A DNA stretch of 64,000 nt from the NCBI GenBank assembly GCA_963205265.1, contig CAUJJI010000052.1:1266-65265 (forward strand). Reading direction: 5' to 3'. The notes below the pieces were generated by a model. It worked only from the letters and a program-made list of their open reading frames with translations, was not told where the DNA came from and searched no databases. Source of the DNA: Pseudomonadota bacterium (GTDB lineage: Bacteria > Pseudomonadota > Alphaproteobacteria > Sphingomonadales > Sphingomonadaceae). Numbering within the stretch: position 1 is the stretch's first letter; each line of letters starts with the position of its first letter. A program made the translations under genes and the position numbers. Of the stretch, positions 1 to 64,000 are shown piece after piece.

Positions 1-389
1 TAGACACACCATTCTGGCAAGTGCATCAGCATGTCCATCGGGACCTCGTCGATGGGCGGCGTATCGATCAGGGCCGGGTATAGCGCGGGGTCGATGCGAT
101 AGATGCCCTGCGTCATGCGCCAGCACGCGAGCGTCGTGCCCGGCATCACGGCATGCGAGATCTCGATCGGGCTCATCCTGCGCAACGAGTCCAGGACCCG
201 ATGTTCGCCCGCCATTTCGAGGGCGAGCACCAACGCCTGTCCCCCGGCGTGATCCGTGAGAAAACAGACCTCAGGCTGGGGAAACTCCAGGCGGATTTTC
301 TCGGCCGCGGACCAGAGATAAGGCAGGCGCCGCCCGGTCTCCTCCAGCAGATCCCGGGCGCGGTGGGTCTTTGGGTTGAATTGTGCCAC
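1..389 (-). CDS. hypothetical protein, N-terminal 129 codons (gene runs off the left window edge)
   Basis: Minus-strand frame is open from 389 to position 1. GTG (389-387) directly follows the TGA (392-390) of the upstream small ORF. Third positions are GC-rich. Translation begins MAQFNPKTHRARDLLEETGRRLPYLWSAAEKIRLEF. No family recognised. Confidence 0.4.
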   Translation of the reverse strand, partial: MAQFNPKTHRARDLLEETGRRLPYLWSAAEKIRLEFPQPEVCFLTDHAGGQALVLALEMAGEHRVLDSLRRMSPIEISHAVMPGTTLACWRMTQGIYRIDPALYPALIDTPPIDEVPMDMLMHLPEWCV

Positions 390-569
390 TCAGTCGGTCC
401 AGTCGCCGATTTCGATGTCGCCTTCGATGCCGTGCTCTTCGGCGTAGACCCCTGCTTTCGCGAGCAGTTCGTCGTCGGGCAGGTCGCGATCCTCGTAGCT
501 CGTGAGCACGATGCCGCCGCCTGTCGAGCCGGCATCGGCCGAGATGTATGCAGCGCGGTAGGTGGTCAT
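390..569 (-). CDS. small hypothetical protein (59 aa)
   Basis: ATG 569-567 to TGA 392-390, just below the track cutoff: MTTYRAAYISADAGSTGGGIVLTSYEDRDLPDDELLAKAGVYAEEHGIEGDIEIGDWTD. It lies 25 nt downstream of the 595-1056 ORF and abuts the next ORF. Confidence 0.4.
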   Translation of the reverse strand: MTTYRAAYISADAGSTGGGIVLTSYEDRDLPDDELLAKAGVYAEEHGIEGDIEIGDWTD

Positions 570-594
570 GATTCGCTTCGGTGGATTCGGTCTG

Positions 595-1056
595 TCAGAC
601 GCCGGCGGCCTTGCTTCGGATTTCGTCCGTGACGACGCATTCGCGCTCGGCGAGTTGGCGGTCCGGGCCGGGGTTCAGCGGAACGCCTTCTCTGTCGAGA
701 TAGTCTGTCTCGCCACCAGACTCGACCGCGCAGAATTCGCGCCCGTTGACTCTGAACCAGTACCGCGTAGCGGCGTTCGGCCAGTCCTGTTCCGCTTCGA
801 CGAATTCGGTGCCGGCAACGAGGTGCCTGCCGTCCCGGTCGCGCATCGAGACGCACCCGATCGTGGAGCCGTCGTGCCAGGCGAGGTTGTCGGCCTGGAC
901 TTCGCCGCGATCGTAGGCGTTGGCAACGATCAGCGCAGCCTCTGCGCTCGTAGCGGCGACCAGGATGCTGTTGATCCCGTCCCATTCGGCGTCGACATCA
1001 GCCGGGGAGACATCGCCTTCGGCGACCAGGTAGAGCGAGAGATGTTCATTTGCCAT
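595..1056 (-). CDS. hypothetical protein (153 aa)
   Basis: ORF track. AAGGAG Shine-Dalgarno (complement of 1063-1068) sits 6 nt before the ATG. No domain recognised. Confidence 0.65.
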   Translation of the reverse strand: MANEHLSLYLVAEGDVSPADVDAEWDGINSILVAATSAEAALIVANAYDRGEVQADNLAWHDGSTIGCVSMRDRDGRHLVAGTEFVEAEQDWPNAATRYWFRVNGREFCAVESGGETDYLDREGVPLNPGPDRQLAERECVVTDEIRSKAAGV

Positions 1057-1295
1057 GATCGACTCCTTTCGAGGACTCCCCGGCTACTCACCGCCGGTTG
1101 GTGTGATCGGCTATCCGATGAATTGAATGTAATGCAAACAAATCATCCCGTCAAGGATTTTCTGCGATGCAGACAATTCAGCGATCATCGGGGAAACCCT
1201 GATCAGCCGTTCGGCCTAGACCGCCTGGCCGATTGCCCGGCCCGGCCCGCCGGCGCACACTGCCGGCATGACCCGCCATGAGATCCGCCTGCTGT

Positions 1296-1586
1296 TCACC
1301 CGCGAGACGGTCCTGGGTCTCTACCTGCTGGCCGTCGCGGCGGCTCTACGGGCCCGTCGTCGACTCCAGGCTCGCGGGACCAGAACACGCACCCTCTAGC
1401 CGGGGTCGTGTGAAGCATCACTCGGCCGCCGTATCCGCAGCGGGCACCACCGCATGGGCTCCAGCTGATCCAGTACTGGCACCAGCCGCACGGGCCCTTG
1501 GAGCCGGCATAGAGCTCTCGGCTCCACGTCGGCGAGTAGATCGGAGCCGGGGCAGGCGGCGGGATGGGCGGCAAGCCGAGGGACAT
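1296..1586 (-). CDS. possible Cys/Trp-rich small protein
   Basis: ORF track, 96 aa. The first ~55 codons have ~90% G/C at third positions (MSLGLPPIPPPAPAPIYSPTWSRELYAGSKGPCGWCQYWISWSPCGGARCGYGG). The coding signal decays afterwards, so the extent is uncertain. Confidence 0.3.
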   Translation of the reverse strand: MSLGLPPIPPPAPAPIYSPTWSRELYAGSKGPCGWCQYWISWSPCGGARCGYGGRVMLHTTPARGCVFWSREPGVDDGPVEPPRRPAGRDPGPSRG

Positions 1587-2023
1587 GATCCGTATTCCCC
1601 GTTCGCGAACCGCGAATACGACGTAATCGGAGCCCCCGGCACGGTCTCGAACCTGCGTCTGCCGGGTACAGACCGGCTGCTCTGCCTGCTGAGCTACGGG
1701 GGCGAGGGGTTGATGGCGGGCGAGTTCTCTATCTTGACCGCCGCAGGATCAGTGCATTACGCCATCAGAAAAGCGGGCCACGACTCGGCCGAGTCTGTTC
1801 ACCGTCGCCAATTGCAGCGGCGCGGCCCGCTTTCCTGATAGTGCCGGTTACTACCCATCTTTGATCCGGCGCGCGTTTCCCGGGGAATCAACCCGGCTGG
1901 CCTTCGCGGGACTAGCGCCCGTACCCGGTCGCGCAGTTCCCCTCGGCGATAGGCTGATCGGGCCATCCTCGGGGCAGCACTGTGGATTATGCCAGTGATC
2001 AGCGCGGCGGTCATTCGGCCGAT

Positions 2024-2239
2024 TTGCCACTAGATCGCCACTGAGATTCTCATCTGAATCGAGAAATCTGGCGTAACTAGTTGATACATAAGACCTGGCG
2101 GAGAGAGGGGGATTCGAACCCCCGAAGGGCTGTTAACCCTTCAAAGCCGATTTACCAACGCTTAGACCCACTTACGTACCGCCTTCTGGCTTATCACCGC
2201 TTACCTGTTTTGACCTTTTTGCCACTGGATTTGCCACTA
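2024..2239. repeat. four same-orientation TYGCCACTR repeats flanking the att core (candidate integrase arm-type sites)
   Basis: TTGCCACTA 2024-2032, TCGCCACTG 2035-2043, TTGCCACTG 2219-2227, TTGCCACTA 2231-2239. The 13-mer GATTTGCCACTAG occurs at both 2021-2033 and 2228-2240. Confidence 0.5.
2096..2142 (-). tRNA. 3' fragment of a class II tRNA (Ser-like): variable arm, T arm, acceptor 3' strand and CCA; probable att core
   Basis: The reverse complement reads GAAGGGTTAACAGCCCTTC-GGGGGTTCGAATCCCCC-TCTCTCC-G-CCA. No matching 5' acceptor strand (GGAGAGA), D arm or anticodon arm is found upstream, so it is a partial copy. It lies 30 nt from the int stop. Confidence 0.6.
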
Positions 2240-3371
2240 GTCGATCGACTGCCCTGATGTTCCGGCCGCGGTCGGCCTTCGGGATGTGCTTCGCGTAGGA
2301 TTTCATCATCACCTGGACGCTATGTCCATGCTGGGCGGCTACCCACGCAGGGTCACAGCCGGCCGCTAGGGCGAGCGAGATGGACGTGTCCCGGCACTCC
2401 TTCGGTGGTCGGTAGCGCAGGCCTGTTGCCTTGTTGGCGCGAGCCCATACCGCCGCGATCTCCCGGCCGTCGTTGAACCGGATGCCGGTCGACGGGTGAA
2501 CCCAGACGTGCCGGCCAGCGAGCTGGGTCCGGGCGCGCTGCCGGTTCAACGCCTCGAATGCCCGGGCATTCAGCTCGACGATCCGCCTGGTGTTGGTCTT
2601 CGTGCGGTCCTTGTCCTGGCGCAGCACCCGGGCGCGTTGGATGGTCACGAGCCGGTCGTCGAGACTCACGTCGGGCCACAGCATCCCGATCTGCTCGCCC
2701 GGCCGCAGTCCGGCGAAACAGGCGAACTCGAAGAAGTCGGCCCAAGCCGGGTTGAACTTCTCCAGCCACTTCAGCAGCTTCTCGACCTCGGGGAGCGGGT
2801 AGGGGTCTGGCTCGGCGGCCTGGAATCGCAGGTTCCTGATGCCCTCGACGGGATTGGGGTGTTCGCGGTGGGCCTTGCAGACCATCTCGAACACCCCGCG
2901 CAGCGGGATCAGGATGTTGTTCTGCGTCTTCTCGCCGATCGGCCGGTCGCCGCCGGCCAGGTCGGCGAGGCGTGACAGTATGTCTTCCTGAGTGATCGAC
3001 AGCGCCGGCCTGTCCTTCCAGGCGCTGCTCCAGTAGCACTCCAGGTGGTCCTTGTAGACCTCGAACGTCGAGTGCGCCCGGCCGCGGCTCGCGATCCTCT
3101 CCCAGGCTTTCGCCCACTGGCCGAAGGTCCGGCGGCCATCCGGGGTGTGCTTCTCGGCGAATCGGTAGTCAGGGAAGTGCCGTTCGAGGTTGAACGTCCC
3201 CAGCCGGATCTCGGCGAGGATGTCGGCGCGCAGCCGCCGGGCCGCCCGCAGGTTGGGCTCGGTGGGCCGCAGGGCGAGGGTAGGGCGCAGCCGCCGGCCC
3301 TGCCAGGTGAACGTCACCTGGATCCTGTCCCCGTGGGGTTCAACGCCACCCGTGGACGACCTTCGACCCAT
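2172..3371 (-). CDS. int: tyrosine integrase (399 aa)
   Basis: Start taken at the internal ATG 3371 (MGRRSSTGGVEPHGDRIQVTFTWQGRRLRPTL, an arm-binding-type N-terminus). Catalytic-type motifs are AGLRPGE, CRDTSIS and HGHSVQVMMKSYAKH. Adjacent to the tRNA fragment. The upstream extension of the track ORF looks non-coding. Confidence 0.9.
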   Translation of the reverse strand: MGRRSSTGGVEPHGDRIQVTFTWQGRRLRPTLALRPTEPNLRAARRLRADILAEIRLGTFNLERHFPDYRFAEKHTPDGRRTFGQWAKAWERIASRGRAHSTFEVYKDHLECYWSSAWKDRPALSITQEDILSRLADLAGGDRPIGEKTQNNILIPLRGVFEMVCKAHREHPNPVEGIRNLRFQAAEPDPYPLPEVEKLLKWLEKFNPAWADFFEFACFAGLRPGEQIGMLWPDVSLDDRLVTIQRARVLRQDKDRTKTNTRRIVELNARAFEALNRQRARTQLAGRHVWVHPSTGIRFNDGREIAAVWARANKATGLRYRPPKECRDTSISLALAAGCDPAWVAAQHGHSVQVMMKSYAKHIPKADRGRNIRAVDRLVANPVAKRSKQVSGDKPEGGT

Positions 3372-3565
3372 CTGTAGTACCCCTCCATGCTCATCTGGAT
3401 TTGACCGAGCGGGTCGCGCACGAACTCGAACCCCTCCAGCCAGACACCGCGGTGGATCCGCTGGTGGACCGCATTCGGCTTGATGCCGGTCAGATTGTGA
3501 AACACTGACAGCCGGACGTATCGGGCGGTCATGCGCTGATCGGTTGCGGGCTCGCTCACCGCCAT
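3314..3565 (-). CDS. xis: excisionase-like DNA-binding protein (83 aa)
   Basis: YVRLSVFHNLTGIKPNAVHQRIHRGVWLEGFEFVRDPLGQIQMSMEGYYRWVEG resembles excisionase-like (DUF1233-type) proteins. It overlaps the int start by 58 nt, as in lambda xis/int. Confidence 0.7.
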   Translation of the reverse strand: MAVSEPATDQRMTARYVRLSVFHNLTGIKPNAVHQRIHRGVWLEGFEFVRDPLGQIQMSMEGYYRWVEGRPRVALNPTGTGSR

Positions 3566-3840
3566 TCCTCCGGGACGATCGGAAACTCATCCAGCGGCCT
3601 GTTCAGCGTCACGGTGACCGGCCCGTGCCGCATGTCGCCGGTCATCTGGCCGTCCAGTTGCCGGCGCTCGCTGTCGTTCAGGTTGCGCCACTTCGCGAGC
3701 ACGACGCCGTTGGTGGCCAGGCCGCGCGGCTGATGCTGCTGACACGGTCCTGCGCTGATGCCGCGCTCCCGGCACCATGCCTCGGCCGCCCGCTTGGCCG
3801 CGAACTCGGGCGTGTCGTCGAATGTGATGGAGTATGGCAT
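3556..3840 (-). CDS. hypothetical phage protein (94 aa)
   Basis: ORF track; start and stop overlap the neighbouring genes. Confidence 0.6.
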   Translation of the reverse strand: MPYSITFDDTPEFAAKRAAEAWCRERGISAGPCQQHQPRGLATNGVVLAKWRNLNDSERRQLDGQMTGDMRHGPVTVTLNRPLDEFPIVPEEWR

Positions 3841-4319
3841 CAGAAATTTCCCTCCGAAACCTGAAAGCAGGCCACGCCAGCATTCCGGTACGCCTTGACC
3901 AGCCGATCGCGGTCATCGAAGCAGGCAATCAGCCGCGCCCGGTCGCGCGGATCCATGGCGGCCAGCCAGCCCATTTTGAGCGTCACGTCGGGCTGGTGGT
4001 CTCCGGCGGGGCGCATGCGCAGCGGATCTTTCCACCACGGGGCGCTGTCGACATTGAAGCAAAGGCCAGTCCACGCGACGTGCTTGGCAAGCCAACCCCG
4101 AGTCTGGATCTCGACCTTGTCGCTACGGCCGGACCAGATCCAGATCTCGCTTTCCATGCTCAACTGTCGAAGCGTATCGATCACCGGCCTATTCGGTACG
4201 TCGTCCACGCACGCCGCGTAGAACGACGACCAGTCGTGGTTCGGCTTCTCGACGAAATGCCGGCGGTGGTCGATCAGGGCCAATGTGCCGTCAAGGTCAA
4301 AGATGAACAGGGGCCTCAT
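3840..4319 (-). CDS. HAD-superfamily phosphatase (polynucleotide 3'-phosphatase / nucleotidase-like)
   Basis: N-terminal DxDGT motif (FIFDLDGTLA) and a distal FDDRD acidic motif. 159 aa. Confidence 0.75.
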   Translation of the reverse strand: MRPLFIFDLDGTLALIDHRRHFVEKPNHDWSSFYAACVDDVPNRPVIDTLRQLSMESEIWIWSGRSDKVEIQTRGWLAKHVAWTGLCFNVDSAPWWKDPLRMRPAGDHQPDVTLKMGWLAAMDPRDRARLIACFDDRDRLVKAYRNAGVACFQVSEGNF

Positions 4320-4735
4320 GCCGTGCTTCCTCCTGCGATCTTCGCCAGCGGCTCGCTACCGGCCCGCATCGGCTCGTTGTACTGGACGCCGTACATCTGC
4401 GACGGATCGAGGTTCTTGGCGGCTGCGTAGTCCATCGCCAGCCGGTGCCGGATCACTTGGTGCAGGTCCCAGCACACTTTCGCGCCGTCGCTGACCTCGG
4501 CCGAGAAAATCCCCAGGCTCGACCCCCAGCCGTCGACGCCGTGCTTCATGTGCCGCGCCAGCATCCGGCCGATGACGAGCATGTCGTCGTGCCAGTCGGG
4601 GACGGCTTCCGTGGTTGGCAGCACCCGCAGCGCGTCGTGAAACTGGCCGATGCCGAGCCGGGCGTAGATCTCGGCCGCCTCGGATAGGGCGGCTGCCTGG
4701 CGCTCGGTCAGGGTCAGGGTGTAGATGATGCCCAT
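4316..4735 (-). CDS. hypothetical phage protein (139 aa)
   Basis: ORF track; ATGA-type overlaps on both sides. Confidence 0.6.
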   Translation of the reverse strand: MGIIYTLTLTERQAAALSEAAEIYARLGIGQFHDALRVLPTTEAVPDWHDDMLVIGRMLARHMKHGVDGWGSSLGIFSAEVSDGAKVCWDLHQVIRHRLAMDYAAAKNLDPSQMYGVQYNEPMRAGSEPLAKIAGGSTA

Positions 4736-5271
4736 CAGCGCCTCCTTGTCCTCATCGCATCGTCAACGTCGGCACGGATCTCGTCCGCGTGGCCCGGCGA
4801 TCCGTTCCAGTGAAACCAGGCGGTCGACAGCGTAGCCAGGCCCAGCAGATACTGCATCCGCATCGCGTCTTCCCGAACTTCTTCAAGCCCGGTCACCAGC
4901 TCGGTGTTGACGGTGACGTACCCCTCGATGTCGCTCTTCAGCGCCTCGACCTCCGTCCTCGCCTCCCACAGCGCCCGCACGGTAGCCTGCACGCTGTCAG
5001 CCGAATGCTCGTATTCCTCCGGCTCCTCCGCGATTCCCCGACGCCAGCGCTCCGCGATCTGGTCGGCGTGACGGCTGGCCGAGCAGGTGTTACTGGGGAA
5101 ATTGCGGACGGAATCGGTGTCGGTCAGCACGGCGAGCCGGGATCGAAGCGCCGCGATCTCGGCGCCCCTCGCATCCCAGGCGGCTTTGAAGTAGCGCGCC
5201 CCGATCTCGTTGTGATCGGGTGGCTGGTCCTTGCATACGGCCATGTAGGCGGCCACGAACTGATCATTCAT
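4735..5271 (-). CDS. hypothetical phage protein (178 aa)
   Basis: ORF track; tightly packed in the leftward operon. Confidence 0.6.
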   Translation of the reverse strand: MNDQFVAAYMAVCKDQPPDHNEIGARYFKAAWDARGAEIAALRSRLAVLTDTDSVRNFPSNTCSASRHADQIAERWRRGIAEEPEEYEHSADSVQATVRALWEARTEVEALKSDIEGYVTVNTELVTGLEEVREDAMRMQYLLGLATLSTAWFHWNGSPGHADEIRADVDDAMRTRRR

Positions 5272-5515
5272 CGCTACTTCCCCTGATGCCTGCGGCGACT
5301 AGCCGATAGCACGCCTGTGCCGATCGGTTGTTGGAACTCGCTTCGCGGCGGGCGCAGATCCGCACGGCGCGTTCTCGCTCCGCCTCCGCGCACGCTCGAC
5401 CATAGGCGAGTAGCTGGTCGCGGGTGAATACGTCCGTCTGCTGATCTCGGTCGACGAATCGGCCGAGGGTTGTGTAGGGCCTCGGCAGCCTCGGCAGTTC
5501 GCTGTCGTCAATCAT
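5264..5515 (-). CDS. hypothetical phage protein (83 aa)
   Basis: Start taken at ATG 5515 (MIDDSELPRL), which forms an ATGA overlap with the upstream stop at 5512-5514. Confidence 0.55.
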   Translation of the reverse strand: MIDDSELPRLPRPYTTLGRFVDRDQQTDVFTRDQLLAYGRACAEAERERAVRICARREASSNNRSAQACYRLVAAGIRGSSDE

Positions 5516-5754
5516 GCGGTTATCTCCGGTCGTTCTTGTCCTGGCACCCATTCGAGCCAACCCCCTTCATCTTCGGCCGCCTCGCACATCGCCCCATAGC
5601 ACTCGGGGTGCAGCTTGCACGTGCCAGCATCGCCGTAGTGGAAATAGCGGTACCGCTTGTACTCGGTGCCGACCGGGATACGCTGCCAGCACCAGTCGCA
5701 GCGGTGCGCCAGTCGGGCAGAACGGATAGATTGCACCGCGGTCATCTCGCCCAT
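5512..5754 (-). CDS. small Cys/His-rich (probably zinc-binding) protein (80 aa)
   Basis: MGEMTAVQSIRSARLAHRCDWCWQRIPVGTEYKRYRYFHYGDAGTCKLHPECYGAMCE. This is only the C-terminal third of the 241-aa track ORF; the rest looks non-coding. Confidence 0.6.
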   Translation of the reverse strand: MGEMTAVQSIRSARLAHRCDWCWQRIPVGTEYKRYRYFHYGDAGTCKLHPECYGAMCEAAEDEGGWLEWVPGQERPEITA

Positions 5755-5756
5755 AG

Positions 5757-6179
5757 TCAGCAAACCCCCTCGTCCGCATCGATCGCCTCGTTCACCCGGG
5801 CCACGGCCCGGATGATCTGGTCGGTCCGCAGCGTCCCGAGCACGTCGTCGGCGTGGCGCACGGCGGCGCGCAGGGCCTCCAGCTCGGCGGACGTGGCGCG
5901 GAACGGCTGGCCGGCGTCGTGGCGGCTGATCATGACCCGCAGCGCGGCAAGGCCGGCCTCGATCTGGCCTGCAGGTCGGCCAGCATCCTGCAGGGCGACC
6001 AGCATGTAATCGACCAGCGCAGCCAAGCAGTTGCGGGCGGACCAGAGCGCATCGGCGTCCCCGCTGAATTGCAGCGTCTGCAGCGCGCTGTACGACGGCA
6101 GGATCAGCTGATCGCGCAGTGGAGCGCCGATGGGCCTGCCGATCGGCCTGGGGCGGTAGCGCTTGCGGGGGCGGGTCAT
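5757..6179 (-). CDS. hypothetical phage protein (140 aa)
   Basis: Start taken at ATG 6179 (MTRPRKRYRPRPIG), which overlaps the upstream stop. This is the C-terminal part of the 314-aa track ORF. Confidence 0.55.
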   Translation of the reverse strand: MTRPRKRYRPRPIGRPIGAPLRDQLILPSYSALQTLQFSGDADALWSARNCLAALVDYMLVALQDAGRPAGQIEAGLAALRVMISRHDAGQPFRATSAELEALRAAVRHADDVLGTLRTDQIIRAVARVNEAIDADEGVC

Positions 6180-6427
6180 GCAACTTCCGCGAACAGCGGC
6201 GCGTCGCCAGCGATGCGGCGCCGGGCCATGTCGGCATAGGCCGGGGACAGCTCGATCAGGATCGCGTCGCGCTGGAGCCGATCGGCGACCAGCCCCGTGG
6301 TGCCGGCGCCGCCGAATGGATCGAGCACGGTACCGCCTGGAGGGCATCCGGCAAGAATGCACGGTTCGATGAGCGCAGGCGGGGACGTGGCGAAGTGGGC
6401 GACGGTTTGATGCGGTACAGCGTTCAT
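6176..6427 (-). pseudogene. 5'-truncated beta-class N6/N4 DNA methyltransferase (AdoMet-binding C-terminal half only, 83 aa)
   Basis: HFATSPPALIEPCILAGCPPGGTVLDPFGGAGTTGLVADRLQRDAILIELSPAYADMARRRI matches the HPxxFP...LDPFxGSGTT...IGIEL end of beta-class MTases. No DPPY/SPPY half lies upstream. It has its own GGAGGA SD plus ATG, so it may still be translated. Confidence 0.65.
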
Positions 6428-6719
6428 CAGGTCCTCCGCGAGAAACCCCGTCCTTCAGGGCGGGGAGGTAGAGCGTGCCGCGTACTGTTCTTTCGCACAG
6501 TGCTATGATTGGCCTGTTGCGCCGATTCCCTGCGATTACGCACCGGCGAGACACGTAGCACCCCGAATTGAATCGTTGGCCGTGAGTGCTCTCGCGGTTC
6601 CGGTCGGCAGGCGGCAACGCTGGAGGCCGATGTGAAGTAAGGCGATGACGAGTAGTCGCCGGCTCCGGGCATGGAGCCCCGAACTTGGGAATCCTCGTCA
6701 TTCATGGCGTGGGTGGATG
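6428..6719 (-). other. ~290 nt non-coding, lower-GC, hairpin-rich segment (possible ncRNA or decayed IS200/IS605-type remnant)
   Basis: No plausible ORF in any frame. Local hairpins: CCCCGTCCTTCAGGGCGGGG (6446-6465), GGCTCC-GGGCAT-GGAGCC (6661-6678), and GGCGATGACGAGTAGTCGCC. On the minus strand there are two 8-bp long-range complements (ATGACGAG/CTCGTCAT and CCGCGAGA/TCTCGCGG). Confidence 0.4.
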
Positions 6720-7214
6720 TCAATGCCTCTCCGGCTTGAAGAAAACCAACCAATGCGTCATTCCATGTCGCCCCGAAACCTGTCCGAATAGCGGCGCCGC
6801 CGGTGCCAGCGGCAATACCTCGGCCAGCTTCACCTGGGTCTCGTTCCATTTGAAGACGAGCGTCCCGCCGGGCGACAGGACGCGCCAGCACTCGGCGAAG
6901 CCCTGTCGTAGATCGGTGCGCCAGTCGCTGCCCAGCTTTCCGTAACGGGCTGCCAGCCACGATCGAGGGCCGGCCCGGACGATGTGTGGCGGATCGAAGG
7001 CCACGAGCCGAAACGAGACGTCAGGGTACGGCAGCGCCCGGAAATCCATCAGCACATCAGGCTCGATGCGCAGGACGCGCTGGCCGTCGTCGCGATGGCT
7101 GCGATCGGTGACAGTGACAGTCTCGGACCGGATGTCACCGAACACCGCGTGCTCGCTGGCCCTGTCGAACCACATCGCGCGGGTGCCGCAGCAAGGGTCG
7201 AGAATGGCTTTCAC
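6720..7214 (-). CDS. small SAM-dependent DNA methyltransferase (164 aa; motif I ILDPCCG, motif IV DPPH)
   Basis: GTG start at 7214 preceded by GGGGAGGGGG. VKAILDPCCGTRAMWFDR...FRLVAFDPPHIV...CWRVLSPGGTLVFKWNE is typical of short phage MTases. Confidence 0.8.
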   Translation of the reverse strand: MKAILDPCCGTRAMWFDRASEHAVFGDIRSETVTVTDRSHRDDGQRVLRIEPDVLMDFRALPYPDVSFRLVAFDPPHIVRAGPRSWLAARYGKLGSDWRTDLRQGFAECWRVLSPGGTLVFKWNETQVKLAEVLPLAPAAPLFGQVSGRHGMTHWLVFFKPERH

Positions 7215-7375
7215 GACCCCCTCCCCGGCGGCACCACCGTCCACCCGTGCCGCCTCAGCAGCCGCGCCGCCGCCTTGACCGCCGCCTGCTGCTGGTTGCC
7301 GCTGGTCCGGGGCTTCGGCGCCGGCCGGGCGGTGAGCTGCGCGGCCATCGCGGCGAAGGGGGAGCGGACGTCCAT
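7211..7375 (-). CDS. small hypothetical protein (54 aa)
   Basis: MDVRSPFAAMAAQLTARPAPKPRTSGNQQQAAVKAAARLLRRHGWTVVPPGRGS. TGATG overlap upstream and GTGA overlap downstream suggest translational coupling. Confidence 0.45.
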   Translation of the reverse strand: MDVRSPFAAMAAQLTARPAPKPRTSGNQQQAAVKAAARLLRRHGWTVVPPGRGS

Positions 7376-7656
7376 CACCGCCCCTCCGCATCATCAGGAT
7401 CCTGGTAGCCGGGCAGCTGGATTCCCCGCGCTGCCGCGACCTCGTGGATCGCGAACAGGCCGTCCTGGATGCTGCGGATCATGGCCGCGCAGTTGGCCTC
7501 GGTGGCCCCGACGCTCTGGAGATGGAGGAGCGCGTGCTCCGCGCTCCGCTGGACGAGCTGCTGCGCCGTCAACTCGGCCGCATTCATGGCCTGCAGGCTG
7601 CGCTTCCACTGCTCGATCTTCTTCGGCGAGGTGCCGGCATTCTCGATGACGGCCAT
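7375..7656 (-). CDS. hypothetical phage protein (93 aa)
   Basis: Start taken at ATG 7656 (MAVIENAGTSPKKIEQWKRS), which overlaps the upstream stop. Confidence 0.55.
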   Translation of the reverse strand: MAVIENAGTSPKKIEQWKRSLQAMNAAELTAQQLVQRSAEHALLHLQSVGATEANCAAMIRSIQDGLFAIHEVAAARGIQLPGYQDPDDAEGR

Positions 7657-7970
7657 CACCTCTCCGTCCGGTTGATCGCCGAGACGGCCTCGTCCCAGAT
7701 CCAATGGCATTCGTCGTCAAGGGCGCCGTGCGGCAGCGAAAGCGCGGCATTCGCCCCCTCGGCGAGGCTCGTCGCTGTCTCGTACTCGGCCGCATGCAGC
7801 CGCATCCATGCGCGGACCTTTCGGCGAGCGGCTGGCAACTCCAGGGCCGGGATTGGCGGCCGCGGATGACGGTCCATCAATGCAGCCTCGGTCATGATCC
7901 GGCGATCATGGACCTCATCGTTTGCTCGCTTGAGGTGCTGCCTCCAGCGATTCTCTTGCCGGACGCTCAC
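7656..7970 (-). CDS. hypothetical phage protein (104 aa)
   Basis: ORF track; overlapping start and stop. Confidence 0.55.
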   Translation of the reverse strand: MSVRQENRWRQHLKRANDEVHDRRIMTEAALMDRHPRPPIPALELPAARRKVRAWMRLHAAEYETATSLAEGANAALSLPHGALDDECHWIWDEAVSAINRTER

Positions 7971-8674
7971 GACGCCTCCCCGCGCGCGGCCCGCCGCAGC
8001 TCGATGTCGATCATCGCGCGGGGGTCGCTGTCGGTCGAAAGGCGCATCAGCCAGTACCGGTCCGACAGTCCCGCGCTGCGCATCAGCCAGTTGAGCCGCG
8101 CCGCATCCTCCCCGCCGCCGAAGCGGCGCAGGATCTCGCCGGCAGCTGCGCTCATCTGGTGGCGGTCCATTTCCGCGGTGCCGCGCTCAATGTCTTGATG
8201 CGCGTGCTCGGCGATGATCGCGGCGATCACGTCTTCGTCCGGCTCGGCCCGGGGCGGCTGGTCCTGCGCGGACACTTCGTCTGGCGTCCAATCCCCGGAC
8301 AATGCCAGACGGGCAATGCGCTGGAGGTAGCCGATCATCTGCTGCGGTGTGGCGGTCAGGGGCTTCGAGCCAGCAATCTCCGCCAGCGCCTGTTTCGCGT
8401 TGAATGCAAACAGGGCGTCACGGTTGACCCAGCCGTGCCCGGTGACGGCCGGATCGGGGCCGGAATGCTCCGGAGCCAGGGGATTGGGGGCGGCGGCGAG
8501 CATGTCCTTCCACGCGCTATACAGATCCTCCCACTGCATGTCGTGGGACGATTGATAGAGGCCTGCTTGCATCATTGCGTCGGTCGGCTTCACCGGTACC
8601 AGCTTCCAGGCGCCCACCGCTTCCTGCCGCACCGCTAGATTCGCTTTCGAGATGGACGTTATCATTTTCCCCAA
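7967..8674 (-). CDS. hypothetical phage protein (235 aa)
   Basis: ORF track; protein-like composition; no domain recognised. Confidence 0.6.
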   Translation of the reverse strand: MGKMITSISKANLAVRQEAVGAWKLVPVKPTDAMMQAGLYQSSHDMQWEDLYSAWKDMLAAAPNPLAPEHSGPDPAVTGHGWVNRDALFAFNAKQALAEIAGSKPLTATPQQMIGYLQRIARLALSGDWTPDEVSAQDQPPRAEPDEDVIAAIIAEHAHQDIERGTAEMDRHQMSAAAGEILRRFGGGEDAARLNWLMRSAGLSDRYWLMRLSTDSDPRAMIDIELRRAARGEAS

Positions 8675-9063
8675 TAGGCCCAGGTCGGCTCAACGGTCAG
8701 GATGCAATACGACCAGCCACCGCCCTCTGATCGGACCCGCCATCCGCACGGCAGCGCATCGCCGTCGCCGGTCGGCGCATCGTCGGGGCGCTCAGCGGTC
8801 AACAGCCAGCGCCAGGCCAGATCCGCCGCTTCGTCCATCGTCAGCTTCGACGGCAGCGGGTGCCCGCTCGCCTTCGGGTCTGCGTGCCAGAACAGACCCA
8901 GCTTCCCGTTTTCGACGGACGCCCAGGCTGCGACGTGGGGCCGATCGGCCTCGTGGAATAGCGCGAAGCACTGACGCAGCATCGTCGGGCCGTGACTGGT
9001 CACGTCGACGTCGAAAGTGGACGCACGGACCGATGTATCGAATTGCTCGTCCCTGGACTTCAT
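8662..9063 (-). CDS. hypothetical phage protein (133 aa)
   Basis: ORF track. Confidence 0.6.
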   Translation of the reverse strand: MKSRDEQFDTSVRASTFDVDVTSHGPTMLRQCFALFHEADRPHVAAWASVENGKLGLFWHADPKASGHPLPSKLTMDEAADLAWRWLLTAERPDDAPTGDGDALPCGWRVRSEGGGWSYCILTVEPTWAYWGK

Positions 9064-9557
9064 CGCGAGCCTCCCTGCTGCACTGAGGGGCCGGGAGCGG
9101 TGAGTGCCTTGCGCAGTCTCACGTTGAGCAACTGCGCCTGCGACGCGAACGGACCGATACGACGCTGGTACTTTGCGTACAGCTCGGCGAGATAGTCGCT
9201 CGCTTCGGCCGCGGCAACCCGAAGATCCTCCGGCACCGCCCCCTGCTGCGCCGCTGCCGCAGAGTCAGGTAGCGCCTCCCAGATCGCCTCTGCCAGCCGG
9301 GCCAGCTCGTCATTGCCCCGCTTGATCGTTCTGTCGCCGATGGGCGTCAGCCTGTCGACCAGCGGCAGGCCGTCGCCATCGTCAGTCAGCGTATACAGCA
9401 TCCGGTGATTGCGCAGCGCCTCGCTGATTGCCGTCAGCGCGTCCGGCCAGTTCCGTGCCGCCTCGGCCTCCATCGTCTTGCACGCCGGGCATTCAGGATC
9501 TCTGCGGGTCATGTCGGTCTCGTCGGGGCAGTCGCCTTGGTAGATGTGGTCAGTCAT
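9060..9557 (-). CDS. hypothetical phage protein (165 aa)
   Basis: ORF track; ATGA overlap. Confidence 0.6.
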   Translation of the reverse strand: MTDHIYQGDCPDETDMTRRDPECPACKTMEAEAARNWPDALTAISEALRNHRMLYTLTDDGDGLPLVDRLTPIGDRTIKRGNDELARLAEAIWEALPDSAAAAQQGAVPEDLRVAAAEASDYLAELYAKYQRRIGPFASQAQLLNVRLRKALTAPGPSVQQGGSR

Positions 9558-9813
9558 CGCGGGATCCCATTTCGGCGAGCACGGCGGCGAGGATCACACT
9601 GACCTCGTCGAAAACATCCATGTCGGACTGACCCCAGCCCTCGTCGCTGATGAACCGGGCGAGCGAGTCCTGCACACGGATCAGTGTTTCGGGAGTCGCG
9701 CTCCCGTAAACCTTCACCGGAAACTGTCGCACCCATCCCGGGTCGCCGTCGAACATCGGATGCCCGGCCGGCGCGACTACTGCGCGGCCGTCGGTGTGTT
9801 GGTATAGGTACAT
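9550..9813 (-). CDS. hypothetical phage protein (87 aa)
   Basis: Start taken at ATG 9813 (MYLYQHTDGRAV), 1 nt after the upstream stop at 9815-9817. Confidence 0.55.
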   Translation of the reverse strand: MYLYQHTDGRAVVAPAGHPMFDGDPGWVRQFPVKVYGSATPETLIRVQDSLARFISDEGWGQSDMDVFDEVSVILAAVLAEMGSRDD

Positions 9814-9814
9814 T

Positions 9815-10072
9815 TCAATGCTCCGTTGGGGGCGTGAACACATCAACGCTCGACGACTTCATGCTGCGCAGCTGGGCCTCAATGAACCCCTGGGCAAACT
9901 CGGTTCCGAACGTGCCCCAAAGCGCACCCCAGAACACGATCAGGATGGCAGTCATGTGGGCCTCGAACTCGTCGGGCGAATCCTTGGGCATGGACCTCAT
10001 GACGCCGATGGCCCACGTCGTCGCGGCCTCGGAGTTGGCTTTCTGCTCGGGCGTCTGTTCGGGGAGCTTCAT
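9815..10072 (-). CDS. hypothetical protein with a hydrophobic central segment (85 aa)
   Basis: ORF track; ILIVFWGALWGTFG suggests a membrane helix. Confidence 0.55.
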   Translation of the reverse strand: MKLPEQTPEQKANSEAATTWAIGVMRSMPKDSPDEFEAHMTAILIVFWGALWGTFGTEFAQGFIEAQLRSMKSSSVDVFTPPTEH

Positions 10073-10428
10073 TGGCCCTGCCCCACAAGTGCAGCCGACC
10101 GCACAATCGCCCGCCGCGTCGCCGCCACCGGATCGTCACCGTACTGCTCGATAACCTCGGTCGGATTGCCCTCGCGCAGCACATCACCGCCGCGGCGTTG
10201 TTTGACGATGACGGAGTGCTTGGGCGTGCTGTTGTAGGGGTAGGGCTCGATCGACAGGCCGAGATCGACGGCAAGAGTCAGAGCATCGCTGCTGTTGACA
10301 TCAGGCAACCAGCAGCCGTCGGTATAGCCCTCGTCGCGCTGGAGCATGATGCATTCGAGATGGTCGCTCCATCTGTACGCGCAGCCGGTCGCTTGCGCGG
10401 CCCGCTCAAGTGTCTCGCGATCGATCAT
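10069..10428 (-). CDS. hypothetical phage protein (119 aa)
   Basis: ORF track. Confidence 0.6.
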   Translation of the reverse strand: MIDRETLERAAQATGCAYRWSDHLECIMLQRDEGYTDGCWLPDVNSSDALTLAVDLGLSIEPYPYNSTPKHSVIVKQRRGGDVLREGNPTEVIEQYGDDPVAATRRAIVRSAALVGQGQ

Positions 10429-10730
10429 GACGGCTCTCCGTGTGACACAGCATCGGTTGCACGGCTGATCGCATTGCGGTCGCGCTTCATCTTCGTGATG
10501 ACGCCCTGCAAGGCCGAGATGCGGCGAGCCATGCGCCGACTATTCCGCTCCAGTCCCTCGGTTCTCTCCTTGTAGTAGTCCCGATCTCTGCGCATGTTGT
10601 CGTAGCTCGATGCCATTTTCTCGACGGCATCGGCGATGCGCTGGAGGCTGCCCATGTTGATCTCTTCACAGGTAGCGCGATCGGATACGAGGCCGTAGGA
10701 TTCTTTCGAGGCTTCGCGGAGGGTGGTCAT
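10425..10730 (-). CDS. hypothetical coiled-coil protein (101 aa)
   Basis: Start taken at ATG 10730 (MTTLREASKESYG). Confidence 0.55.
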   Translation of the reverse strand: MTTLREASKESYGLVSDRATCEEINMGSLQRIADAVEKMASSYDNMRRDRDYYKERTEGLERNSRRMARRISALQGVITKMKRDRNAISRATDAVSHGEPS

Positions 10731-11017
10731 GATTGGTCTCCTGTGCGGGCGAGGGCGGCGCGAACGTAGGCCATGGCCTCGGCCTTCGCTTCGTCGATCG
10801 TTGGTACCGGCTGGTTGCAAGTGTTCCGACGCGGTACGTCGCTGTCCCAGCCTGCGACCCAGTACCAACCGGATCCGCCTCTGTTGATGGCCGATACCAT
10901 GGCGTACCTTTTGCCGGTGGAATCGTAGAGAGTAGATCCCCGTGGGCCCGCGCAAACCCCGGCAAGGCCGGAGGGGTGTTTGTCGAGTCGCCACCGCAGG
11001 CGCAGTCCCTTGCTCAT
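10727..11017 (-). CDS. hypothetical phage protein (96 aa)
   Basis: Start taken at ATG 11017 (MSKGLRLRWRLDK). Confidence 0.55.
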   Translation of the reverse strand: MSKGLRLRWRLDKHPSGLAGVCAGPRGSTLYDSTGKRYAMVSAINRGGSGWYWVAGWDSDVPRRNTCNQPVPTIDEAKAEAMAYVRAALARTGDQS

Positions 11018-11517
11018 GATGTCCTTCCGTTGTTGATCTTGGAAAGAGCGGCCCGCGCCCCCACTACCGCTGCGTTGTATCGCGCCTCGATTCCAACGAT
11101 GCCGGTGTTCTGCGGACATACCGGCAGGATCGCCAGAACCTCGGTCAGCGCTTCCCGAAGTGCGTCGCGCTCAGCCAGCAGGCGGCCGATTGTGGCGGGA
11201 TCTGCGGCGGCGATCATCCGCATGTCCGGATGAACCACATTCGCGCACCAGTGCTTGTGATGCTCCCGCCCCGGGAATGGCTCGATCCAGTCCTGGCGCT
11301 CGTGCAGCTTGTACATCAGGTTCCCATCGGACGAGTCGCGCATCCTAACGGTAGCTCCGCTCATGCCCCACCGGACGAAATCCATGATCGTGAGGTCGTA
11401 GCGAGGGCAGCCGCCGACGAGATGAACTCGCAGGTTGTGGGCATCAAACTCCCAGCGCCATGGGCCGTCCGTCGGCCCGGCGGCCAACGCGGCCCGCAGT
11501 TCGGTGTAGCCGGTCAT
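11014..11517 (-). CDS. hypothetical phage protein (167 aa)
   Basis: Start taken at ATG 11517 (MTGYTELRAALAAGPTDGPWRWEF). Confidence 0.6.
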   Translation of the reverse strand: MTGYTELRAALAAGPTDGPWRWEFDAHNLRVHLVGGCPRYDLTIMDFVRWGMSGATVRMRDSSDGNLMYKLHERQDWIEPFPGREHHKHWCANVVHPDMRMIAAADPATIGRLLAERDALREALTEVLAILPVCPQNTGIVGIEARYNAAVVGARAALSKINNGRTS

Positions 11518-11687
11518 GACGGTTCGCTCTCTGTGGTGGCCCGAACGGCGTGCTCGAACTCCCGCATCGCGGCGCGCATCTGGCTCTTGGTCGAATCCAT
11601 CGTGTAGTGCTTCAAGGCCGATCCGCTGGCGCGCAGGATGGCATCGAGATGGCGGTCGAGTTCGTCCTTCGGTATCTGCTCTTTCAC
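11514..11687 (-). CDS. small hypothetical protein (57 aa, GTG start)
   Basis: VKEQIPKDELDRHLDAILRASGSALKHYTMDSTKSQMRAAMREFEHAVRATTESEPS. GTGA overlap upstream and ATGA overlap downstream. Confidence 0.45.
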   Translation of the reverse strand: MKEQIPKDELDRHLDAILRASGSALKHYTMDSTKSQMRAAMREFEHAVRATTESEPS

Positions 11688-12826
11688 GCCGGGATCTCCA
11701 CGTCGAGCCGCGCGACAATCGCCTGGGCACGCTCGATCAGGGACTCCGGGCTGATCCTGCCGGCCGGGCTACTGGCGATCTCACGGACTAGGGCGATTGC
11801 GTCGTCGGTAGCGTCGAAGCGGTCTTGCTCGATCTGGTGGACGCGCGCGGCCAACTGCGCGGCCTCCTCTCGCTTCGCCCGCTCGGCGACCTCCTGCCGT
11901 GCCCGTTCTTCGGCTGCGGCCACTGCCGCTTGCCGGCGTTGCTCGTCTGCAATGACGGCCAACCGATAGCGTTCCTTTTCAGCCGCTTCCCGCTCGGCTT
12001 TCATCCGGGCCTCGTGCTCGGCCTGGGCCTGCCGACGCTCGGCGGCCAGGCGGTCATCCTCGATCTTCTGCAGGCGCTTGCGCTCGGCCTCTTCGGCCTC
12101 GGCCTTCTCGCGGGCGATGCGGCGCTCAGTGGCGGTCCGCTCGGCCTCGATGCGGCGGGCTTCGGCGATGCGGGCCTCTTCTGCGCGACGCTCTTCGTCC
12201 AGCTTGGCGCGCTCGGCGACCAGGAGGGCAGCCTCCGCCGCCAGCCGCTCGGCCTCCTGCTCACGAGCCAGCGCATCGCCGTGCATCCGCTTGAGGCTGG
12301 CGACCGTCTGATCGCGGATGGCCTGCGCCTTCGGGGCGAACTCCTGGTAGGCGTCGCCGATCTCCCGGGCCTCTAGGTCGGCGATCATTGCCGCGACGCC
12401 ATCCGAGCTGCCCGGCATCACGCTCGGGATACGCAGGTCGTCGATCATCGCCTGGATCTGGGAGACTCTCCTCTGCTCGGCTTCGATCTTGGCCTGCCGC
12501 TCCGCTTCCTTGCGTTGCTCCTCGGCCTTGATGGCGGCGTCGATCGGCTCTTCCAGTTCGAGGATGGCCTTCTTGATTCGGTTCGCCTCGGTGTCGATCA
12601 GGCGCGACCGTTCGAGGGCGGGGGCTTTCAGCTCGACGCGCTTCATCTCCAGGGCGCTGCGCAGGCGGACCATCTCATGCCGGGCGGCGCGCGCCTCGGC
12701 ATTGCCCTTCGTTGTGGTGACATCAAACACAACGTCTTTGTAGCGATGGCGCAGGTCGGCAAGCCCGGCTTCGGATGGCGAATACTCCGCGATCGCGGTG
12801 GCTGGCTTCTCGGCTACTTCGGTCAT
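11684..12826 (-). CDS. coiled-coil phage protein (380 aa), DUF1351-like N-terminus
   Basis: Start taken at ATG 12826 (MTEVAEKPATAIAEY). A long Glu/Arg/Ala-rich heptad region follows. It sits directly downstream of the Exo/Erf recombination genes in the leftward transcription direction, a position DUF1351-type proteins often occupy. Confidence 0.7.
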   Translation of the reverse strand: MTEVAEKPATAIAEYSPSEAGLADLRHRYKDVVFDVTTTKGNAEARAARHEMVRLRSALEMKRVELKAPALERSRLIDTEANRIKKAILELEEPIDAAIKAEEQRKEAERQAKIEAEQRRVSQIQAMIDDLRIPSVMPGSSDGVAAMIADLEAREIGDAYQEFAPKAQAIRDQTVASLKRMHGDALAREQEAERLAAEAALLVAERAKLDEERRAEEARIAEARRIEAERTATERRIAREKAEAEEAERKRLQKIEDDRLAAERRQAQAEHEARMKAEREAAEKERYRLAVIADEQRRQAAVAAAEERARQEVAERAKREEAAQLAARVHQIEQDRFDATDDAIALVREIASSPAGRISPESLIERAQAIVARLDVEIPA

Positions 12827-13141
12827 GGCATCGTCCTGTTGGTTGTCTGGTGCCCCGCATCGCACGGGACTACCGGCATACACGCCGATTCGTGGCGACT
12901 GTTCCCGACGGTGTTACTGCTGCTGTCGCGGTTTCCCGCTACCGTCGGACCGGCGTCGGGCTACTGCCCATTCCCGTCGCGCTCCGGATGGATCCGGGGC
13001 CGGTTCGCACGGCCTTTCCGGTATCTGCCCCGGATGGCTTCATCGGCCCTTGTGGGCGGAGTGGGCGGCCCCGCAGCCATGTCCGGGTCCGCTCAACGCG
13101 CTCGGGTGAAAACGTCTTGCGGTACATGGTGCGGGGCCGGT

Positions 13142-13795
13142 TTAGGCGGCCAACCGTTCGGTGGCCATGTCTCTCATCTCTCGCACGGTGACCGATACCT
13201 CGGCGGTGAATCGCTCAAGCCCGTCGCGCAACTCGGCGAGCAGCTTCTCGTCACGGTGAACGCGGACAATGTGTAACTGCAAGGGCTCCGGGAAATCCGG
13301 ATTGAAGCTCACAAAATCGACCCACTGAAGATCGGCGATCAGGATCAGTCCGTGAACCTGCCACTTGTAGGCGGACGGCGGGGAATCGACAAGGCGCAGG
13401 TATTCATGGTGCGCGGCCTGCGCGGGGCACTTTCCCTCGATTCCGCCGTTCGGCAGCAGAAGGCCATCCGGAGATGCGCCGTAGGGCATGGTGTCGTGAC
13501 GAACGAACGCGACCTCTTGCAAGCTGCTGCCAGTTGCGATCTCGTAGTTCATCTTCAGCAGTGGCTCGCGCTCGACGCCGTTCGCGACATCCTTGCTGAA
13601 GGACAGGTCCTGAGAATGCGGAACGCCAGTCAGGGTCTCAAGTGCGAGCGCGATGCGGTAGTTCCGCCGGGTCGTCGCTTCCTCGCCGTCGCGGCCTTTC
13701 GCCATCACAGCCGCGAAGTTCGACGCAGTAGCCAGGCCCAGTCGGGCGGCCCTCCATTCCGGGGTTCGTTGATCCCCTTTGATGATCACGGCCAT
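13142..13795 (-). CDS. YqaJ/lambda-Exo-like recombination exonuclease (217 aa)
   Basis: QRTPEWRAARLGLATASNFAAVMA N-terminal signature of the YqaJ viral recombinase family; adjacent to an Erf-type annealase. Confidence 0.8.
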   Translation of the reverse strand: MAVIIKGDQRTPEWRAARLGLATASNFAAVMAKGRDGEEATTRRNYRIALALETLTGVPHSQDLSFSKDVANGVEREPLLKMNYEIATGSSLQEVAFVRHDTMPYGASPDGLLLPNGGIEGKCPAQAAHHEYLRLVDSPPSAYKWQVHGLILIADLQWVDFVSFNPDFPEPLQLHIVRVHRDEKLLAELRDGLERFTAEVSVTVREMRDMATERLAA

Positions 13796-13799
13796 GCCT

Positions 13800-14585
13800 C
13801 TATCCTTCCTGACCAGGTTCGCGCGGTTGCAGGGCGGTCAGGCGCTTCTCGATCGCCGCCTTGAATTTGCGATACGAGTCGGCGTCGTTGCGCTTGCGGA
13901 TCACCGCGAATCCGCGTTCCTTCGTGTCACGCAGTTCGTTGAGATCGACAGCTTCTTCGGCTTTCGCCAACCAGTCCGCAAGCCGGAACGAGTCAGCGTC
14001 CTCGCCGCCCGCCTGGTCTCCGTCGTCGTCCATGCCTTTGGTTGCCATACCAGTCGCGGCGAGCAGGGTGTACCTGGACAAATAGGTGACCGCCGATGCG
14101 ACCTGCTGGATGGCGTTCTTCTTGCCGGACGCGTCCGGCGGGGCGTGCATCGTGACTGTCTCGGAGTGGCCCTGAGCGTGCCGCACGATGCAGTCAACGG
14201 AGATCGATCCGTTCTCTTGCCGAATGTCCCAGCGGAAGCTCAGGCCGTGCTTCGCCATGGCCGGGCCGACGACTTCCGTGATGTCCGACAGCTCGGCATG
14301 CGCGTATCCAACGAAGTCGCCGTCCCGAGTGGTGTAGCCGACTTGCTTGCGCTTCAGGATCTCCATTGGCTCGGCCTTGAACTGCGACATGGCAAGCACG
14401 TAGGCCTTGCGAGCCTCGTCGGCATCCCATTGCTTCTTGACTTCGAGCAGGGCCGAGATCTTGGCGATATCGAATCCCTGCTGGCCCATCGATGCTTCGA
14501 TGATGCGCAGCAGGAACGACGAGTCCGAGCCGGCGGGGCGCTGCACTAGAATTTCGTGCTGTTCGGTGGTGGTGATAGCGTTCAT
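13800..14585 (-). CDS. erf: ERF-family single-strand annealing protein (261 aa)
   Basis: Start taken at ATG 14585 (MNAITTTEQHE). Central GKKNAIQQVASAVTYLSRYTLLAATG motif typical of Erf. Confidence 0.8.
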   Translation of the reverse strand: MNAITTTEQHEILVQRPAGSDSSFLLRIIEASMGQQGFDIAKISALLEVKKQWDADEARKAYVLAMSQFKAEPMEILKRKQVGYTTRDGDFVGYAHAELSDITEVVGPAMAKHGLSFRWDIRQENGSISVDCIVRHAQGHSETVTMHAPPDASGKKNAIQQVASAVTYLSRYTLLAATGMATKGMDDDGDQAGGEDADSFRLADWLAKAEEAVDLNELRDTKERGFAVIRKRNDADSYRKFKAAIEKRLTALQPREPGQEG

Positions 14586-14887
14586 GGCACTGGTCTGATG
14601 AGTCCGCGAGCAAACAGCTCGCCAACGGTTGATCGGTGCGCCTGGTCCCACTGGTCCCGGCGCTGCTCGCGGGTCAAGTGCTTGCCGCTGTCGATTTCGG
14701 CATGGCAGTACATGCACAGGGCCGCAACCCGCCAGGGAAATGCCTTCAGCCCCTTGCCTTTTCCGTCAATCGGCTGATTGCTGTGGCTAACCTGCACTGG
14801 TGAGCGACCGCAGATTTGGCAGGGCAGGGAGGCGACGTGCCCGTACAAGCGCTTCTCGTCGGCCTTGATGGGAAGTGAGTAACTCAT
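14582..14887 (-). CDS. small Cys/His protein, DUF1364/YbcO-like putative nuclease (101 aa)
   Basis: Start taken at ATG 14887 (MSYSLPIKADEK). CQICGRSPVQVSH...ALCMYCHAEID metal-binding pattern. ATGA overlap with ninB. Confidence 0.55.
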   Translation of the reverse strand: MSYSLPIKADEKRLYGHVASLPCQICGRSPVQVSHSNQPIDGKGKGLKAFPWRVAALCMYCHAEIDSGKHLTREQRRDQWDQAHRSTVGELFARGLIRPVP

Positions 14888-15291
14888 GCCGCCATCCTGT
14901 CCGGCAGATAGATGCCGTGCATTGCGCAATAGGCCATGCTGTACTCGATCAGGCTGGCGCCTCGCTTCTTGCTCATCAGGGCGGTTGACTCGCGCAGGTT
15001 GATGAACTCTCCCTCAAGTCCGGGAACCACTTCAGAGCCTTCGCCGGTAGCCGTGGCGTGACCGCTGACAAACAGGACTTTTACCTGTTTCGCGTCGCGC
15101 CGCCTATTTGCCCAGAGGAAGCCCGCCTTCGCCACGTCGCCGCAGATCGCATGAAACTTTGCGTTCTGCTCGCCGGTGCGCGTCGGCGGCTTGATCTCAA
15201 CCACGAACCCCTCGGGCGCCTCGTGGATCGCTCGCATGGCACCGTCCCTGGCGGCCTCATGGACGAGCACGAAATAGCGTCGCTCGCTCAT
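14884..15291 (-). CDS. ninB: NinB/Orf-family recombination mediator (135 aa)
   Basis: PPTRTGEQNAKFHAICGDVAK motif and a size typical of lambda NinB. Confidence 0.75.
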   Translation of the reverse strand: MSERRYFVLVHEAARDGAMRAIHEAPEGFVVEIKPPTRTGEQNAKFHAICGDVAKAGFLWANRRRDAKQVKVLFVSGHATATGEGSEVVPGLEGEFINLRESTALMSKKRGASLIEYSMAYCAMHGIYLPDRMAA

Positions 15292-15560
15292 TGCGCAGCC
15301 TCCCGCAGCCAGAACTTGAACGCGTCCTCAGCCTCCTTCATGGCCTTCGCGATCAGCGCCTTGCCGGCCTGCGGCTCCAGTAACTGCGCGTCACCGATCG
15401 CCTTGAGCACGACGTAGCCGACTTCCTGAATCTCGCGATCGGGCATCATCTCCAGTACGTCGTCTGCACTCATGGATTCGAGGCGGGCGGCGTATTGGTC
15501 CTTCTCGTCAAGGTGTCGGTGGATCGCGGCGAGATGGGCGGGTTCGAGAGGGGCGTTCAT
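15288..15560 (-). CDS. hypothetical phage protein (90 aa)
   Basis: Start taken at ATG 15560 (MNAPLEPAHL), an ATGA overlap with the upstream stop. Confidence 0.55.
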   Translation of the reverse strand: MNAPLEPAHLAAIHRHLDEKDQYAARLESMSADDVLEMMPDREIQEVGYVVLKAIGDAQLLEPQAGKALIAKAMKEAEDAFKFWLREAAQ

Positions 15561-15799
15561 GCAACCAATCTCCCCACCACAGTCCACACGTACCCGCAGA
15601 CATCAAGCAGGCCGATCAGGGCGAAGACGATTAGCGACCAGACCGCGAGTTTGTCGCGCAGGCTGGGCTCCGGGTACAGGTCGCGGATGGCCTCGCCGCG
15701 GTAGATGCGGGGATTGACGGCGGGCGAGGGTAGCCGGTGATCGGCCAGGTCGGCCGTCGCGAGGCCGGCTGCCGCTACGATCTGGTGCCGGACGATCAC
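15557..15799 (-). CDS. small membrane protein (80 aa)
   Basis: C-terminal hydrophobic helix LAVWSLIVFALIGLLDVCGYVW. Confidence 0.5.
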   Translation of the reverse strand: MIVRHQIVAAAGLATADLADHRLPSPAVNPRIYRGEAIRDLYPEPSLRDKLAVWSLIVFALIGLLDVCGYVWTVVGRLVA

Positions 15800-16518
15800 G
15801 ACTCATCCCCCACGAACTCGCCCATTTCGTTGAGGCGGTACCAGCGGTTGGGTTCGATTCCGTCGGTTCCGACGCGAGCCGTTTTCAGGTGGATCAGTTC
15901 GCCGTCGTCGTTGCGGTAGCCGACGACGATCCAGCAACCGAGCGGCGCTCGGGCGCGGCTGTTCTCGCCGGTGGCGATGGCGACGGCGTGTTGGTTGTGG
16001 TCGGGATCGTCTACGGGCTTGATCTCGGCGGTGCTGTAGCGACCGATTGCGAGCGCGGCCGACCGGTACCCCGTGGCGCTGCTCGCCGACTGGTCCCCCG
16101 TGGCGCTGCTCGCCGACCGGTACCCCGTGGCGTGCTCCGCTTTCGCGGGCTCGCACTGCGCCAGCACCCACGCGATGGACCGGCTGATGATCTCGGGGAT
16201 TTTCAGTTCGGCCTTGATCGTCAGCCGCGCGGCGGCGATCTTGGAATCATCGCTGTGGCGCGCAATCTCGCCCGAGGCCTCGACCAGCGCGAACCGGTTC
16301 GGCTTGCCGTCATCGCCGATCGGCGCGTAGTAGCCGAACACGTCGAGCGGGTATTCGCAGGCGTGCAGGCCGCTCTTGCAAACCTCGACCTTGCCGGCGT
16401 GCTCGAACGTGCCGCCCAACTGGTACTGCATGTCTCGGCACTTCCAGTCGGCGCCGAAGCCCTTCACGGCCTCGATGACCGGCTGTTTGTCTGCAGTTTT
16501 CTCTTTCTTCTTGGTCAT
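15796..16518 (-). CDS. hypothetical phage protein with internal 9-aa tandem repeats (240 aa)
   Basis: ATG at 16518 (a GTG at 16530 is also possible). N-terminal KCRDMQYQLGGTFEH...CKSGLHACEYPLDVFGYY, then ATGYRSASS/ATGDQSASS/ATGYRSAAL repeats. Confidence 0.65.
   Translation of the reverse strand: MTKKKEKTADKQPVIEAVKGFGADWKCRDMQYQLGGTFEHAGKVEVCKSGLHACEYPLDVFGYYAPIGDDGKPNRFALVEASGEIARHSDDSKIAAARLTIKAELKIPEIISRSIAWVLAQCEPAKAEHATGYRSASSATGDQSASSATGYRSAALAIGRYSTAEIKPVDDPDHNQHAVAIATGENSRARAPLGCWIVVGYRNDDGELIHLKTARVGTDGIEPNRWYRLNEMGEFVGDES
16061..16140. repeat. 27-nt tandem repeat, ~2.9 copies, in-frame inside the 15796-16518 CDS
   Basis: GACCGGTACCCCGTGGCGCTGCTCGCC / GACTGGTCCCCCGTGGCGCTGCTCGCC / GACCGGTACCCCGTGGCGTGCTCCGC. 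Confidence 0.8.
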
Positions 16519-16526
16519 GGCTGGTC

Positions 16527-16943
16527 TCACACTTGCGCGAGATCGACACTCGCGACCTCGTCGATGTCGCTGCCGGTCAGCAGCTTGATGGCCTCGTCGA
16601 TGCGGGCGAGGACGGGATCCTTGTCGCCTTCCTTGGCGACGAATGCGACGCTGTCGAGCAGGTCGCGGGCGCTGACCAGTGCGCTGTAGACCTTCCCGGC
16701 GTGCGCAGGCCGCTTGAGATCATCGGGCAGGACATCTTTCGGTCCGTAGCCCTGCGCCCGGGCGATCCGGACCGGCGGCGGAGCGTGCAGCACCCGAGCG
16801 AACAGCTCGCCGCCGTGCGCGTAGCTCAGTTCGTTCGCCAGCATGCTCATGGCGCGGTCGTCGTCGAGGACGAACCCATCAGCAACCCAGACCGGGCTGA
16901 TGGCGTACTGGACGGTCCAGATGAAGGGTTTGGTGTTCATCAC
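16527..16943 (-). CDS. hypothetical phage protein (138 aa)
   Basis: ORF track. Confidence 0.6.
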   Translation of the reverse strand: MMNTKPFIWTVQYAISPVWVADGFVLDDDRAMSMLANELSYAHGGELFARVLHAPPPVRIARAQGYGPKDVLPDDLKRPAHAGKVYSALVSARDLLDSVAFVAKEGDKDPVLARIDEAIKLLTGSDIDEVASVDLAQV

Positions 16944-17815
16944 GCGGCGGTCGGTTCGGTGGTGATGCCGACCTTGGCCAGCACGCGCTGCAGCTGGCTC
17001 GGCGAGTGGTCAAACCACTGCGACCGGACGAACAGGCGATCGCCGCGACGCATGACGGCGAACTTCACCGCACGGCCTTTGACGTAGTCGAGATTGATCG
17101 GGCCGAACCGGTCGTCCTTGCGGATAAGCGCCTTCGCCTCGTCGTCCGTGAGCGGCGCCGGCGTGAAGTGCAGGAAGCCAAGCCCCTGCGACGAGGATTC
17201 GTCGTAGACCGCCTTGACCAGCGCCACCAGGTCAACACCAGTGACGTCGATTTCGCTGTCGTTCATGGATGGCCCCCAAGCGGCGAGGGCGTCGGCCGGC
17301 GGCAGCTCGACGATCAGCGTCTCGGCGATGCTGCGGTCGCGACCGATGGTCTTCGGCGCGTAGACGCTGAACGCGTCGCGGATGACGGCGAGCTCGGTAT
17401 CGCTGAAGGCGCTGAAGCGGCCCGCGGAGGGCGCGGCCTTGATGGCGAGGGCGGCGTGCAGAACGCCAAAGCGACGGTAGACGGCAGGCAGTCGCACCCC
17501 ATCGGACCAGTGCTCCGACAGCATCACGTCCTGCCACCGGAGATAGCTGGCCTTGCTCAGGTCCGGGTTGCGGCCACCAGCCGTCCACATGCGGGCTTCG
17601 CCGCCATGATTGGCAGCGTCCCGCACCGCGGCGTCGGTCATCACGAAGGTGTCGCGCTGCCGCTCCGGGCTAGGCTCGATGGCGCGCAGGAAGATCGCCT
17701 CGGCCTGATCGCTACTGGTCGCGGCGACCGCAGTGGTGGTGGCGCTGTACTCGCCGCCGATCAGCTTCTGGAACTGGAGGATCAGGTAGATCCTCGCCTC
17801 GCCCTTCTCGCCCAT
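16940..17815 (-). CDS. hypothetical protein, first gene of the leftward early operon (291 aa)
   Basis: Strong SD (GGGAGGGAGAG immediately before the ATG). It lies 55 nt downstream of the PL-like -10 element. Confidence 0.7.
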   Translation of the reverse strand: MGEKGEARIYLILQFQKLIGGEYSATTTAVAATSSDQAEAIFLRAIEPSPERQRDTFVMTDAAVRDAANHGGEARMWTAGGRNPDLSKASYLRWQDVMLSEHWSDGVRLPAVYRRFGVLHAALAIKAAPSAGRFSAFSDTELAVIRDAFSVYAPKTIGRDRSIAETLIVELPPADALAAWGPSMNDSEIDVTGVDLVALVKAVYDESSSQGLGFLHFTPAPLTDDEAKALIRKDDRFGPINLDYVKGRAVKFAVMRRGDRLFVRSQWFDHSPSQLQRVLAKVGITTEPTAA

Positions 17816-17870
17816 CTCTCCCTCCCAGCCCCACCGCGGGGCGCGGCCCTCGGTGAAAGCCAGTTGGGAT

Positions 17871-17926
17871 ATTACACATCATGTTTATCTTGAAGTCAAC
17901 AAGATGTGTAATTCGAAGGTGTAAAT
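17871..17926 (-). promoter_or_regulatory. PL-like sigma70 promoter with repressor operators
   Basis: The minus strand reads TTGACT (17899-17894) - 17 nt - TGTAAT (17876-17871). A perfect inverted repeat ATTACACATC (17871-17880) / GATGTGTAAT (17903-17912) overlaps -10 and -35. A third half-site GGTGTAAAT lies at 17918-17926. Confidence 0.65.
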
Positions 17927-17949
17927 TGGCCTGGGGATAACCCTAGTTC

Positions 17950-17973
17950 AATGAAGAGCCCGCCCCGGCGGGC
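17950..17973 (-). terminator. probable intrinsic terminator after the cargo cassette
   Basis: Minus strand GCCCGC-CGGG-GCGGGC hairpin followed by TCTTCATT, 8 nt after the stop of the 17982-18926 gene. Confidence 0.5.
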
Positions 17974-17981
17974 GCGGGGCG

Positions 17982-18926
17982 TCAGTCGCCGACCCAGGGG
18001 CGCGTGATCGCTTGCCGCAGGAAGGCGGACGAGCGCGTGTCGCTGTCGATGGTCGTTAGGAGAAGGCGTTCAAGTGCCCAGCAGTCGGCGAGCGCCGAGT
18101 GCGGTTGCGGCCGCTTGATACCGAAATGCTCGCAGAGCGCGTCCAGGGACTGGCGACCTCCCGTCCTCCAGCGAACCGACCGGATGGAGCATGCCCAGTT
18201 CATGCCGGAAATCTGCGGAGCCAGCCGAGCCAGCATCCGCCGATCGAACGCTGCGTTGTGGGCAATGACGACGTCAGCCTGCAGGAGGATTCGCGCGATG
18301 GCCTGCCAATCGAAGCGCTGGCCGCGAAGGTCTTCGATGCTCTTGCCGTGTACCTGCTGCGCCTTCGGATGGATCGGCACCCGCGGCTCTCGGTAGCCTT
18401 CGTAGGACAGATGGTGAGTGACTAGATGGCCGTTTTTCGTCCTAACCTCTATCAGGATGCCGCCGAAGCTGATTGGCTCGTCCTCCTCCGCCAGGCCGGT
18501 TGTCTCGGTATCGACTATCGCAACGAGCGTGTGATCGGGCTGGGCGTAGACCTTCCCGTGGCCGACCTTCAGTTCCGATGCCGTGAGATTGATCAGCAGC
18601 TCGGCTGCGTTGTCGAATCGTATCCCAGGCTTGTCCGCGAGCCACGCATCGAGGTCGTCGACGGCCTGCCGGCATTCGGCAAGGCGGTCCAACAAGGCCT
18701 GGCCTGTTGGACGCGGAGCGTGGATTAGGGCGTTTGCGCTATCGGTGCGTCGTTGCGCTTCGGCCAGCGTCTCCCGCCACTTCAGGAGGGCGGGACTCGG
18801 CGTCTCGGCCGCTGGCGTTGGTTCGACCTTTTCGGGCTCCGCCGCGCGTTGCTTCGACCGCGACCAAGTGCTGGCGACGACGTAGACGATGAAGCCGACG
18901 ACGAGCAGCGACAGCATGAAGTCCAT
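17982..18926 (-). CDS. membrane-anchored DEDDh (DnaQ/RNase T-like) 3'-5' exonuclease (314 aa)
   Basis: N-terminal TM helix MDFMLSLLVVGFIVYVVASTW followed by basic residues. Exo I VAIVDTETTGL, Exo II VIAHNAAFDRRML, Exo III HSALADCWAL. Confidence 0.8.
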   Translation of the reverse strand: MDFMLSLLVVGFIVYVVASTWSRSKQRAAEPEKVEPTPAAETPSPALLKWRETLAEAQRRTDSANALIHAPRPTGQALLDRLAECRQAVDDLDAWLADKPGIRFDNAAELLINLTASELKVGHGKVYAQPDHTLVAIVDTETTGLAEEDEPISFGGILIEVRTKNGHLVTHHLSYEGYREPRVPIHPKAQQVHGKSIEDLRGQRFDWQAIARILLQADVVIAHNAAFDRRMLARLAPQISGMNWACSIRSVRWRTGGRQSLDALCEHFGIKRPQPHSALADCWALERLLLTTIDSDTRSSAFLRQAITRPWVGD

Positions 18927-18976
18927 ACAAAGGCCAAGGCAGTGTCAGGGCGTCGACTCGGCTCCGAACATCCGCC

Positions 18977-20710
18977 TCACCAGTACCCCGTCATCGTGTA
19001 GTGCACCCCATCGCGCTCATCGATCACGTAGCCACCGATGTTCCCCGACCAGACGTAGCGCCCATAGAGACCGCACATCAGCCGCTTGAACGGCTCGGTC
19101 CTCACCAGATGCGGCGGAGCGACATAGCCGGGCGGCCCGATGATCGGCTGAGGCGGCGGAAGGTAAACGTCCCAGCAGACGCGCATCACGTCGGGTCGCT
19201 CGGCCATAGTGGTCAAGACAAGTTTGACCGTGTAGCCGTCACGGGACCAAGTCCCGACCGTAGTGTTGAGCGGCAATCGCCCGCTGGCGATGTTGACCCG
19301 TGAGCCCGCGTACGACTCCCCGTTGGCCTCCACGCCGGCGATGACGCCGTCGGCAATGATCGCTTTGACACGGGTGTCGTCGTAGATCCCGACCCCGAAG
19401 GCGCTCGGAAAGCCGTCGCCCAGGCGGTTGGCGCCCATCTCATAGCGCCCATAGCTACCGAGCAGGATACTGGCCTGGCCGTCAGCGGAGGCCAATGTGT
19501 GGGCGTGGGTGTAGGGGTTGCCGGACTTCGCCGGATCCTCGGAAATGCCCTGGTAGAGGACAGCCCCGATGAGGCCTGCGTCGACGGTGTCGTCAGTGAC
19601 TGCAGGCGGTTGCGGTGCGGGCGGCGTGGGGGTGGGATCCGGAGCAGGGGGCGGCTCTGGCGCCGGGCTCGGGGTGGGTGGCCGTGATGCCGTTGGCGCC
19701 CAATCCTTGCCATCCCACGTCCAGTAGACGGTCTTGGATGATGCGTTGTACCCGGTAAGGACGGTGAGCTTGGCAGCGGAGTCGTACCTCATGTCGCTAC
19801 CACTGTAGACCACGCACGGCGTCGGCGGCGTCCCGGGCCTGCCCTCGATGCATGGAGAATCGGAAAAGGGGAATGCGGTCCAGCGTTCGCCATCCCACTC
19901 CCAGGTGTCGAAAACGCTGACCCCGGATCCACCGGGAGATCCGCCGAATAGCACCAGGCGCTTTCTGTCGGTGTCGAACGACACCTTGTGATACCCGCGC
20001 TGCGGCGGAGGATTCGCGCCAGGCAAGCTGGTCCATCCGGAGCCGTCTAGTCGCCATAGGGCTATAGGGCCGTCTATGGAGGCGGACACGAGAAGCGGAA
20101 GGCCTTCCGGTGTCGATGTAAGGGCTGCCACCGGGAGGGTTGGGGGCACAATCGCCGTTCTTGCATTGGTCCATACCCCGGCCTCCCGTACCCAAGTCGC
20201 CTTGATCCCAATTCTTTCGCGTCCAAACGAAGTCACGCCACCGATCACGACAGTGCGTTGCCGCACCGAATCTGTGACCCAAGTGCTACCTCCCTCGATG
20301 AAGTCTGGCACGTTGGGCGTGCTGCAGAAGACACGAGTCGCGCCGCCGCTGGCAAACGTGACACGGAAGTTCACGTTGTTCGCGTCCTGCACGCGGATGT
20401 TGTCCAGGGTCTGCGGTTCTCGACCCGTAACCGCCACGACACCGCATGACTGTTCGGACCACGTGAAGTTCCCGACGGCTGATGATCTGCCGGTGCCGTC
20501 CTTGAACGCCACGAAGTCGTAGGAGGTACCGGAACTGTTCTGGCAGCGCCAGACGCTCTCGGCGGCTGCGAGCGAGGTGCCGTTGAGCAGCGACTGAACC
20601 GGCGACCCGCAGGCCTGCGGATTCGCCGACACCGCCGAATCCGATCCTCCGCCACCTCCGCACCCGGCCAACAGCACCACCGCAACCGCGATCCCCGTCG
20701 TTCTCATCAT
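18977..20710 (-). CDS. lipoprotein with Kelch-like repeat region and Pro-rich linker (577 aa)
   Basis: Start taken at ATG 20710 with GGGAGGGG SD. Signal plus lipobox MMRTTGIAVAVVLLAGC. Kelch-like RGYHKVSFDTDRKRLVLFGGSPGG...FDTWEWDGERWTAF. Linker PTPSPAPEPPPAPDPTPTPPAPQPP. The upstream 72 codons of the track ORF were rejected. Confidence 0.75.
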   Translation of the reverse strand: MMRTTGIAVAVVLLAGCGGGGGSDSAVSANPQACGSPVQSLLNGTSLAAAESVWRCQNSSGTSYDFVAFKDGTGRSSAVGNFTWSEQSCGVVAVTGREPQTLDNIRVQDANNVNFRVTFASGGATRVFCSTPNVPDFIEGGSTWVTDSVRQRTVVIGGVTSFGRERIGIKATWVREAGVWTNARTAIVPPTLPVAALTSTPEGLPLLVSASIDGPIALWRLDGSGWTSLPGANPPPQRGYHKVSFDTDRKRLVLFGGSPGGSGVSVFDTWEWDGERWTAFPFSDSPCIEGRPGTPPTPCVVYSGSDMRYDSAAKLTVLTGYNASSKTVYWTWDGKDWAPTASRPPTPSPAPEPPPAPDPTPTPPAPQPPAVTDDTVDAGLIGAVLYQGISEDPAKSGNPYTHAHTLASADGQASILLGSYGRYEMGANRLGDGFPSAFGVGIYDDTRVKAIIADGVIAGVEANGESYAGSRVNIASGRLPLNTTVGTWSRDGYTVKLVLTTMAERPDVMRVCWDVYLPPPQPIIGPPGYVAPPHLVRTEPFKRLMCGLYGRYVWSGNIGGYVIDERDGVHYTMTGYW

Positions 20711-20775
20711 CCCCTCCCTGGCTGTGCAGGGATCGTAGCCCGGCGGGCGAGGGCGGGGTATCGGGGTTGGCCCGG

Positions 20776-21162
20776 TCAGCTGGTGGCGGGTGGAGTTGAC
20801 TGCCTCGGCGCTTCGGCAGGCGTAGTGGCCGCGGCTGGCGGTGCCACGGTCGTAGTCTGAGCAAGCCTCTGCCAGCCCTGATAGGCGAGTGCGGCCGTTG
20901 CGACGATGGCCAGCGTTGCAATCCACTTGTAAATCTCGGCATTTGCCGACTTTACGTCTGCGCGGATCGAGGCCACGTCGAGCTTGGAGTCAAGCTTGTC
21001 GACCACGGTCTTGACGTCGCCGACCTTGGTGCGTAGATCCTTGATGTCAGCGTCGACCGCCGACAGACGTTCCTCGACCCTCGTAAAGCGGTCTTCCATG
21101 CGGTCGCCTCGGGCATCGAGCCGGATGATGGCTTTTTCGAGTTCTGTCAGGCGCGTTTCCAT
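20776..21162 (-). CDS. coiled-coil protein with C-terminal TM helix and Pro/Thr/Ala tail (128 aa)
   Basis: Start taken at ATG 21162 with GGAGGAGG SD. METRLTELEKAIIRLDARGDRMEDRF...IYKWIATLAIVATAALAYQGW...TTVAPPAAATTPAEAP. Confidence 0.65.
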   Translation of the reverse strand: METRLTELEKAIIRLDARGDRMEDRFTRVEERLSAVDADIKDLRTKVGDVKTVVDKLDSKLDVASIRADVKSANAEIYKWIATLAIVATAALAYQGWQRLAQTTTVAPPAAATTPAEAPRQSTPPATS

Positions 21163-21262
21163 GCCGCCATCATCACCTCCTCCACCGTGTCGGTCAACTC
21201 GTCGTTCGGGCGTACGCGGTTGCTCAAGGCGCGCCAGTCGTGGATACAACTCCGTCACCGAG

Positions 21263-21616
21263 TTAGTCACGTATCGGCGCCTCCCCGTCGGGTTGCTCTG
21301 CGCTCGCCAAGACGAGCGCGATCTGATGAAGCCGGTCGGCCGCTTTAGCGAACAGCCCATGAGATTCGGCCATGGCATCGGCGGCACTGCGTAACTCTCC
21401 GACCGGATTATCGGCACTCGCGCCGACTCCCTTGATGCTCTCAGCCAGAGCGATCTGCGATGCCAGGATCGACACGCCTACGCCCTGGAGGCTTGTCAAG
21501 ACTTCAGTGATCATCTGAATGATGGCCACCTGAACGGTGCTCGAATACGGCGCTTCTTTCGCCGCCGATCTTGCGATCTTGAGTACACGCTCGAAGTCTG
21601 CATCGCTGATGGCCAT
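21263..21616 (-). CDS. small helical hypothetical protein (117 aa)
   Basis: Start taken at ATG 21616 (MAISDADFERVLKIARSAAKE). It lies 88 nt downstream of the repressor gene on the same strand. Confidence 0.55.
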   Translation of the reverse strand: MAISDADFERVLKIARSAAKEAPYSSTVQVAIIQMITEVLTSLQGVGVSILASQIALAESIKGVGASADNPVGELRSAADAMAESHGLFAKAADRLHQIALVLASAEQPDGEAPIRD

Positions 21617-21704
21617 TACCTCTCCTAGAACCCTGTCCCCGGCGCCCACCCGTCACACAATCCTGCAACTGTCACAGAGGTTGTCGCGGGCCTGGTTGCG
21701 CCCG

Positions 21705-22418
21705 TCACCGCGGATAGATCGCCGCGACTTTGTGGATTGATTCGATCTTGTCCAGCGACTCGGTCAGCCCCGGGTACCCGGGGTTCAGTGACCCGAAAGC
21801 GGCCTCGCCGTCGCGGATGTAGAGCAGCTTTTTCAGGGCCTTGCGCTGATCTTTCAGGCGGACGACGACGGTGTCTCCGGGCTGCGCCTCGACGCCGGGC
21901 ACGACGAGGATGCGATCGCCCGAGCTGAACTTCGGGGCCATCGAGTCACCCCGCACCCGCCGCGCGTAGGCGCTCTTGTCCCTGGATGCATTCGGCACCC
22001 GCCCGTCGCCGTGACCGGGCGGGTATCCGTACTCATCGAAGAACCCGTCTGGCCCGCCCAGCACGTCCCCAACGACAGGCGACCACCCGCCATCGGGTGG
22101 CGCTTCCGCGTCCTCCAGTTCGTCGTCGATCTTCGGCCGGCCCGAGCCTCCTGTCCCCTCGGGTTTCCCCTCTGGGTGGGTTTTCACGGGGGAGGAAGCG
22201 GTCTTGGTCAGGTCTTCGGGTAGTGGCTGTCGACCCGTCAACTGGTCAATGGTGATACCGAGCGCGTCCGCGATCTTTCCGTGACGCCACGTTGGTAGGT
22301 CGCGACTTTTCCAGTTTGTGACATCGGACGACGACGCGCCGACCTTCTCGGCGAGCTGGGTCTGATTCCAGCCGCGAGCCCTCATCACGAACAGAGCGAT
22401 GTCGACAGGTCGATCCAT
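21705..22418 (-). CDS. cI: CI-type phage repressor (N-terminal XRE HTH plus C-terminal S24/LexA-like peptidase)
   Basis: WNQTQLAEKVGASSSDVTNWKSRD helix-turn-helix. RRVRGDSMAPKFSSGDRILV with downstream K (RKALKKL) matches the S24 Ser/Lys dyad region. Divergent from the Cro-like gene. Confidence 0.9.
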   Translation of the reverse strand: MDRPVDIALFVMRARGWNQTQLAEKVGASSSDVTNWKSRDLPTWRHGKIADALGITIDQLTGRQPLPEDLTKTASSPVKTHPEGKPEGTGGSGRPKIDDELEDAEAPPDGGWSPVVGDVLGGPDGFFDEYGYPPGHGDGRVPNASRDKSAYARRVRGDSMAPKFSSGDRILVVPGVEAQPGDTVVVRLKDQRKALKKLLYIRDGEAAFGSLNPGYPGLTESLDKIESIHKVAAIYPR

Positions 22419-22451
22419 CTAGCGAGCATAAACAGAATGTGAGTCCCTCTG

Positions 22452-22480
22452 TTACACGCTGTGTTGACTTTGATCTAAAC
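22452..22480 (+). promoter_or_regulatory. left half of a split PR-like promoter (operator half-site plus -35)
   Basis: TTACACGCTGTG-TTGACT(22464-22469)-TTGATCTAAAC parallels the PL architecture. It is interrupted by the IS insertion. Confidence 0.55.
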
Positions 22481-22554
22481 CCCCTCTGTCAAGATAGTTG
22501 GCATGTCGACCGATGCCAGAATTCTTGAATCGAGGGGCAGTTAGGAAAGTCAGG

Positions 22555-23046
22555 ATGTCGAGGTATACGAAAGAGAAGAAGGAGCACGCGCTGGGGCTGA
22601 TGAGCCCACCGCAGAACCTGCCGACAGCGGAGGTGTCCAGGCGCACGGGGATCAGCGAGCCGACGCTGTACGGCTGGCGCAACCAGGCCCGGGCAACGGG
22701 GCGAGCGGTGCCGGGAGACGGCAGCAATGCCGAGGATTGGAGTGCGCAGGACAAGTTCGCGGTAGTGGTCGAGACGATGGGGCTGGCCGAAGCAGAACTG
22801 GCCGAGTACTGCCGGCGCAAAGGCCTGTACGTCGAGCAGATCGAGCGCTGGCGCGAGGCTTGCCTGCAGGCTAACGCCGGTGGCACCGAGCGAGTCAGCG
22901 CGACGGCGCTGGCCGAGGAGCGACGGCGCAGCCGAGGGCTGGAGAAGGAACTGCGACGCAAGGAGAAGGCGCTGGCGGAGACGGCGGCGCTGCTGGTGCT
23001 CAGCCGAAAGCTCGAGGCGTTGTGGAACAAAGGCGAGGACGCATGA
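22555..23046 (+). CDS. IS3-family transposase OrfA (HTH)
   Basis: Start taken at ATG 22555 (MSRYTKEKKEHALGLM...EVSRRTGISEPTLYGWRNQ), followed by a leucine-zipper-like C-terminus. Confidence 0.85.
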   Translation: MSRYTKEKKEHALGLMSPPQNLPTAEVSRRTGISEPTLYGWRNQARATGRAVPGDGSNAEDWSAQDKFAVVVETMGLAEAELAEYCRRKGLYVEQIERWREACLQANAGGTERVSATALAEERRRSRGLEKELRRKEKALAETAALLVLSRKLEALWNKGEDA

Positions 23047-24086
23047 CAGCGTTGCCGCAACGCCAGGAACTCGTCGCGCTGGTGCGGGCGGCGCAGGCCA
23101 GTGGCGCCCGGCTGAAGCCGGCCTGTGAGGAACTGGGTATCTCGCTGCGCACCTGGCAGCGCTGGAGCGACGGCGAGCAAGTGCCCGCCGATGGCCGGCC
23201 GCAGGCAAAGCGGCCGGTGCCGGCCAACAAGCTCAGTGCCCAGGAGCAACGCGCGGTGCTGGACACCTGCCTGCAGCCGCGCTTCGCGGACATGCCGCCG
23301 ACGCAGATCGTGCCGATTCTGGCTGATGAAGGCTGCTACCTGGCCAGCGAATCGACCTTCTACCGACTGCTGCACGCTCACGATGCGCAACAGCACCGGG
23401 GTCGGCAACGACAGCGCTGCCGCAAGCCGGCGCCGATGCACGTCGCTCGCCGGCCCAATGAAATTTGGTGTTGGGATGTCACGTACCTGCCCAGCCAAGT
23501 GAGGGGCCTGTTCTTTTATCTGTACGCCGTCATCGACCTGTACAGCCGAAAGATCGTCGCCTGGGAGGTGCACGCCGCCGAGAACGGTGAGCTGGCCGCC
23601 GAACTGATCGAACGGGCCCGCTGGCGCGAGCATCTGCGAGGCAAGCCCGTGATCCTGCACGCCGACAACGGCGCGCCTCAGCGTTCGCTGACCTTGCGCG
23701 CGAAGCTGCGGGAACTGGGCATCGAGCCCAGCTACAGCCGGCCCGGCGTCAGCGACGACAACGCCTTCATCGAGTCCTGGTTCCGTACGCTGAAGTACAT
23801 GCCGGCCTGGCCCAGCGTCGGCTTCACCGATCTTGATCAGGCTCGCGCCTGGGCGCTGAAGTTCATCGACTGGTACAACGGCTCGCATCGCCATCGCGGG
23901 ATCGGCTTCGTCACCCCGAAACAGCGTCACAACGGCCAGAGCAAGGCCATCCTCGCTCGTCGTCGCGACGTCTACGAAGCTGCCAGGCGCGCTCATCCCG
24001 AGCGCTGGAAGCGCGACATCCGGCGATGGTCCGAGCCCGATCATGTCTGTCTCAACAAGCGTGAACAGGAGAGGCGTTCCGCATAG
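23043..24086 (+). CDS. IS3-family transposase OrfB (DDE/rve integrase core)
   Basis: ATGA overlap with the orfA stop, in the -1 frame. DDE context WCWDVTYL, LHADNGAPQ, SDDNAFIESWFRTLK. Confidence 0.9.
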   Translation: MTALPQRQELVALVRAAQASGARLKPACEELGISLRTWQRWSDGEQVPADGRPQAKRPVPANKLSAQEQRAVLDTCLQPRFADMPPTQIVPILADEGCYLASESTFYRLLHAHDAQQHRGRQRQRCRKPAPMHVARRPNEIWCWDVTYLPSQVRGLFFYLYAVIDLYSRKIVAWEVHAAENGELAAELIERARWREHLRGKPVILHADNGAPQRSLTLRAKLRELGIEPSYSRPGVSDDNAFIESWFRTLKYMPAWPSVGFTDLDQARAWALKFIDWYNGSHRHRGIGFVTPKQRHNGQSKAILARRRDVYEAARRAHPERWKRDIRRWSEPDHVCLNKREQERRSA

Positions 24087-24129
24087 ATCCCTTCTTGCTC
24101 GACACGCCATCTATCTTGACAAACACCGC

Positions 24130-24145
24130 AAACATCGTGTGTAAT
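24130..24145 (+). promoter_or_regulatory. right half of the split PR-like promoter (operator half-site plus -10)
   Basis: AAACATCG-TGTGTAAT. The -10 TGTAAT (24140-24145) ends 6 nt before the cro ATG (24152). Confidence 0.5.
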
Positions 24146-24151
24146 GTATGA

Positions 24152-24454
24152 ATGGCCGACGCTGATCAAATACACCGTCTCGAGACGCCACAAGGCATGG
24201 CCGTCGATGCCGCAGGCGGTCCGGCGGCCGTCGCAAGCACGATAACGCGACTCACCGGGCGCGATATCTCGATCCAGCGACTTTGCAACTGGATGACGCG
24301 GGGCGTACCGGTGGAGTTCTGTCGGCCGTTCGTAGAAGCGGTCGATGGGCTGGTCTCGGTTGCCGACCTCCGTCCCCATGACTGGGATCTGATCTGGCCC
24401 GAGCTAGTCGACGTCGACCACCCCGCTCCCAACCCCGAGCGAAGCGAGGCATAG
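24152..24454 (+). CDS. cro: Cro/YdaS-like DNA-binding protein (100 aa)
   Basis: Divergent from cI. AVASTITRLTGRDISIQRLCNWMTRGVPVEFCRPFVEAVDGLVSVADLRPHDW resembles YdaS/Cro-family proteins. Confidence 0.7.
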   Translation: MADADQIHRLETPQGMAVDAAGGPAAVASTITRLTGRDISIQRLCNWMTRGVPVEFCRPFVEAVDGLVSVADLRPHDWDLIWPELVDVDHPAPNPERSEA

Positions 24455-24655
24455 ATGACCCCTGACAAGCGCCCTTGGCTCGTCGGCGAGGCTGGCCCGG
24501 AGGTGGTGCGCGCCGCCCCGGCGCAACGCAGGAAGGGCAGGGCTGCGCTGACCGAAGCCGACGTGAGGCGGATCGCGCGGGAAGAGGCGGAGGCTGTTCA
24601 GGCCGAGCACGCCTCGGTACGGCAGGCTATGCGCGAGTCCCGTCGCCGCTCTCTC
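24455..24655 (+). pseudogene. possible 5' remnant of a gene interrupted by the tnpB-containing block
   Basis: The ATG abuts the cro stop. High GC3 for ~66 codons (MTPDKRPWLVGEAGPEVVRAAPAQRRKGRAALTEADVRRIAREEAEAVQAEHASVRQAMRESRRRSL), then the coding signal collapses. The same reading frame resumes at ~26705. Confidence 0.3.
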
Positions 24656-24920
24656 GAAGGATTGTCACAAGCCTCGAAACCCCATTCAAAGCCCGAAGCG
24701 ACCCCTCCAGCTCAGCTGGAAACCACTCCTGAGCAATCGGCGCCTCTGCATCTTCGCGAGACCGAGTCGAGACAAGCCGAAGGCAGTCCTCCGCTTCCTT
24801 CAAGAACAGGGTCGTTGCTTCGTCTGTTTCGCAGGTTCTGGCGATGAGCAGCGAGATGCACGTCTTCAAGGCCTCGATCTCGCCCGACTGGGTTGCAGAT
24901 TCTTTGACGTTTTCGTCCAT
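24627..24920 (-). CDS. reverse-strand orphan protein (97 aa, helical)
   Basis: Start taken at ATG 24920 (MDENVKESATQSGEIEALKTCISLLIARTCETDEATTLFLKEAEDCL). Lower GC than the surrounding sequence. Confidence 0.5.
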   Translation of the reverse strand: MDENVKESATQSGEIEALKTCISLLIARTCETDEATTLFLKEAEDCLRLVSTRSREDAEAPIAQEWFPAELEGSLRALNGVSRLVTILRESGDGTRA

Positions 24921-25102
24921 GGGTCGCTCCCGTCGTGGAAGTCTGGTTGGTGGAACACCCATTCAACCACGGCGGGCAGCGACCTACCCCACAGCAGAGA
25001 GGGCGGAGTAGGCGATGGCCGGCTCGTCCAAGCCCCTGGGCCCACCTGGCGCCGCAGAAAAGCTGGCCGCGTGGCTTCTTGATCGCCCCCCGTTTCTTTG
25101 GG

Positions 25103-25489
25103 TCATTCGCCTTCATCAGTGGTTGACGGACCGGATTCTGGAGCGGGTCTTTGGCCCTCAGATGGACTCGCCGAGGTACGTCGCACCAGAAAGTCGGTCC
25201 GGTCGCGAAAGCCGGCCAGATGGAGGTGGTTCGTCGTGATCTGCCCGGATACATCGAACAGGGATACGTGGTCGACCGGTGCCCCCGGTATCGCGAGGTC
25301 CCGGTACAGCAGGTCGATCGGCTTGGCCGACAAGCCGCAGATTGCCACCGAGTTCTCGTCGGTCAGGGCGGTCTCGAACTCGGCGAACTCGCGTCGGACG
25401 CAGGCCATAACCCGCTGCGCTCGTGCCGCCTTGTCGATGTTGCGTGCGCCCTTCGAAGCGAAGTGGATCAGCAAGAGATATCGAGTCAC
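25103..25489 (-). CDS. reverse-strand orphan protein (128 aa, GTG start)
   Basis: GAAGGGGG SD 5 nt before the GTG at 25489. High GC3 for ~100 codons (TRYLLLIHFASKGARNIDKAARAQRVMACVRREFAEFETALTDENSVAICGL). Divergent from tnpB. Confidence 0.55.
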   Translation of the reverse strand: MTRYLLLIHFASKGARNIDKAARAQRVMACVRREFAEFETALTDENSVAICGLSAKPIDLLYRDLAIPGAPVDHVSLFDVSGQITTNHLHLAGFRDRTDFLVRRTSASPSEGQRPAPESGPSTTDEGE

Positions 25490-25623
25490 GGTCGCCCCCT
25501 TCGGCGGTCAATCGGTGGTTGGCGCCTCGATTGTCCATCGTTGCGGGGCGACCTCCCCTCCGCAGGTGCCCGCATGAATCCGGACACCGACACCGCCTGC
25601 TGGCAGTCGATGCGAGGCGTCAG

Positions 25624-26667
25624 ATGCAACTGACGTACCGATTCCGGTTGAAAGACAAGCACGACGCCGAGCTGCGTAGGCAGGCCTGCGCGGTCAATTT
25701 CGTCTGGAACTTCTGCGGCGAAACGCAGAGGTCGGCGCTGCGGTGGCGCAAGCAGTGGCCGAGCGGGTATGACCTGAACAGACTCACGGCGGGATCGTCA
25801 AAGGAACTCAATCTGCATGCTCACACGATCCAGCAGGTGTGCCAGACCTTCGCCCGATCTCAGGATACCAAACGCAAGCCGATGCTGCGTTGGCGTGGCA
25901 AGAGGTCGCTCGGCTGGGTGCCGTTCAACAAGGGCCATGTCCGGTTCGACGGCGAAGCGCTCGTCTTCCGTGGCGTGCGGTACTTCGCATGGCTGCATCG
26001 CGATCTCACCAATGGCCAGACGTTCGGCGCCGGCTCGTTTTCGCAGGACGCGCGTGGTCGCTGGTACATCAATCTGCCGGTCGAGGTCGAATTTCTCGAC
26101 AATGCGCATGGCGACGCCATTGGAATCGATCTTGGCCTGAAGGACCTGGCGACGATCAGCACGGGCGAAAAGATCGAAGCGCCGCGCTGGTACCGCCGGC
26201 AGCAGGAACAACTGGCGGTAGCGCAGCGGGCGCACAAGAAGAAGCGCGTTAAGGCGATCCACGCCAGAATCGCGAACCAGCGCAGGGATCACCTGCACAA
26301 GCTTTCAACCCGCCTCGTGCGGTCGCACGGGGCGATCTTCGTCGGCAACGTGAATGCAGCCGGCCTGGTGAGAACGAAGATGGCGAAGTCCGTCCTCGAT
26401 GCCGGGTGGGCGACGTTCCGAAAGAACCTCGAGTACAAGGCCATCAGGCATCAGGTTCTGTTCGATGTTGTCAATGAAGCGTTCTCCACCCAGACGTGCT
26501 CGTGCTGCGGGGCCATCCCTGCCAGCAGTCCGAAAGGTAGGGCCGATCTCGGAATGAGGCGATGGCGGTGCTGCGAGTGCGGAGCGGAACACGACCGCGA
26601 CGTGAATGCAGCCCGGAACATTGCCGCTCGCGGACTGGCGAGCCTCGCAGGAGGAGCCCATGCCTGA
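25624..26667 (+). CDS. tnpB: TnpB (IS1341-type RNA-guided RuvC nuclease, 347 aa), no TnpA partner
   Basis: Start taken at ATG 25624 (MQLTYRFRLK). RuvC motifs AIGIDLGLKD and EHDRDVNAARNIAARG. Zinc finger CSCCG...CCECG. Confidence 0.9.
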   Translation: MQLTYRFRLKDKHDAELRRQACAVNFVWNFCGETQRSALRWRKQWPSGYDLNRLTAGSSKELNLHAHTIQQVCQTFARSQDTKRKPMLRWRGKRSLGWVPFNKGHVRFDGEALVFRGVRYFAWLHRDLTNGQTFGAGSFSQDARGRWYINLPVEVEFLDNAHGDAIGIDLGLKDLATISTGEKIEAPRWYRRQQEQLAVAQRAHKKKRVKAIHARIANQRRDHLHKLSTRLVRSHGAIFVGNVNAAGLVRTKMAKSVLDAGWATFRKNLEYKAIRHQVLFDVVNEAFSTQTCSCCGAIPASSPKGRADLGMRRWRCCECGAEHDRDVNAARNIAARGLASLAGGAHA

Positions 26668-26703
26668 GGACCGGATGCCCCGGCTTTCAGGCGGGGAGCA
26701 GTC
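26480..26703 (+). ncRNA. predicted omega/reRNA scaffold spanning the tnpB 3' end and the right end (boundaries approximate)
   Basis: By analogy with characterised TnpB elements. Local stems are CTCGC-GGACTG-GCGAG and a terminal hairpin CCCCGGCTTTCAGGCGGGG (26678-26696), followed by AGCAGTCA. The guide would be read from about 26704 onward. Confidence 0.35.
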
Positions 26704-26869
26704 ATGGCAGTCCATCACGACATTCGCCGCCCAGGCCGCCCCGGAGCGCCGGCAGACCGCTGTCGAGGCTGCAATGCGCATGTGGGACAGCATGCACCCC
26801 GGCGCCAGCGCCGACGAGTCGCTGGCGGCTTATGTGCGCATCGAGCGGCTGTTCGGGAGCGGGTCGTGA
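26660..26869 (+). CDS. hypothetical protein; 3' coding segment resuming after the tnpB right end (69 aa if started inside the element)
   Basis: Strong GC3 signal from ~26705 (SITTFAAQAAPERRQTAVEAAMRMWDSMHPGASADESLAAYVRIERLFGSGS). An in-frame GGAGGAG SD plus ATG at 26660 lies inside the tnpB 3' end. Confidence 0.5.
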   Translation: MPEDRMPRLSGGEQSWQSITTFAAQAAPERRQTAVEAAMRMWDSMHPGASADESLAAYVRIERLFGSGS

Positions 26870-27072
26870 CTGACCTCTTCGCGCCCGTCAAGGTCGAGGC
26901 CGCCTGCGCCGAATGCGCGAAGGGCGGCATCGTCTACCAGATGACCTGTGACTCATGCTGGGTGCGGTGGTTCAAGGCGTTGCCGAACCGCCGGCTGAAG
27001 ATCGCGGCGTGGCGCAGCCGGCCGGACTTGCATCAACGGTTACGCCAGGACGCCGGCCATGCCGCTCACTGA
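26866..27072 (+). CDS. small Cys-rich protein (68 aa, GTG start)
   Basis: GTGA overlap with the upstream stop. VTDLFAPVKVEAACAECAKGGIVYQMTCDSCWVRWFKAL. Confidence 0.5.
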   Translation: MTDLFAPVKVEAACAECAKGGIVYQMTCDSCWVRWFKALPNRRLKIAAWRSRPDLHQRLRQDAGHAAH

Positions 27073-27631
27073 AGGCGACATCGCGCGCATCGTCGGCCGC
27101 CAGGTGCTCGACCGCAAGTGCGTCGTGCTGGTCGACCGCTGCAACTGGACGGGCAGCGAATGCGACGTGCTGGCCGTCACGACAGACCTGCGCGTCATCG
27201 ACGTCGAGATCAAGACGAGTCGCGCCGACTTCAAGGCGGATCGCCGCAAGGACAAGTGGTGGCGCCGCTATGGCTGGCAGTACGGCACGCCGGAGCCGAA
27301 GCCGACGCCGCTGGAATGGCCGCGTCGCGTGTGGAAACACTACTTCGCGATGCCCGCCGACATCTGGTCGGATGACCTCGCTGAATTCCTGCCGTCGCCG
27401 GCCTGCGGTGTGCTGTTGATCGGTGACTCCGCGGGCGAAACGCATCGCGGACACGTCACCAATCCGCTCTACCGGGTCAGGTGCAAACGGCGCGCCAAGC
27501 CGTGCCGCGACGCCGACCGGCTGACACCCGCGCAGGTGATGGCAGTCGCCCGTCTGGCCAACCTGCGCATGTGGGATGCCTACGAGAGGCGGGATAGGGC
27601 GGTGCGGCCGGCGGCAGGGGTGGCGGCATAG
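27059..27631 (+). CDS. MmcB-like PD-(D/E)XK nuclease (190 aa)
   Basis: ECDVLAVTTDLRVIDVEIKTSRADFKADRRKDKWW...HYFAMPADIW matches the MmcB-family pattern. Confidence 0.7.
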   Translation: MPLTEGDIARIVGRQVLDRKCVVLVDRCNWTGSECDVLAVTTDLRVIDVEIKTSRADFKADRRKDKWWRRYGWQYGTPEPKPTPLEWPRRVWKHYFAMPADIWSDDLAEFLPSPACGVLLIGDSAGETHRGHVTNPLYRVRCKRRAKPCRDADRLTPAQVMAVARLANLRMWDAYERRDRAVRPAAGVAA

Positions 27632-27726
27632 TGTTCACGCACACGGATAGGGTAGCTCCCGAAGAGGCGGTCTTCCCGGCCCGCTCTGCCGTCGTGCCCC
27701 TCTTGCCGGGGTCGTCGGGACGACAG

Positions 27727-28272
27727 ATGAGCAAGGACTTTTTCGCGCAGTACATGGACCCGCGCTGGCAGAAGCTGGCCGCTCGGATGAAGGAGGCCGC
27801 AGGCTGGGAGTGCACCAACTGCGGCTCTGGCGAGCAGACGCTTCACGTCCACCACAAACAGTACTTCAGGGATCGCAAGGTCTGGGAGTATGACGAGGCC
27901 GAGTTGATGGTCCTCTGCAAGGACTGCCATGTCACTGCAGACAAGCACCGCGAGCTGGTGAAGCGGATGCTATCGCTCGAATCCACGTTCGGTATCCCAG
28001 CGGTTCTGGCCGGCTTCCTCGACTTCGACGAGAACATCCGAGCGGTCGCCCCGGAGGTGTTGGACGAGGCCCGGTTCGTGGCGCCGCTTGAGTATGCGGC
28101 AGGCTTCATCGCCAGCATCGCGGCTAGAGGGCTATCGATCGACCAGATGTACCAGGTGGCGTACTTCGCCGCCAGTCTCACCAGAAAGACTTCCGAGGAG
28201 CGCATGCGCCTCGCGACGTCTGGCGCTCTTTTCGGTCGCGATGGCGAGGACTGGAGCATCGTCGATGCCTAA
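27727..28272 (+). CDS. HNH-motif protein (181 aa)
   Basis: Start taken at ATG 27727. CTNCGSGEQTLHVHHKQY...LMVLCKDCHVTADKH. Confidence 0.65.
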   Translation: MSKDFFAQYMDPRWQKLAARMKEAAGWECTNCGSGEQTLHVHHKQYFRDRKVWEYDEAELMVLCKDCHVTADKHRELVKRMLSLESTFGIPAVLAGFLDFDENIRAVAPEVLDEARFVAPLEYAAGFIASIAARGLSIDQMYQVAYFAASLTRKTSEERMRLATSGALFGRDGEDWSIVDA

Positions 28273-29437
28273 CCGGATCGTTCGCGAAGGCATCTTGACC
28301 AGCGCCCGCATGGCGACGCTGGACTGGGCGTCGGAGGTTTTCTTCCGGCGTCTGATGTCGGTCGTGGACGACTTCGGCCGCTACTACGCGGATCCGGGCT
28401 TGCTCAGGGCGGCCTGCTACCCGAGGCAGTTGAACAAGGTATCCGACTCGGACATTGGGAAGTGGATGCGATGCGTCGCTGAAGCGGCCCTTGTAAGGGT
28501 GTACCCGGCAGAGGACGGGGAGCGGTACCTGGAGATTGTCAACTTCGGGCAGCAGGTGCGAACGAACAAGTCAAAATTCCCCGGGCCGAAAGGCGAGCCG
28601 AACGGGCGACCCCTGCCAAATGAAAGTGATGTAGAAAGCGTACTTGAAGAGCACATCCGAAGTACCGGCGAGTTTTTCGGTCTGGTGGTCACTGGCGTGC
28701 GCAGACAGGTTAGGGTTGGTGACAGCTATATAGATCTACTGCTTGATACATCGGCAGGTCCGTGCGTGATCGAGCTGAAGCGCGGGAATGTGACCGACAA
28801 GCACCTGGCACAGATCGTTCGATACCTCGCATTGGTTCCCGAGTCCTTCGGAGTCCTTATCGGAGCAGCGATCGGGCCACGAATGAACAAGGGCGAGGCG
28901 GCCGATTCCGGGGTTGCCATCTGCACATACACGGATGACATGGTGTTCTCCGTGAATGTCACAAGCGATCACATCATATCCTCCGTATTCTCGGTAAATC
29001 ACGGTAAGTCACGTGCGCACCTAGACGTATCCGTATTCGGAGACGTATCCGTATCCGTATCCGATGCACTCCCTTCGGTCGTGCCGCGCGCCCGAGGGCG
29101 CCCGAGCAAGCGATGCCCCGAGGACTTCGAGGTCACTGCCGAGCTACGGGCCTGGGCGGCGGAGAAGGCGCCCGGCGTTGACGTCGACCGCGAGACCGAG
29201 GCATTCCGGGACTGGGAGTTTCGCGATGCCAAGTCGGACTGGCCGGCGACATGGCGACGGTGGATGCGCAAGGCGGCGGAAGACCTGCAAACCCGAGGCG
29301 GGCGGACAAACTCTCGTCCGTTGGATGCCAAGGAGGCTGGCCGCGCCGCCGCGGCCGCATCGATCTACGGAACCGGACAACCCCTGGACCTGAGCCATGG
29401 AACACGTGAGCAAGAGCCTTTCACTATCGACGTTTAG
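28265..29437 (+). CDS. replication initiator (O-like) with an inserted NucS/DUF91-type PD-(D/E)XK domain and a DnaT-like C-terminus (390 aa)
   Basis: Start taken at ATG 28265 (MPNRIVREGILTSARMATLDW...). The middle segment SYIDLLLDTSAGPCVIELKRGNVTDKHLAQIVRYLALV...GVLIGAAI is lower in GC. C-terminus PEDFEVTAELRAWAAEKAPGVDVDRETEAFRDWEFRDAKSDWPATWRRWMRKA. Iterons lie inside the gene. Confidence 0.7.
   Translation: MPNRIVREGILTSARMATLDWASEVFFRRLMSVVDDFGRYYADPGLLRAACYPRQLNKVSDSDIGKWMRCVAEAALVRVYPAEDGERYLEIVNFGQQVRTNKSKFPGPKGEPNGRPLPNESDVESVLEEHIRSTGEFFGLVVTGVRRQVRVGDSYIDLLLDTSAGPCVIELKRGNVTDKHLAQIVRYLALVPESFGVLIGAAIGPRMNKGEAADSGVAICTYTDDMVFSVNVTSDHIISSVFSVNHGKSRAHLDVSVFGDVSVSVSDALPSVVPRARGRPSKRCPEDFEVTAELRAWAAEKAPGVDVDRETEAFRDWEFRDAKSDWPATWRRWMRKAAEDLQTRGGRTNSRPLDAKEAGRAAAAASIYGTGQPLDLSHGTREQEPFTIDV
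28982..29064. repeat. iteron-like short direct repeats (candidate origin of replication)
   Basis: TCCGTATTC (28982-28990); CGGTAAATCACGGTAAGTCACG (28992-29013); GACGTATCCGTAT twice (29024-29036 and 29042-29054), followed by CCGTATCCGA. They lie in a locally lower-GC patch inside the O-like gene, as in lambda ori. Confidence 0.55.
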
Positions 29438-29942
29438 CCAGGCCGAAGTCCCGGAGAGAATCCGCGTGCTGTTCGTGATCCTGCACGGCCGCTACGGCAA
29501 TCAGTTGCTCGACAAGTACCGGTTCTTGCAGAACGGCGTCGACAAGGGCATGGAGATCGCGCAGCGCACCTGGGCAATGGACCTCGCGGCGTTCGACGAC
29601 GACACGATCCTGAAGGCCATCGCGGCCGCCAAGGCCGAGCATCCGGTGTGGCCGCCGACCAGCGGCGAGTTCGCGACGCTCTGCAAGCGGCTGCGCCGTC
29701 CGTCCAGGCCCGCCGAGGCGGCGCCGCAACTGGGCGTGTCTCGGGAGTTGCGATCGAAGTACGTCCGCGGCCTCCGAGAGGACATCGCCCGCACGCTGGC
29801 CAGCCGCGCCGGCATGAAATCGAACGCCAGCGGACTCGCGGGCCTGCTGTCGAACATCGCCGCCGCCGTGGGTCTGGCCGGTGGCGACGAGGCGAAGACT
29901 CTGCTGGCGCTCGAAGACCAGTACCTGCGGAGCCGAGCATGA
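29397..29942 (+). CDS. lambda P-like replication protein (helicase loader) (181 aa)
   Basis: IAQRTWAMDLAAFDDDTILKAIAAAKAEHPVWPPTSGEFATLCK aligns by eye with lambda P IRRQWVLAFRENGITTMEQVNAGMRVARRQNRPFLPSPGQFVAWCR. Confidence 0.65.
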   Translation: MEHVSKSLSLSTFSQAEVPERIRVLFVILHGRYGNQLLDKYRFLQNGVDKGMEIAQRTWAMDLAAFDDDTILKAIAAAKAEHPVWPPTSGEFATLCKRLRRPSRPAEAAPQLGVSRELRSKYVRGLREDIARTLASRAGMKSNASGLAGLLSNIAAAVGLAGGDEAKTLLALEDQYLRSRA

Positions 29943-30220
29943 GCGCCATCAAGCCGGGAATGTTGTGCCGCATCGTCTGCAATCACCAGCCGCGGCATCG
30001 AGATCGCGTAGTCACTGCGGTGCAGCGCGTGGAACTGGACGGACCGCGGTCGGGGTGGCTCGTGAATGCTGACTGGCTGACAGGCATGCTGGAGGCATAC
30101 CGGCGGATGGATGATTCGTGCCTCCAGCCGATCAGCGACCCCGACGTTGACCTGATCGTCGAGACCGACGCCCTGCACGACAACCTGCTGGACGCACTGA
30201 CGATGACGAGGGCGGGATGA
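29939..30220 (+). CDS. hypothetical protein (93 aa)
   Basis: ATGA overlap with the upstream stop. MSAIKPGMLCRIVCNHQPRHRDRVVTAVQRVELDG. Confidence 0.55.
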   Translation: MSAIKPGMLCRIVCNHQPRHRDRVVTAVQRVELDGPRSGWLVNADWLTGMLEAYRRMDDSCLQPISDPDVDLIVETDALHDNLLDALTMTRAG

Positions 30221-30369
30221 AGCACCGGCGCGGCTACATCAACCTCAACTTCGGCGCCATGTTCGCCGGGTTCGTCATCGCCGGGATTGCGATCGGCATC
30301 CTGATTGCATGGCTCGCGCCGATCGTCTGGTCGTGGGTGCGACCGCTGATTCACGGGTGGACGGCATGA
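30217..30369 (+). CDS. small membrane protein (50 aa)
   Basis: MKHRRGYINLNFGAMFAGFVIAGIAIGILIAWLAPIVWSWVRPLIHGWTA. ATGA overlaps on both sides. Confidence 0.45.
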   Translation: MKHRRGYINLNFGAMFAGFVIAGIAIGILIAWLAPIVWSWVRPLIHGWTA

Positions 30370-30545
30370 AGCAGGACCGCTGGTACGTCGAGATCCGCGA
30401 CACCCGCCGCGCCGAGAACCCGTGGCGGCAGATCGGGGAGTGCGCAAGCCGAGCCGATGCCCGACAGGTCCGGAGCCAGATGACGATTCACGGGCTGATG
30501 GAGGCGCGGATTCTGCAGTACGAACTCAAGGGGGTGGTGCGATGA
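30366..30545 (+). CDS. small hypothetical protein (59 aa)
   Basis: MKQDRWYVEIRDTRRAENPWRQIGECASRADARQVRSQM. ATGA coupling. Confidence 0.45.
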   Translation: MKQDRWYVEIRDTRRAENPWRQIGECASRADARQVRSQMTIHGLMEARILQYELKGVVR

Positions 30546-30706
30546 AGCGGGAATGCGTGTGGCTGTTGGAGTTCAGAACCGGAGCGTCATGGGGCTGGAT
30601 CTCGGCGTTTCGATCTCGTAGGCGTGCGCGCGATGGCGTAAAAGATTGGATGTTGCCCGATGAGTCTCGTCGGCAGTACCGCATCCGGAAGTACGTCCCG
30701 GCATGA
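30542..30706 (+). CDS. small hypothetical protein (54 aa)
   Basis: MKRECVWLLEFRTGASWGWISAFRSRRRARDGVKDWMLPDE. ATGA coupling. Confidence 0.45.
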   Translation: MKRECVWLLEFRTGASWGWISAFRSRRRARDGVKDWMLPDESRRQYRIRKYVPA

Positions 30707-30909
30707 ACCTGCCGACCGACAACGAGAAGTTCGCCGCCGCCCAGGCGCACGCGCGACGCGAAGGCCTGGAGGTCGAGTTCCTGCGCTGCGCGATTGACGC
30801 GCTGGAAGCCGGCGACTCGGCTGAGTCAGCGGCGGTTCGCGGACTCTACGAATGGGACCTCCTGCCGTTCGATGGCAAGCGGTTCGTCCTACCGGAGGCA
30901 GGCAAGTGA
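30703..30909 (+). CDS. small hypothetical protein (68 aa)
   Basis: ORF track. Confidence 0.5.
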   Translation: MNLPTDNEKFAAAQAHARREGLEVEFLRCAIDALEAGDSAESAAVRGLYEWDLLPFDGKRFVLPEAGK

Positions 30910-31166
30910 CGGAAACGTACAAGGCTTGGCGCATCTCGCCGAGCGGGAAGGCCGAAGAAGTGGAGATTGAGATTGGACAGGCCCGCGGCCTGGGCGGGTG
31001 GGTCTGCTCGACAAAAGGGAAGTGGTTCGACCCGAAGAAGCTCCACGCCAACCGCCAGGAAGCCGTCGCCGCCGGCATCCAGATCGTGGACGCCGAGATC
31101 GCGCGGAACGCCCGGCAGCACGAGCGACTGCTGAGAAAGCGGGACACGTTGCTGAAGGCGCGGTAG
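30906..31166 (+). CDS. small hypothetical protein (86 aa, GTG start)
   Basis: GTGA overlap. VTETYKAWRISPSGKAEEVEIEIGQARGLGGWVCSTKGKWFDP. Confidence 0.5.
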   Translation: MTETYKAWRISPSGKAEEVEIEIGQARGLGGWVCSTKGKWFDPKKLHANRQEAVAAGIQIVDAEIARNARQHERLLRKRDTLLKAR

Positions 31167-31217
31167 GAAATTCAACGGCACGCCGGCGCCGCCGAGCCGG
31201 AAAGCGAGACCCAAGTC

Positions 31218-31358
31218 ATGACCAAGCAGCAGATCATCGAAGCAATTCAGGACTATTTCGGGGAAACCACCAGGCCCGCGAGCCAGACTCTGGATGATTT
31301 GGAGGAGATCCGCGACGAGTGCCAGCTCTACATCGACAGCCTGTCGACAGAGGACTGA
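31218..31358 (+). CDS. small hypothetical protein (46 aa)
   Basis: MTKQQIIEAIQDYFGETTRPASQTLDDLEEIRDECQLYIDSLSTED. Confidence 0.35.
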   Translation: MTKQQIIEAIQDYFGETTRPASQTLDDLEEIRDECQLYIDSLSTED

Positions 31359-31360
31359 CC

Positions 31361-31567
31361 ATGTTCCAGCGCATCGGAACCTGCTCGATCTGCGGCGGCG
31401 ATGTTCATGGCCACTACGGCGCATGGCACGGCGTACTGCCGCCGCCACCGCCGACATGCTCCCAGTGCGGCGCCGTGCCGAAAGGCACGAGCGATGTGAT
31501 CGAGATGGAGCCGCGAAGGGGCGTGCTGCCATACACCGGCACGGCGAGCGGCTGGAGGCTCTGGTGA
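31361..31567 (+). CDS. small zinc-ribbon-like protein (68 aa)
   Basis: MFQRIGTCSICGGDVHGHYGAWHGVLPPPPPTCSQCGAVPKG. Confidence 0.5.
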   Translation: MFQRIGTCSICGGDVHGHYGAWHGVLPPPPPTCSQCGAVPKGTSDVIEMEPRRGVLPYTGTASGWRLW

Positions 31568-31821
31568 TGTGGATCTGTCACGACTGTGCCACCGCCCGCG
31601 GATCGAGGCTGCGGGGCGTCGCGACGTTCCACGAGGACATCTGCGACTGGTGCGGCTCAGTTGCCATCGTCACAGAGCCCCGGGACTACACCCCTCGGCC
31701 GGCGCATCCGGAGCAGGTGCAGGCCATGCCGGCCCTCGCCGACAGCGGTCAAGATCTGGACGCCATCGGCCGAGCATGGGCAGCGGAGCGGCGCAGGACG
31801 GGGCGGAAATGGTCAGTCTGA
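31567..31821 (+). CDS. small Cys-rich protein (84 aa)
   Basis: MWICHDCATARGSRLRGVATFHEDICDWCGS. TGATG overlap upstream. Confidence 0.5.
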   Translation: MWICHDCATARGSRLRGVATFHEDICDWCGSVAIVTEPRDYTPRPAHPEQVQAMPALADSGQDLDAIGRAWAAERRRTGRKWSV

Positions 31822-32231
31822 GCTTGCCCTATCCGATCAGCGCGAATCGCTACTGGAGGACGTCCACTCGTGGAGGTGTCGTCCGAACACATGTCTCCGT
31901 CGAGGCTCAAGCATTCCGAGAGGCCTGCGCGTGGACCGCTAGGGCGGCTGGCGTCCGAGAGCCGTTAGACGGCTGGCTGGCGTTGGAGATCACCGTGCAT
32001 CCCGTAGAGCCGAAGAGCGCCCCGGCACGGCTGAGACGAGAAGGACCGGACTGGCATCTTGCGCTGCGCTGCATCGACATCGGGAACGCAGAGAAGGTTA
32101 CCGCGGACGCTCTGCAGGGGGTCTGCTATCGCAATGACGCTCAGATCATCGACATCCGCGTCAGGAGAGGCCTGCCGGTGAACGGCGGCGGCATGACCGT
32201 GGTGATCAAACGTCCGGGGAGCGCCGGGTGA
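31809..32231 (+). CDS. rusA: RusA-family Holliday junction resolvase (140 aa)
   Basis: MVSLSLPYPISANRYWR...DIGNAEKVTADALQGVCYRNDAQIIDIRV aligns with E. coli RusA (LPWPPSNNRYYR...DLDNLQKAAFDAL...DDAQV). Confidence 0.85.
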   Translation: MVSLSLPYPISANRYWRTSTRGGVVRTHVSVEAQAFREACAWTARAAGVREPLDGWLALEITVHPVEPKSAPARLRREGPDWHLALRCIDIGNAEKVTADALQGVCYRNDAQIIDIRVRRGLPVNGGGMTVVIKRPGSAG

Positions 32232-32437
32232 GCAAGCCGAAGATCCTGCGCATGAATGGCCAGTGGGTCTGTGCGACGGGCATGGAGCGCCTTCCTACGA
32301 TGATCATCTGCGACTCGCCTTCCGGCGCTGGAGAAACGCCGTTCGAGGCCTATCAGGACTGGCGCCGCCAGAACCGCCCTCTCTGGATCGAAAGACTGTG
32401 GGATTGGGCGACACGAGGGATGACGGTGTACCAATGA
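32228..32437 (+). CDS. small hypothetical protein (69 aa, GTG start)
   Basis: ORF track; GTGA overlap with rusA. Confidence 0.5.
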   Translation: MSKPKILRMNGQWVCATGMERLPTMIICDSPSGAGETPFEAYQDWRRQNRPLWIERLWDWATRGMTVYQ

Positions 32438-32488
32438 CCGAGATCCCGGCCTAGTGAAGATCAATCGAACCGAGAAGGAAGCGAATAC

Positions 32489-32863
32489 ATGAGCGACATC
32501 TTGCTGCTGTACCTGGTCACCCGCGCCGGCGCGATCGGCAGTCTGTTCGGCAACGTGGCCATAGCCATTCTGATGTTTGGCGCGTTCGGACTGCTTGCCA
32601 GAGGTGTGTGGATCAGTGATCTTGTGCCGGGCGACGAAGAGGCTGCTGCTTGGAGGCAGTGGCGCCGAATCGCGGTCTGCCTCGCGGTGATGGCAGCCAC
32701 GTCCGGATTCCTGGGCGTCGCCATTCCGAACAGCAAGGACATGGCCATCATCATCGGCGGCAAGATCGCCCTCGATGCCGCCAGAAGCGAGACCAGTCAG
32801 GAGATCGGCGCCGAGGTCTTGGCTGCCGTCCGGGCTCAACTGAAGGCGGCGGCGAAGGAATGA
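32489..32863 (+). CDS. membrane protein, about 3 TM helices (124 aa)
   Basis: GAAGGAAG SD. It is preceded by the only sizeable lower-GC gap in this gene string. Hydrophobic segments ILLLYLVTRAGAIGSLFGNVAIAILMFGAFGLL and IAVCLAVMAATSGFLGVAI. Confidence 0.6.
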   Translation: MSDILLLYLVTRAGAIGSLFGNVAIAILMFGAFGLLARGVWISDLVPGDEEAAAWRQWRRIAVCLAVMAATSGFLGVAIPNSKDMAIIIGGKIALDAARSETSQEIGAEVLAAVRAQLKAAAKE

Positions 32864-33147
32864 TCCCCAGCCCCCAGGCCATTGCCCTGGCCAAGAAGGT
32901 CCACGCAAGGGCCGTCCGCCGGCGCGGCGAGGCGGCGAAGGCACTGCCCGCCAAGCAACTCCAGGACGAGGTCGAACGCCTGGAGAAGTTGGTCGGCGAG
33001 CAGCAGGAGATCATCCGCAGCTACTACCGGATCGTCGCAGTCGTGCGGATCATGGTGCGCAGGTGGCTCGCCGATCGGTACACGGGCCGCGTCGACCACT
33101 GGAAGGACTTGGCCCGTCAGATCGAGGTACTGGACAGATGCAAGTGA
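32860..33147 (+). CDS. hypothetical protein (95 aa)
   Basis: ATGA overlap. MIPSPQAIALAKKVHARAVRRRGEAAKALP. Confidence 0.5.
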   Translation: MIPSPQAIALAKKVHARAVRRRGEAAKALPAKQLQDEVERLEKLVGEQQEIIRSYYRIVAVVRIMVRRWLADRYTGRVDHWKDLARQIEVLDRCK

Positions 33148-33392
33148 CCATCAGACGCTTTGTCGACGGCCGCCCGGTCGACGCCTTCGAGCCCGCCGAG
33201 GAGTTCCGGCCGATGGTCTACGGCCTGGACCAGCTGGAGGTCGGCGACGAGAAGTTCATCCCCTACGGCGACTTGGATCCCTACGTCCTGCGCCACCGGC
33301 TCAGCGCGGCGTTCTGGCGGGCGGCGGAGAAGGGCCGGCACTTCACGCAGCGGGCGAGGGTGGATGGCGTAACGGTTCGGAGGGTTGAATGA
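33138..33392 (+). CDS. hypothetical protein (84 aa)
   Basis: MQVTIRRFVDGRPVDAFEPAEEFRPMVYGLDQLEVGDEKFIPYGDL. Confidence 0.5.
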   Translation: MQVTIRRFVDGRPVDAFEPAEEFRPMVYGLDQLEVGDEKFIPYGDLDPYVLRHRLSAAFWRAAEKGRHFTQRARVDGVTVRRVE

Positions 33393-33763
33393 TGTGGTCG
33401 GATAACCAAGAGCGGTTCTACGGCGCAACGAAGGCGGAGATGGCACGTGCCATTGCGATGAAAGACCTGGGTATGAAACGCGATGCGGGGCCCGAAGTGG
33501 TCACCACCGCTCAGGACATGAGGAAGTGGTTTGCCGGCGGGCTAATGAAGAACCGCCCAATCTACGCCACCGAGCCGCCCCAGGTTTTCGGCGACTACCG
33601 TGTTTCACGTGGATCAGACGGTTGGCACGTCAGCGGGCCGGAGGGGTTCTACAAGCATTTCCACCTGCACCAGCGCTTGCACGCCGAGCTGTTCGCGGCG
33701 GCGCTGAACCTCAATCTGGATGAGGTCGGGCGGATTGGCCGGGAACTTCGAGGGATTGCATGA
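33389..33763 (+). CDS. hypothetical protein (124 aa)
   Basis: ORF track; ATGA overlap. Confidence 0.55.
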   Translation: MMWSDNQERFYGATKAEMARAIAMKDLGMKRDAGPEVVTTAQDMRKWFAGGLMKNRPIYATEPPQVFGDYRVSRGSDGWHVSGPEGFYKHFHLHQRLHAELFAAALNLNLDEVGRIGRELRGIA

Positions 33764-34161
33764 TCGACCCCAGAACCCACAGCGACTTGCTCAACTGGGC
33801 CAGATGGGCGAACCATGGAGACGATGGCGGCCCGCCAGTCCAGCGACAAGCGGCGAGCGCAGAGGGCAGGCACATCCCGGACGCGGACACCGTTTTCGAG
33901 GAATCGCAGGACAAGCCCACCCCGATCTTCGAGACCCGAGCGCGGATCGTCCAGGGCGTCTATGACAGCCGGCTGAGTCATGCCGAGCGGAAGGTGCTGC
34001 AGGCCGAGTATGCACACCGGAAGCGGTATCTGCGGGAGACTCGACGCGGTGCGTGGGTGTTCAGCCGGCCCGCCGCCGCACGGACGCTTGGTATGCCGAT
34101 GAGGATCTACAGTGAGATGCTCGGCCGTTGTTGCCGGCTTGTTCGCGAGGCGCTGGGTTGA
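33760..34161 (+). CDS. putative late-gene antiterminator (Q-like) (133 aa)
   Basis: It is among the last genes before the late operon. N-terminal HSDLLNWARWANHG and central RLSHAERKVLQAEYAHRKRY resemble the phage antitermination Q family. Assigned from position and motif only. Confidence 0.5.
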   Translation: MIDPRTHSDLLNWARWANHGDDGGPPVQRQAASAEGRHIPDADTVFEESQDKPTPIFETRARIVQGVYDSRLSHAERKVLQAEYAHRKRYLRETRRGAWVFSRPAAARTLGMPMRIYSEMLGRCCRLVREALG

Positions 34162-34382
34162 AATACGGTCGTGAGGTCATCTCGCTGCTGGCGGCCCACC
34201 CCGGTCGGGAGTTCCGTTTCAAGGAGATCCAGACCTACGTCTGCCTGACGCTCAGGATCCAGCGGGCGAACACCACGAAGGTCGGCGTCCAGCGAGTGCT
34301 GTCGACCCTATCCGAGGAAACCAAGTCCATCCGGGTCATCCAGGGCAAGCGGCGGAATCGATATGTCTGGATTGGTACATGA
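34158..34382 (+). CDS. small hypothetical protein, winged-helix-like (74 aa, TTG start uncertain)
   Basis: The frame of track ORF 34128-34382 is used. The TTG at 34158 overlaps the Q-like stop. KYGREVISLLAAHPGREFRFKEIQTYVCLTL... Confidence 0.35.
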   Translation: MKYGREVISLLAAHPGREFRFKEIQTYVCLTLRIQRANTTKVGVQRVLSTLSEETKSIRVIQGKRRNRYVWIGT

Positions 34383-34455
34383 AGTCCATGAGTATCGGCA
34401 CGCAGTTCGGTACATTACGTGCAGGGAAGTTGCGTCCAGCGCTTCCATCGCCTTC

Positions 34456-34528
34456 AGCCGCGTAGAGAAGCAGTCAACTCGTTGGGCTCATAACCCGAAG
34501 ACCGCTGGTGCAAATCCAGCCGCGGCAA
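34456..34528 (+). tRNA. initiator-type tRNA-Met(CAT)-like gene, degenerate
   Basis: Hand-folded cloverleaf. Acceptor AGCCGCG/CGCGGCA with a 1:72 A-A mismatch. Anticodon arm TTGGG-CTCATAA-CCCGA is 1 nt from my recollection of the E. coli tRNA-fMet sequence and has three G:C pairs next to the loop. T arm GCTGG-TGCAAAT-CCAGC. Discriminator A. The D loop lacks GG, the T loop has G at position 55, and the 3' end is CCC rather than CCA. Confidence 0.55.
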
Positions 34529-34580
34529 CCCTGTCTCCTCCACCTCCTCTCTGAGATGGATTGCCCTTCTGGGCGTTTTC

Positions 34581-34608
34581 TTCGAATATCACAGTTTTTG
34601 TGATATCA
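34581..34608 (+). promoter_or_regulatory. candidate late promoter/operator with a perfect palindrome
   Basis: TTCGAA-ATATCACA-GTTTT-TGTGATAT-CAT. Palindrome ATATCACA/TGTGATAT lies at 34586-34606. TATCAT is a possible -10, 16 nt after TTCGAA. A second TCACAGAATCGGTGA dyad sits just before the first late ORF. Confidence 0.45.
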
Positions 34609-34641
34609 TGCGCTTGTCTTCGGTCACAGAATCGGTGATTT

Positions 34642-34824
34642 ATGACAGGCGAAGAGTACCGGGTGGCCTTGCGCAGGCTCGGCTGGTCCCAGGCCAAATT
34701 GGCGGGGCGGCTCGGATTCCATGTGAATTCCGCAACCAACTGGGGCAAATCGGGTCCGCCGGCCCATGTTGTTGAGTATCTGAGGGTGATGTTGCTGGCC
34801 CGGGAGATGCTCGATGGCGCTTGA
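34642..34824 (+). CDS. small XRE-type HTH protein (60 aa)
   Basis: EEYRVALRRLGWSQAKLAGRLGFHVNSATNWGKSG helix-turn-helix pattern. First ORF of the rightward late block. Confidence 0.65.
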   Translation: MTGEEYRVALRRLGWSQAKLAGRLGFHVNSATNWGKSGPPAHVVEYLRVMLLAREMLDGA

Positions 34825-35494
34825 GACGATCAGGGCCGTCCGAGAGATCCAGGCCGAGACCCTGCTGGCGTTCTCGACCGGGAAGGACGCGATCGCGGCA
34901 TGGCTCGCCGTCCGCGAGCACTTCGACCGGGTCCATCCGTACTACTTGTACCTGATCCCGGGTCTGGAGTTCGTCGAAGAGTCCCTCGACTACTACGAAG
35001 GGTTCTTCGGAGAGCGCATCGCCAGACTTCCGCACCCGAGCCTTCATCGGTGGCTGAACAATCTGGTTTTCCAGCCCCCAGAGCGTTGCGCGGTGATCGA
35101 GCAGGCGGGTTTGCCGAATCACAGCTATGTCGACGCGTGTCGCGTGCTGTGCGAGGACAAGGGGCTGCCGAATCTGCTCGCGGCTGACGGCGTCCGGGCG
35201 GCGGACAGTCCGATGCGTCGCATCGCGATATCCCGGCATGGCCCGATCAGCAAGCGGTCCAGCAGGTATCACCCTATCTGGGATCTGGTGAAGACCGATT
35301 TGGTCGACCTGTTCAGAAAGAGCGGCGCGAGGCTGCCGGTCGACTACCGGATCTGGGGCCGGAGCTTCGACGGTATCGATGCGCGGTTCCTGGTGCCGAT
35401 GAAGCGACATCTCCCGAGGGACTACCGGCGAGTACTGGAATGGTTCCCGCTCGCGGAGATGGAGGTCTATCGATGGGAGAGGGCCCATGGATGA
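34814..35494 (+). CDS. PAPS-reductase-like (PP-loop ATPase fold) protein (226 aa)
   Basis: N-terminal LLAFSTGKDAIAAW resembles the SGGKDS PP-loop. The size and the position just upstream of the terminase genes are typical of phage PAPS-reductase-family proteins. Confidence 0.6.
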   Translation: MALETIRAVREIQAETLLAFSTGKDAIAAWLAVREHFDRVHPYYLYLIPGLEFVEESLDYYEGFFGERIARLPHPSLHRWLNNLVFQPPERCAVIEQAGLPNHSYVDACRVLCEDKGLPNLLAADGVRAADSPMRRIAISRHGPISKRSSRYHPIWDLVKTDLVDLFRKSGARLPVDYRIWGRSFDGIDARFLVPMKRHLPRDYRRVLEWFPLAEMEVYRWERAHG

Positions 35495-35891
35495 CCGAGT
35501 CCGGAGGGCGAAGGAAGAGGCCGCCGCGAAGATCCGCCGAGTTCGCGCAAGAAGGCGCGCTCCGTATGTCGACATGCCGGAACCGACCGGCGACGCCGAA
35601 GTGGACAGCTTCGCTGATCTTGACGCGGTGCAGGCCGGCTTCAGGAGGCGAGCCAAGGATGAATCGGCCCGCTTCAACGAAGTCACGGACAGTGAATACT
35701 GGTTCGCGGTCTGCTTCAAGACTCGGGCACAGAGAGAGGCTTTCCTGGCGGCGATCAAACAGTCGCCGGACGGCAAGTACCTCGACGGCGAAGCCATTGC
35801 CAGGGCGCTCGGCATTGAGTTGCCCGAGGCCGATGTGAAGTTCCATGACGTATCTCGTGTCGATAAGACATGGATTGAATTTGCGAGGTGA
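35487..35891 (+). CDS. hypothetical protein (134 aa)
   Basis: ORF track. Confidence 0.55.
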   Translation: MDDRVRRAKEEAAAKIRRVRARRRAPYVDMPEPTGDAEVDSFADLDAVQAGFRRRAKDESARFNEVTDSEYWFAVCFKTRAQREAFLAAIKQSPDGKYLDGEAIARALGIELPEADVKFHDVSRVDKTWIEFAR

Positions 35892-35893
35892 CC

Positions 35894-36007
35894 ATGCGTG
35901 GACGAATGAATGCCGGTCAACGGCGAGCCTACAACGCGGCCTTGGCTCGCGGCCTTTCGCCTCGAACCGCCCGCCGTCGTGCGGCTGCCGCCCTAGCGGG
36001 GTCGTAA
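35894..36007 (+). CDS. possible Arg-rich peptide (37 aa)
   Basis: MRGRMNAGQRRAYNAALARGLSPRTARRRAAAALAGS. Fills the gap before terS. Confidence 0.25.
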   Translation: MRGRMNAGQRRAYNAALARGLSPRTARRRAAAALAGS

Positions 36008-36016
36008 AAACACCAG

Positions 36017-36517
36017 ATGCGTTGTGGGGCTAAAACCCGCTCGGGCGCGCCGTGCAAATCACGAGCCATGCCCAACGGCAGGTGCAGGATGCATGGAGGT
36101 ACGGCATCCAAGACCCACAAGGGGAATCAAAACGCCCGGACCCACGGCATCTACAGCAATGTCCTGACCGATCAGGAGAAAGCGCTGTGGATCGAAGTCG
36201 AGCTCGGTAAGGTCGACGACGAGCTGCGGCTGTGTCGCATTCGGCTGGTCAGGGCGCTTGAGGCCGAGAAGGAAGCGACCGGCTTAGAGCTTGAGGTCAG
36301 GACCGAGAAGCCGATGATGGTCGGCGGAGTCCCGGTGACGGATGAAGATCCGGTCGAGGAGCGGACCTACCGGCGCAGGGATTACCCGGCGATCATCGAC
36401 AAGCTGATGGGCCGGATTGAAAGCCTCGAGCGGACCCGCCAGGAGTTGAGCAAGGGGGCGGGAAGCCCGGACGTGGCGAAGGCTCTGGCCGATGCCATCG
36501 CAAGCCTACCGGATTGA
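36017..36517 (+). CDS. terS: terminase small subunit (166 aa)
   Basis: CGAKTRSGAPCKSRAMPNGRCRMHGGTASKTHKGNQNARTHGIYS motif seen in a class of phage small terminases. Immediately upstream of terL. Confidence 0.7.
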   Translation: MRCGAKTRSGAPCKSRAMPNGRCRMHGGTASKTHKGNQNARTHGIYSNVLTDQEKALWIEVELGKVDDELRLCRIRLVRALEAEKEATGLELEVRTEKPMMVGGVPVTDEDPVEERTYRRRDYPAIIDKLMGRIESLERTRQELSKGAGSPDVAKALADAIASLPD

Positions 36518-37833
36518 GCACAGGCAACCTCGCGCTTGATCGCCAGTTGGCGCGCTGGTATCCGCTGATTCCCCATTCCGTTCAGTTGGCTCTCGTCGCT
36601 GCGGTGCCGTCTGGTGTTCGGTTCCCGCTGGTTCCGGCGGGACGAAGAAGCGGGAAGACGGAGAGGTTCAAGCGGTTCCTCGTGAAGCAGGCGAGCCGGA
36701 TTCCTGGTCCTTACTTCGCCGCGGCGCCGACGCACGACCAGGCGAAGAAGATCTTCTGGGACGACCTGAAGGCGTTCTCGCTTTCGGCCATGCACCCGAA
36801 GAGACCGTCCGAGTCCGACCGGATCATCTACCTACCCAACGGCAGCGAGATTCACGTCGTGGGCCTGGACAAGCCGCAGCGGATCGAGGGCGTCCCGTGG
36901 AAGGGCGGCGGGATTGACGAGTTCGCCGACATCAAGGCCGATGCCTGGGAAGCCAACATCCTGCCGGCCCTGAACACGGTCAACCCGCTGGACCCGGACT
37001 ACCGGGCGTGGTGCTGGTTGCTGGGCGTTCCGGACGGTCTGAACCACTACTACGACCTGTGCTCTCAGGCCGAGACGGGAGCAGACCCGAACTTCAAGGT
37101 ATTCCACTGGAAGTCCGCCGAGATTCTTCCGCCGGACGTCATTGACGCCATGAAGCGGGCGATGTCGGCCAAGCAGTTCCGACAGGAGTTCGAGGCTTCC
37201 TTCGAGACCGCCTCGGGCAGGATCTACGAGGACTACAGCAAGGCCAATCACACCGGCGAGACGATCCGGCCGCATGAGCAACTGATGTGGATGCACGATC
37301 AGAACTACACGCCGCTGTCGTCGGCTATCGCTGTCAGGCGGGATGACGACATCCTGATTCTTGACGAGATCGTGCTGACTAGCGCCGTGTCGAAGCAGTC
37401 CGCCGTGGAGTTCGTCGAGAAGTTCGCCGGTCACCAAAACAAGGATGTCATCCTGTACGGCGATCCGGCGGGAAGGGCCGGCGAGAAGCATGGCCACGCG
37501 TCCGACTACACGGATATCGAGGGCGTGCTGAGGGTGGAAGGCTGGAAAGTGACCCGGAAGGTTCGACCCGCCGCGCCCGCAATCAAGGACCGGCAGAACG
37601 CGGTGCGCGCGAAGATCAGGACTGCTGACGGCCATACGTCCTTGTTCGTCAATCCCGTCACTGCGAAGTGGTGCGACAAGGGCCTGGCAACGGTTCAACT
37701 GAAGGAAGGATCGACCTTCCAGGAAGACCAGTCCAACAAGTACCAGCACATCACGACGGCCATAGGCTACTGCGTGGATCGTGAGTGGCCTGCCGTGAAG
37801 AGAACTGCTACCGTCTCCCCGCTGCGCGCATGA
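36514..37833 (+). CDS. terL: terminase large subunit (439 aa, TTG start)
   Basis: Walker A-like VPAGRRSGKTE. The size and the position before the portal gene fit terL. A C-terminal nuclease-type acidic region is present. Confidence 0.85.
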   Translation: MSTGNLALDRQLARWYPLIPHSVQLALVAAVPSGVRFPLVPAGRRSGKTERFKRFLVKQASRIPGPYFAAAPTHDQAKKIFWDDLKAFSLSAMHPKRPSESDRIIYLPNGSEIHVVGLDKPQRIEGVPWKGGGIDEFADIKADAWEANILPALNTVNPLDPDYRAWCWLLGVPDGLNHYYDLCSQAETGADPNFKVFHWKSAEILPPDVIDAMKRAMSAKQFRQEFEASFETASGRIYEDYSKANHTGETIRPHEQLMWMHDQNYTPLSSAIAVRRDDDILILDEIVLTSAVSKQSAVEFVEKFAGHQNKDVILYGDPAGRAGEKHGHASDYTDIEGVLRVEGWKVTRKVRPAAPAIKDRQNAVRAKIRTADGHTSLFVNPVTAKWCDKGLATVQLKEGSTFQEDQSNKYQHITTAIGYCVDREWPAVKRTATVSPLRA

Positions 37834-39215
37834 ACGTCAATGACCCGAGCCCCGCAGTCACAGAGATGGCTGCGGACTGGCCTATGGTCGACGCCCTGAT
37901 GCAGGGCACCCGTGCGATGCGGGGCAAGGGTACGGCCCTGATGCCAAGATGGCCGGCTGAGGAGCAGGACGCCTACGCCGCGCGTCTTTCGCAGGCAACG
38001 CTGTTTCCGGCGTTCCGAAGAACAGTCGGCGTCATGGTCGGCAAGCCATTCTCGAAGGAACTGACCTTTGGGGACGACGTGCCGGCGCGCATCGTCGATC
38101 TCTGTCAGGACTGCGACCTTCAAGGCCGAAGTTTGCATGTATTCGCTGTCGACGTGGCAACGGAGTGCATGGCGAAGGGGATCTCCGGGGTGCTCGTCGA
38201 GTATCCGCGGGTTGCCTCTGGCGTCCGCACGCAAGCCGATGAGGCCAGGGTCGGCGCTAGGCCCTACCTGGTCCATGTCAAGGCAGGACAGGTGCTCGGC
38301 TGGCGCACAGAACCGAGTCCAGGCGGCGCGACACGTCTCGTCCAGCTTCGGCTGATGGAGACTGTCGAGGAGCCCGAGGGCGAGTTCGGCACCAAGGATG
38401 TCCCGCAGGTTCGCGTCCTGGAGCCCGGCCGAGTGAGGCTGTTTCGAGAGGGAAAGGAGGGCAAGTTCGTCGAGGTCGAGTCGTGGTTCACTACGATCAC
38501 TGAGATTCCCTTCGTTCCATTCTACGGATTCCGCAAGGCGTTCATGGTCGGCGATGGCCCGCTCACGGATCTTGCCTATCTGAACGTCAAGCACTGGCAG
38601 TCTCAGTCGGATCAGGACTGGATCACCCACGTTGCTCGCGTTCCGATCCTCGTGACTGTCGGTGCCGATCATACCGACGTGATTGTCGGAGCGTCGACGG
38701 CCATCAGGCTGCCCGAGAATGCCGACATGAAGTATGTCGAGCATACCGGGGCCGCAATCGACGCCGGTAGGCAATCGCTCGACGACCTGGAAGACCAGAT
38801 GCGGCAGACCGGCGCAGAGCTTCTGGTTCTGAAAAGCAGTGGCCCGGAACGATCGGCTACCGAGGCGTCAAACGATGCCGATGCCAACAAGTCTGACCTG
38901 CAGCGGATCTCCGAGGGCTTTGAAGACAGCCTGGACCAGGTACTCCAGTTCATGGCGGACTGGCTCAAGCTACCCAGGGGCGGCCACGTCGAGCTATTCA
39001 AGGAGTTCGGGCTGTCCAGCCTGTCCGACGCCATGGCGACATTGATCCTGAGCGCTCAGTCTCAGGGCCTGATCTCGAAAGAGACCGCCCTGAACGAGTT
39101 CAAGCGTCGGGGCATCCTGTCGGCCGAAGTTGATCCGGAAGCCGAGGCTGAGAGGGTCCAGCAGGACGGACCGGCGCTGGGACTGATGGATGACGGCCAA
39201 CGAAAGGCTGCTTGA
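37830..39215 (+). CDS. portal protein (461 aa)
   Basis: ATGA overlap with terL. MNVNDPSPAVTEMAADWPMVDALMQGTRAMRGKGTALMPRWPAEEQDAYAARL is typical of DUF4055-type portals. Confidence 0.8.
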   Translation: MNVNDPSPAVTEMAADWPMVDALMQGTRAMRGKGTALMPRWPAEEQDAYAARLSQATLFPAFRRTVGVMVGKPFSKELTFGDDVPARIVDLCQDCDLQGRSLHVFAVDVATECMAKGISGVLVEYPRVASGVRTQADEARVGARPYLVHVKAGQVLGWRTEPSPGGATRLVQLRLMETVEEPEGEFGTKDVPQVRVLEPGRVRLFREGKEGKFVEVESWFTTITEIPFVPFYGFRKAFMVGDGPLTDLAYLNVKHWQSQSDQDWITHVARVPILVTVGADHTDVIVGASTAIRLPENADMKYVEHTGAAIDAGRQSLDDLEDQMRQTGAELLVLKSSGPERSATEASNDADANKSDLQRISEGFEDSLDQVLQFMADWLKLPRGGHVELFKEFGLSSLSDAMATLILSAQSQGLISKETALNEFKRRGILSAEVDPEAEAERVQQDGPALGLMDDGQRKAA

Positions 39216-40278
39216 GGAGTCGATCCGCCACGCGGTCTACTTCTCGCGGTACTCGAACGGGGTTGTCAGGCGGTTTATCGCGTTGTTGAACCGTGTCGAT
39301 GCCGACCTGTTCGCTCAGTTGGCGGTTGCCCTGGAAGGGATCACGGAAGACCGGCTGGAGCGCCTGGAGTCGGTGCTGTTCTCGGTCCGGACGCTGAACA
39401 TCCAGGCGTACCGCGAGGCCGGCCTACTCCTACGCGCCGAGCTTCGTGACCTGGCCGCCTATGAGGCGTCCTATCAGGCGCAGATGATCGAGGGGCTGGT
39501 CCCGGTTCGGGTGCACACGGTGTCACCCGATACCGTCTACGCGGCTGCGCTGGGCCGACCTTTCCAGGGGCGCTTACTGACCGAGTGGTCAGATAGCATC
39601 GAGGCAACCAGGATGACGAGGATCCGGGACGCGATCCGGATCGGCATCACCGAGGGCCAGACGACGGGCGACATCGTCCGCCGGGTCCGTGGTACGCGGG
39701 CCAAGGGCTACCAGGACGGCATCATCGAGATCGACCGGCGCAGCGCCGAGACCATTGTCCGGACGGCCTTGGCTCACACTGCTCAGGTGGCGCGGACGCA
39801 GTTCGACGAAGCGAACCTGGACCTGATCAAGGGCTTCAAGTGGGTGTCGACCTTGGACGGACGGACCTCGAAGCTCTGCATGGTCAGGGACGGCAAGCGG
39901 TACGACACGGAGTACAGGCCGGTCGGGCATAGCATCCCCTGGCTATCCGGGCCGGGTCGGCTTCACTTCGGCTGCCGGTCGACCAGTACCCGCATCCTGA
40001 AGTCCTGGCGCGAGATGGGCATTGACCTGGACGAAGCCCTGGCCGGAACCCGGGCGAGCCTGGACGGGCAGGTGCCGGCCGAGATGACCTACGGGCAGTG
40101 GCTGAAGAAGCAGCTGGCGGATGTCCAGGACGACGTTCTCGGACCCGTCAGGGGTAAGCTTTTCCGACAGGGCGGCATCGAGTTCGACAAGTTCGCCAAC
40201 GACAAGGGCGTATGGCTGGACTTGGATGCCCTCCGGAAGCGTGATGCTGCCGCCTTCAAGCGGGCGGGCCTAGAATGA
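39190..40278 (+). CDS. head morphogenesis protein (SPP1 gp7 / Mu F-like) (362 aa)
   Basis: FKWVSTLDGRTSKLCMVRDGKRY...GPGRLHFGCRST motif of the MuF family. Follows the portal gene. Confidence 0.8.
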   Translation: MTANERLLEESIRHAVYFSRYSNGVVRRFIALLNRVDADLFAQLAVALEGITEDRLERLESVLFSVRTLNIQAYREAGLLLRAELRDLAAYEASYQAQMIEGLVPVRVHTVSPDTVYAAALGRPFQGRLLTEWSDSIEATRMTRIRDAIRIGITEGQTTGDIVRRVRGTRAKGYQDGIIEIDRRSAETIVRTALAHTAQVARTQFDEANLDLIKGFKWVSTLDGRTSKLCMVRDGKRYDTEYRPVGHSIPWLSGPGRLHFGCRSTSTRILKSWREMGIDLDEALAGTRASLDGQVPAEMTYGQWLKKQLADVQDDVLGPVRGKLFRQGGIEFDKFANDKGVWLDLDALRKRDAAAFKRAGLE

Positions 40279-40282
40279 GCCC

Positions 40283-40522
40283 GTGCCAGACTTCAAGGTC
40301 ATCGACGGAACGCCGCCACCAGACACGCCGAAGGAGCGCGTCAGGAGGCGCATACGCGCCGTCGCGCCACCGCACATGTTTTCGTGCCACCGCTGTGGTG
40401 GCCTGGAAACGATCGAAACCAAGATCGGGATGACGTTCAAGAACGGCCGCCCTTCCGGTGGCACGAAGACCTGGCTCTGCGCGCTGTGCTTCATGCGCGG
40501 CGAGCGAGTCGTATTGAAGTAA
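40283..40522 (+). CDS. small zinc-ribbon protein (79 aa)
   Basis: FSCHRCGG...WLCALCF. Confidence 0.5.
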   Translation: MPDFKVIDGTPPPDTPKERVRRRIRAVAPPHMFSCHRCGGLETIETKIGMTFKNGRPSGGTKTWLCALCFMRGERVVLK

Positions 40523-40541
40523 CCGACCACTAACTTATCAA

Positions 40542-40577
40542 GGCCCGCACGGGAAACCGTAGCGGGCCTTTTCATTT
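40542..40577 (+). terminator. intrinsic terminator
   Basis: GGCCCGC-ACGGGAAACCGTA-GCGGGCC followed by TTTTCATTT. Confidence 0.7.
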
Positions 40578-40660
40578 CAAGGCCGCCCGGACGGATGTCT
40601 CGGCGGCCTTTCTGTTTTGGTCGCGGATGCGGCCGCAGCCCGGGTTGGATGGCCCATCAC

Positions 40661-41401
40661 ATGAAGCTCAAGCTCAACGCAGAAGGTCACGCAGTTGTTG
40701 TCGACGGCAAGCCGGTCTATGTGCATGACGACGGGAAGGAAGTTCCGTTCGATGCGCCCTCGACTGTCCAGACGATCAGCAGGCTCAACGCCGAGGCGAA
40801 ATCCCACCGGGAGCGCGCCGAAGCTGCTGAAGGCAAGCTGAAGCCGTTCGAGGGCATCGAAGACCCCGCGGCGGCTCGCAAGGCCCTGGAGACGGTCGCG
40901 AACCTCGATCAGAAGAAGCTGGTGGATGCCGGCGAGATCGAGAAGGTCAAGGCGGAGATCGGCAAGGCGTTTCAGGCAAAGCTCGACGAGGCCAACAGCC
41001 GCGGCGACAAGCTGGAATCGCAACTGGTCAGCGAGCTGCTCGGCGGCGCCTTCTCTCGGTCGAAGTTCATCGCCGAGAAGCTCGCCATCCCTGCCGACAT
41101 CGTTCAGGCGACCTTCGGAAACCGCTTTCAGATCGAAGACGGGCGCATCCGAGCCAAGGATGCGAACGGCAAGGACATGTACAGCGTTACCCGTCCCGGG
41201 GAGATCGCTGACTTCGAGGAAGCCCTAGCTCTGATCGTCGATGCCTACCCCAACAAGGATTCCATCCTCAAGGGCACGGGTCAGTCCGGCGGCGGAGCAG
41301 GCGAGAGCAAGAGCAACGGCACGAAACAGGGTGACCTCGGCGGTGACAAGGCCGCACGAGTGACGGCGATCAAGTCGAGGTTCCCGGGTCTATCTACGTA
41401 A
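40661..41401 (+). CDS. scaffolding protein (246 aa; alternative ATG at 40649)
   Basis: Helical and charged, located between the MuF-like and major capsid genes. MKLKLNAEGHAVVVDGKPVYVHDDGKEV... Confidence 0.65.
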   Translation: MKLKLNAEGHAVVVDGKPVYVHDDGKEVPFDAPSTVQTISRLNAEAKSHRERAEAAEGKLKPFEGIEDPAAARKALETVANLDQKKLVDAGEIEKVKAEIGKAFQAKLDEANSRGDKLESQLVSELLGGAFSRSKFIAEKLAIPADIVQATFGNRFQIEDGRIRAKDANGKDMYSVTRPGEIADFEEALALIVDAYPNKDSILKGTGQSGGGAGESKSNGTKQGDLGGDKAARVTAIKSRFPGLST

Positions 41402-41410
41402 GGAAACAAG

Positions 41411-42373
41411 ATGGCACTGACGAACATGAAGGTCTTCAATGAGGCCCTTCAAACCACCACGATCGAGACGCTCGGCCAGATGGTCGACAAGTTCAACGCG
41501 GCGTCGCGCGGATCGATCATCCTGACCACCGAAGGATTCCAGGGCGACTTCCGCCTGGAGAACCAGTGGCAGGGCCTTCACGCGGCCCAGCGTCGCGTAG
41601 ATCGCTATGCCGCGAACAACGCGGCTGCCGCGACCCCGCTGGTTCAGATCCAGGAAGCCGGCGTCAAAGTGGCCGGGGGCTTCGGTCCGACGCTCTGGGA
41701 GCCCGGCCAAATGGCCTGGGTGAACAAGAGCCCCGAAGAGGCCGTCGAGGTCATCTCCCGGAATCTGGCCGAGGCAATCCTTCAGGACCAGCTCAACACC
41801 ATCATCGCGGCCCTGATTGCTGCCATCGAGGCCCGCGGCACGCTGACGACCTTCGACCAGGGGGCCGGACCGATCACGTACGCGGGCATGAACCAGGCGC
41901 ACGCGAAGTTCGGCGACCGCTCGGGTGCCATCATCGCCAACGTGATGGATGGCGTCAGCTACCACGGGCTGATCGGGCAGAACATCACCAATGCCAACAA
42001 CCTGTTCAAGTCCGACGGCGTGACCATCGTCGACATCCTCGGGCGGCCGACCATTGTCACCGATGCCCCGGCGCTACGCGAGAGCGGTGTGGGCGCGGAC
42101 GCCAAGGCTCTTGGCCTCGTTGCTGGCGCCGGCGTCGTTTACGACGGGAGCGAGCTTATCGTCAACGTCCAGACGACCAACGGCAAAGAGCGCATCGAGA
42201 CCACGATGCAGGCCGACTACGACTTCGGCATCACCGTGAAGGGTTACGGCTGGAACGTCGGCACTGGCGGGAAATCCCCGACGGACGCCGAGATCTCGAC
42301 CGGCGCCAACTGGGACAAGATCGCCACCTCGGTCAAGCACACCGCCGGCGTGCTGGTCCTGGCGGATATCTGA
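41411..42373 (+). CDS. major capsid protein (320 aa)
   Basis: AAGGAAA SD. The position after the scaffold gene, the size and the composition are typical. The overlapping 346-aa track ORF was rejected. Confidence 0.8.
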   Translation: MALTNMKVFNEALQTTTIETLGQMVDKFNAASRGSIILTTEGFQGDFRLENQWQGLHAAQRRVDRYAANNAAAATPLVQIQEAGVKVAGGFGPTLWEPGQMAWVNKSPEEAVEVISRNLAEAILQDQLNTIIAALIAAIEARGTLTTFDQGAGPITYAGMNQAHAKFGDRSGAIIANVMDGVSYHGLIGQNITNANNLFKSDGVTIVDILGRPTIVTDAPALRESGVGADAKALGLVAGAGVVYDGSELIVNVQTTNGKERIETTMQADYDFGITVKGYGWNVGTGGKSPTDAEISTGANWDKIATSVKHTAGVLVLADI

Positions 42374-42606
42374 TGGCGACGCAGCGGGGAAAGAACGCCC
42401 CACAGATCGAGGATCGTATGGAAGACCAGCCGAAGGAAGACCCGCCAGTCGATGATCCGGCCGCGCAAGCCCCGGACGAGGTCCGGATCGTCGTGCTCAA
42501 AGAGACGCACATCGGCGGCCAGCCCGTCGAAGTCGGCGAAGAGTTGACGGTCAAGCGCCAGGACGTCGCCAAGCTGCTCAAGCATAGGATGGTGCAGGAG
42601 GCCTGA
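42373..42606 (+). CDS. small acidic head-associated protein (77 aa)
   Basis: TGATG overlap with the capsid stop. MATQRGKNAPQIEDRMEDQPKEDPPVDDPAAQAPDEVRIVVLKE. Confidence 0.5.
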   Translation: MATQRGKNAPQIEDRMEDQPKEDPPVDDPAAQAPDEVRIVVLKETHIGGQPVEVGEELTVKRQDVAKLLKHRMVQEA

Positions 42607-43064
42607 TGCTCGTCGTCGAGGACGGATCCGGCCTGGAAGACGCAGAGGCCTATGCCTCCGTCGCCCAGGCCAACGCCTATCACTCGGCGATGGACAATTC
42701 CTGGACCGGAACCGACGACGCGAAGGAAGCAGCCCTTCGCCGGGCCACGCAGTACATCGACACGAACTACCGGTTCAAGTCGGAGCCCGTCTCCGACAGC
42801 CAGGCGCTGGAATGGCCTCGGTCCGGCTACTCGTGGCCTGAGAGGTCGGTGGTCAAGGCCACGATGGAGCTTGCAGCCAAGGCGATCGTCGGCGATCTCT
42901 ACGCCGATGTCGAAGCCTCTGCCGTGCAGTCCGAGACTGTCGGTCCGATTTCGGTTACCTATGCCGCTCGTCTGAATGGTGGCCAGAAGCGCTTCACCGT
43001 GGCCGACAAGCTGCTGGCCGGCCTCGTGTATGGGCAGGGGCAGGCGAGGGTGGTGAGGGCCTGA
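42606..43064 (+). CDS. head-tail connector/adaptor (gp6 or DnaT-like family) (152 aa)
   Basis: EDAEAYASVAQANAYHSAMDNSWTGTDDAKEAALRRATQYIDTNYRF pattern. Confidence 0.6.
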   Translation: MLVVEDGSGLEDAEAYASVAQANAYHSAMDNSWTGTDDAKEAALRRATQYIDTNYRFKSEPVSDSQALEWPRSGYSWPERSVVKATMELAAKAIVGDLYADVEASAVQSETVGPISVTYAARLNGGQKRFTVADKLLAGLVYGQGQARVVRA

Positions 43065-43408
43065 TGTACCTGCGCCTTGCCGAGACTGCTCGACGGCTGA
43101 TCGAGAAGTTCGGCGGGCCGATGACCTTGCAGGTGGTCAATCAATCGGCCTACGACCCGGCGACCGGCACAGCCGCGCTGCCGGCCAGCAACCATCAGTT
43201 CGTCGGCGTCAAGCTGGACTACCAGCAGCGAGAGATCGACGGCAAGCTCGTCTTGGTTGGGGACCAGAAGGTCTACATGCCGGCGGCGCTCAGCCCGAAG
43301 TTCGGCGACCTGATCTTGGTTGACGGTTCGGTCTTCAAGGTCATTCGATCCAAGCCTCTGGCGCCTGGTGGTGTTCTGGTCTTCAGCGAGATTCAGGTGC
43401 GCGGATGA
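43064..43408 (+). CDS. head-tail joining protein (114 aa)
   Basis: Assigned by position; overlapping start. Confidence 0.5.
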   Translation: MYLRLAETARRLIEKFGGPMTLQVVNQSAYDPATGTAALPASNHQFVGVKLDYQQREIDGKLVLVGDQKVYMPAALSPKFGDLILVDGSVFKVIRSKPLAPGGVLVFSEIQVRG

Positions 43409-43794
43409 GCTTTGTTTCCGATCTCGACAAGTTCGCGAAGACCTTCAACGCGAACACCGAGATGGTCACGAAGAAGGTCGCCATCGAGATCGGCAACAGC
43501 CTCGTTCAGATGTCACCGGTCGACACCGGCCGCTTCAGGGCCAACTGGCAGCACGGGTATGGCGTACCCAACCTCGCCACAACCGAGCAAACGGACAAGG
43601 GCGATGCGACATCAGGTCGTCTGGAAGCTTCGATCCTCTCGGGCTACGGCGATGTCACCTATATCACGAACTCGCTCCCGTACGCCAAGCGCCTGGAGGA
43701 TGGCTGGTCCAAACAGGCGCCCAGCGGCATGGTCCGAATCACCGCGGCTCGCTTCCAGCAGTTCGTGAAGCTCGCCGTGACGGGGCTTGAATGA
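43405..43794 (+). CDS. HK97 gp10-family neck/tail-completion protein (129 aa)
   Basis: SPVDTGRFRANW motif. Confidence 0.65.
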   Translation: MSFVSDLDKFAKTFNANTEMVTKKVAIEIGNSLVQMSPVDTGRFRANWQHGYGVPNLATTEQTDKGDATSGRLEASILSGYGDVTYITNSLPYAKRLEDGWSKQAPSGMVRITAARFQQFVKLAVTGLE

Positions 43795-44198
43795 GCCAGG
43801 CCAAGGTCCGGGCTCTGCTGGAAGGGCGCCTAAAGACCTGGGCCGAAGCTCAGGGCCTGGCGGTTCACTGGCAGAACGTCATGCTGCCGCAGCCAGCCGG
43901 AACGTACCTGCAGTGCTTCCTGCTGCCGGCGCCCACCGTGAGCGAGGATCTTCTGGGGGCGCATCGGTCGTTCACTGGCGTCTTCCAGATCTCCGTTGTC
44001 ATCGAGCGCGGCCTAGGCCCGGGGCCGGGGGAGTCTATCGCCGAATCCCTCTCGGCCCTGTTCCCGAACAACCTGCGGCTTACGGGCCCCGGGCTCACCG
44101 TGCAAGTCATCTCGCCCGTCTCCTGTGGTCGGTCCGAGCAAGAGCCGGACTGCTACTACCTGCCGGTCAGTTTCGCCTACAGGGCTGACCTGATCTAG
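43791..44198 (+). CDS. tail terminator-like protein (135 aa)
   Basis: Located immediately before the tail tube gene; a DUF4128/gpU-like position. Confidence 0.5.
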   Translation: MSQAKVRALLEGRLKTWAEAQGLAVHWQNVMLPQPAGTYLQCFLLPAPTVSEDLLGAHRSFTGVFQISVVIERGLGPGPGESIAESLSALFPNNLRLTGPGLTVQVISPVSCGRSEQEPDCYYLPVSFAYRADLI

Positions 44199-44241
44199 GC
44201 CCGACGGGCCAACCGCACAACCGCCTTCGGGCGGTTTTTTT
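44198..44241 (+). terminator. intrinsic terminator (double hairpin)
   Basis: GGCCCGACGGGCC, then CCGCC-TTCG-GGCGG followed by TTTTTTT. Confidence 0.7.
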
Positions 44242-44277
44242 CGCTTCTGGCGCTCAGGCGCCTCTGTCGAAGGGTCG

Positions 44278-44946
44278 TTGACCCTCGAAGGAACTATCAT
44301 CGCTGTTTCGCTACCAAACGGTTCTCTGGTCGCTATCGCGTCCGGCTATGGCACGCCGGTCGCCATCTCGGCGATCTCCAACGCCAACCCTGGCGTCGCG
44401 ACCGCTGCCTCCCATGGCTTCGTGGACGGCGACTACGTCGAAGTCACCTCGGGTTGGTCTAAGCTGACCGACCGCGTTGTCCGCGTCGACGGGTCTGCCT
44501 CTGGCGTCTTCGACCTGGAAGGCATCGACACCACCAAGACGAACCTGTTCCCCGTCGGCGGTGGTGCAGGGTCGGCACGGAAGGTCACCGGCTGGACGCA
44601 GCTGGCGCAGATCACCGGATCCACGTCCAGCGGTGGCGAGCAGAACTTCCTGAACTACCAGTTCCTCGAGGCCGACTCCGAGAAGCGGATCCCGACGACC
44701 AAGACGGCCGCCGGCATCGAGTTCACGGTGGCCGACGACCCGACCCTCCCGGGCTATATCCTGGCGAAGGAAGCGAACGACGACCGAGTGCCTCGCGCTG
44801 TCCGGGTGACGCTGTCCAACGGCGGGATCCTGCTCTACAACGCCTACATCAGCCTGAGCGTCATCCCGTCCCTAACCGTGAACGAACTCATGACTGTACA
44901 GGTCACGCTGTCGTTCTCCGGTGATCCGGTGCGGTACGCCAGCTGA
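44278..44946 (+). CDS. major tail tube protein (222 aa; non-ATG start uncertain)
   Basis: Located before the chaperone pair. Beta-rich composition with a C-terminal Ig-like segment. Confidence 0.7.
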   Translation: MTLEGTIIAVSLPNGSLVAIASGYGTPVAISAISNANPGVATAASHGFVDGDYVEVTSGWSKLTDRVVRVDGSASGVFDLEGIDTTKTNLFPVGGGAGSARKVTGWTQLAQITGSTSSGGEQNFLNYQFLEADSEKRIPTTKTAAGIEFTVADDPTLPGYILAKEANDDRVPRAVRVTLSNGGILLYNAYISLSVIPSLTVNELMTVQVTLSFSGDPVRYAS

Positions 44947-45260
44947 TGTTCAAGCTCAACCCAGAGCCGACCTTCCGCGCGAAGGTCGAGATTCCCGTTC
45001 CCGGCGCGAAGCCAGAACCGGTCGAGTTCATCTTCCGGCACCGCACGCAGAAGGCGCTGGCGGATTGGATCAAGGCGACGGCGGAGGCCAAGCCAGCCGA
45101 CATCGACTTCATCCTGGAGATCGTCAGCGGCTGGGCAGGAGTCGATGCTGGCTTCGAACGCGAGACCGTCGCGGCACTGCTGGACAACTACCACGGCGCC
45201 GCCGAGGCGATCCGTGATACCTACCTGCGCGAACTGACCTCGGCCCGCCTAAAAAACTGA
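44946..45260 (+). CDS. tail assembly chaperone (gpG-like) (104 aa)
   Basis: Located between the tube and tape measure genes. It ends at a slippery heptamer. Confidence 0.75.
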   Translation: MFKLNPEPTFRAKVEIPVPGAKPEPVEFIFRHRTQKALADWIKATAEAKPADIDFILEIVSGWAGVDAGFERETVAALLDNYHGAAEAIRDTYLRELTSARLKN

Positions 45261-45559
45261 CGGACGTAACTGAGCGGCTCCATCAGGGCCGTCCGGACAG
45301 GGCGGAGCTTGCGCGGTACGGGCTGACCGAGAGCGACTTCGAGGACACCGAGGTCTGGCCCGACAACGTCGAGACGCTGAACGTCTACTGCGCGATGAAC
45401 ACCCAGTGGCGGGCCGGCGCCGGCGGGTTGATTGGCCTGGACTACGGCGCTCTTCCTGTGGTCATGAGGTTCGTCGGCGTCAAGAGAGACCGATGGACGG
45501 ATGTCTTTGAGGGCATCCGTCTGATGGAAGCAACCCACCTGAAGCTGCTCAGACGATGA
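44946..45559 (+). CDS. tail assembly chaperone fusion (gpGT-like) made by -1 programmed frameshift
   Basis: The -1 frame from A AAA AAC (45251-45257) is open to the TGA at 45557-45559. It encodes ...FEDTEVWPDNVETLNVYCAMNTQWRAGAGGLIGLDYGALPVVMRF, which is DUF1799-like. Confidence 0.7.
45251..45257 (+). promoter_or_regulatory. -1 ribosomal frameshift slippery heptamer A AAA AAC
   Basis: X XXY YYZ heptamer 1 nt before the gpG-like stop. Confidence 0.7.
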
Positions 45560-48210
45560 ACGTAGCGTCGCTTGGAATCAAGATCGATTCCTCCGACGCC
45601 CGACGTGCGTCCACTGAACTCGACAAGCTGACTGGCGCCGGCCGGGGCGCCGAGCGCGCCGTGGAGCGAATCGGGAGCGCAGGGCGCGCGGCTGCGGATG
45701 GACTGAACAACGTCGAGCGCGCGGCGGCGTCTCTCAATCGAGCCACGAAGGCGATGTCCCGGCTTGTTCCGGCGCTCGGCTTGGCCGAAGTGGCCCGTCA
45801 GGCCATCCAAGCGAGCGATGCCTACAGCGGCATGACCGCCAGGCTATCGCTCGTGACTGATGGCGCCGGTCAACTCGCCCTCGTCCAGAAGGAGCTATAC
45901 GACCTCGCCCAAGAGACCAGGGCTCCGCTAGGCGAAACGGTGGATCTGTACTCCCGGATGGCCCGGGCCACAAAGGACAGCGGCGTCAGTGCCCGCGACC
46001 TCCTGAAGGTCACGGAGATCGTCAACAAGTCCTTGATCGTCTCCGGGACCACGACTGCTCAGGCCTCTGGCGCTCTTCTGCAGCTGAGCCAGGGTTTCTC
46101 CGCCGGCGTGATCCGCGGCGAGGAGTTCAACAGCGTCCTGGAAGGCGCGCCGCGAATCATGCAGGCTATTGCCGACGGCCTCGGCAAGACGGTCGGCGAA
46201 CTGCGCGTGTTCGCCTCGGAGGGCAAGCTGACCGCCGACGTCGCCATCGGCGCGCTACTCAGCCAGCAGGGCAAGCTGAACGAAGAGTTCGCCCGGATGC
46301 CGGCGACGGTAGGCCAAGGCCTACAGCAGGTCTCGAATGCCTTTCTGGCGTTGATCGGTCAGATCGACAAAGCCTCTGGGGCGACAACCGGCCTTGCTCA
46401 TGCCTTGCAGGGCCTGTCCAAGTTTGTCGCCGATCCGGATGACTTCTTCAACGATCTTTTCCCCGAGGCGCGCCTGAAGATCTTCGAGGCAACCATCGGG
46501 AGCATCCAAGGTCGTCTAGCGGAACTACGGGCGCAGAAGGACGAGAACCTACTTCCTCGCGTGCTGGGCGTTGGCAAGACGCTGATCCAGGACATCAAGG
46601 AGGCCGAGTCCGCGCTTGCCCGTGTCATCGAACGACGGGACCGGCTTGCCCGAAAGATTGGCGGCGAAGCGGATACCAAGGGGGCCGACCCGCTGGCCGA
46701 GGGAGACGAACAGGCCAAGCGGCGCGCCGCAGCCCAGCGAGCGTCGTCTGTGTGGGACGGCCTCGCCAAGAAGTACCAGACCGCAGCCGAGAAGCACGCC
46801 GAAGTCGCCAAGCAGATCCGCGAGACGGGTTTGGCCGCCGGCAAGTCCGAAGCCGAGATCAACAAGCTCATTGCCGCCGCGGCTCCAAAGGCCGGGATCG
46901 GTAAGGCTGCGGCCGACGCGGTTCGGCTGCGAAAGGCTGACCTAGCCAGGGACTTGGCCGACATCCAGCGGGCGCTGCGGGGCATGTCCGCCGACTACCG
47001 TAATACGGAATCGCTGCTTGAGGCTTCGCGCGCTGCCGGGTTGATCTCGGAGCGAGAGTACTTCGACGAGCGTATCCGACTGCTCAATCTTACGAGCGAA
47101 GTTGAAGAACAGGCTCTCCAGAAGGAGATCAACCGCCGACGCCAGGAGAAGCTGACCGGCTCCGAACAGGTCGAGAACCTTCGCCACATCGCCGACGCCG
47201 AAGCGGAGCTGGGCCGGAGGCGAGACGACACGTCCGCCCAGGAGAAGGTGCTCCTGATCCAGCAGGGGGCTGCGCTGAAGCGCAACGACCTAGCCTACCA
47301 GCAGGCATCTGCATCGGCCCAGGAGTACTACGACATTCTCGTACAAGGCCAGCAGCGAGAGCTGTCGGCGATGGGCGCCGGTGACCAGGAGCGTCGGCGC
47401 CTCGCCGGCCTGGAGCAGATCGAGGACCGCTACCAACAGCAGCTCTTCGACCTCAGTCGCACCCGGCTTGCTGCCCAGACCGACGATCAGAGGAAGCAGA
47501 TCGATGATCAGGTTGCGCTCGTCCGGTCATTCCGGGATCGCGCCCTCTCGACCTATGACGAGTACTGGTCCTCTGTCTTAGAAAAGCAACAAGATGCCTC
47601 GATTGGTCTGAAGGAGGCGGTCAGCAACTACCTCGACGAGGCGAACAACGCTGCCCTGCAGACCCAGCAAGCCTTCGAGGGCGCATTCAGGGGGCTCGAA
47701 GACCTGTTTGTCGAGGTCGTGAGGACAGGCAAGCTCAACTTCAAGTCTCTTGCCGACTCGATCATCGCCGACGTCGCGCGGATGATGGGCCGCCAGGGGA
47801 TGTCCCAACTGCTCGGGATGATGGTCGGCGCGGGCGGGGCATCGGGTCCTCAGGAGCTTGGCCTGTGGACGACAGGACTGGCCAATGCCAAGGGCAACGC
47901 CTTTGCCCCTAGCGGACTGGTTCGGTTCGAGAAGGGCGGGGTGGTGGCCACGCCCACGTTGTTCAGGTTCGCCAACGGCGCCGGGTTCTCTCCGGGGCTC
48001 ATGGGGGAGGCGGGACCGGAGGCGATCATGCCTCTCAAGCGGGGGCGTGACGGAAAGCTCGGGGTCCAGGGCGCCGGATCGACGGTGACCGTGACCAACC
48101 ACATTGCCGTCGGCTCGAACGATCCCAACGAGGTCAGGCGGGCCATGAAGGCCAGCCAGCAAGCTACGGTCGCGCAGATCTCGGACATGCTGGTGCGTGG
48201 ACAGCTCTGA
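45556..48210 (+). CDS. tape measure protein (884 aa)
   Basis: Length, helical repeats, the conserved LMGEAGPEAIMPL motif, and the position. Confidence 0.9.
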   Translation: MNVASLGIKIDSSDARRASTELDKLTGAGRGAERAVERIGSAGRAAADGLNNVERAAASLNRATKAMSRLVPALGLAEVARQAIQASDAYSGMTARLSLVTDGAGQLALVQKELYDLAQETRAPLGETVDLYSRMARATKDSGVSARDLLKVTEIVNKSLIVSGTTTAQASGALLQLSQGFSAGVIRGEEFNSVLEGAPRIMQAIADGLGKTVGELRVFASEGKLTADVAIGALLSQQGKLNEEFARMPATVGQGLQQVSNAFLALIGQIDKASGATTGLAHALQGLSKFVADPDDFFNDLFPEARLKIFEATIGSIQGRLAELRAQKDENLLPRVLGVGKTLIQDIKEAESALARVIERRDRLARKIGGEADTKGADPLAEGDEQAKRRAAAQRASSVWDGLAKKYQTAAEKHAEVAKQIRETGLAAGKSEAEINKLIAAAAPKAGIGKAAADAVRLRKADLARDLADIQRALRGMSADYRNTESLLEASRAAGLISEREYFDERIRLLNLTSEVEEQALQKEINRRRQEKLTGSEQVENLRHIADAEAELGRRRDDTSAQEKVLLIQQGAALKRNDLAYQQASASAQEYYDILVQGQQRELSAMGAGDQERRRLAGLEQIEDRYQQQLFDLSRTRLAAQTDDQRKQIDDQVALVRSFRDRALSTYDEYWSSVLEKQQDASIGLKEAVSNYLDEANNAALQTQQAFEGAFRGLEDLFVEVVRTGKLNFKSLADSIIADVARMMGRQGMSQLLGMMVGAGGASGPQELGLWTTGLANAKGNAFAPSGLVRFEKGGVVATPTLFRFANGAGFSPGLMGEAGPEAIMPLKRGRDGKLGVQGAGSTVTVTNHIAVGSNDPNEVRRAMKASQQATVAQISDMLVRGQL

Positions 48211-48818
48211 TGGCGGACTACGTCTGGCCGGTAGACGATCCCCGGTTCAAGGTCGAGTCGTTCGCCATGGGCATCCAGCCCTTCGTTCAGGTCGCGCCGT
48301 CGAACTTCGGTGGCGGGATCGTGACGTCGGAGATCCCCGGGGCTCGGTGGGTTGCCGAGGTCGCGATGCCGGACACCGCGAAGGCCCAGGGGCATCAGCA
48401 GCCGATCGAAGCGCTCCTGGCCATGATCCGCGGGCCGGCCAATCGGCTGATCATGGGTCACCTCGGGCATCGCTTCCCGGCGGGAACGCTTTCTGGGACT
48501 GTTCTGTCCGGTGGCGCGCTCCAGGGCGCGCTGACGATGACACTGATCGGCACAGGGAAGCCAGCTCCGGGCGACATGCTCACCGTGATCACGGCCGACG
48601 GCAACCAGTGGGTCATGGTCACCAGGGCCGTCGAGGCCCCCGGGGGGTCCGACATCTGGTTCTCGCCACCTCTGCGGGAGGCGGTGGCGGCATCCAGCGT
48701 GGTTACGTACCTGAACACAACGACGCGCTGGATCATCCTGCCCGCTCCGGTTCTCGTGGAGTACCGGTTTGCCGTCAACACCGGCGTGTCGTTCCGTCTC
48801 ATCGAGGTCTGGAATTGA
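48210..48818 (+). CDS. minor tail protein (distal tail position) (202 aa)
   Basis: ATGA-type coupling to the tape measure gene; assigned by position. Confidence 0.6.
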   Translation: MADYVWPVDDPRFKVESFAMGIQPFVQVAPSNFGGGIVTSEIPGARWVAEVAMPDTAKAQGHQQPIEALLAMIRGPANRLIMGHLGHRFPAGTLSGTVLSGGALQGALTMTLIGTGKPAPGDMLTVITADGNQWVMVTRAVEAPGGSDIWFSPPLREAVAASSVVTYLNTTTRWIILPAPVLVEYRFAVNTGVSFRLIEVWN

Positions 48819-49213
48819 TCGACTACGGGCCGGCTGACGTCCTGCTCGATGAAGACAGGCTAATCCACTGCCACCTCATCGAGATCGAGACGCCGGTTTC
48901 GGTGATGCGCTTCAACACCACGGGTTGGCGGCTCGACTGGGATGGCAAGACCTGGAACCCAGGAGATGGCATCCAAGAGGTCGAGCTTCCCGCCGAGAAC
49001 CCGAACCTGGAAGCGCTCAACTCGAAGATCGTGATACCGGCACTCAATCCAGCCACAACGAGCCTCGCCCTCAGCGTGAACCTTCACGGAAGATACGCGG
49101 CCATCTGGCACGCGGTGTTCGATCCGGATACCTACAGGATTGCCGGCTCTGCCAAGGTTTTTTCTGGCCGGGCCAGCCATCTCTCTCTGAAGACGGCAGC
49201 AGTCAGTGTCTAA
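48815..49213 (+). CDS. minor tail protein (132 aa, TTG start)
   Basis: TTGA overlap. IHCHLIEIETPVSVMRFNTTGWRLDWDGKTWNPGDGI resembles DUF2163-type tail proteins. Confidence 0.5.
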   Translation: MIDYGPADVLLDEDRLIHCHLIEIETPVSVMRFNTTGWRLDWDGKTWNPGDGIQEVELPAENPNLEALNSKIVIPALNPATTSLALSVNLHGRYAAIWHAVFDPDTYRIAGSAKVFSGRASHLSLKTAAVSV

Positions 49214-49538
49214 CCTCTGGTTCCTGGGCTTCGACCCTGACGGCGGGAATAGCTGGGCAGGAGAGGATGATGCCGCAGGCGCCGACTCTCCGCTGCTGAT
49301 CCGGGCTTCTCCGGCAAGGATCAACGTCGGCCAGAGAACTCGGCTAATCGTGGAATCGATTGACCCCTCGCATGAAGGCCGTCAGGTGACGTTGACGCTT
49401 TCCAATCCTTCGGCGATCGCTGTCAGTCTGACAGCGATCCTGGAGCGCGACGCTTTTGGCTCGGTCTCCGCCGCCTTTGAGGTTACTGGACTCCTGAACG
49501 GAGAGTCCACTGAGGTGGTAGCGACGATCAATGGCTAA
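49206..49538 (+). CDS. small Ig-like-domain protein (110 aa)
   Basis: RINVGQRTRLIVESIDPSHEGRQVTLTLSNPSAIAVSLTAILERDAFGSVSAAFEVTGLLNGESTEVVATING resembles a bacterial Ig-like fold. Confidence 0.5.
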   Translation: MSNLWFLGFDPDGGNSWAGEDDAAGADSPLLIRASPARINVGQRTRLIVESIDPSHEGRQVTLTLSNPSAIAVSLTAILERDAFGSVSAAFEVTGLLNGESTEVVATING

Positions 49539-49818
49539 CTTTTCATTCGAAGTCGTTGGGCAGACGGCCGAATCGCGGCCGGTGACCATCACCGTTCAGA
49601 ACCCGCCGGCTCCGACTCCTTACGAGGCCGGAGGATTCATGGCGTGCGAGGTCAACCTGGAGTCAGCATTGTCCCTGGCGATGCGGGCGCGGACCCGGCG
49701 ACTGACGCACGAGGACCAGGTGTCGAGATATCCGGACGACGAGGGATTCCTGCACGCCGACGGTCTTGAAGGCCGCGAGTTCGTGTTCTTCACGAAAGAA
49801 AAGCAGAAGCGGGGATGA
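49531..49818 (+). CDS. hypothetical tail-module protein (95 aa)
   Basis: ORF track. Confidence 0.45.
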   Translation: MANFSFEVVGQTAESRPVTITVQNPPAPTPYEAGGFMACEVNLESALSLAMRARTRRLTHEDQVSRYPDDEGFLHADGLEGREFVFFTKEKQKRG

Positions 49819-50195
49819 GGCATCCGGATTGGCCGTTGAGACTCGTCGATTTCATCGAATCACGGCGGAACTCTCCGTTCGTCTGGGGGTCTAACGACTG
49901 CCTGTGCTTCGCGGCCGATGCCCTGATCGCTATGGGCTGCGATGACATCCTCGCCGGCCGCAGAGGGGGGTGGGCCACCGAGGCAGGGGCCAAAGAGCTT
50001 CTGTCGGCCGAAGGCGGGCTCGAGGCGGCGCTCGACGCGCGCTTTCCGCGCGCCGCGGCGCCGAAGCGCGGAGATATCGGGGTGCTGGATGACATGACTG
50101 TGGGGCTTGTCTATCCGCCGCACGTCATTGTTCCTGGCGAGCAGCACATCCGCATGATCCGAGCGCGGGCCTGCAGAGCATTCTGGTCGACCTGA
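49815..50195 (+). CDS. NlpC/P60-like tail-associated peptidase (126 aa)
   Basis: FVWGSNDCLCFAADA catalytic-Cys context. It sits before the J-like gene, as in lambda gpK and GTA gp14. Confidence 0.55.
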   Translation: MRHPDWPLRLVDFIESRRNSPFVWGSNDCLCFAADALIAMGCDDILAGRRGGWATEAGAKELLSAEGGLEAALDARFPRAAAPKRGDIGVLDDMTVGLVYPPHVIVPGEQHIRMIRARACRAFWST

Positions 50196-53111
50196 ATGAA
50201 TCCGATTCGGCTAACTGTGGCGCTTCTGGCGCTCACGGCGACGACGTGCGCCCAGGCCACTGGCGCAGAGGTCGCCCTTGTCGGGCTTGGAATGACAGCG
50301 GCCGCGGCGGCATTCACGGCAACCGTCCTGCAAGCAACTGTTGTTTTGTACGGGTTGTACAAGGCCAAGACCGCTCGGAACAAGGCGCGGCGCGCCGCCG
50401 ACGGAGGTATCGAGGATAGACGATCCTCCGTCGGATCGACGGATATGGCCCGCTCCATCGTCTACGGCGAGCGCCAGGTCGATGGCCGAGTGATGTTCAT
50501 CTCCGAGGCGCGAGAAGACCGGCCAGGCCTACTGCCGGGGGAAGAGCCGAAGTTCTACATCGTCAAGGCCCTTGAGCCCGACCACGAAGTTGATCGGATC
50601 GTCGACATCCAGTTCGATGGACGACCAGTCGGGCCGTTTCAGACCGACCCGAACGACGTGGAAGGCGGCGTTCCGGTTGGCCCAGGAAGCTTCTACTACA
50701 AGCAGTCGTTCGGCTCCGCAACGTATGACGGCATCGTCCCTTCGTGGGGCGTAATCGACATCCCGGGCCGGTCGGTCACCAAGGTCTTGTCGCTGCTGGT
50801 CGGTGACGCGGCCTTCGACGATCCGGGTCGGCCGAATGACGAGCCGGCACCGATATTTACATCCCTGCCGGAAGGCAGTCGAGCTATCTCCCTTGGTGGC
50901 GTCGTCGTCGGAACTCAGTTCTCCGGCAAGCACTTCCGCCTGACCTACCAGTACGAGATCAACCAGCCGCTAGTGCGGGTTTGGTTCTATCGCGGCACGC
51001 AGGAGCAGAAGGCGTGCCGCAAGATCATGGAGGTCTCGGGAGGGACCGTATCGCTCGAATCCACGGACATCGTCAACGACGGCGGCGTGTGGACGAGTCG
51101 GGCCAGGTTGAGAGGCACGCCATATGTCGTTGTGGAGATCACTCCGGATTTCGAGAAGTTCCCGAGCATGCAGCCCTACATCACGGCGACCGTGAAAGGA
51201 AAGAGGGGTTTGCTCGTCCACGGCGGAACGGGGTGGAGCCGGAATCCAGCGGATCACATCTACGACTACCTGCGCACCGAGATAGGCGTCCGGGAAGACG
51301 AGATCAACATGGATCTGCTGGAGGCAGCCCATACCGCTTGCGCTGACGAGGTGATCTCGCACTACGACTACAACAACATCAAAAAGGGCGAGGGCGCGAG
51401 CGATCAACTTCCGATTCCCGTGTCCGAGCCGCGCTACGCCTGTGACGCCGTTCTGTCCACCGAGGTTCGGATGGTTGACAACCTCCGATATCTACTGGCT
51501 TCGATGGCGGGGTCGTGTGTCTACTCGGGGGGGCGGTTCGACATTCGCGCCGGGGTAGCCGAAGTCTCGGACGTGACCCTGACGGCCGCCGATCTCGGGC
51601 CTGGCGGGGTCCAGGTCGACCCCTTCACGCCATACCTGGAGTCGTTCAACGCTGTCCGCGGGCGGCATACACGCCGAAAGCGGATTTACAGCGAACAGGG
51701 CGGGATCTTCCTAGGCGACGAGGCGTACAGCTACACGACCACTGACTATCCGCCCTACAAGAGTCAGTTCTACATCAACCAGGACCAGGGCGAGGTTAAC
51801 TGGGAGGAGGTTGATCTTCCCTGCGTCACGTCGGAGTACCAGGCCCAGCGCATCGCCAAGCTGCTGCTGCATTTGAATCGCAATGGGCTGATGTTCACTG
51901 CCGAGTGGCGAATGTCCGCGGCTCGGTTCTCTGCAGGCGAGGTGGTCAACGTCTCTCTTCCTGCCTCGGGGTTCGTCCAGAAGCCATTCAGGATCATGAG
52001 CAAGGAGTCCGACGCCAAGACCGGCTTGATTAGGATGACGATGAAGGAAGAGCCAGCCGCAGTCTACAACTTCAGTTTCGATGAGGCGGAAGATCCGGAT
52101 CCGGCACCGAATACAAAGCTGACACCGGTCGATGTGGTCGAGGCGCCGCAGAGTATTTCGATCGACTCTAGCGCTGCCGTGGCGCGTTACGGCCTGGATG
52201 GCTCTGTGGTGCCTATTGCGAGGGTCACATGGGACCGGCCAGCCAGCTACGGAATCCTGTACGGCGGTCAGGTCGAGGTTTGGTACAAGTTCGGTCAGGA
52301 TATCAATTGGCAGAAGCAAAGCCTGCCCGGAAACACTGAGTTCTTGGAGGTCCCCGTTCTCCGTGGGCTGGACATAGTCGGCCAGATCCGGTTCATCAAC
52401 GCGGTCCAAGCGCCAGGACCATTCGCACAGTTCTCGAAGCGGCTCACCGACGTCCCAACACAGTACTTGGTTGGAAATCTTCTTGTCAATGCTCGGTTCG
52501 AGTCGTTCACGCAGACATCGAGACCCGACCCCAACTATCCCGCGTATCTTTGGTACATCCCAGGTTGGTTTGGAGTCACTGGATCATCTCCGAACGGCTT
52601 CCCAATTCCCGGTGTTGGTGATGTCATGCCGTTTCCCTATGCAATCAAGAAGGGCGACCCTGGTCGACTTGGGGCTTTTGATACGGGAATCATGTCCTGG
52701 GCCGATTTTCACGGATCCAATTACAGAACTCAGTGGGTTGAGTCGCAAGCCATCGAGGTTCAAGGAACTTCTCGGCTAGTCGCATTTGCTCACGTCTGGG
52801 GGCAACATGGGTACGTGAGCATCAGTGTCGTTGAGTACGAGCCAAGTGGAGACTATGTGCGGGAGCATGAGTCAGAGCGTGTCATGTTTACAGCGGCCGG
52901 AGTAGCGGGGATTGACAGGATGAGGCAGGTAGGCGTGTTCGTGAACTTGACGCGGTACGGAGATTCACCGACCACGCGGGTTAGGCTTCGGCTGAATCAT
53001 TATCGCCACCCCGGAATGCCAGATAACTTCGTCACGGCGGCAAACTTCGCCCGGCCGTATCTGGGCTACGCGTCTGAAGGGCAGGTGACGCGGCCCGCTT
53101 GGAGCTCGTAA
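50196..53111 (+). CDS. host-specificity / central tail fibre protein (gpJ-like) with a hydrophobic Ala/Gly/Thr-rich N-terminal extension (971 aa)
   Basis: SIVYGERQVDGRVMF motif near the N-terminus, an FN3-like segment around 52.1-52.4 kb, and the size. The first ~60 aa are hydrophobic (gpI-like?). Confidence 0.8.
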   Translation: MNPIRLTVALLALTATTCAQATGAEVALVGLGMTAAAAAFTATVLQATVVLYGLYKAKTARNKARRAADGGIEDRRSSVGSTDMARSIVYGERQVDGRVMFISEAREDRPGLLPGEEPKFYIVKALEPDHEVDRIVDIQFDGRPVGPFQTDPNDVEGGVPVGPGSFYYKQSFGSATYDGIVPSWGVIDIPGRSVTKVLSLLVGDAAFDDPGRPNDEPAPIFTSLPEGSRAISLGGVVVGTQFSGKHFRLTYQYEINQPLVRVWFYRGTQEQKACRKIMEVSGGTVSLESTDIVNDGGVWTSRARLRGTPYVVVEITPDFEKFPSMQPYITATVKGKRGLLVHGGTGWSRNPADHIYDYLRTEIGVREDEINMDLLEAAHTACADEVISHYDYNNIKKGEGASDQLPIPVSEPRYACDAVLSTEVRMVDNLRYLLASMAGSCVYSGGRFDIRAGVAEVSDVTLTAADLGPGGVQVDPFTPYLESFNAVRGRHTRRKRIYSEQGGIFLGDEAYSYTTTDYPPYKSQFYINQDQGEVNWEEVDLPCVTSEYQAQRIAKLLLHLNRNGLMFTAEWRMSAARFSAGEVVNVSLPASGFVQKPFRIMSKESDAKTGLIRMTMKEEPAAVYNFSFDEAEDPDPAPNTKLTPVDVVEAPQSISIDSSAAVARYGLDGSVVPIARVTWDRPASYGILYGGQVEVWYKFGQDINWQKQSLPGNTEFLEVPVLRGLDIVGQIRFINAVQAPGPFAQFSKRLTDVPTQYLVGNLLVNARFESFTQTSRPDPNYPAYLWYIPGWFGVTGSSPNGFPIPGVGDVMPFPYAIKKGDPGRLGAFDTGIMSWADFHGSNYRTQWVESQAIEVQGTSRLVAFAHVWGQHGYVSISVVEYEPSGDYVREHESERVMFTAAGVAGIDRMRQVGVFVNLTRYGDSPTTRVRLRLNHYRHPGMPDNFVTAANFARPYLGYASEGQVTRPAWSS

Positions 53112-55681
53112 TGCCATTGACGACTGCGCAGGGCCTGCGCGATGACTGCGTGCTCGGGAATGTCGGCATGGGGTTCATGGGCCCGCCAGAGGCGCCGAGC
53201 CCCTGGGGGCACAACGACGGCGGGTACATCAATGACTGGCCGATTCCTAGCCCCGGGGGCTGGCAGAGCGCCCAAGGAACCTATCGGCTTCAGCCGTGGT
53301 TTGCGATTCTTTCGCCGGTCGTGGATAACCCTTCATTGGGCAAATGCCGCGTTCAGCTCCGCAAATGGAGATGCTATTTCAGAAACCGGTCCACGAAGGC
53401 ATTTGGCCTTGTTTCTGGTGGCGGGCAGGGGTCGCCGACCGGTGGCGACAGACCTTATGCACGGTCATACTACCGGTTCTCTCCGCAGGAGACGCGACTG
53501 ATATCGGAGTTTTTCGATTCTCCGAATGGATATCAGGTTGCTCCAAGTGGCGGAATCACCCAGCGGATGGTTACGGACTGGGCCATTCATGGCTATGAGT
53601 ATGGGATGGTCTATCCTGACTTCGGGCTTCAGGACTGCTTTGCCACAGTTCTTCAGGCGAGGATAGTCCCAATTGATGACTCCATCGAGTATGCATGGTC
53701 AGCTTGGACGGCTGGTCTCAATGTCGGGTCGGACAACTACAATTCCGGCTTCGTTGCCGAGCATACCCATGGCCGATTCAAGAAGCTTACAAATCGCTGG
53801 CAGACGTTCTGCGCTGCGACCACGAGACGTCCTAACGGGACTGGCGCTGGTGACAAACCGAATCAGGGGCCAGGGATCACAGATGGGGATTTTCTGTCGA
53901 CCTGCGCAAGCCTTGTTCCTGACGACGAGGAGATTTGGTTGGAACGCGGCGCGTATAGCGCCGGAACGAACACTCAGACCCTAGTGCTTCGTAGATCGGC
54001 ACCGACGGCGACGAACAAGTCCTATTCTCTGTTGAAGCGCAAGGGCGAGTTCTCCGGCGGGCCGTCGTCTGTCGTGATGACCGCAGGCACGACTAGCGTG
54101 CAGTTTCAGGTGACGGTTCCGGGTTCGCCGTCTGGCGCACAGCAGATCCTCTATATCACCGACGGTTCGTCCGAGGATCACTGGGGCGATTTCGTGATCG
54201 GTAATGGCTCATCTACGGGTGAGCCTGGCGGAGGCGATCCAGGCGGGGTGGCTGGTGACTATACTCGGACGAACCTGCTCCTTCGGTCCGGGGATTGCTC
54301 GATCTCGCCATGGAGCTTGGAGGGCGGTTCCGCCGATACGCCCGATGGTAATGGCTGGCAGTTACTGACGAACGGCAGCGACTATATCAGACAGTCCGTT
54401 GCGGGACATAATGCCGGGGAGCCATCGACGCTGCAGGCCGAGTTCTCGCAGGGCACGGCGAGCTGGGTACAGTTGCGTATCTCCTCTGATGACTGGTCGA
54501 GTGGCTGCCACCAGTTCGTCAATTTGACGACCGGCGAATTGGGACAGGGCACCGTGCATGGCGCAGCCTCGGGCTTGTCTTGTGTCGTCAGCGCTGTTCC
54601 GGGCGGTGGGTATCGTGTACGGCTGACCGTGAGCATGCCGGCGACTACTCGTCGCGCGCTAGTTAAGGCCGCCGGCACTGGCGACTCCTGGGACTGGGAA
54701 TCGGCGCTGACGATCTACGCCAGGCGCTGGATGTTCCAGACCGGCCCTCGGGGCACGAACCATATCCCGACCACCGCTTCAACAGTGACGCGGACGCTGA
54801 CCTCGGTGGCGATCTCTGGTTCGGCTTCCGTTGCCCCTGGCTCCGTGACCTCGGGTACTGTCACGCTGTCGGACAACGCGAGCGTTGGTTGGGACCAGTT
54901 CGCGGACATCGAGGTCGCTTCCAGCGCCCCCGAGGTCGTCAGCGTTGGCCAGCCGGCGGGAGAGACGAACGCGGTCGGTCAGGTGACATTCCTGTACACC
55001 GCAGTTTCTGCGGGCCCGGCGAACCTCTCCGCGGTGGGTGGTGACGTGGTGAGCGGAGCCTACGCAGTGACCGTGTCCGGTTCCGCCGTGTTTCTGGATC
55101 CGCCGGCCGCCCCAGTGGTTTCGGTCGTCAATTCCGATACCCTGAGCGTCAGTGTCGGGTCTGTCGACAGCGATGCCACACACGTGGTGATCGAGGGGGC
55201 CACATCGGCGAAGCCCGGCGTCTTTATTGTCCTTGCTATGGTCCCGGTCGGATCGTTGCCGGCGACGATCACCGGGCTTGATCCGGGGACGACCTATACC
55301 TTGCAGGCCAGGGCAACAGTTGGATCGATGACATCTGTCGCGGGCCCGGGCACTGTGGCCACGACGAAGCGCCTTTTTGTCGAGGCCTACGCGTCCACCA
55401 GGGCGCTGAATCAAACCGGGGTGGATATCCAAGTGTTCCGTCCGGCCCCTTCCGGCCGGGCGCTGCCCGTCGGAGCGCGGATTGCCTACTTGACGAATCA
55501 GACATTCGGCGCGGCGGCGGTAGTGGTGGCAGGTATCCAGCAGGCTCCGATCCGGGCTGAACTTTCCGCCCAGACGGATCCTCCGCTTCGCGATGGAGAT
55601 CGACTGAGTGCAATCGTCACCCTGAACGCTCCTCGTCGGACGACGCAGGCGACGAGCAACGCAGTAGTTGTTGAGGCATGA
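53111..55681 (+). CDS. tail fibre protein with Ig-like and FN3-like domains (856 aa)
   Basis: Start taken at ATG 53111, overlapping the upstream TAA. A Big-like segment (VSVGQPAGETNAVGQVTFLYTAVSAGPANLSA) and an FN3-like segment (ATITGLDPGTTYTLQARA) are present. Confidence 0.75.
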   Translation: MPLTTAQGLRDDCVLGNVGMGFMGPPEAPSPWGHNDGGYINDWPIPSPGGWQSAQGTYRLQPWFAILSPVVDNPSLGKCRVQLRKWRCYFRNRSTKAFGLVSGGGQGSPTGGDRPYARSYYRFSPQETRLISEFFDSPNGYQVAPSGGITQRMVTDWAIHGYEYGMVYPDFGLQDCFATVLQARIVPIDDSIEYAWSAWTAGLNVGSDNYNSGFVAEHTHGRFKKLTNRWQTFCAATTRRPNGTGAGDKPNQGPGITDGDFLSTCASLVPDDEEIWLERGAYSAGTNTQTLVLRRSAPTATNKSYSLLKRKGEFSGGPSSVVMTAGTTSVQFQVTVPGSPSGAQQILYITDGSSEDHWGDFVIGNGSSTGEPGGGDPGGVAGDYTRTNLLLRSGDCSISPWSLEGGSADTPDGNGWQLLTNGSDYIRQSVAGHNAGEPSTLQAEFSQGTASWVQLRISSDDWSSGCHQFVNLTTGELGQGTVHGAASGLSCVVSAVPGGGYRVRLTVSMPATTRRALVKAAGTGDSWDWESALTIYARRWMFQTGPRGTNHIPTTASTVTRTLTSVAISGSASVAPGSVTSGTVTLSDNASVGWDQFADIEVASSAPEVVSVGQPAGETNAVGQVTFLYTAVSAGPANLSAVGGDVVSGAYAVTVSGSAVFLDPPAAPVVSVVNSDTLSVSVGSVDSDATHVVIEGATSAKPGVFIVLAMVPVGSLPATITGLDPGTTYTLQARATVGSMTSVAGPGTVATTKRLFVEAYASTRALNQTGVDIQVFRPAPSGRALPVGARIAYLTNQTFGAAAVVVAGIQQAPIRAELSAQTDPPLRDGDRLSAIVTLNAPRRTTQATSNAVVVEA

Positions 55682-57354
55682 TCGAGCTGCGACTGTCCGG
55701 TGGGGCGAGCAACGCCAATGTCTTTCAGTCGATAGGCGGAGCTATGTCCTCGTTCCAGGCTCCGGCAAGGCTTATGCCTTCGGTCACGCCTGGGCTACGG
55801 GGATCCGGCGTCACATGGTACTCGTGCGTTTATGTCAGAGCGAGTAGTCCGGAGACAGCTATTCGAGCGTGGGTCGGGTCCGATACTCCGTCACCGAATT
55901 CGACAATCGCTATCGGCTGGGGTGCCGCGAAGAACACCACTCAATCGTCTGTTGCGAATCAACTGACACCGCCTAGCGGCGTAACGTTTTCCAGCCCAAC
56001 GAGCTATGCGGGCGCGCCGACAGGGGATAGCTACGCCGTCAACGACTACCGTGCGCTATGGATTCGCTACACCCTGAATCCTGGGTCCACACTGATTCCG
56101 CTGGATGTATTTACGATTCGAATCGAGGCCCCCCCGTCAGCGCCTTCGAGTGTGTCGCCGCCAGTGCTTAGTGGTACGGTGCAGCGCGGACAGACGCTAG
56201 CAGCGACGGTGGGCACTTGGACGGGTAGTCCTTACAGCTATGCGTACCAGTGGCAGCGCAGCGCCGACGGGACGACCTGGACATCCATCTCCGGCGCTAC
56301 AGCGTCGAGCTACTTCCTGCAAGACATCGACGTCGGGCAATACATCCGCTGTTTAGTCACGGCCACCAACGTGGGCGGATCCAGTTCCGCGTCGTCAGCG
56401 CCGACTACCGTGGTCGTTCCGACGCTCCCCGTGAGCCTGACGCCTCCGGTCATCACCGGGACGGCGACGGTCGGCCATGTGCTAACGCTGGTCAACGGAA
56501 CGTGGGCATATGCCGCGACCTTCACCTACCAGTGGCAGCGGTCGAACGACGGCTCGACGGGCTGGGCCAATATTGGCGGGGCGACGAGTACGACGCACAC
56601 GCTTGCGGGTGGGGACGAGGGCAAGTTCGTTCGGTGCGTGGTCACTGCGACGAATGTCAGCGGTAGCGCATCAGCGTCCACCGCGGCATCGGCTCAGGTT
56701 ACTTCGGCTTCCGTCCCTCCGTCAGTCCGAGCCTTCAGCAGCGGGACTTCCGGCGAGACGAACACGACGACTCACACGGTGACCATGCCGACGGGCATTG
56801 TCGCCGGTGATCGGATCCTGGTGCTCTTTTGCTTCGACGGCGACCACGGTTTCACGTGGAATCACGCGGCCTTGGGGCCGTGGTCGGAAGTCTTCAAGCA
56901 GGAGAACAACTGGACCGTAAACTTCCTCGGCTACACGCGGATCGCCGCAGGTACCGAGTCGGGTCAGTCGATGAACATCACGACCGATAGCGCCCAACTC
57001 TCGGCGTGGCAGGTCTATGTGATCCGCGACTGCGCCGCCATCTCGGCTTCGGGCGAGAACAGCGCCGGATCGACGACGTCTATGGATCCGCCGGCACACA
57101 GCCCGGCATGGGGAGCGGCGGGCACGACGCTCTGGATTGCCGCTGTTGGTCACGACAACGGTTTCGTCTCCCCGACGGCCTATCCGGCCAACTACACCGA
57201 TGGGGCGCATACGCTGCGCAGTCCTGCAGGCGATGGCTGCGGAGTCGCCTCGGCCCGACGCTCATTGAGCGCGGCGACGGAGAACCCTGGCGCGTTCACC
57301 TTTTCGAACACCGCCTGGTACGCAGCAGTCACGATCGCCTGTCAGCAGGCGTAG
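55678..57354 (+). CDS. tail fibre / receptor-binding protein with two tandem Ig-like modules (558 aa)
   Basis: Repeats PPVLSGTVQRGQTLAATVGTWTGSPYSYAYQWQRSADG...YIRCLVTATNVGGSSSASS and PPVITGTATVGHVLTLVNGTWAYAATFTYQWQRSNDG...FVRCVVTATNVSGSASAST. Confidence 0.75.
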   Translation: MIELRLSGGASNANVFQSIGGAMSSFQAPARLMPSVTPGLRGSGVTWYSCVYVRASSPETAIRAWVGSDTPSPNSTIAIGWGAAKNTTQSSVANQLTPPSGVTFSSPTSYAGAPTGDSYAVNDYRALWIRYTLNPGSTLIPLDVFTIRIEAPPSAPSSVSPPVLSGTVQRGQTLAATVGTWTGSPYSYAYQWQRSADGTTWTSISGATASSYFLQDIDVGQYIRCLVTATNVGGSSSASSAPTTVVVPTLPVSLTPPVITGTATVGHVLTLVNGTWAYAATFTYQWQRSNDGSTGWANIGGATSTTHTLAGGDEGKFVRCVVTATNVSGSASASTAASAQVTSASVPPSVRAFSSGTSGETNTTTHTVTMPTGIVAGDRILVLFCFDGDHGFTWNHAALGPWSEVFKQENNWTVNFLGYTRIAAGTESGQSMNITTDSAQLSAWQVYVIRDCAAISASGENSAGSTTSMDPPAHSPAWGAAGTTLWIAAVGHDNGFVSPTAYPANYTDGAHTLRSPAGDGCGVASARRSLSAATENPGAFTFSNTAWYAAVTIACQQA

Positions 57355-57380
57355 ATACCTTCGATTTTCAGGGAAGAAGA

Positions 57381-57809
57381 ATGTCAGACAAGTTCGTGCT
57401 TGACGGGTACGGCGTCAACCGGAAGTTCGTCGACACCGGAATGACAGATCCCTACGGCAAGCCGGTCCATGCCGAGGTCATTGCGTTCGACGGCACCCCC
57501 GGCGGCTCGACAGTCATCCCACCAGGGGGCGGGGATCCGGTTGCGCTGCCGATCAACGGAACGCTGGTCGACGGTACGCCGCTCGTCATCGCCGTCGCAT
57601 CCGGCGTGCTCGCGCCCGGCGCCGTGTGGGTCAATCCGGGCCCGGGTGACGCGGTCCGCATCCGGTACAGGGTTGATGCGGCTGCGCCGTGGGTGACGCT
57701 GTATGAGGGGGGAACCTATTTCGATGACGTGCGCGAAGGGAAGGTGCAGGCGTACGAGTTCACGCGGACTGCAGGCGCTGGAACGACCTCGAAGTGGGGG
57801 ATCGTTTGA
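57381..57809 (+). CDS. hypothetical tail-fibre-module protein (142 aa)
   Basis: GGGAAGAAG SD directly before the ATG at 57381. Confidence 0.55.
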   Translation: MSDKFVLDGYGVNRKFVDTGMTDPYGKPVHAEVIAFDGTPGGSTVIPPGGGDPVALPINGTLVDGTPLVIAVASGVLAPGAVWVNPGPGDAVRIRYRVDAAAPWVTLYEGGTYFDDVREGKVQAYEFTRTAGAGTTSKWGIV

Positions 57810-58336
57810 TGGCGGCGCATGCGGGTGAGCGGCTGGCCAAGTTGCTCAACGACGTTCTGTACGCCAGCGCAATTTCGGTTTCGCACACCGGTACAACGGC
57901 GCAGACGCTGTTGGCCACGATCCCGGTTCCGGGGCGGCGCCTGGGGGCGAACGGTCTGCTGAGAATCGATGCAATTTTCTCGACGCCCGGTGCGAACAGC
58001 AACGCGAAGAACATTGCAATAACGTACGGCGGGCCAATCGCCGGCGGCACCCAGGGCACAACCTATCTGTACCTGTTCAACGCCCAGATCAACAACGGGG
58101 GCACCAACGCGACGCACCGCGGCATCTGGACGATGCGAAACCGCGGCAGTGAGTCCTCGCAATTGTTCATGCCCAACTCGATGCCTATCGATTTTCAGTC
58201 TCGATCGTCAAGCGCTGTCGGAACGGCGGCGGTGGATACGTCCGTGGATCAGACGATTCGGATCTACGCAACATTGGCAAATGCTGCGGATACGGTGACG
58301 CTGGAGTCGATCGTTGTCGAGGTTCTCAGGCCGTGA
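57809..58336 (+). CDS. hypothetical tail-fibre-module protein (175 aa)
   Basis: TGATG overlap. MAAHAGERLAKLLNDVLYAS... Confidence 0.55.
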   Translation: MAAHAGERLAKLLNDVLYASAISVSHTGTTAQTLLATIPVPGRRLGANGLLRIDAIFSTPGANSNAKNIAITYGGPIAGGTQGTTYLYLFNAQINNGGTNATHRGIWTMRNRGSESSQLFMPNSMPIDFQSRSSSAVGTAAVDTSVDQTIRIYATLANAADTVTLESIVVEVLRP

Positions 58337-59502
58337 CGACAGTCTACGTCGATCCATCTCGGTCCGGCGCCGGGACTGGGGTCCACGGTGATCCGTTCCG
58401 GCTGTTCTCGTCGATCAACTGGGGCATCGCTACCGAGGTCTTGATTCGCAGAGGCACTACCTCACACGAGAGGTTGTGGCCCACTGCGCCTGTCCGAATC
58501 GCCCCCTTCGACGTTGGGGCTGAGCCCGTGATTGACGGCCAGGGGGTTAGGAACAACGGCATCGTTTCGCAGGGCGTTGCGCTGACGATCGAGGACATTC
58601 TTTGCATCAATCACACCGATCACGGAATTAATCTTTGCTCCACAGCGCTGGGGCCGCTGACTGGCACTCGTCTCAAGCGATTGCAGTCTTACGACAACGG
58701 AGCCGACGGAATCGCGATTCGGCCGTGGTATCAGGATGCCCAGATCGAACCATCGAGCGACATCGAGATAGTGCAATGCGTCGCGGACAGGAACGGCGGA
58801 TTTGGGATAGCACTGGTCAACTACTTGACCGGGGCGTGGATCTTTCAATGCACCGCGGATCAGAACGGACACGCTATCGCAGCATGGGGTCTGTATGCAG
58901 CCCCGCTTAACACCGAGCCAGCTTGGTCCCTCGTGACTGGCACTGTCTATGAAGGTACGTTGGCCGGCCTGTACGCGAGTCGGACACTGAGCGCTGTGCT
59001 GACGAACGGGCTGCCTCAAGTGAAGCTGAGCGAGGCCAGCAGCATGGAAGTAGTTGGGCCGGGGCAGTGGAAGCAGTCAGGGTCGGCAGTTCGCATCAAC
59101 ATCGGCAAGCCGATGGCCAGCATTCGCGCGATCTGCCGGGTCGCAGAATGCACGAGCATCCTGTTCGAACAGTGTCGCGGCACCAGGACGGTCAACACCG
59201 GTGGCGGCGACGGCTGCGGGGGCGGTTTCGATCACGGCGTCGAGAACAGCGAGTTCCGAGACAGCGTCTTCGCGAACAACGAGGGGCGGGGCGTGATTTC
59301 GCATATCTGCGGAAGCGGCATCAAACTGGTCCGCCCATTGACGTACGGCAATAGCGAGGGCGGGGCCAGGCTGCGATCGACGATCGTGCCCGTAGTCGAT
59401 GCGCCGGATTGCAGAGAGTCTGTCGCGGTTTCCTGCCAGGACTCATACCCGATCTACACCCCGCGTCAAGATCGGTTCGCGACGATTCGGAGGGTGTTGT
59501 GA
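58333..59502 (+). CDS. right-handed beta-helix (pectate-lyase-fold) protein, depolymerase/tailspike-like (389 aa)
   Basis: VYVDPSRSGAGTGVHGDPF start, then repeated DNGADGIAI / DRNGGFGIAL / DQNGHAIAAWG coils. Confidence 0.65.
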   Translation: MTTVYVDPSRSGAGTGVHGDPFRLFSSINWGIATEVLIRRGTTSHERLWPTAPVRIAPFDVGAEPVIDGQGVRNNGIVSQGVALTIEDILCINHTDHGINLCSTALGPLTGTRLKRLQSYDNGADGIAIRPWYQDAQIEPSSDIEIVQCVADRNGGFGIALVNYLTGAWIFQCTADQNGHAIAAWGLYAAPLNTEPAWSLVTGTVYEGTLAGLYASRTLSAVLTNGLPQVKLSEASSMEVVGPGQWKQSGSAVRINIGKPMASIRAICRVAECTSILFEQCRGTRTVNTGGGDGCGGGFDHGVENSEFRDSVFANNEGRGVISHICGSGIKLVRPLTYGNSEGGARLRSTIVPVVDAPDCRESVAVSCQDSYPIYTPRQDRFATIRRVL

Positions 59503-59602
59503 CGCTACCCCGCCCACCGTCTCCACGCCAGCAGCCCCAGGCCGCCGAGCATCAGGCCGATGGTGGCCGGCTCTGGACAAATCGCCACCCACGGAGCCAT
59601 TG

Positions 59603-62326
59603 ATGCCCGCTGGATCCGAAATTGTTGCCGCGATCCGCGAGATCGCTGGCGCGGCAGCATCGGAGATCGCCGGTGCGGGTGATCGCGCCCTGGCTGATCA
59701 GATGGCCCGCGACCGCGCGGCAGTCCTCGCACTCGCCCAGCGGGTCGACGCGCCGCGGTCGTGCGCGGTGCTGACGGCCGCCCAGCTCCAACAGATCGAG
59801 GATCACATCGTGTCGATACTGAAAATGCGGGGCGGCGTCTTTCCCACTCCTGCCCCTGGCCCGGCGCCCGAGCCGCCTCCTGCGCCGGAGCCGCCGGCAC
59901 CCGAACCTCCTGCGCCCGCGCCGCTGCCCATCCCTGAGGTGGAAAATCTACTCGCCAGCCAGGACCTCCGCAATGAGGCCTGGACGAAGCTCGACGTGAC
60001 CGCGACGGGCGCGGACTCCATTCGCGAGACCGCGAACACGGCTGACCACGCGGTCAACTTCAGCGTCGAGCGCGGCCCTGGTGCACGGCCATTCGCGCTG
60101 TTCGCCGACATCGAGCAGGTTGGTCGGCGATACGTGACGTTTCTCGTGTTCGCAGACGACTACAGCGCAGCCTGCTCGGCGACGTTCGATCTGCAGGAAC
60201 ATGAGGTGGTTCGAGCGCAGGCTGAGATCTCCTCGCTGTGGACGAGCATATCGGCGTCGGTCGAGGTGAATCCAGGCAACGGCCGGTTGCGGTGCACGCT
60301 GGAATTCACGACCGATGCTGTGTCGGAGGGGTTCGTCGGCATCATCCGCGCCCATCCCAGTGAACTCACGGGGTCGTATGCAGGCAACGTGTCTGCTGGG
60401 TTCAACGCGTCGAACCTCTGGCTCTATGAACTGCCGGCGCCGGAGATCGACGACCTCGACATTCCCGCCGGCGCTCAGGTCATCTACGTCTCGCCCGACG
60501 GGAGCGATTCGAACGACGGCGCCTCGCCGGAGACTGCCGTCCAGACGCTTCAGCGGACGCAGACGCTGATCCGTGCCGTTCGCGCCGGCACGTGGCCCGC
60601 GGGAGGCATTCTCGTGGCGTTCGCGCCGGGCAGACATCAGGTAGACCAGACGCTGGTGCTGAGCAATCTCGACAGGGGCGACGAGGCCGCTCCGGTCATC
60701 TATCGGGGCATGACAGTCGGCGGAAAGCGGGCGGCGCGACTCGTCGGCTCTGTGCCGCTCGCCGGCGCCTCGACGAGCGCCGTCAGCGGTCGTCCGGACC
60801 TGATCCGTCTAACTGTCGGCGCTGATCTCGTCGCGGGCTCGGAGGTCGTGCGCAATGGTACGCCGATGACCGTCGCGCGTTGGCCGAACTCGGGATACGC
60901 GACGATCTCAACGGCGTCAGGTACGACGGTCACGCTGAACGGGTCACCCCCGAGCCTGCCGGCGAGCACTTCTGCGCGAATCGAGGGTTTCGTCGAGCAC
61001 GAGTGGCGATTCGACTCCCACGCGGCGACGATCTCGGGTACGACGATCGTCGGCGCCTCAGGGACGTACGTTGTCGGCAAGCGGGCGTTCATCTCCGGTG
61101 CTGTCGAGTTGCTCGACACGGTGAACGAGTACTTGCTGGACCCATCGACCGATAGCATCGTGTTGACGGCCGCGATCGCGAGTGATCCGACGTTGGAGGT
61201 CACAGTGGTGAATTCGGTGGTGACCGGAGACGGCGTCAGCCACATTCGGTTCGAGGACCTGACCATCGGCAACTGCCGCTCGCATGGCCTGGAGTTGCTG
61301 AACGTCGACGACTGCGTCGCCGAGCGCTGCGAGTTTGCGAACGCTAGTGGTCAGGGTATCCGGATCTCGGGCGTCAGGAGCGGGGCGCGGCGTTGCCACA
61401 TCCACGACACCGGCGAGACCGGTCTCTACATGTACGGCGGCAGCTTCACGACGCTGGAAGCGAGCCTGAACTTTGCCGACCGCAACTACATCGAGAAGGT
61501 CGGCCGCAAGGTGCGGGCGTACAGTCCGGCCATCACGTCGCAGGGAGTCGGCAGCCTGATCGTCGGCAACGTGATCAGGAACCTTCCACACGTCGGCATC
61601 ATCTTCACCGGCAACAACCACACGATCGCCTTCAATGACATCACCGATGTCGTCCGGGAGGCGGGTGACATGGGGGCCATTTATTCGGGCCGGGACTGGA
61701 CGGCACGCGGCAACCTGATCCGCGGCAATCTGATCTATGACATCACTGCCCCGGCGACCGGCGATCCGCGCGGCATCTACCTCGACGACCAGTTCAGTTC
61801 GGCGACGATCGAGTCGAATATCTTCTCTAACGTGAAATACGGTGTCTTCATCGGCGGCGGCCGCGACAACGTGACGCAATCGAACATGTTCTTCGGTTGC
61901 AATCCGGGCGTCTACTTCGACTCGCGCGGTCTCGACTTCGGCTGGCTGATCGCCGGCAACCAAGCGACGCTCGAAGCCAACCTTGCGGCGCGTGCGATCA
62001 CGTCGTCACCATGGGCGACAGCGTATCCCGAGCTTGCGGCCATGGCCGCGATGTCGAGCGGCGATCGGATGAAGCCGGCGGGCAATCGCTACCACACCAA
62101 CGTGTTCGTCGACAGCACGCCGCTCACGACCTCGGGCGCGAGCGCCCCGGGGAATGTGATCGACACGCTCGGGCCGTCGATCACCGTGGGCGGCCCTTGG
62201 CCGGGCAAGCCCCAGCGGTCGTGGATCAATGCGGTCAAGGCCGTGGATCCGTCGATCGGGTGGGCCTTCCCATGGGACGAGTTCGAGCTACTCAATTCGG
62301 CGGCGCAAGCGGCGAAGGCGGGTTGA
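59603..62326 (+). CDS. large beta-helix protein, second depolymerase/tailspike-like (907 aa)
   Basis: Start taken at ATG 59603. N-terminal helical region plus Pro-rich linker (PAPGPAPEPPPAPEPPAPEPPAPAP). VIYVSPDGSDSNDGASPETAVQTLQRT, then parallel beta-helix repeats (GNCRSHGLEL, NASGQGIRISG, HDTGETGLYMYG, NLPHVGIIFTGNNH, FSNVKYGVFIGGG). Confidence 0.7.
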   Translation: MPAGSEIVAAIREIAGAAASEIAGAGDRALADQMARDRAAVLALAQRVDAPRSCAVLTAAQLQQIEDHIVSILKMRGGVFPTPAPGPAPEPPPAPEPPAPEPPAPAPLPIPEVENLLASQDLRNEAWTKLDVTATGADSIRETANTADHAVNFSVERGPGARPFALFADIEQVGRRYVTFLVFADDYSAACSATFDLQEHEVVRAQAEISSLWTSISASVEVNPGNGRLRCTLEFTTDAVSEGFVGIIRAHPSELTGSYAGNVSAGFNASNLWLYELPAPEIDDLDIPAGAQVIYVSPDGSDSNDGASPETAVQTLQRTQTLIRAVRAGTWPAGGILVAFAPGRHQVDQTLVLSNLDRGDEAAPVIYRGMTVGGKRAARLVGSVPLAGASTSAVSGRPDLIRLTVGADLVAGSEVVRNGTPMTVARWPNSGYATISTASGTTVTLNGSPPSLPASTSARIEGFVEHEWRFDSHAATISGTTIVGASGTYVVGKRAFISGAVELLDTVNEYLLDPSTDSIVLTAAIASDPTLEVTVVNSVVTGDGVSHIRFEDLTIGNCRSHGLELLNVDDCVAERCEFANASGQGIRISGVRSGARRCHIHDTGETGLYMYGGSFTTLEASLNFADRNYIEKVGRKVRAYSPAITSQGVGSLIVGNVIRNLPHVGIIFTGNNHTIAFNDITDVVREAGDMGAIYSGRDWTARGNLIRGNLIYDITAPATGDPRGIYLDDQFSSATIESNIFSNVKYGVFIGGGRDNVTQSNMFFGCNPGVYFDSRGLDFGWLIAGNQATLEANLAARAITSSPWATAYPELAAMAAMSSGDRMKPAGNRYHTNVFVDSTPLTTSGASAPGNVIDTLGPSITVGGPWPGKPQRSWINAVKAVDPSIGWAFPWDEFELLNSAAQAAKAG

Positions 62327-62664
62327 TGATTATCCGCCGCATCCTCGACTGGTTCGATCCGGCGCATGTCCCGGCGTTGAAGGGGTCCATCTTCGGCGGG
62401 GCTGCCTGGGGGTTCGATTTCATCCGCGTCGGCCTCAAAACTGCGCCGTCCGCACCTGAGCTTCTGCTCGGCGTCCCGCCGGAGCGCTGGGCGGCATATG
62501 CGTCGATGCTCGCTGCATGCGTCGCGCTCGTTTCGCTGTTCAGCACGCTGCCGCGTGCGTTCCGGGCCGCGGGTTGGTGCTGCAGGCAGATGCGGCTGTC
62601 GATCATGTGTTTCGCCGGCCGCGTGCGGCGGGCATGGATGTGGATCAGGGAGAGATTGCGATGA
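62326..62664 (+). CDS. membrane protein, holin candidate (112 aa)
   Basis: TGATG overlap with the upstream gene. Hydrophobic segments GSIFGGAAWGFDFIRVGL and WAAYASMLAACVALVSLFSTL, with a basic C-terminus. Upstream of the endolysin gene. Confidence 0.5.
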   Translation: MIIRRILDWFDPAHVPALKGSIFGGAAWGFDFIRVGLKTAPSAPELLLGVPPERWAAYASMLAACVALVSLFSTLPRAFRAAGWCCRQMRLSIMCFAGRVRRAWMWIRERLR

Positions 62665-62903
62665 GCACTGATATGCGCAAGCGGCTTGAAGAGGTCGCGA
62701 AGGCCGCCGAGGACCAGGTCAAGGACTCGGCTCGCGACGCCGAGCGTGCTGTTCGCTACGCGGCCGACGGCATCACGGATGAAATCGAGGAGCGCACCGG
62801 CCGACCGCTGAACCGCGACTACATGCGCATCTTCCTGGTGCTCGCGATCATCGGGGCAGTCGTGCTGGTCGTCGTGGGCGTTCGGGCGCTGTTCGGCCGG
62901 TGA
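62661..62903 (+). CDS. small protein with a C-terminal TM helix, holin/antiholin candidate (80 aa)
   Basis: ATGA overlap. YMRIFLVLAIIGAVVLVVVGVRALFGR. Confidence 0.5.
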   Translation: MSTDMRKRLEEVAKAAEDQVKDSARDAERAVRYAADGITDEIEERTGRPLNRDYMRIFLVLAIIGAVVLVVVGVRALFGR

Positions 62904-63394
62904 CCAACACCCGGGCCGCGATCCTCGCCGCGCTGTCGGGTCTGGCCGCGGGTGGCGCGACCTGGCTGTCGGTGATCGGCGCCGCCGGCGACTTCATCGT
63001 GCCCAGCGAGGGCTGGGTCCGGACGACCTACGTCGATCCGGCCGGTCACGCCACGGTGTGCGCCGGCAACCGCAGTGCGGCGTTGCCCGGCCTGACGTTC
63101 ACGGACGACGAGTGCTGGCTGCTGTTTCTGTCGGATCTGATCCCGCACGTCATCGGGATCAAGAAGCTGATCGGCGACACGAGCGGCTTCACGCTCGACG
63201 ACTGGGTGGCGATGGTCAGCCTGTCGTTCAACGTGGGCCTGCAGGCGTTCGCACGATCGACGCTGCTCGCCAAGTTTCGTGCCGGCGACCGCGAGGGGGC
63301 GCGCGCCGAGTTCGCGCGCTGGGTTCACGCCGGCGGCGAGGTGCTACCCGGGCTCGTCGTGCGGCGGGCGCTCGAAGCAGCGAGGATGTCGTGA
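62900..63394 (+). CDS. GH24 lysozyme with N-terminal signal-anchor-release (SAR) segment (164 aa)
   Basis: E-8aa-D-5aa-T catalytic spacing in SEGWVRTTYVDPAGHATVCAG. It is preceded by a weakly hydrophobic Gly/Ala-rich segment AAILAALSGLAAGGATWLSVIGAAG. Confidence 0.85.
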   Translation: MTNTRAAILAALSGLAAGGATWLSVIGAAGDFIVPSEGWVRTTYVDPAGHATVCAGNRSAALPGLTFTDDECWLLFLSDLIPHVIGIKKLIGDTSGFTLDDWVAMVSLSFNVGLQAFARSTLLAKFRAGDREGARAEFARWVHAGGEVLPGLVVRRALEAARMS

Positions 63395-63939
63395 TCCCTG
63401 CCGCGCTTGAGCCCTATGCCCTGGCCCTGGTGGCCGCCGGCGGCATCGCGATCGGCGCCGTCGGCATGGGCTGGGCGCAGCAGGCCCGGGTGGCCCACCG
63501 GGACAACGAGATCGCGCGCATGCGGCTCGACGCCATCGCTGCCGGCCTGGACGCTCGGCGCGCGGCCGACGCCGCGTCGGCGCAGATCGCCGGCCTGTCG
63601 ACTGACCTGGCGCAGGCGTCCCGTCATCAGAGAGAAATCCATGTCGAGACCATCCGCGAGGTCGAGCGCACTGCCAGCCCTGATCGTGTCTGCCTCGGCG
63701 ATCGCACTCGGGGCCTGTTGCAACGCGCCCAGGGTCGAGCAGCCGAAGGTCCGGGTGCCGGCGAGCCTGCTGGCCCCGGCCCCGGACCTGCCCCCGATCC
63801 CGGCCGATCTGCCAGCGAGCTCGCCGTCGCCGGCTGGATGACGGCGGCGCTCGGGCAGTATGCCGAGCTGCGAGACCGGCACCGGGCGCTGGCCGGCGCT
63901 GTCCGGGCGCTGCCGTGCGTCGAGGTTATCGGGCCCTAG
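63391..63939 (+). CDS. Rz: i-spanin (Rz-like) (182 aa, GTG start)
   Basis: GTGA overlap with the endolysin stop. N-terminal TM ALALVAAGGIAIGAVGMGW, then a coiled-coil periplasmic domain. Confidence 0.7.
   Translation: MIPAALEPYALALVAAGGIAIGAVGMGWAQQARVAHRDNEIARMRLDAIAAGLDARRAADAASAQIAGLSTDLAQASRHQREIHVETIREVERTASPDRVCLGDRTRGLLQRAQGRAAEGPGAGEPAGPGPGPAPDPGRSASELAVAGWMTAALGQYAELRDRHRALAGAVRALPCVEVIGP
63641..63841 (+). CDS. Rz1: o-spanin (Rz1-like lipoprotein) embedded in the Rz frame (66 aa)
   Basis: The alternative frame inside Rz encodes MSRPSARSSALPALIVSASAIALGAC (lipobox), followed by a Pro-rich mature part. Confidence 0.65.
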   Translation: MSRPSARSSALPALIVSASAIALGACCNAPRVEQPKVRVPASLLAPAPDLPPIPADLPASSPSPAG

Positions 63940-64000
63940 CCGAAATCCGGCGGGTCGCGCGGCGGGTCGCGGGGTGGCAATTCCAACTCGATGCCGCCCA

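Follow-up and report, generated by a model that had tools for sequence, protein, structure and literature searches.

The locus described here lies in the early region of a prophage carried by a 64,000-nt stretch of DNA from a member of the Sphingomonadaceae, hereafter the window, to which all coordinates refer. On the plus strand, a Cro/YdaS-like HTH gene (cro, 24152..24454; Pfam YdaS_toxin, E 1.2e-5; PHROG 35, transcriptional repressor), separated from cI by an IS3-family transposase pair, is followed by orfN (24455..24847), an orphan whose ATG directly follows the TAG of cro, a case of translational coupling. The minus strand carries rev111 (24627..24962), likewise an orphan, for which the database gene call is of 97 aa (24627-24920), and orf128 (25103..25489), which encodes 128 aa, belongs to a small uncharacterised phage family and lies antisense to the cro end. 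An 84-nt intergenic region (25490..25573), devoid of any detectable left end (LE), separates orf128 from the next, divergently oriented rightward gene. The remaining features are all on the plus strand: a stub ORF (taken as the original beginning of orfC, a putatively interrupted gene; 25574..25633; MNPDTDTACWQS-MRGVRCN*) that terminates within the opening codons of tnpB; the left copy of a direct repeat (25601..25611, TGGCAGTCGAT); the 12-nt leader of tnpB (25612..25623), in which an SD (GAGG) can be read; tnpB itself (25624..26667); and the right end (RE) with a predicted omega-RNA scaffold (26525..26704), which overlaps the 3′ end of tnpB and whose last bases are ...AGCAGTCA. Beyond the RE lies a predicted guide/target segment (26705..26724, TGGCAGTCCATCACGACATT), with the right-hand repeat copy occupying its first 11 nt. 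A 69-aa ORF (26660..26869) begins with an SD and an ATG inside the RE and overlaps the tnpB stop, so that its first 15 residues are RE-encoded and the other 54 derive from the phage flank; the following early ORF (26866..27072), which had no family match, has a GTG start overlapping the stop of the 69-aa ORF (GTGA).

The tnpB ORF is intact and encodes a 347-aa RNA-guided nuclease of the RuvC-II-rearranged type, with Gly at the canonical Glu position. The protein is a TnpB family member, with domain scores above the curated cut-offs for OrfB_IS605 (PF01385; E 1e-16, 61.7 bits versus 30.5) and Cas12f1-like TNB (PF07282; E 3.4e-22, 78.8 bits versus 26.3) in Pfam, and for guided_TnpB (NF040570; 233.9 bits versus 100) in NCBIfam. 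The RuvC-I and RuvC-III Asp are found in IDLGLKD and HDRDVNAARNI, respectively, and a C4 zinc finger (CSCC...CCEC), located between RuvC-II and RuvC-III, aligns with those of the relatives and of ISDra2. The initial annotation had recognised the RuvC-I/III motifs and a CxxC...CxxC zinc finger, as Pfam, NCBIfam and the alignment with the ISDra2 structure now confirm; its description of the RuvC motifs as intact holds for the two Asp and the zinc finger but overlooked the fact that the canonical RuvC-II Glu, at the position of ISDra2 Glu278, is replaced by Gly (VGNV). An alternative Glu, conserved clade-wide, is found just N-terminal to the zinc finger in VNEAFSTQTC, and this pattern of Gly plus alternative Glu is common to the whole clade, including its multi-copy, presumably mobile members. 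As far as its sequence can tell, the rearranged site matches the Gly-substituted type of the RuvC-II-rearranged (RIIr) TnpB clades, whose change of the catalytic Glu to Gly is described in section 8 of Altae-Tran et al. 2023 (PMC10691335). The conservation of the site suggests nuclease activity in the rearranged clade, and both tnpB and its RNA scaffold look functional. A search for further copies of the element in the host, as the initial annotation had proposed, yielded none, tnpB being single-copy in the host assembly; 11 contigs on record encode exactly this TnpB protein.

The RE gives a profile match at 26590-26698 (nhmmer, E 1.7e-7). Its terminal hairpin, CCCCGGCTTTCAGGCGGGG (26678-26696), is homologous to the RE hairpin of the relatives, and its terminus at 26704 aligns with the ...AGAAGTCA(A) of L025, the closest relative; RE and predicted scaffold stop just past this hairpin, which had been rightly taken to mark the scaffold end. 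The consensus RNA fold (RNAalifold) comprises 26 pairs, 17 of them with compensatory changes, and the stems are kept in the window copy. Compared with L025, the terminal hairpin has lost 1 nt and is weaker, a change that could be detrimental to the RNA or to TnpA recognition. The predicted omega-RNA scaffold overlaps the 3′ end of tnpB and terminates at the RE, in a region covered by no Rfam family. In TnpB systems the guide sits immediately 3′ of the RE, which is where it had been placed, from about 26704; its start is to be moved to 26705, since the RE ends at 26704. The target of the predicted guide would be TGGCAGTCCATCACGA, and the search of the host assembly for a second match to 26705-26724, with at most 2 mismatches over 20 nt, came out negative. 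Elsewhere in the window, at 6423-6723, there is a separate mini element of ~300 nt consisting of an LE and an RE of the same end family; its RE (GGATGTCAA) is of the main-family type and not of the subtype adjoining tnpB.

In the multi-copy relatives the tnpB elements measure 1181-1342 nt, with the LE beginning about 110-250 nt upstream of the ATG and the RE terminating about 40-80 nt past the end of the tnpB match. DNA similarity to L025 (66% aa identity) is restricted to 25621-25711 and 25906-26704 (blastn), and no LE was found within 24000-25623 by nhmmer, by a covariance model with filters off, by folding or by pairwise alignment, the z values of the latter ranging from -0.6 to 2.8. The individual LE candidates were all discarded: that at 24669-24712 has a weak lead-in similarity but neither a hairpin nor an HMM or covariance-model score; TTCATCAGTGGTT (25113-25150) resembles L030 but has no hairpin and falls inside orf128; ATTCATGC and GGGGAGGT, on the minus strand of 25540-25583, are in the right order but in the wrong orientation and without score; and the hairpin neighbouring TCCATC at 25534 has the wrong polarity. 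The earlier view of an IS200/IS605-type tnpB without TnpA is borne out by the 4.45-Mb, 90%-complete host assembly, in which Y1 TnpA (PF01797) has 0 matches; PF01797 is present in the genomes of 4 out of 5 multi-copy relatives. Of what makes up an intact IS200/IS605 transposon, the RE is present whereas LE and TnpA are not. To judge from these comparisons, the TnpB-related DNA forms a compact ~1.1-kb unit (about 25612-26704) that appears to have lost its LE. Lacking the LE, and with it the hairpin bound by TnpA, in a host assembly devoid of Y1 TnpA, this unit is stranded and incapable of transposition.

The conserved core of orf128 comprises ~108 aa, the last ~20 codons being a copy-specific tail, and matches to the family range from E 4.5e-12 to 3e-4 (HMMER, whole library). 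In 9 of 9 viral loci the orf128 homologue is convergent with a YdaS/Cro gene, to whose 3′ end it is antisense, and lies between this gene and the next early genes; a gene for a cI-like repressor adjoins it each time, and none of these nine contigs has a tnpB within 5 kb; Cro/YdaS homologues adjoin the family in L125, L126, L129 and L132, and a CII (CP76) gene follows in L125, the one orf128 locus checked with Pfam. Such synteny identifies orf128 as a native gene of the phage immunity region. The coding signal of orfN extends only to about 24640, the remainder being low-complexity read-through, and over 24640-24909 codon-position GC favours the minus strand, that is rev111. The latter matches only itself in a 5.8-billion-protein database, and the leads for orfN in the ESM Atlas are weak and consist of viral hypothetical proteins of 71-96 aa. 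Homologues of the two gene halves postulated by the initial annotation (24455-24650 and 26705-26869) were absent, or limited to the query itself, in 300 same-family genomes and the INPHARED phages as well as in the 5.8-billion-protein database, IMG/VR and the ESM Atlas; the sole match to a half, in a JGI metagenome (L133), falls by chance inside a membrane protein and was rejected. DNA-level relatives of the region were found in 0 of 60 related genomes, a search of IMG/VR with cro returned nothing, and the 22 loci of related prophages reached via an MmcB-like neighbour show no conservation of the genes in between. In addition to orfN and rev111, the putatively interrupted gene described below is an orphan.

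The unit made of SD, tnpB and RE is bracketed by an 11-nt direct repeat, TGGCAGTC[G/C]AT, whose copies at 25601-25611 and 26705-26715 match at 10/11 positions, the left carrying the G and the right the C allele. A match of at least 10/11 within a 134-nt stretch was attained by 0.1-0.7% of control 11-mers or shuffles, and a comparable flanking repeat was found in 0 of 30 RE flanks of the relatives. IS200/IS605 transposition makes no target duplications; a unit flanked by a 10/11 direct repeat departs from this behaviour, so that the repeat could have a non-canonical origin, stem from a secondary event or be due to chance. The ATG at 25574 is in frame, in translation, across the repeat into the downstream ORF; the stub, which shares its phase with 26705-26869, has G or C at the third position of 11 of its first 12 codons. 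The continuous frame suggests a native gene of about 63 aa interrupted after codon 12, although a stub of 12 codons is too short to prove coding and 25574 is only the presumptive start. The divergent gap, which is 84 nt here, is mostly 86-88 nt in the relatives, with which an alignment of the 84-nt region itself was uninformative. Since the rightward start of the relatives occurs at a similar spacing, and in view of the repeat and of the continuous frame, the unit probably lies within the 5′ portion of a small early gene that reads rightward from 25574, 84 nt from orf128. We infer an empty site, and the uninterrupted allele would begin MNPDTDTACWQSITTF... with a single TGGCAGTCNAT. The best explanation of the whole locus, which we regard as probable, is a composite block consisting of cro with the orphans orfN and rev111, a compact stranded tnpB unit, the native orf128 and a small early gene interrupted by the unit.

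These genes are probably expressed through translational coupling from one to the next in the early operon. The stop of the stub ORF, 7 nt past the tnpB ATG, may couple this frame to tnpB; the tnpB stop overlaps the ATG at 26660 and would allow a read-out from the RE into the remainder of the interrupted gene; and the overlap between the stop of the 69-aa ORF and the next start would continue the chain. No pattern of a sigma-70 promoter or of an intrinsic terminator was found. The idea that the SD and ATG at 26660 could re-express the downstream part is plausible, since in L025 the analogous ATG of the RE, at the same position, reads in frame into the cca (CCA-adding-enzyme) gene; an RE-internal ATG overlapping the tnpB stop and open into the downstream gene thus occurs in both subclade members seen (n = 2), and the exact 69-aa protein is on record on 13 contigs. 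A general rule by which the RE ATG re-expresses the flanks was rejected for the main family, where, among 20 RE ends bearing an ATG, frame 0 is open for at least 60 codons in 5 and frame 1 in 9; ACG replaces ATG in 12 of the 32 main-family RE ends tested.

The reading put forward initially, namely a single ~2-kb IS200/IS605-type element (about 24650-26704) that carries rev111 and orf128 as passengers and splits the 24455 ORF, drew among other things on third-position GC. The GC3 of the 24455 frame, at 0.80-0.87, does drop at about 24640 (to 0.50-0.63), close to the 24650 given earlier, and past the RE the same phase is again GC3-rich; however, the recovery to 0.80-0.87 spans about 26575-26889, so that the signal, correctly assigned to this phase, resumes not after the hairpin but ~100 nt before it, in the Ala/Gly-rich tail of tnpB. 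Nor can weight be given to the intervening 2049 nt being a multiple of three, for the left point is arbitrary and two ORFs share a phase by chance in one case out of three. Over 24650-26600 the GC content does dip slightly, but over the phage it ranges from 0.54 to 0.72 anyway, and the weak likeness to an LE lead-in (CCTCGAAACCCC...TTCA) seen by eye at 24669-24712 is countered by the lack of an LE at 24650 according to both HMM and covariance model and by the lack of a hairpin; furthermore, the relatives' elements are of 1.2-1.3 kb. Two outcomes named beforehand as incompatible with a 2-kb element were both found: element sequence maps to about 25.6-26.7 kb only, and the relatives have the same arrangement without tnpB, orf128 being syntenic with cro in 9 tnpB-less viral contigs. 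The reverse ORFs thus lose their status of passengers, orf128 being a native phage gene, and the 2-kb proposal, already largely refuted, retains hardly any credibility.

Somewhat less improbable, yet still unlikely, is the possibility that TnpA inserted a complete, compact element in the canonical manner into the gap between orf128 and the early gene, for instance after the TCCATC at 25534-25539, and that the LE then decayed until no longer recognisable; the 11-nt repeat and the 25574 start would then be coincidental and the downstream ORF would be 5′-truncated or would always have begun near 26705. TCCATC precedes the tnpB ATG by about 90 nt, comparable to the 75-111 nt of compact relatives, TCATC-like motifs precede the LE of the family and a hairpin, GCGGGG...CCCCTCCGC, exists at 25543-25563; however, the arms of the latter have a polarity opposite to that of the RE hairpin and receive no HMM or covariance-model score, the 84 nt leading to the SD and ATG at 25574 correspond to the native phage layout and the repeat is unlikely to arise by chance. 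Another reading is that the phage has co-opted the tnpB-omega-RNA unit and keeps it by selection, either for RNA-guided regulation or as a guide-directed weapon or homing device aimed at related phages with the uninterrupted target. In its favour are an ORF and RNA stems intact despite the absent LE and TnpA, the seamless coupling into the early operon, the recurrence of this TnpB clade in isolated phages such as the Ralstonia phages Heva and Hyacinthe and Salmonella phage LPSTLL, and the presence of the exact protein on 11 contigs. Nevertheless we consider such a role quite improbable: the host offers the guide no further target, the prophage, with its IS3-family transposase pair between cI and cro, looks to be decaying, intactness may merely reflect a recent insertion, and catalytic residues like those of mobile relatives speak against a dead regulator of the TldR type. 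As to how a unit without LE could have entered the small gene of the composite block, it is conceivable, though we deem it a long shot, that it was captured via RNA-guided cleavage and not by TnpA transposition. TnpB from a donor copy residing in a related allele would cut the uninterrupted phage gene, and repair would then copy the donor's RE and tnpB on the right-hand side and end by illegitimate joining on the left, so that no LE is left and the 11 nt of the protospacer nearest the TAM occur twice (G in 25601-11, C in 26705-15).

Since 376 phage records match the TnpB protein, the core finding amounts to routine annotation; tnpB is already common in phage and prophage genomes and its presence here is largely ordinary. 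The main value of the analysis is corrective, the element being of ~1.1 kb and not 2 kb and the reverse ORFs being phage genes. A side result is a previously undescribed small gene family antisense to the cro end and conserved in lambdoid immunity regions. Moreover, a stranded unit bracketed by the duplicated start of its own guide target bears on the spread of TnpB without TnpA. Were the capture scenario true, the locus would be a naturally occurring trace of homing, driven by TnpB, into a phage genome, and the operon-coupled unit could exclude or convert related phages lacking the insertion.

Among known systems, the unit resembles the TnpB-only (IS1341-type) derivatives of IS200/IS605 in its TnpB domains, in its RE, which ends ...GTCA(A) and bears a subterminal C-rich hairpin, and in the overlap between the predicted omega-RNA scaffold and the 3′ end of tnpB; unlike them, it is single-copy and lacks both a recognisable LE and any TnpA in the genome, and it differs from canonical IS200/IS605 insertions in being flanked by an 11-nt direct repeat. 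Its TnpB is 66% identical in amino acid sequence to that of Polaromonas glacialis and 51% to the copies of the Ralstonia phages Heva and Hyacinthe, which are the closest in isolated phages and ISPa83-like according to their depositors' annotation. With the RIIr clades, as presented in the relevant section of PMC10691335, it shares the Gly in VGNV, the alternative Glu in VNEAFSTQTC and DRDxN in RuvC-III. The TnpB of ISDra2 (8bf8, 8exa, 8h1j) has in common with it the RuvC-I/III Asp, the zinc finger and the C-terminal half (E 2.8e-27), whereas the canonical RuvC-II Glu is absent here and the protein is shorter (347 vs. 408 aa); as for the TAM, the LE flank of the family suggests a TCATC-like motif, unlike the TTGAT of ISDra2. 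The PATE/MITE-like, tnpB-less derivatives of IS200/IS605 are represented in the window by the mini element, separate from the tnpB unit. Finally, in contrast to the nuclease-dead TnpB of the TldR type, the protein encoded here retains both the RuvC-I and the RuvC-III Asp, as do its multi-copy transposon relatives.

The tnpB downstream of cro (24152-24454, +) is part of a stranded unit, consisting of the gene and a predicted omega-RNA but lacking a left transposon end (LE), that belongs to a known clade and lies inside a lambdoid, probably decaying prophage. The gene itself (25624-26667) is bona fide, as initially called: its product matches Pfam OrfB_IS605 and the Cas12f1-like TNB family, scores 233.9 bits against NCBIfam guided_TnpB (cut-off 100), is matched by the solved ISDra2 TnpB structures (E 2.8e-27) and contains the motifs already recognized, namely IDLGLKD with the RuvC-I Asp, HDRDVNAARNI with the RuvC-III Asp and a C4 zinc finger. 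The absence of a Y1 TnpA was confirmed throughout the host assembly (4.45 Mb in 253 contigs, 90% complete); a search of the same assembly for further copies of the element returned this single tnpB.

Scanning genomes at one per species yielded 74 loci with related TnpBs, the majority in Burkholderiales, the best relative among them being that of Polaromonas glacialis (L025; 66% aa identity); TnpBs of this clade, accompanied by the same right transposon end (RE), occur in isolated Ralstonia phages. When the limits were set by comparing copies inside one genome, the elements of multi-copy relatives, 4/5 of whose genomes also carry a Y1 TnpA, were found to be 1181-1342 nt long, the LE, (T)TCATC...CCGAGAAA-CCTCGGCATTCATGCCGGGG-AGG, starting 110-250 nt upstream of the tnpB ATG and the RE, GGGAAT-CCCCGTCCTTTAGGGCGGGG-AGGATGTCAA, ending ~40-80 nt past the end of the tnpB match. 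Reading by eye also revealed small extra ORFs between LE and tnpB in some subclades: a divergent one of ~46 aa (MxxxKxxGRPP...RLTxAQW) upstream of tnpB in L025 (3770-3940) and L087, and a co-directional, ribbon-helix-helix-like-looking one just before tnpB in L026, L030 and L050.

An RE profile built from the relatives matches the window at 26590-26698 (E 1.7e-7) and the DNA similarity to L025 ends exactly at 26704 (...GGGGAGCAGTCA in the window, ...GGGGAGAAGTCA in L025), so that the hairpin initially taken for the scaffold terminus is indeed that of the RE and 26705 is the expected first base of the guide. The 22 aligned RE regions fold into stems, with compensatory changes in 17 of 26 pairs; these stems are kept in the window (e.g., GCTCGC/GCGAGC), where the terminal hairpin has one base fewer than in L025. 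The search for the guide candidate elsewhere in the host proved fruitless, no second match of the 20-nt sequence being present in the assembly with up to 2 mismatches allowed.

As to the LE, nhmmer with the LE profile found nothing in 24000-25623 and, genome-wide, only an unrelated mini element; a covariance model run with filters off matched the RE hairpin alone, folding of the region gave no C-first TTCA-loop hairpin, and pairwise alignment of 25530-25626 with the relatives' LEs yielded shuffle-level scores. The similarity to L025 starts at 25621, 3 bases upstream of the tnpB ATG.

The initial annotation had read the locus as a ~2 kb composite transposon splitting one early gene and possibly carrying two reverse ORFs as passengers. 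This reading is rejected in view of the length of the relatives, the missing LE and the nature of orf128, the 128-aa reverse ORF at 25103-25489 (-). The latter belongs to a small family (~107-110 aa, E 4.5e-12 to 3e-4; HMMER, 1.84 billion representatives) with the motif RYLVLIHFA...SHPGL. In 9/9 IMG/VR loci the homologue is convergent with a YdaS/Cro-like gene, whose 3' end it overlaps and beyond which lies a divergent cI-like repressor, and is flanked on its other side by the next early genes (in L125, checked with Pfam, CII (CP76) and then a replication gene); the Cro-like proteins of four of these loci are homologous to that of the window, and a tnpB within 5 kb is absent from all nine. Judging from this synteny, orf128 is a gene of the phage immunity region, and its status as a passenger fails. 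The uncharacterised family (~108 aa), conserved in lambdoid immunity regions antisense to cro/ydaS-like 3' ends, has no match in Pfam, PHROG, PADLOC or NCBIfam; it may represent a lysogeny-expressed or interference gene. The other reverse ORF, rev111 (111 aa, 24627-24962, -), and orfN, the rightward ORF opening at 24455 directly after cro, are orphans in homologue searches. Of the GC3 signal from which the split gene had been deduced, the loss in the + frame from 24455 stands, near 24640, and the same phase is GC3-rich again over ~26575-26889, a broader stretch than annotated; since codon-position GC across 24640-24909 favours rev111, the orfN tail beyond ~24640 is probably not coding.

A different gene may have been interrupted. 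A repeat search found TGGCAGTCGAT at 25601-25611 and TGGCAGTCCAT at 26705-26715, the right copy starting at the first base past the RE and the left one ending at the left edge of the tnpB-related DNA, 12 nt upstream of the tnpB ATG. The rate of equally good matches in the 134-nt upstream stretch is 0.65% for control 11-mers and 0.12% for shuffles, and a comparable repeat flanks the RE in 0/30 relatives. With 1104 nt from one copy to the other, both are in the same phase. Their frame begins at 25574 with an ATG that has an SD-like AGGTG (MNPDTDTACWQS...); past the right copy it reads WQSITTFAAQ... and runs to 26869. This ATG is 84 nt from the orf128 start, the corresponding interval between orf128 homologue and next rightward gene start in relatives being mostly 86-88 nt. 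Given repeat, frame and spacing, our proposal is a native gene of ~63 codons into which the unit was inserted behind codon 12.

The stub ORF of the 25574 frame ends at 25633, overlapping the tnpB start. An ATG at 26660 with GGAGGAG upstream overlaps the stop of tnpB (26665-26667) and opens a 69-aa ORF ending in GTGA, which overlaps the start of the next gene. The RE insertion holding this ATG is common to the window and L025; in the latter (region 5050-5470) the ATG within the RE overlaps the tnpB stop (GCATGA) and is in frame across the RE end into the downstream gene, so that the element seems to supply the start codon of a gene resembling those of CCA-adding enzymes, of which we take the beginning of its product, KIYMVGGAVRDKLLG (KIYMVGGAVRD), to be typical. 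In the main family the RE ATG shows no frame preference into the flank; the suggested re-expression of the downstream part is plausible for this subclade on the strength of these two cases.

Several other features of the window deserve mention. An IS3-family OrfA/OrfB pair (HTH_Tnp_1; rve) at 22498-24086 lies between the cI-like repressor (21705-22418, -) and cro and thus disrupts the rightward early promoter region of the prophage. Between orf128 and the early gene, the divergent region 25490-25552, whose overall fold z-score is 0, holds a perfect 9-bp inverted repeat (GGTCGCCCC / GGGGCGACC) that encloses a 6-bp inner repeat (CAATCG / CGATTG) and may be an operator. A sub-threshold int-alpA RNA match (Rfam; 29.7 bits vs a gathering score of 35.8, E 0.006) sits at 27640-27711 (+), at the start of an HNH-endonuclease-like ORF (27631-28272). 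The aforementioned mini element (6423-6723) is ~300 nt long, tnpB-less and PATE/MITE-like. Its LE, the only one in the whole host assembly, is textbook for the tnpB family (TTCATCAGG...CCCCGTCCTTCAGGGCGGGGAGG; nhmmer E 6e-15). Its RE (E 7e-7) ends with GGATGTCAA at 6723, and the last bases of this RE contain the stop codon of a methyltransferase-like ORF (6720-7394, -). The mini element might thereby be the source of another omega-RNA-like transcript, with the guide TGCCTCTCCGGCTTGA.

Database records place the exact proteins of the locus, the 69-aa product initiated in the RE among them, on 11-14 contigs; the insertion is therefore fixed in the sampled lineage. At the position aligned to the RuvC-II Glu of ISDra2, the window TnpB has a Gly (VGNV); all ~20 aligned relatives have this Gly, and the Glu in VNEAFSTQTC is conserved among them as well. 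The protein, a predicted nuclease, is in its RuvC-II pattern like the RuvC-II-rearranged TnpB clades, for which the same combination of Gly and alternative Glu has been described (PMC10691335, section 8).
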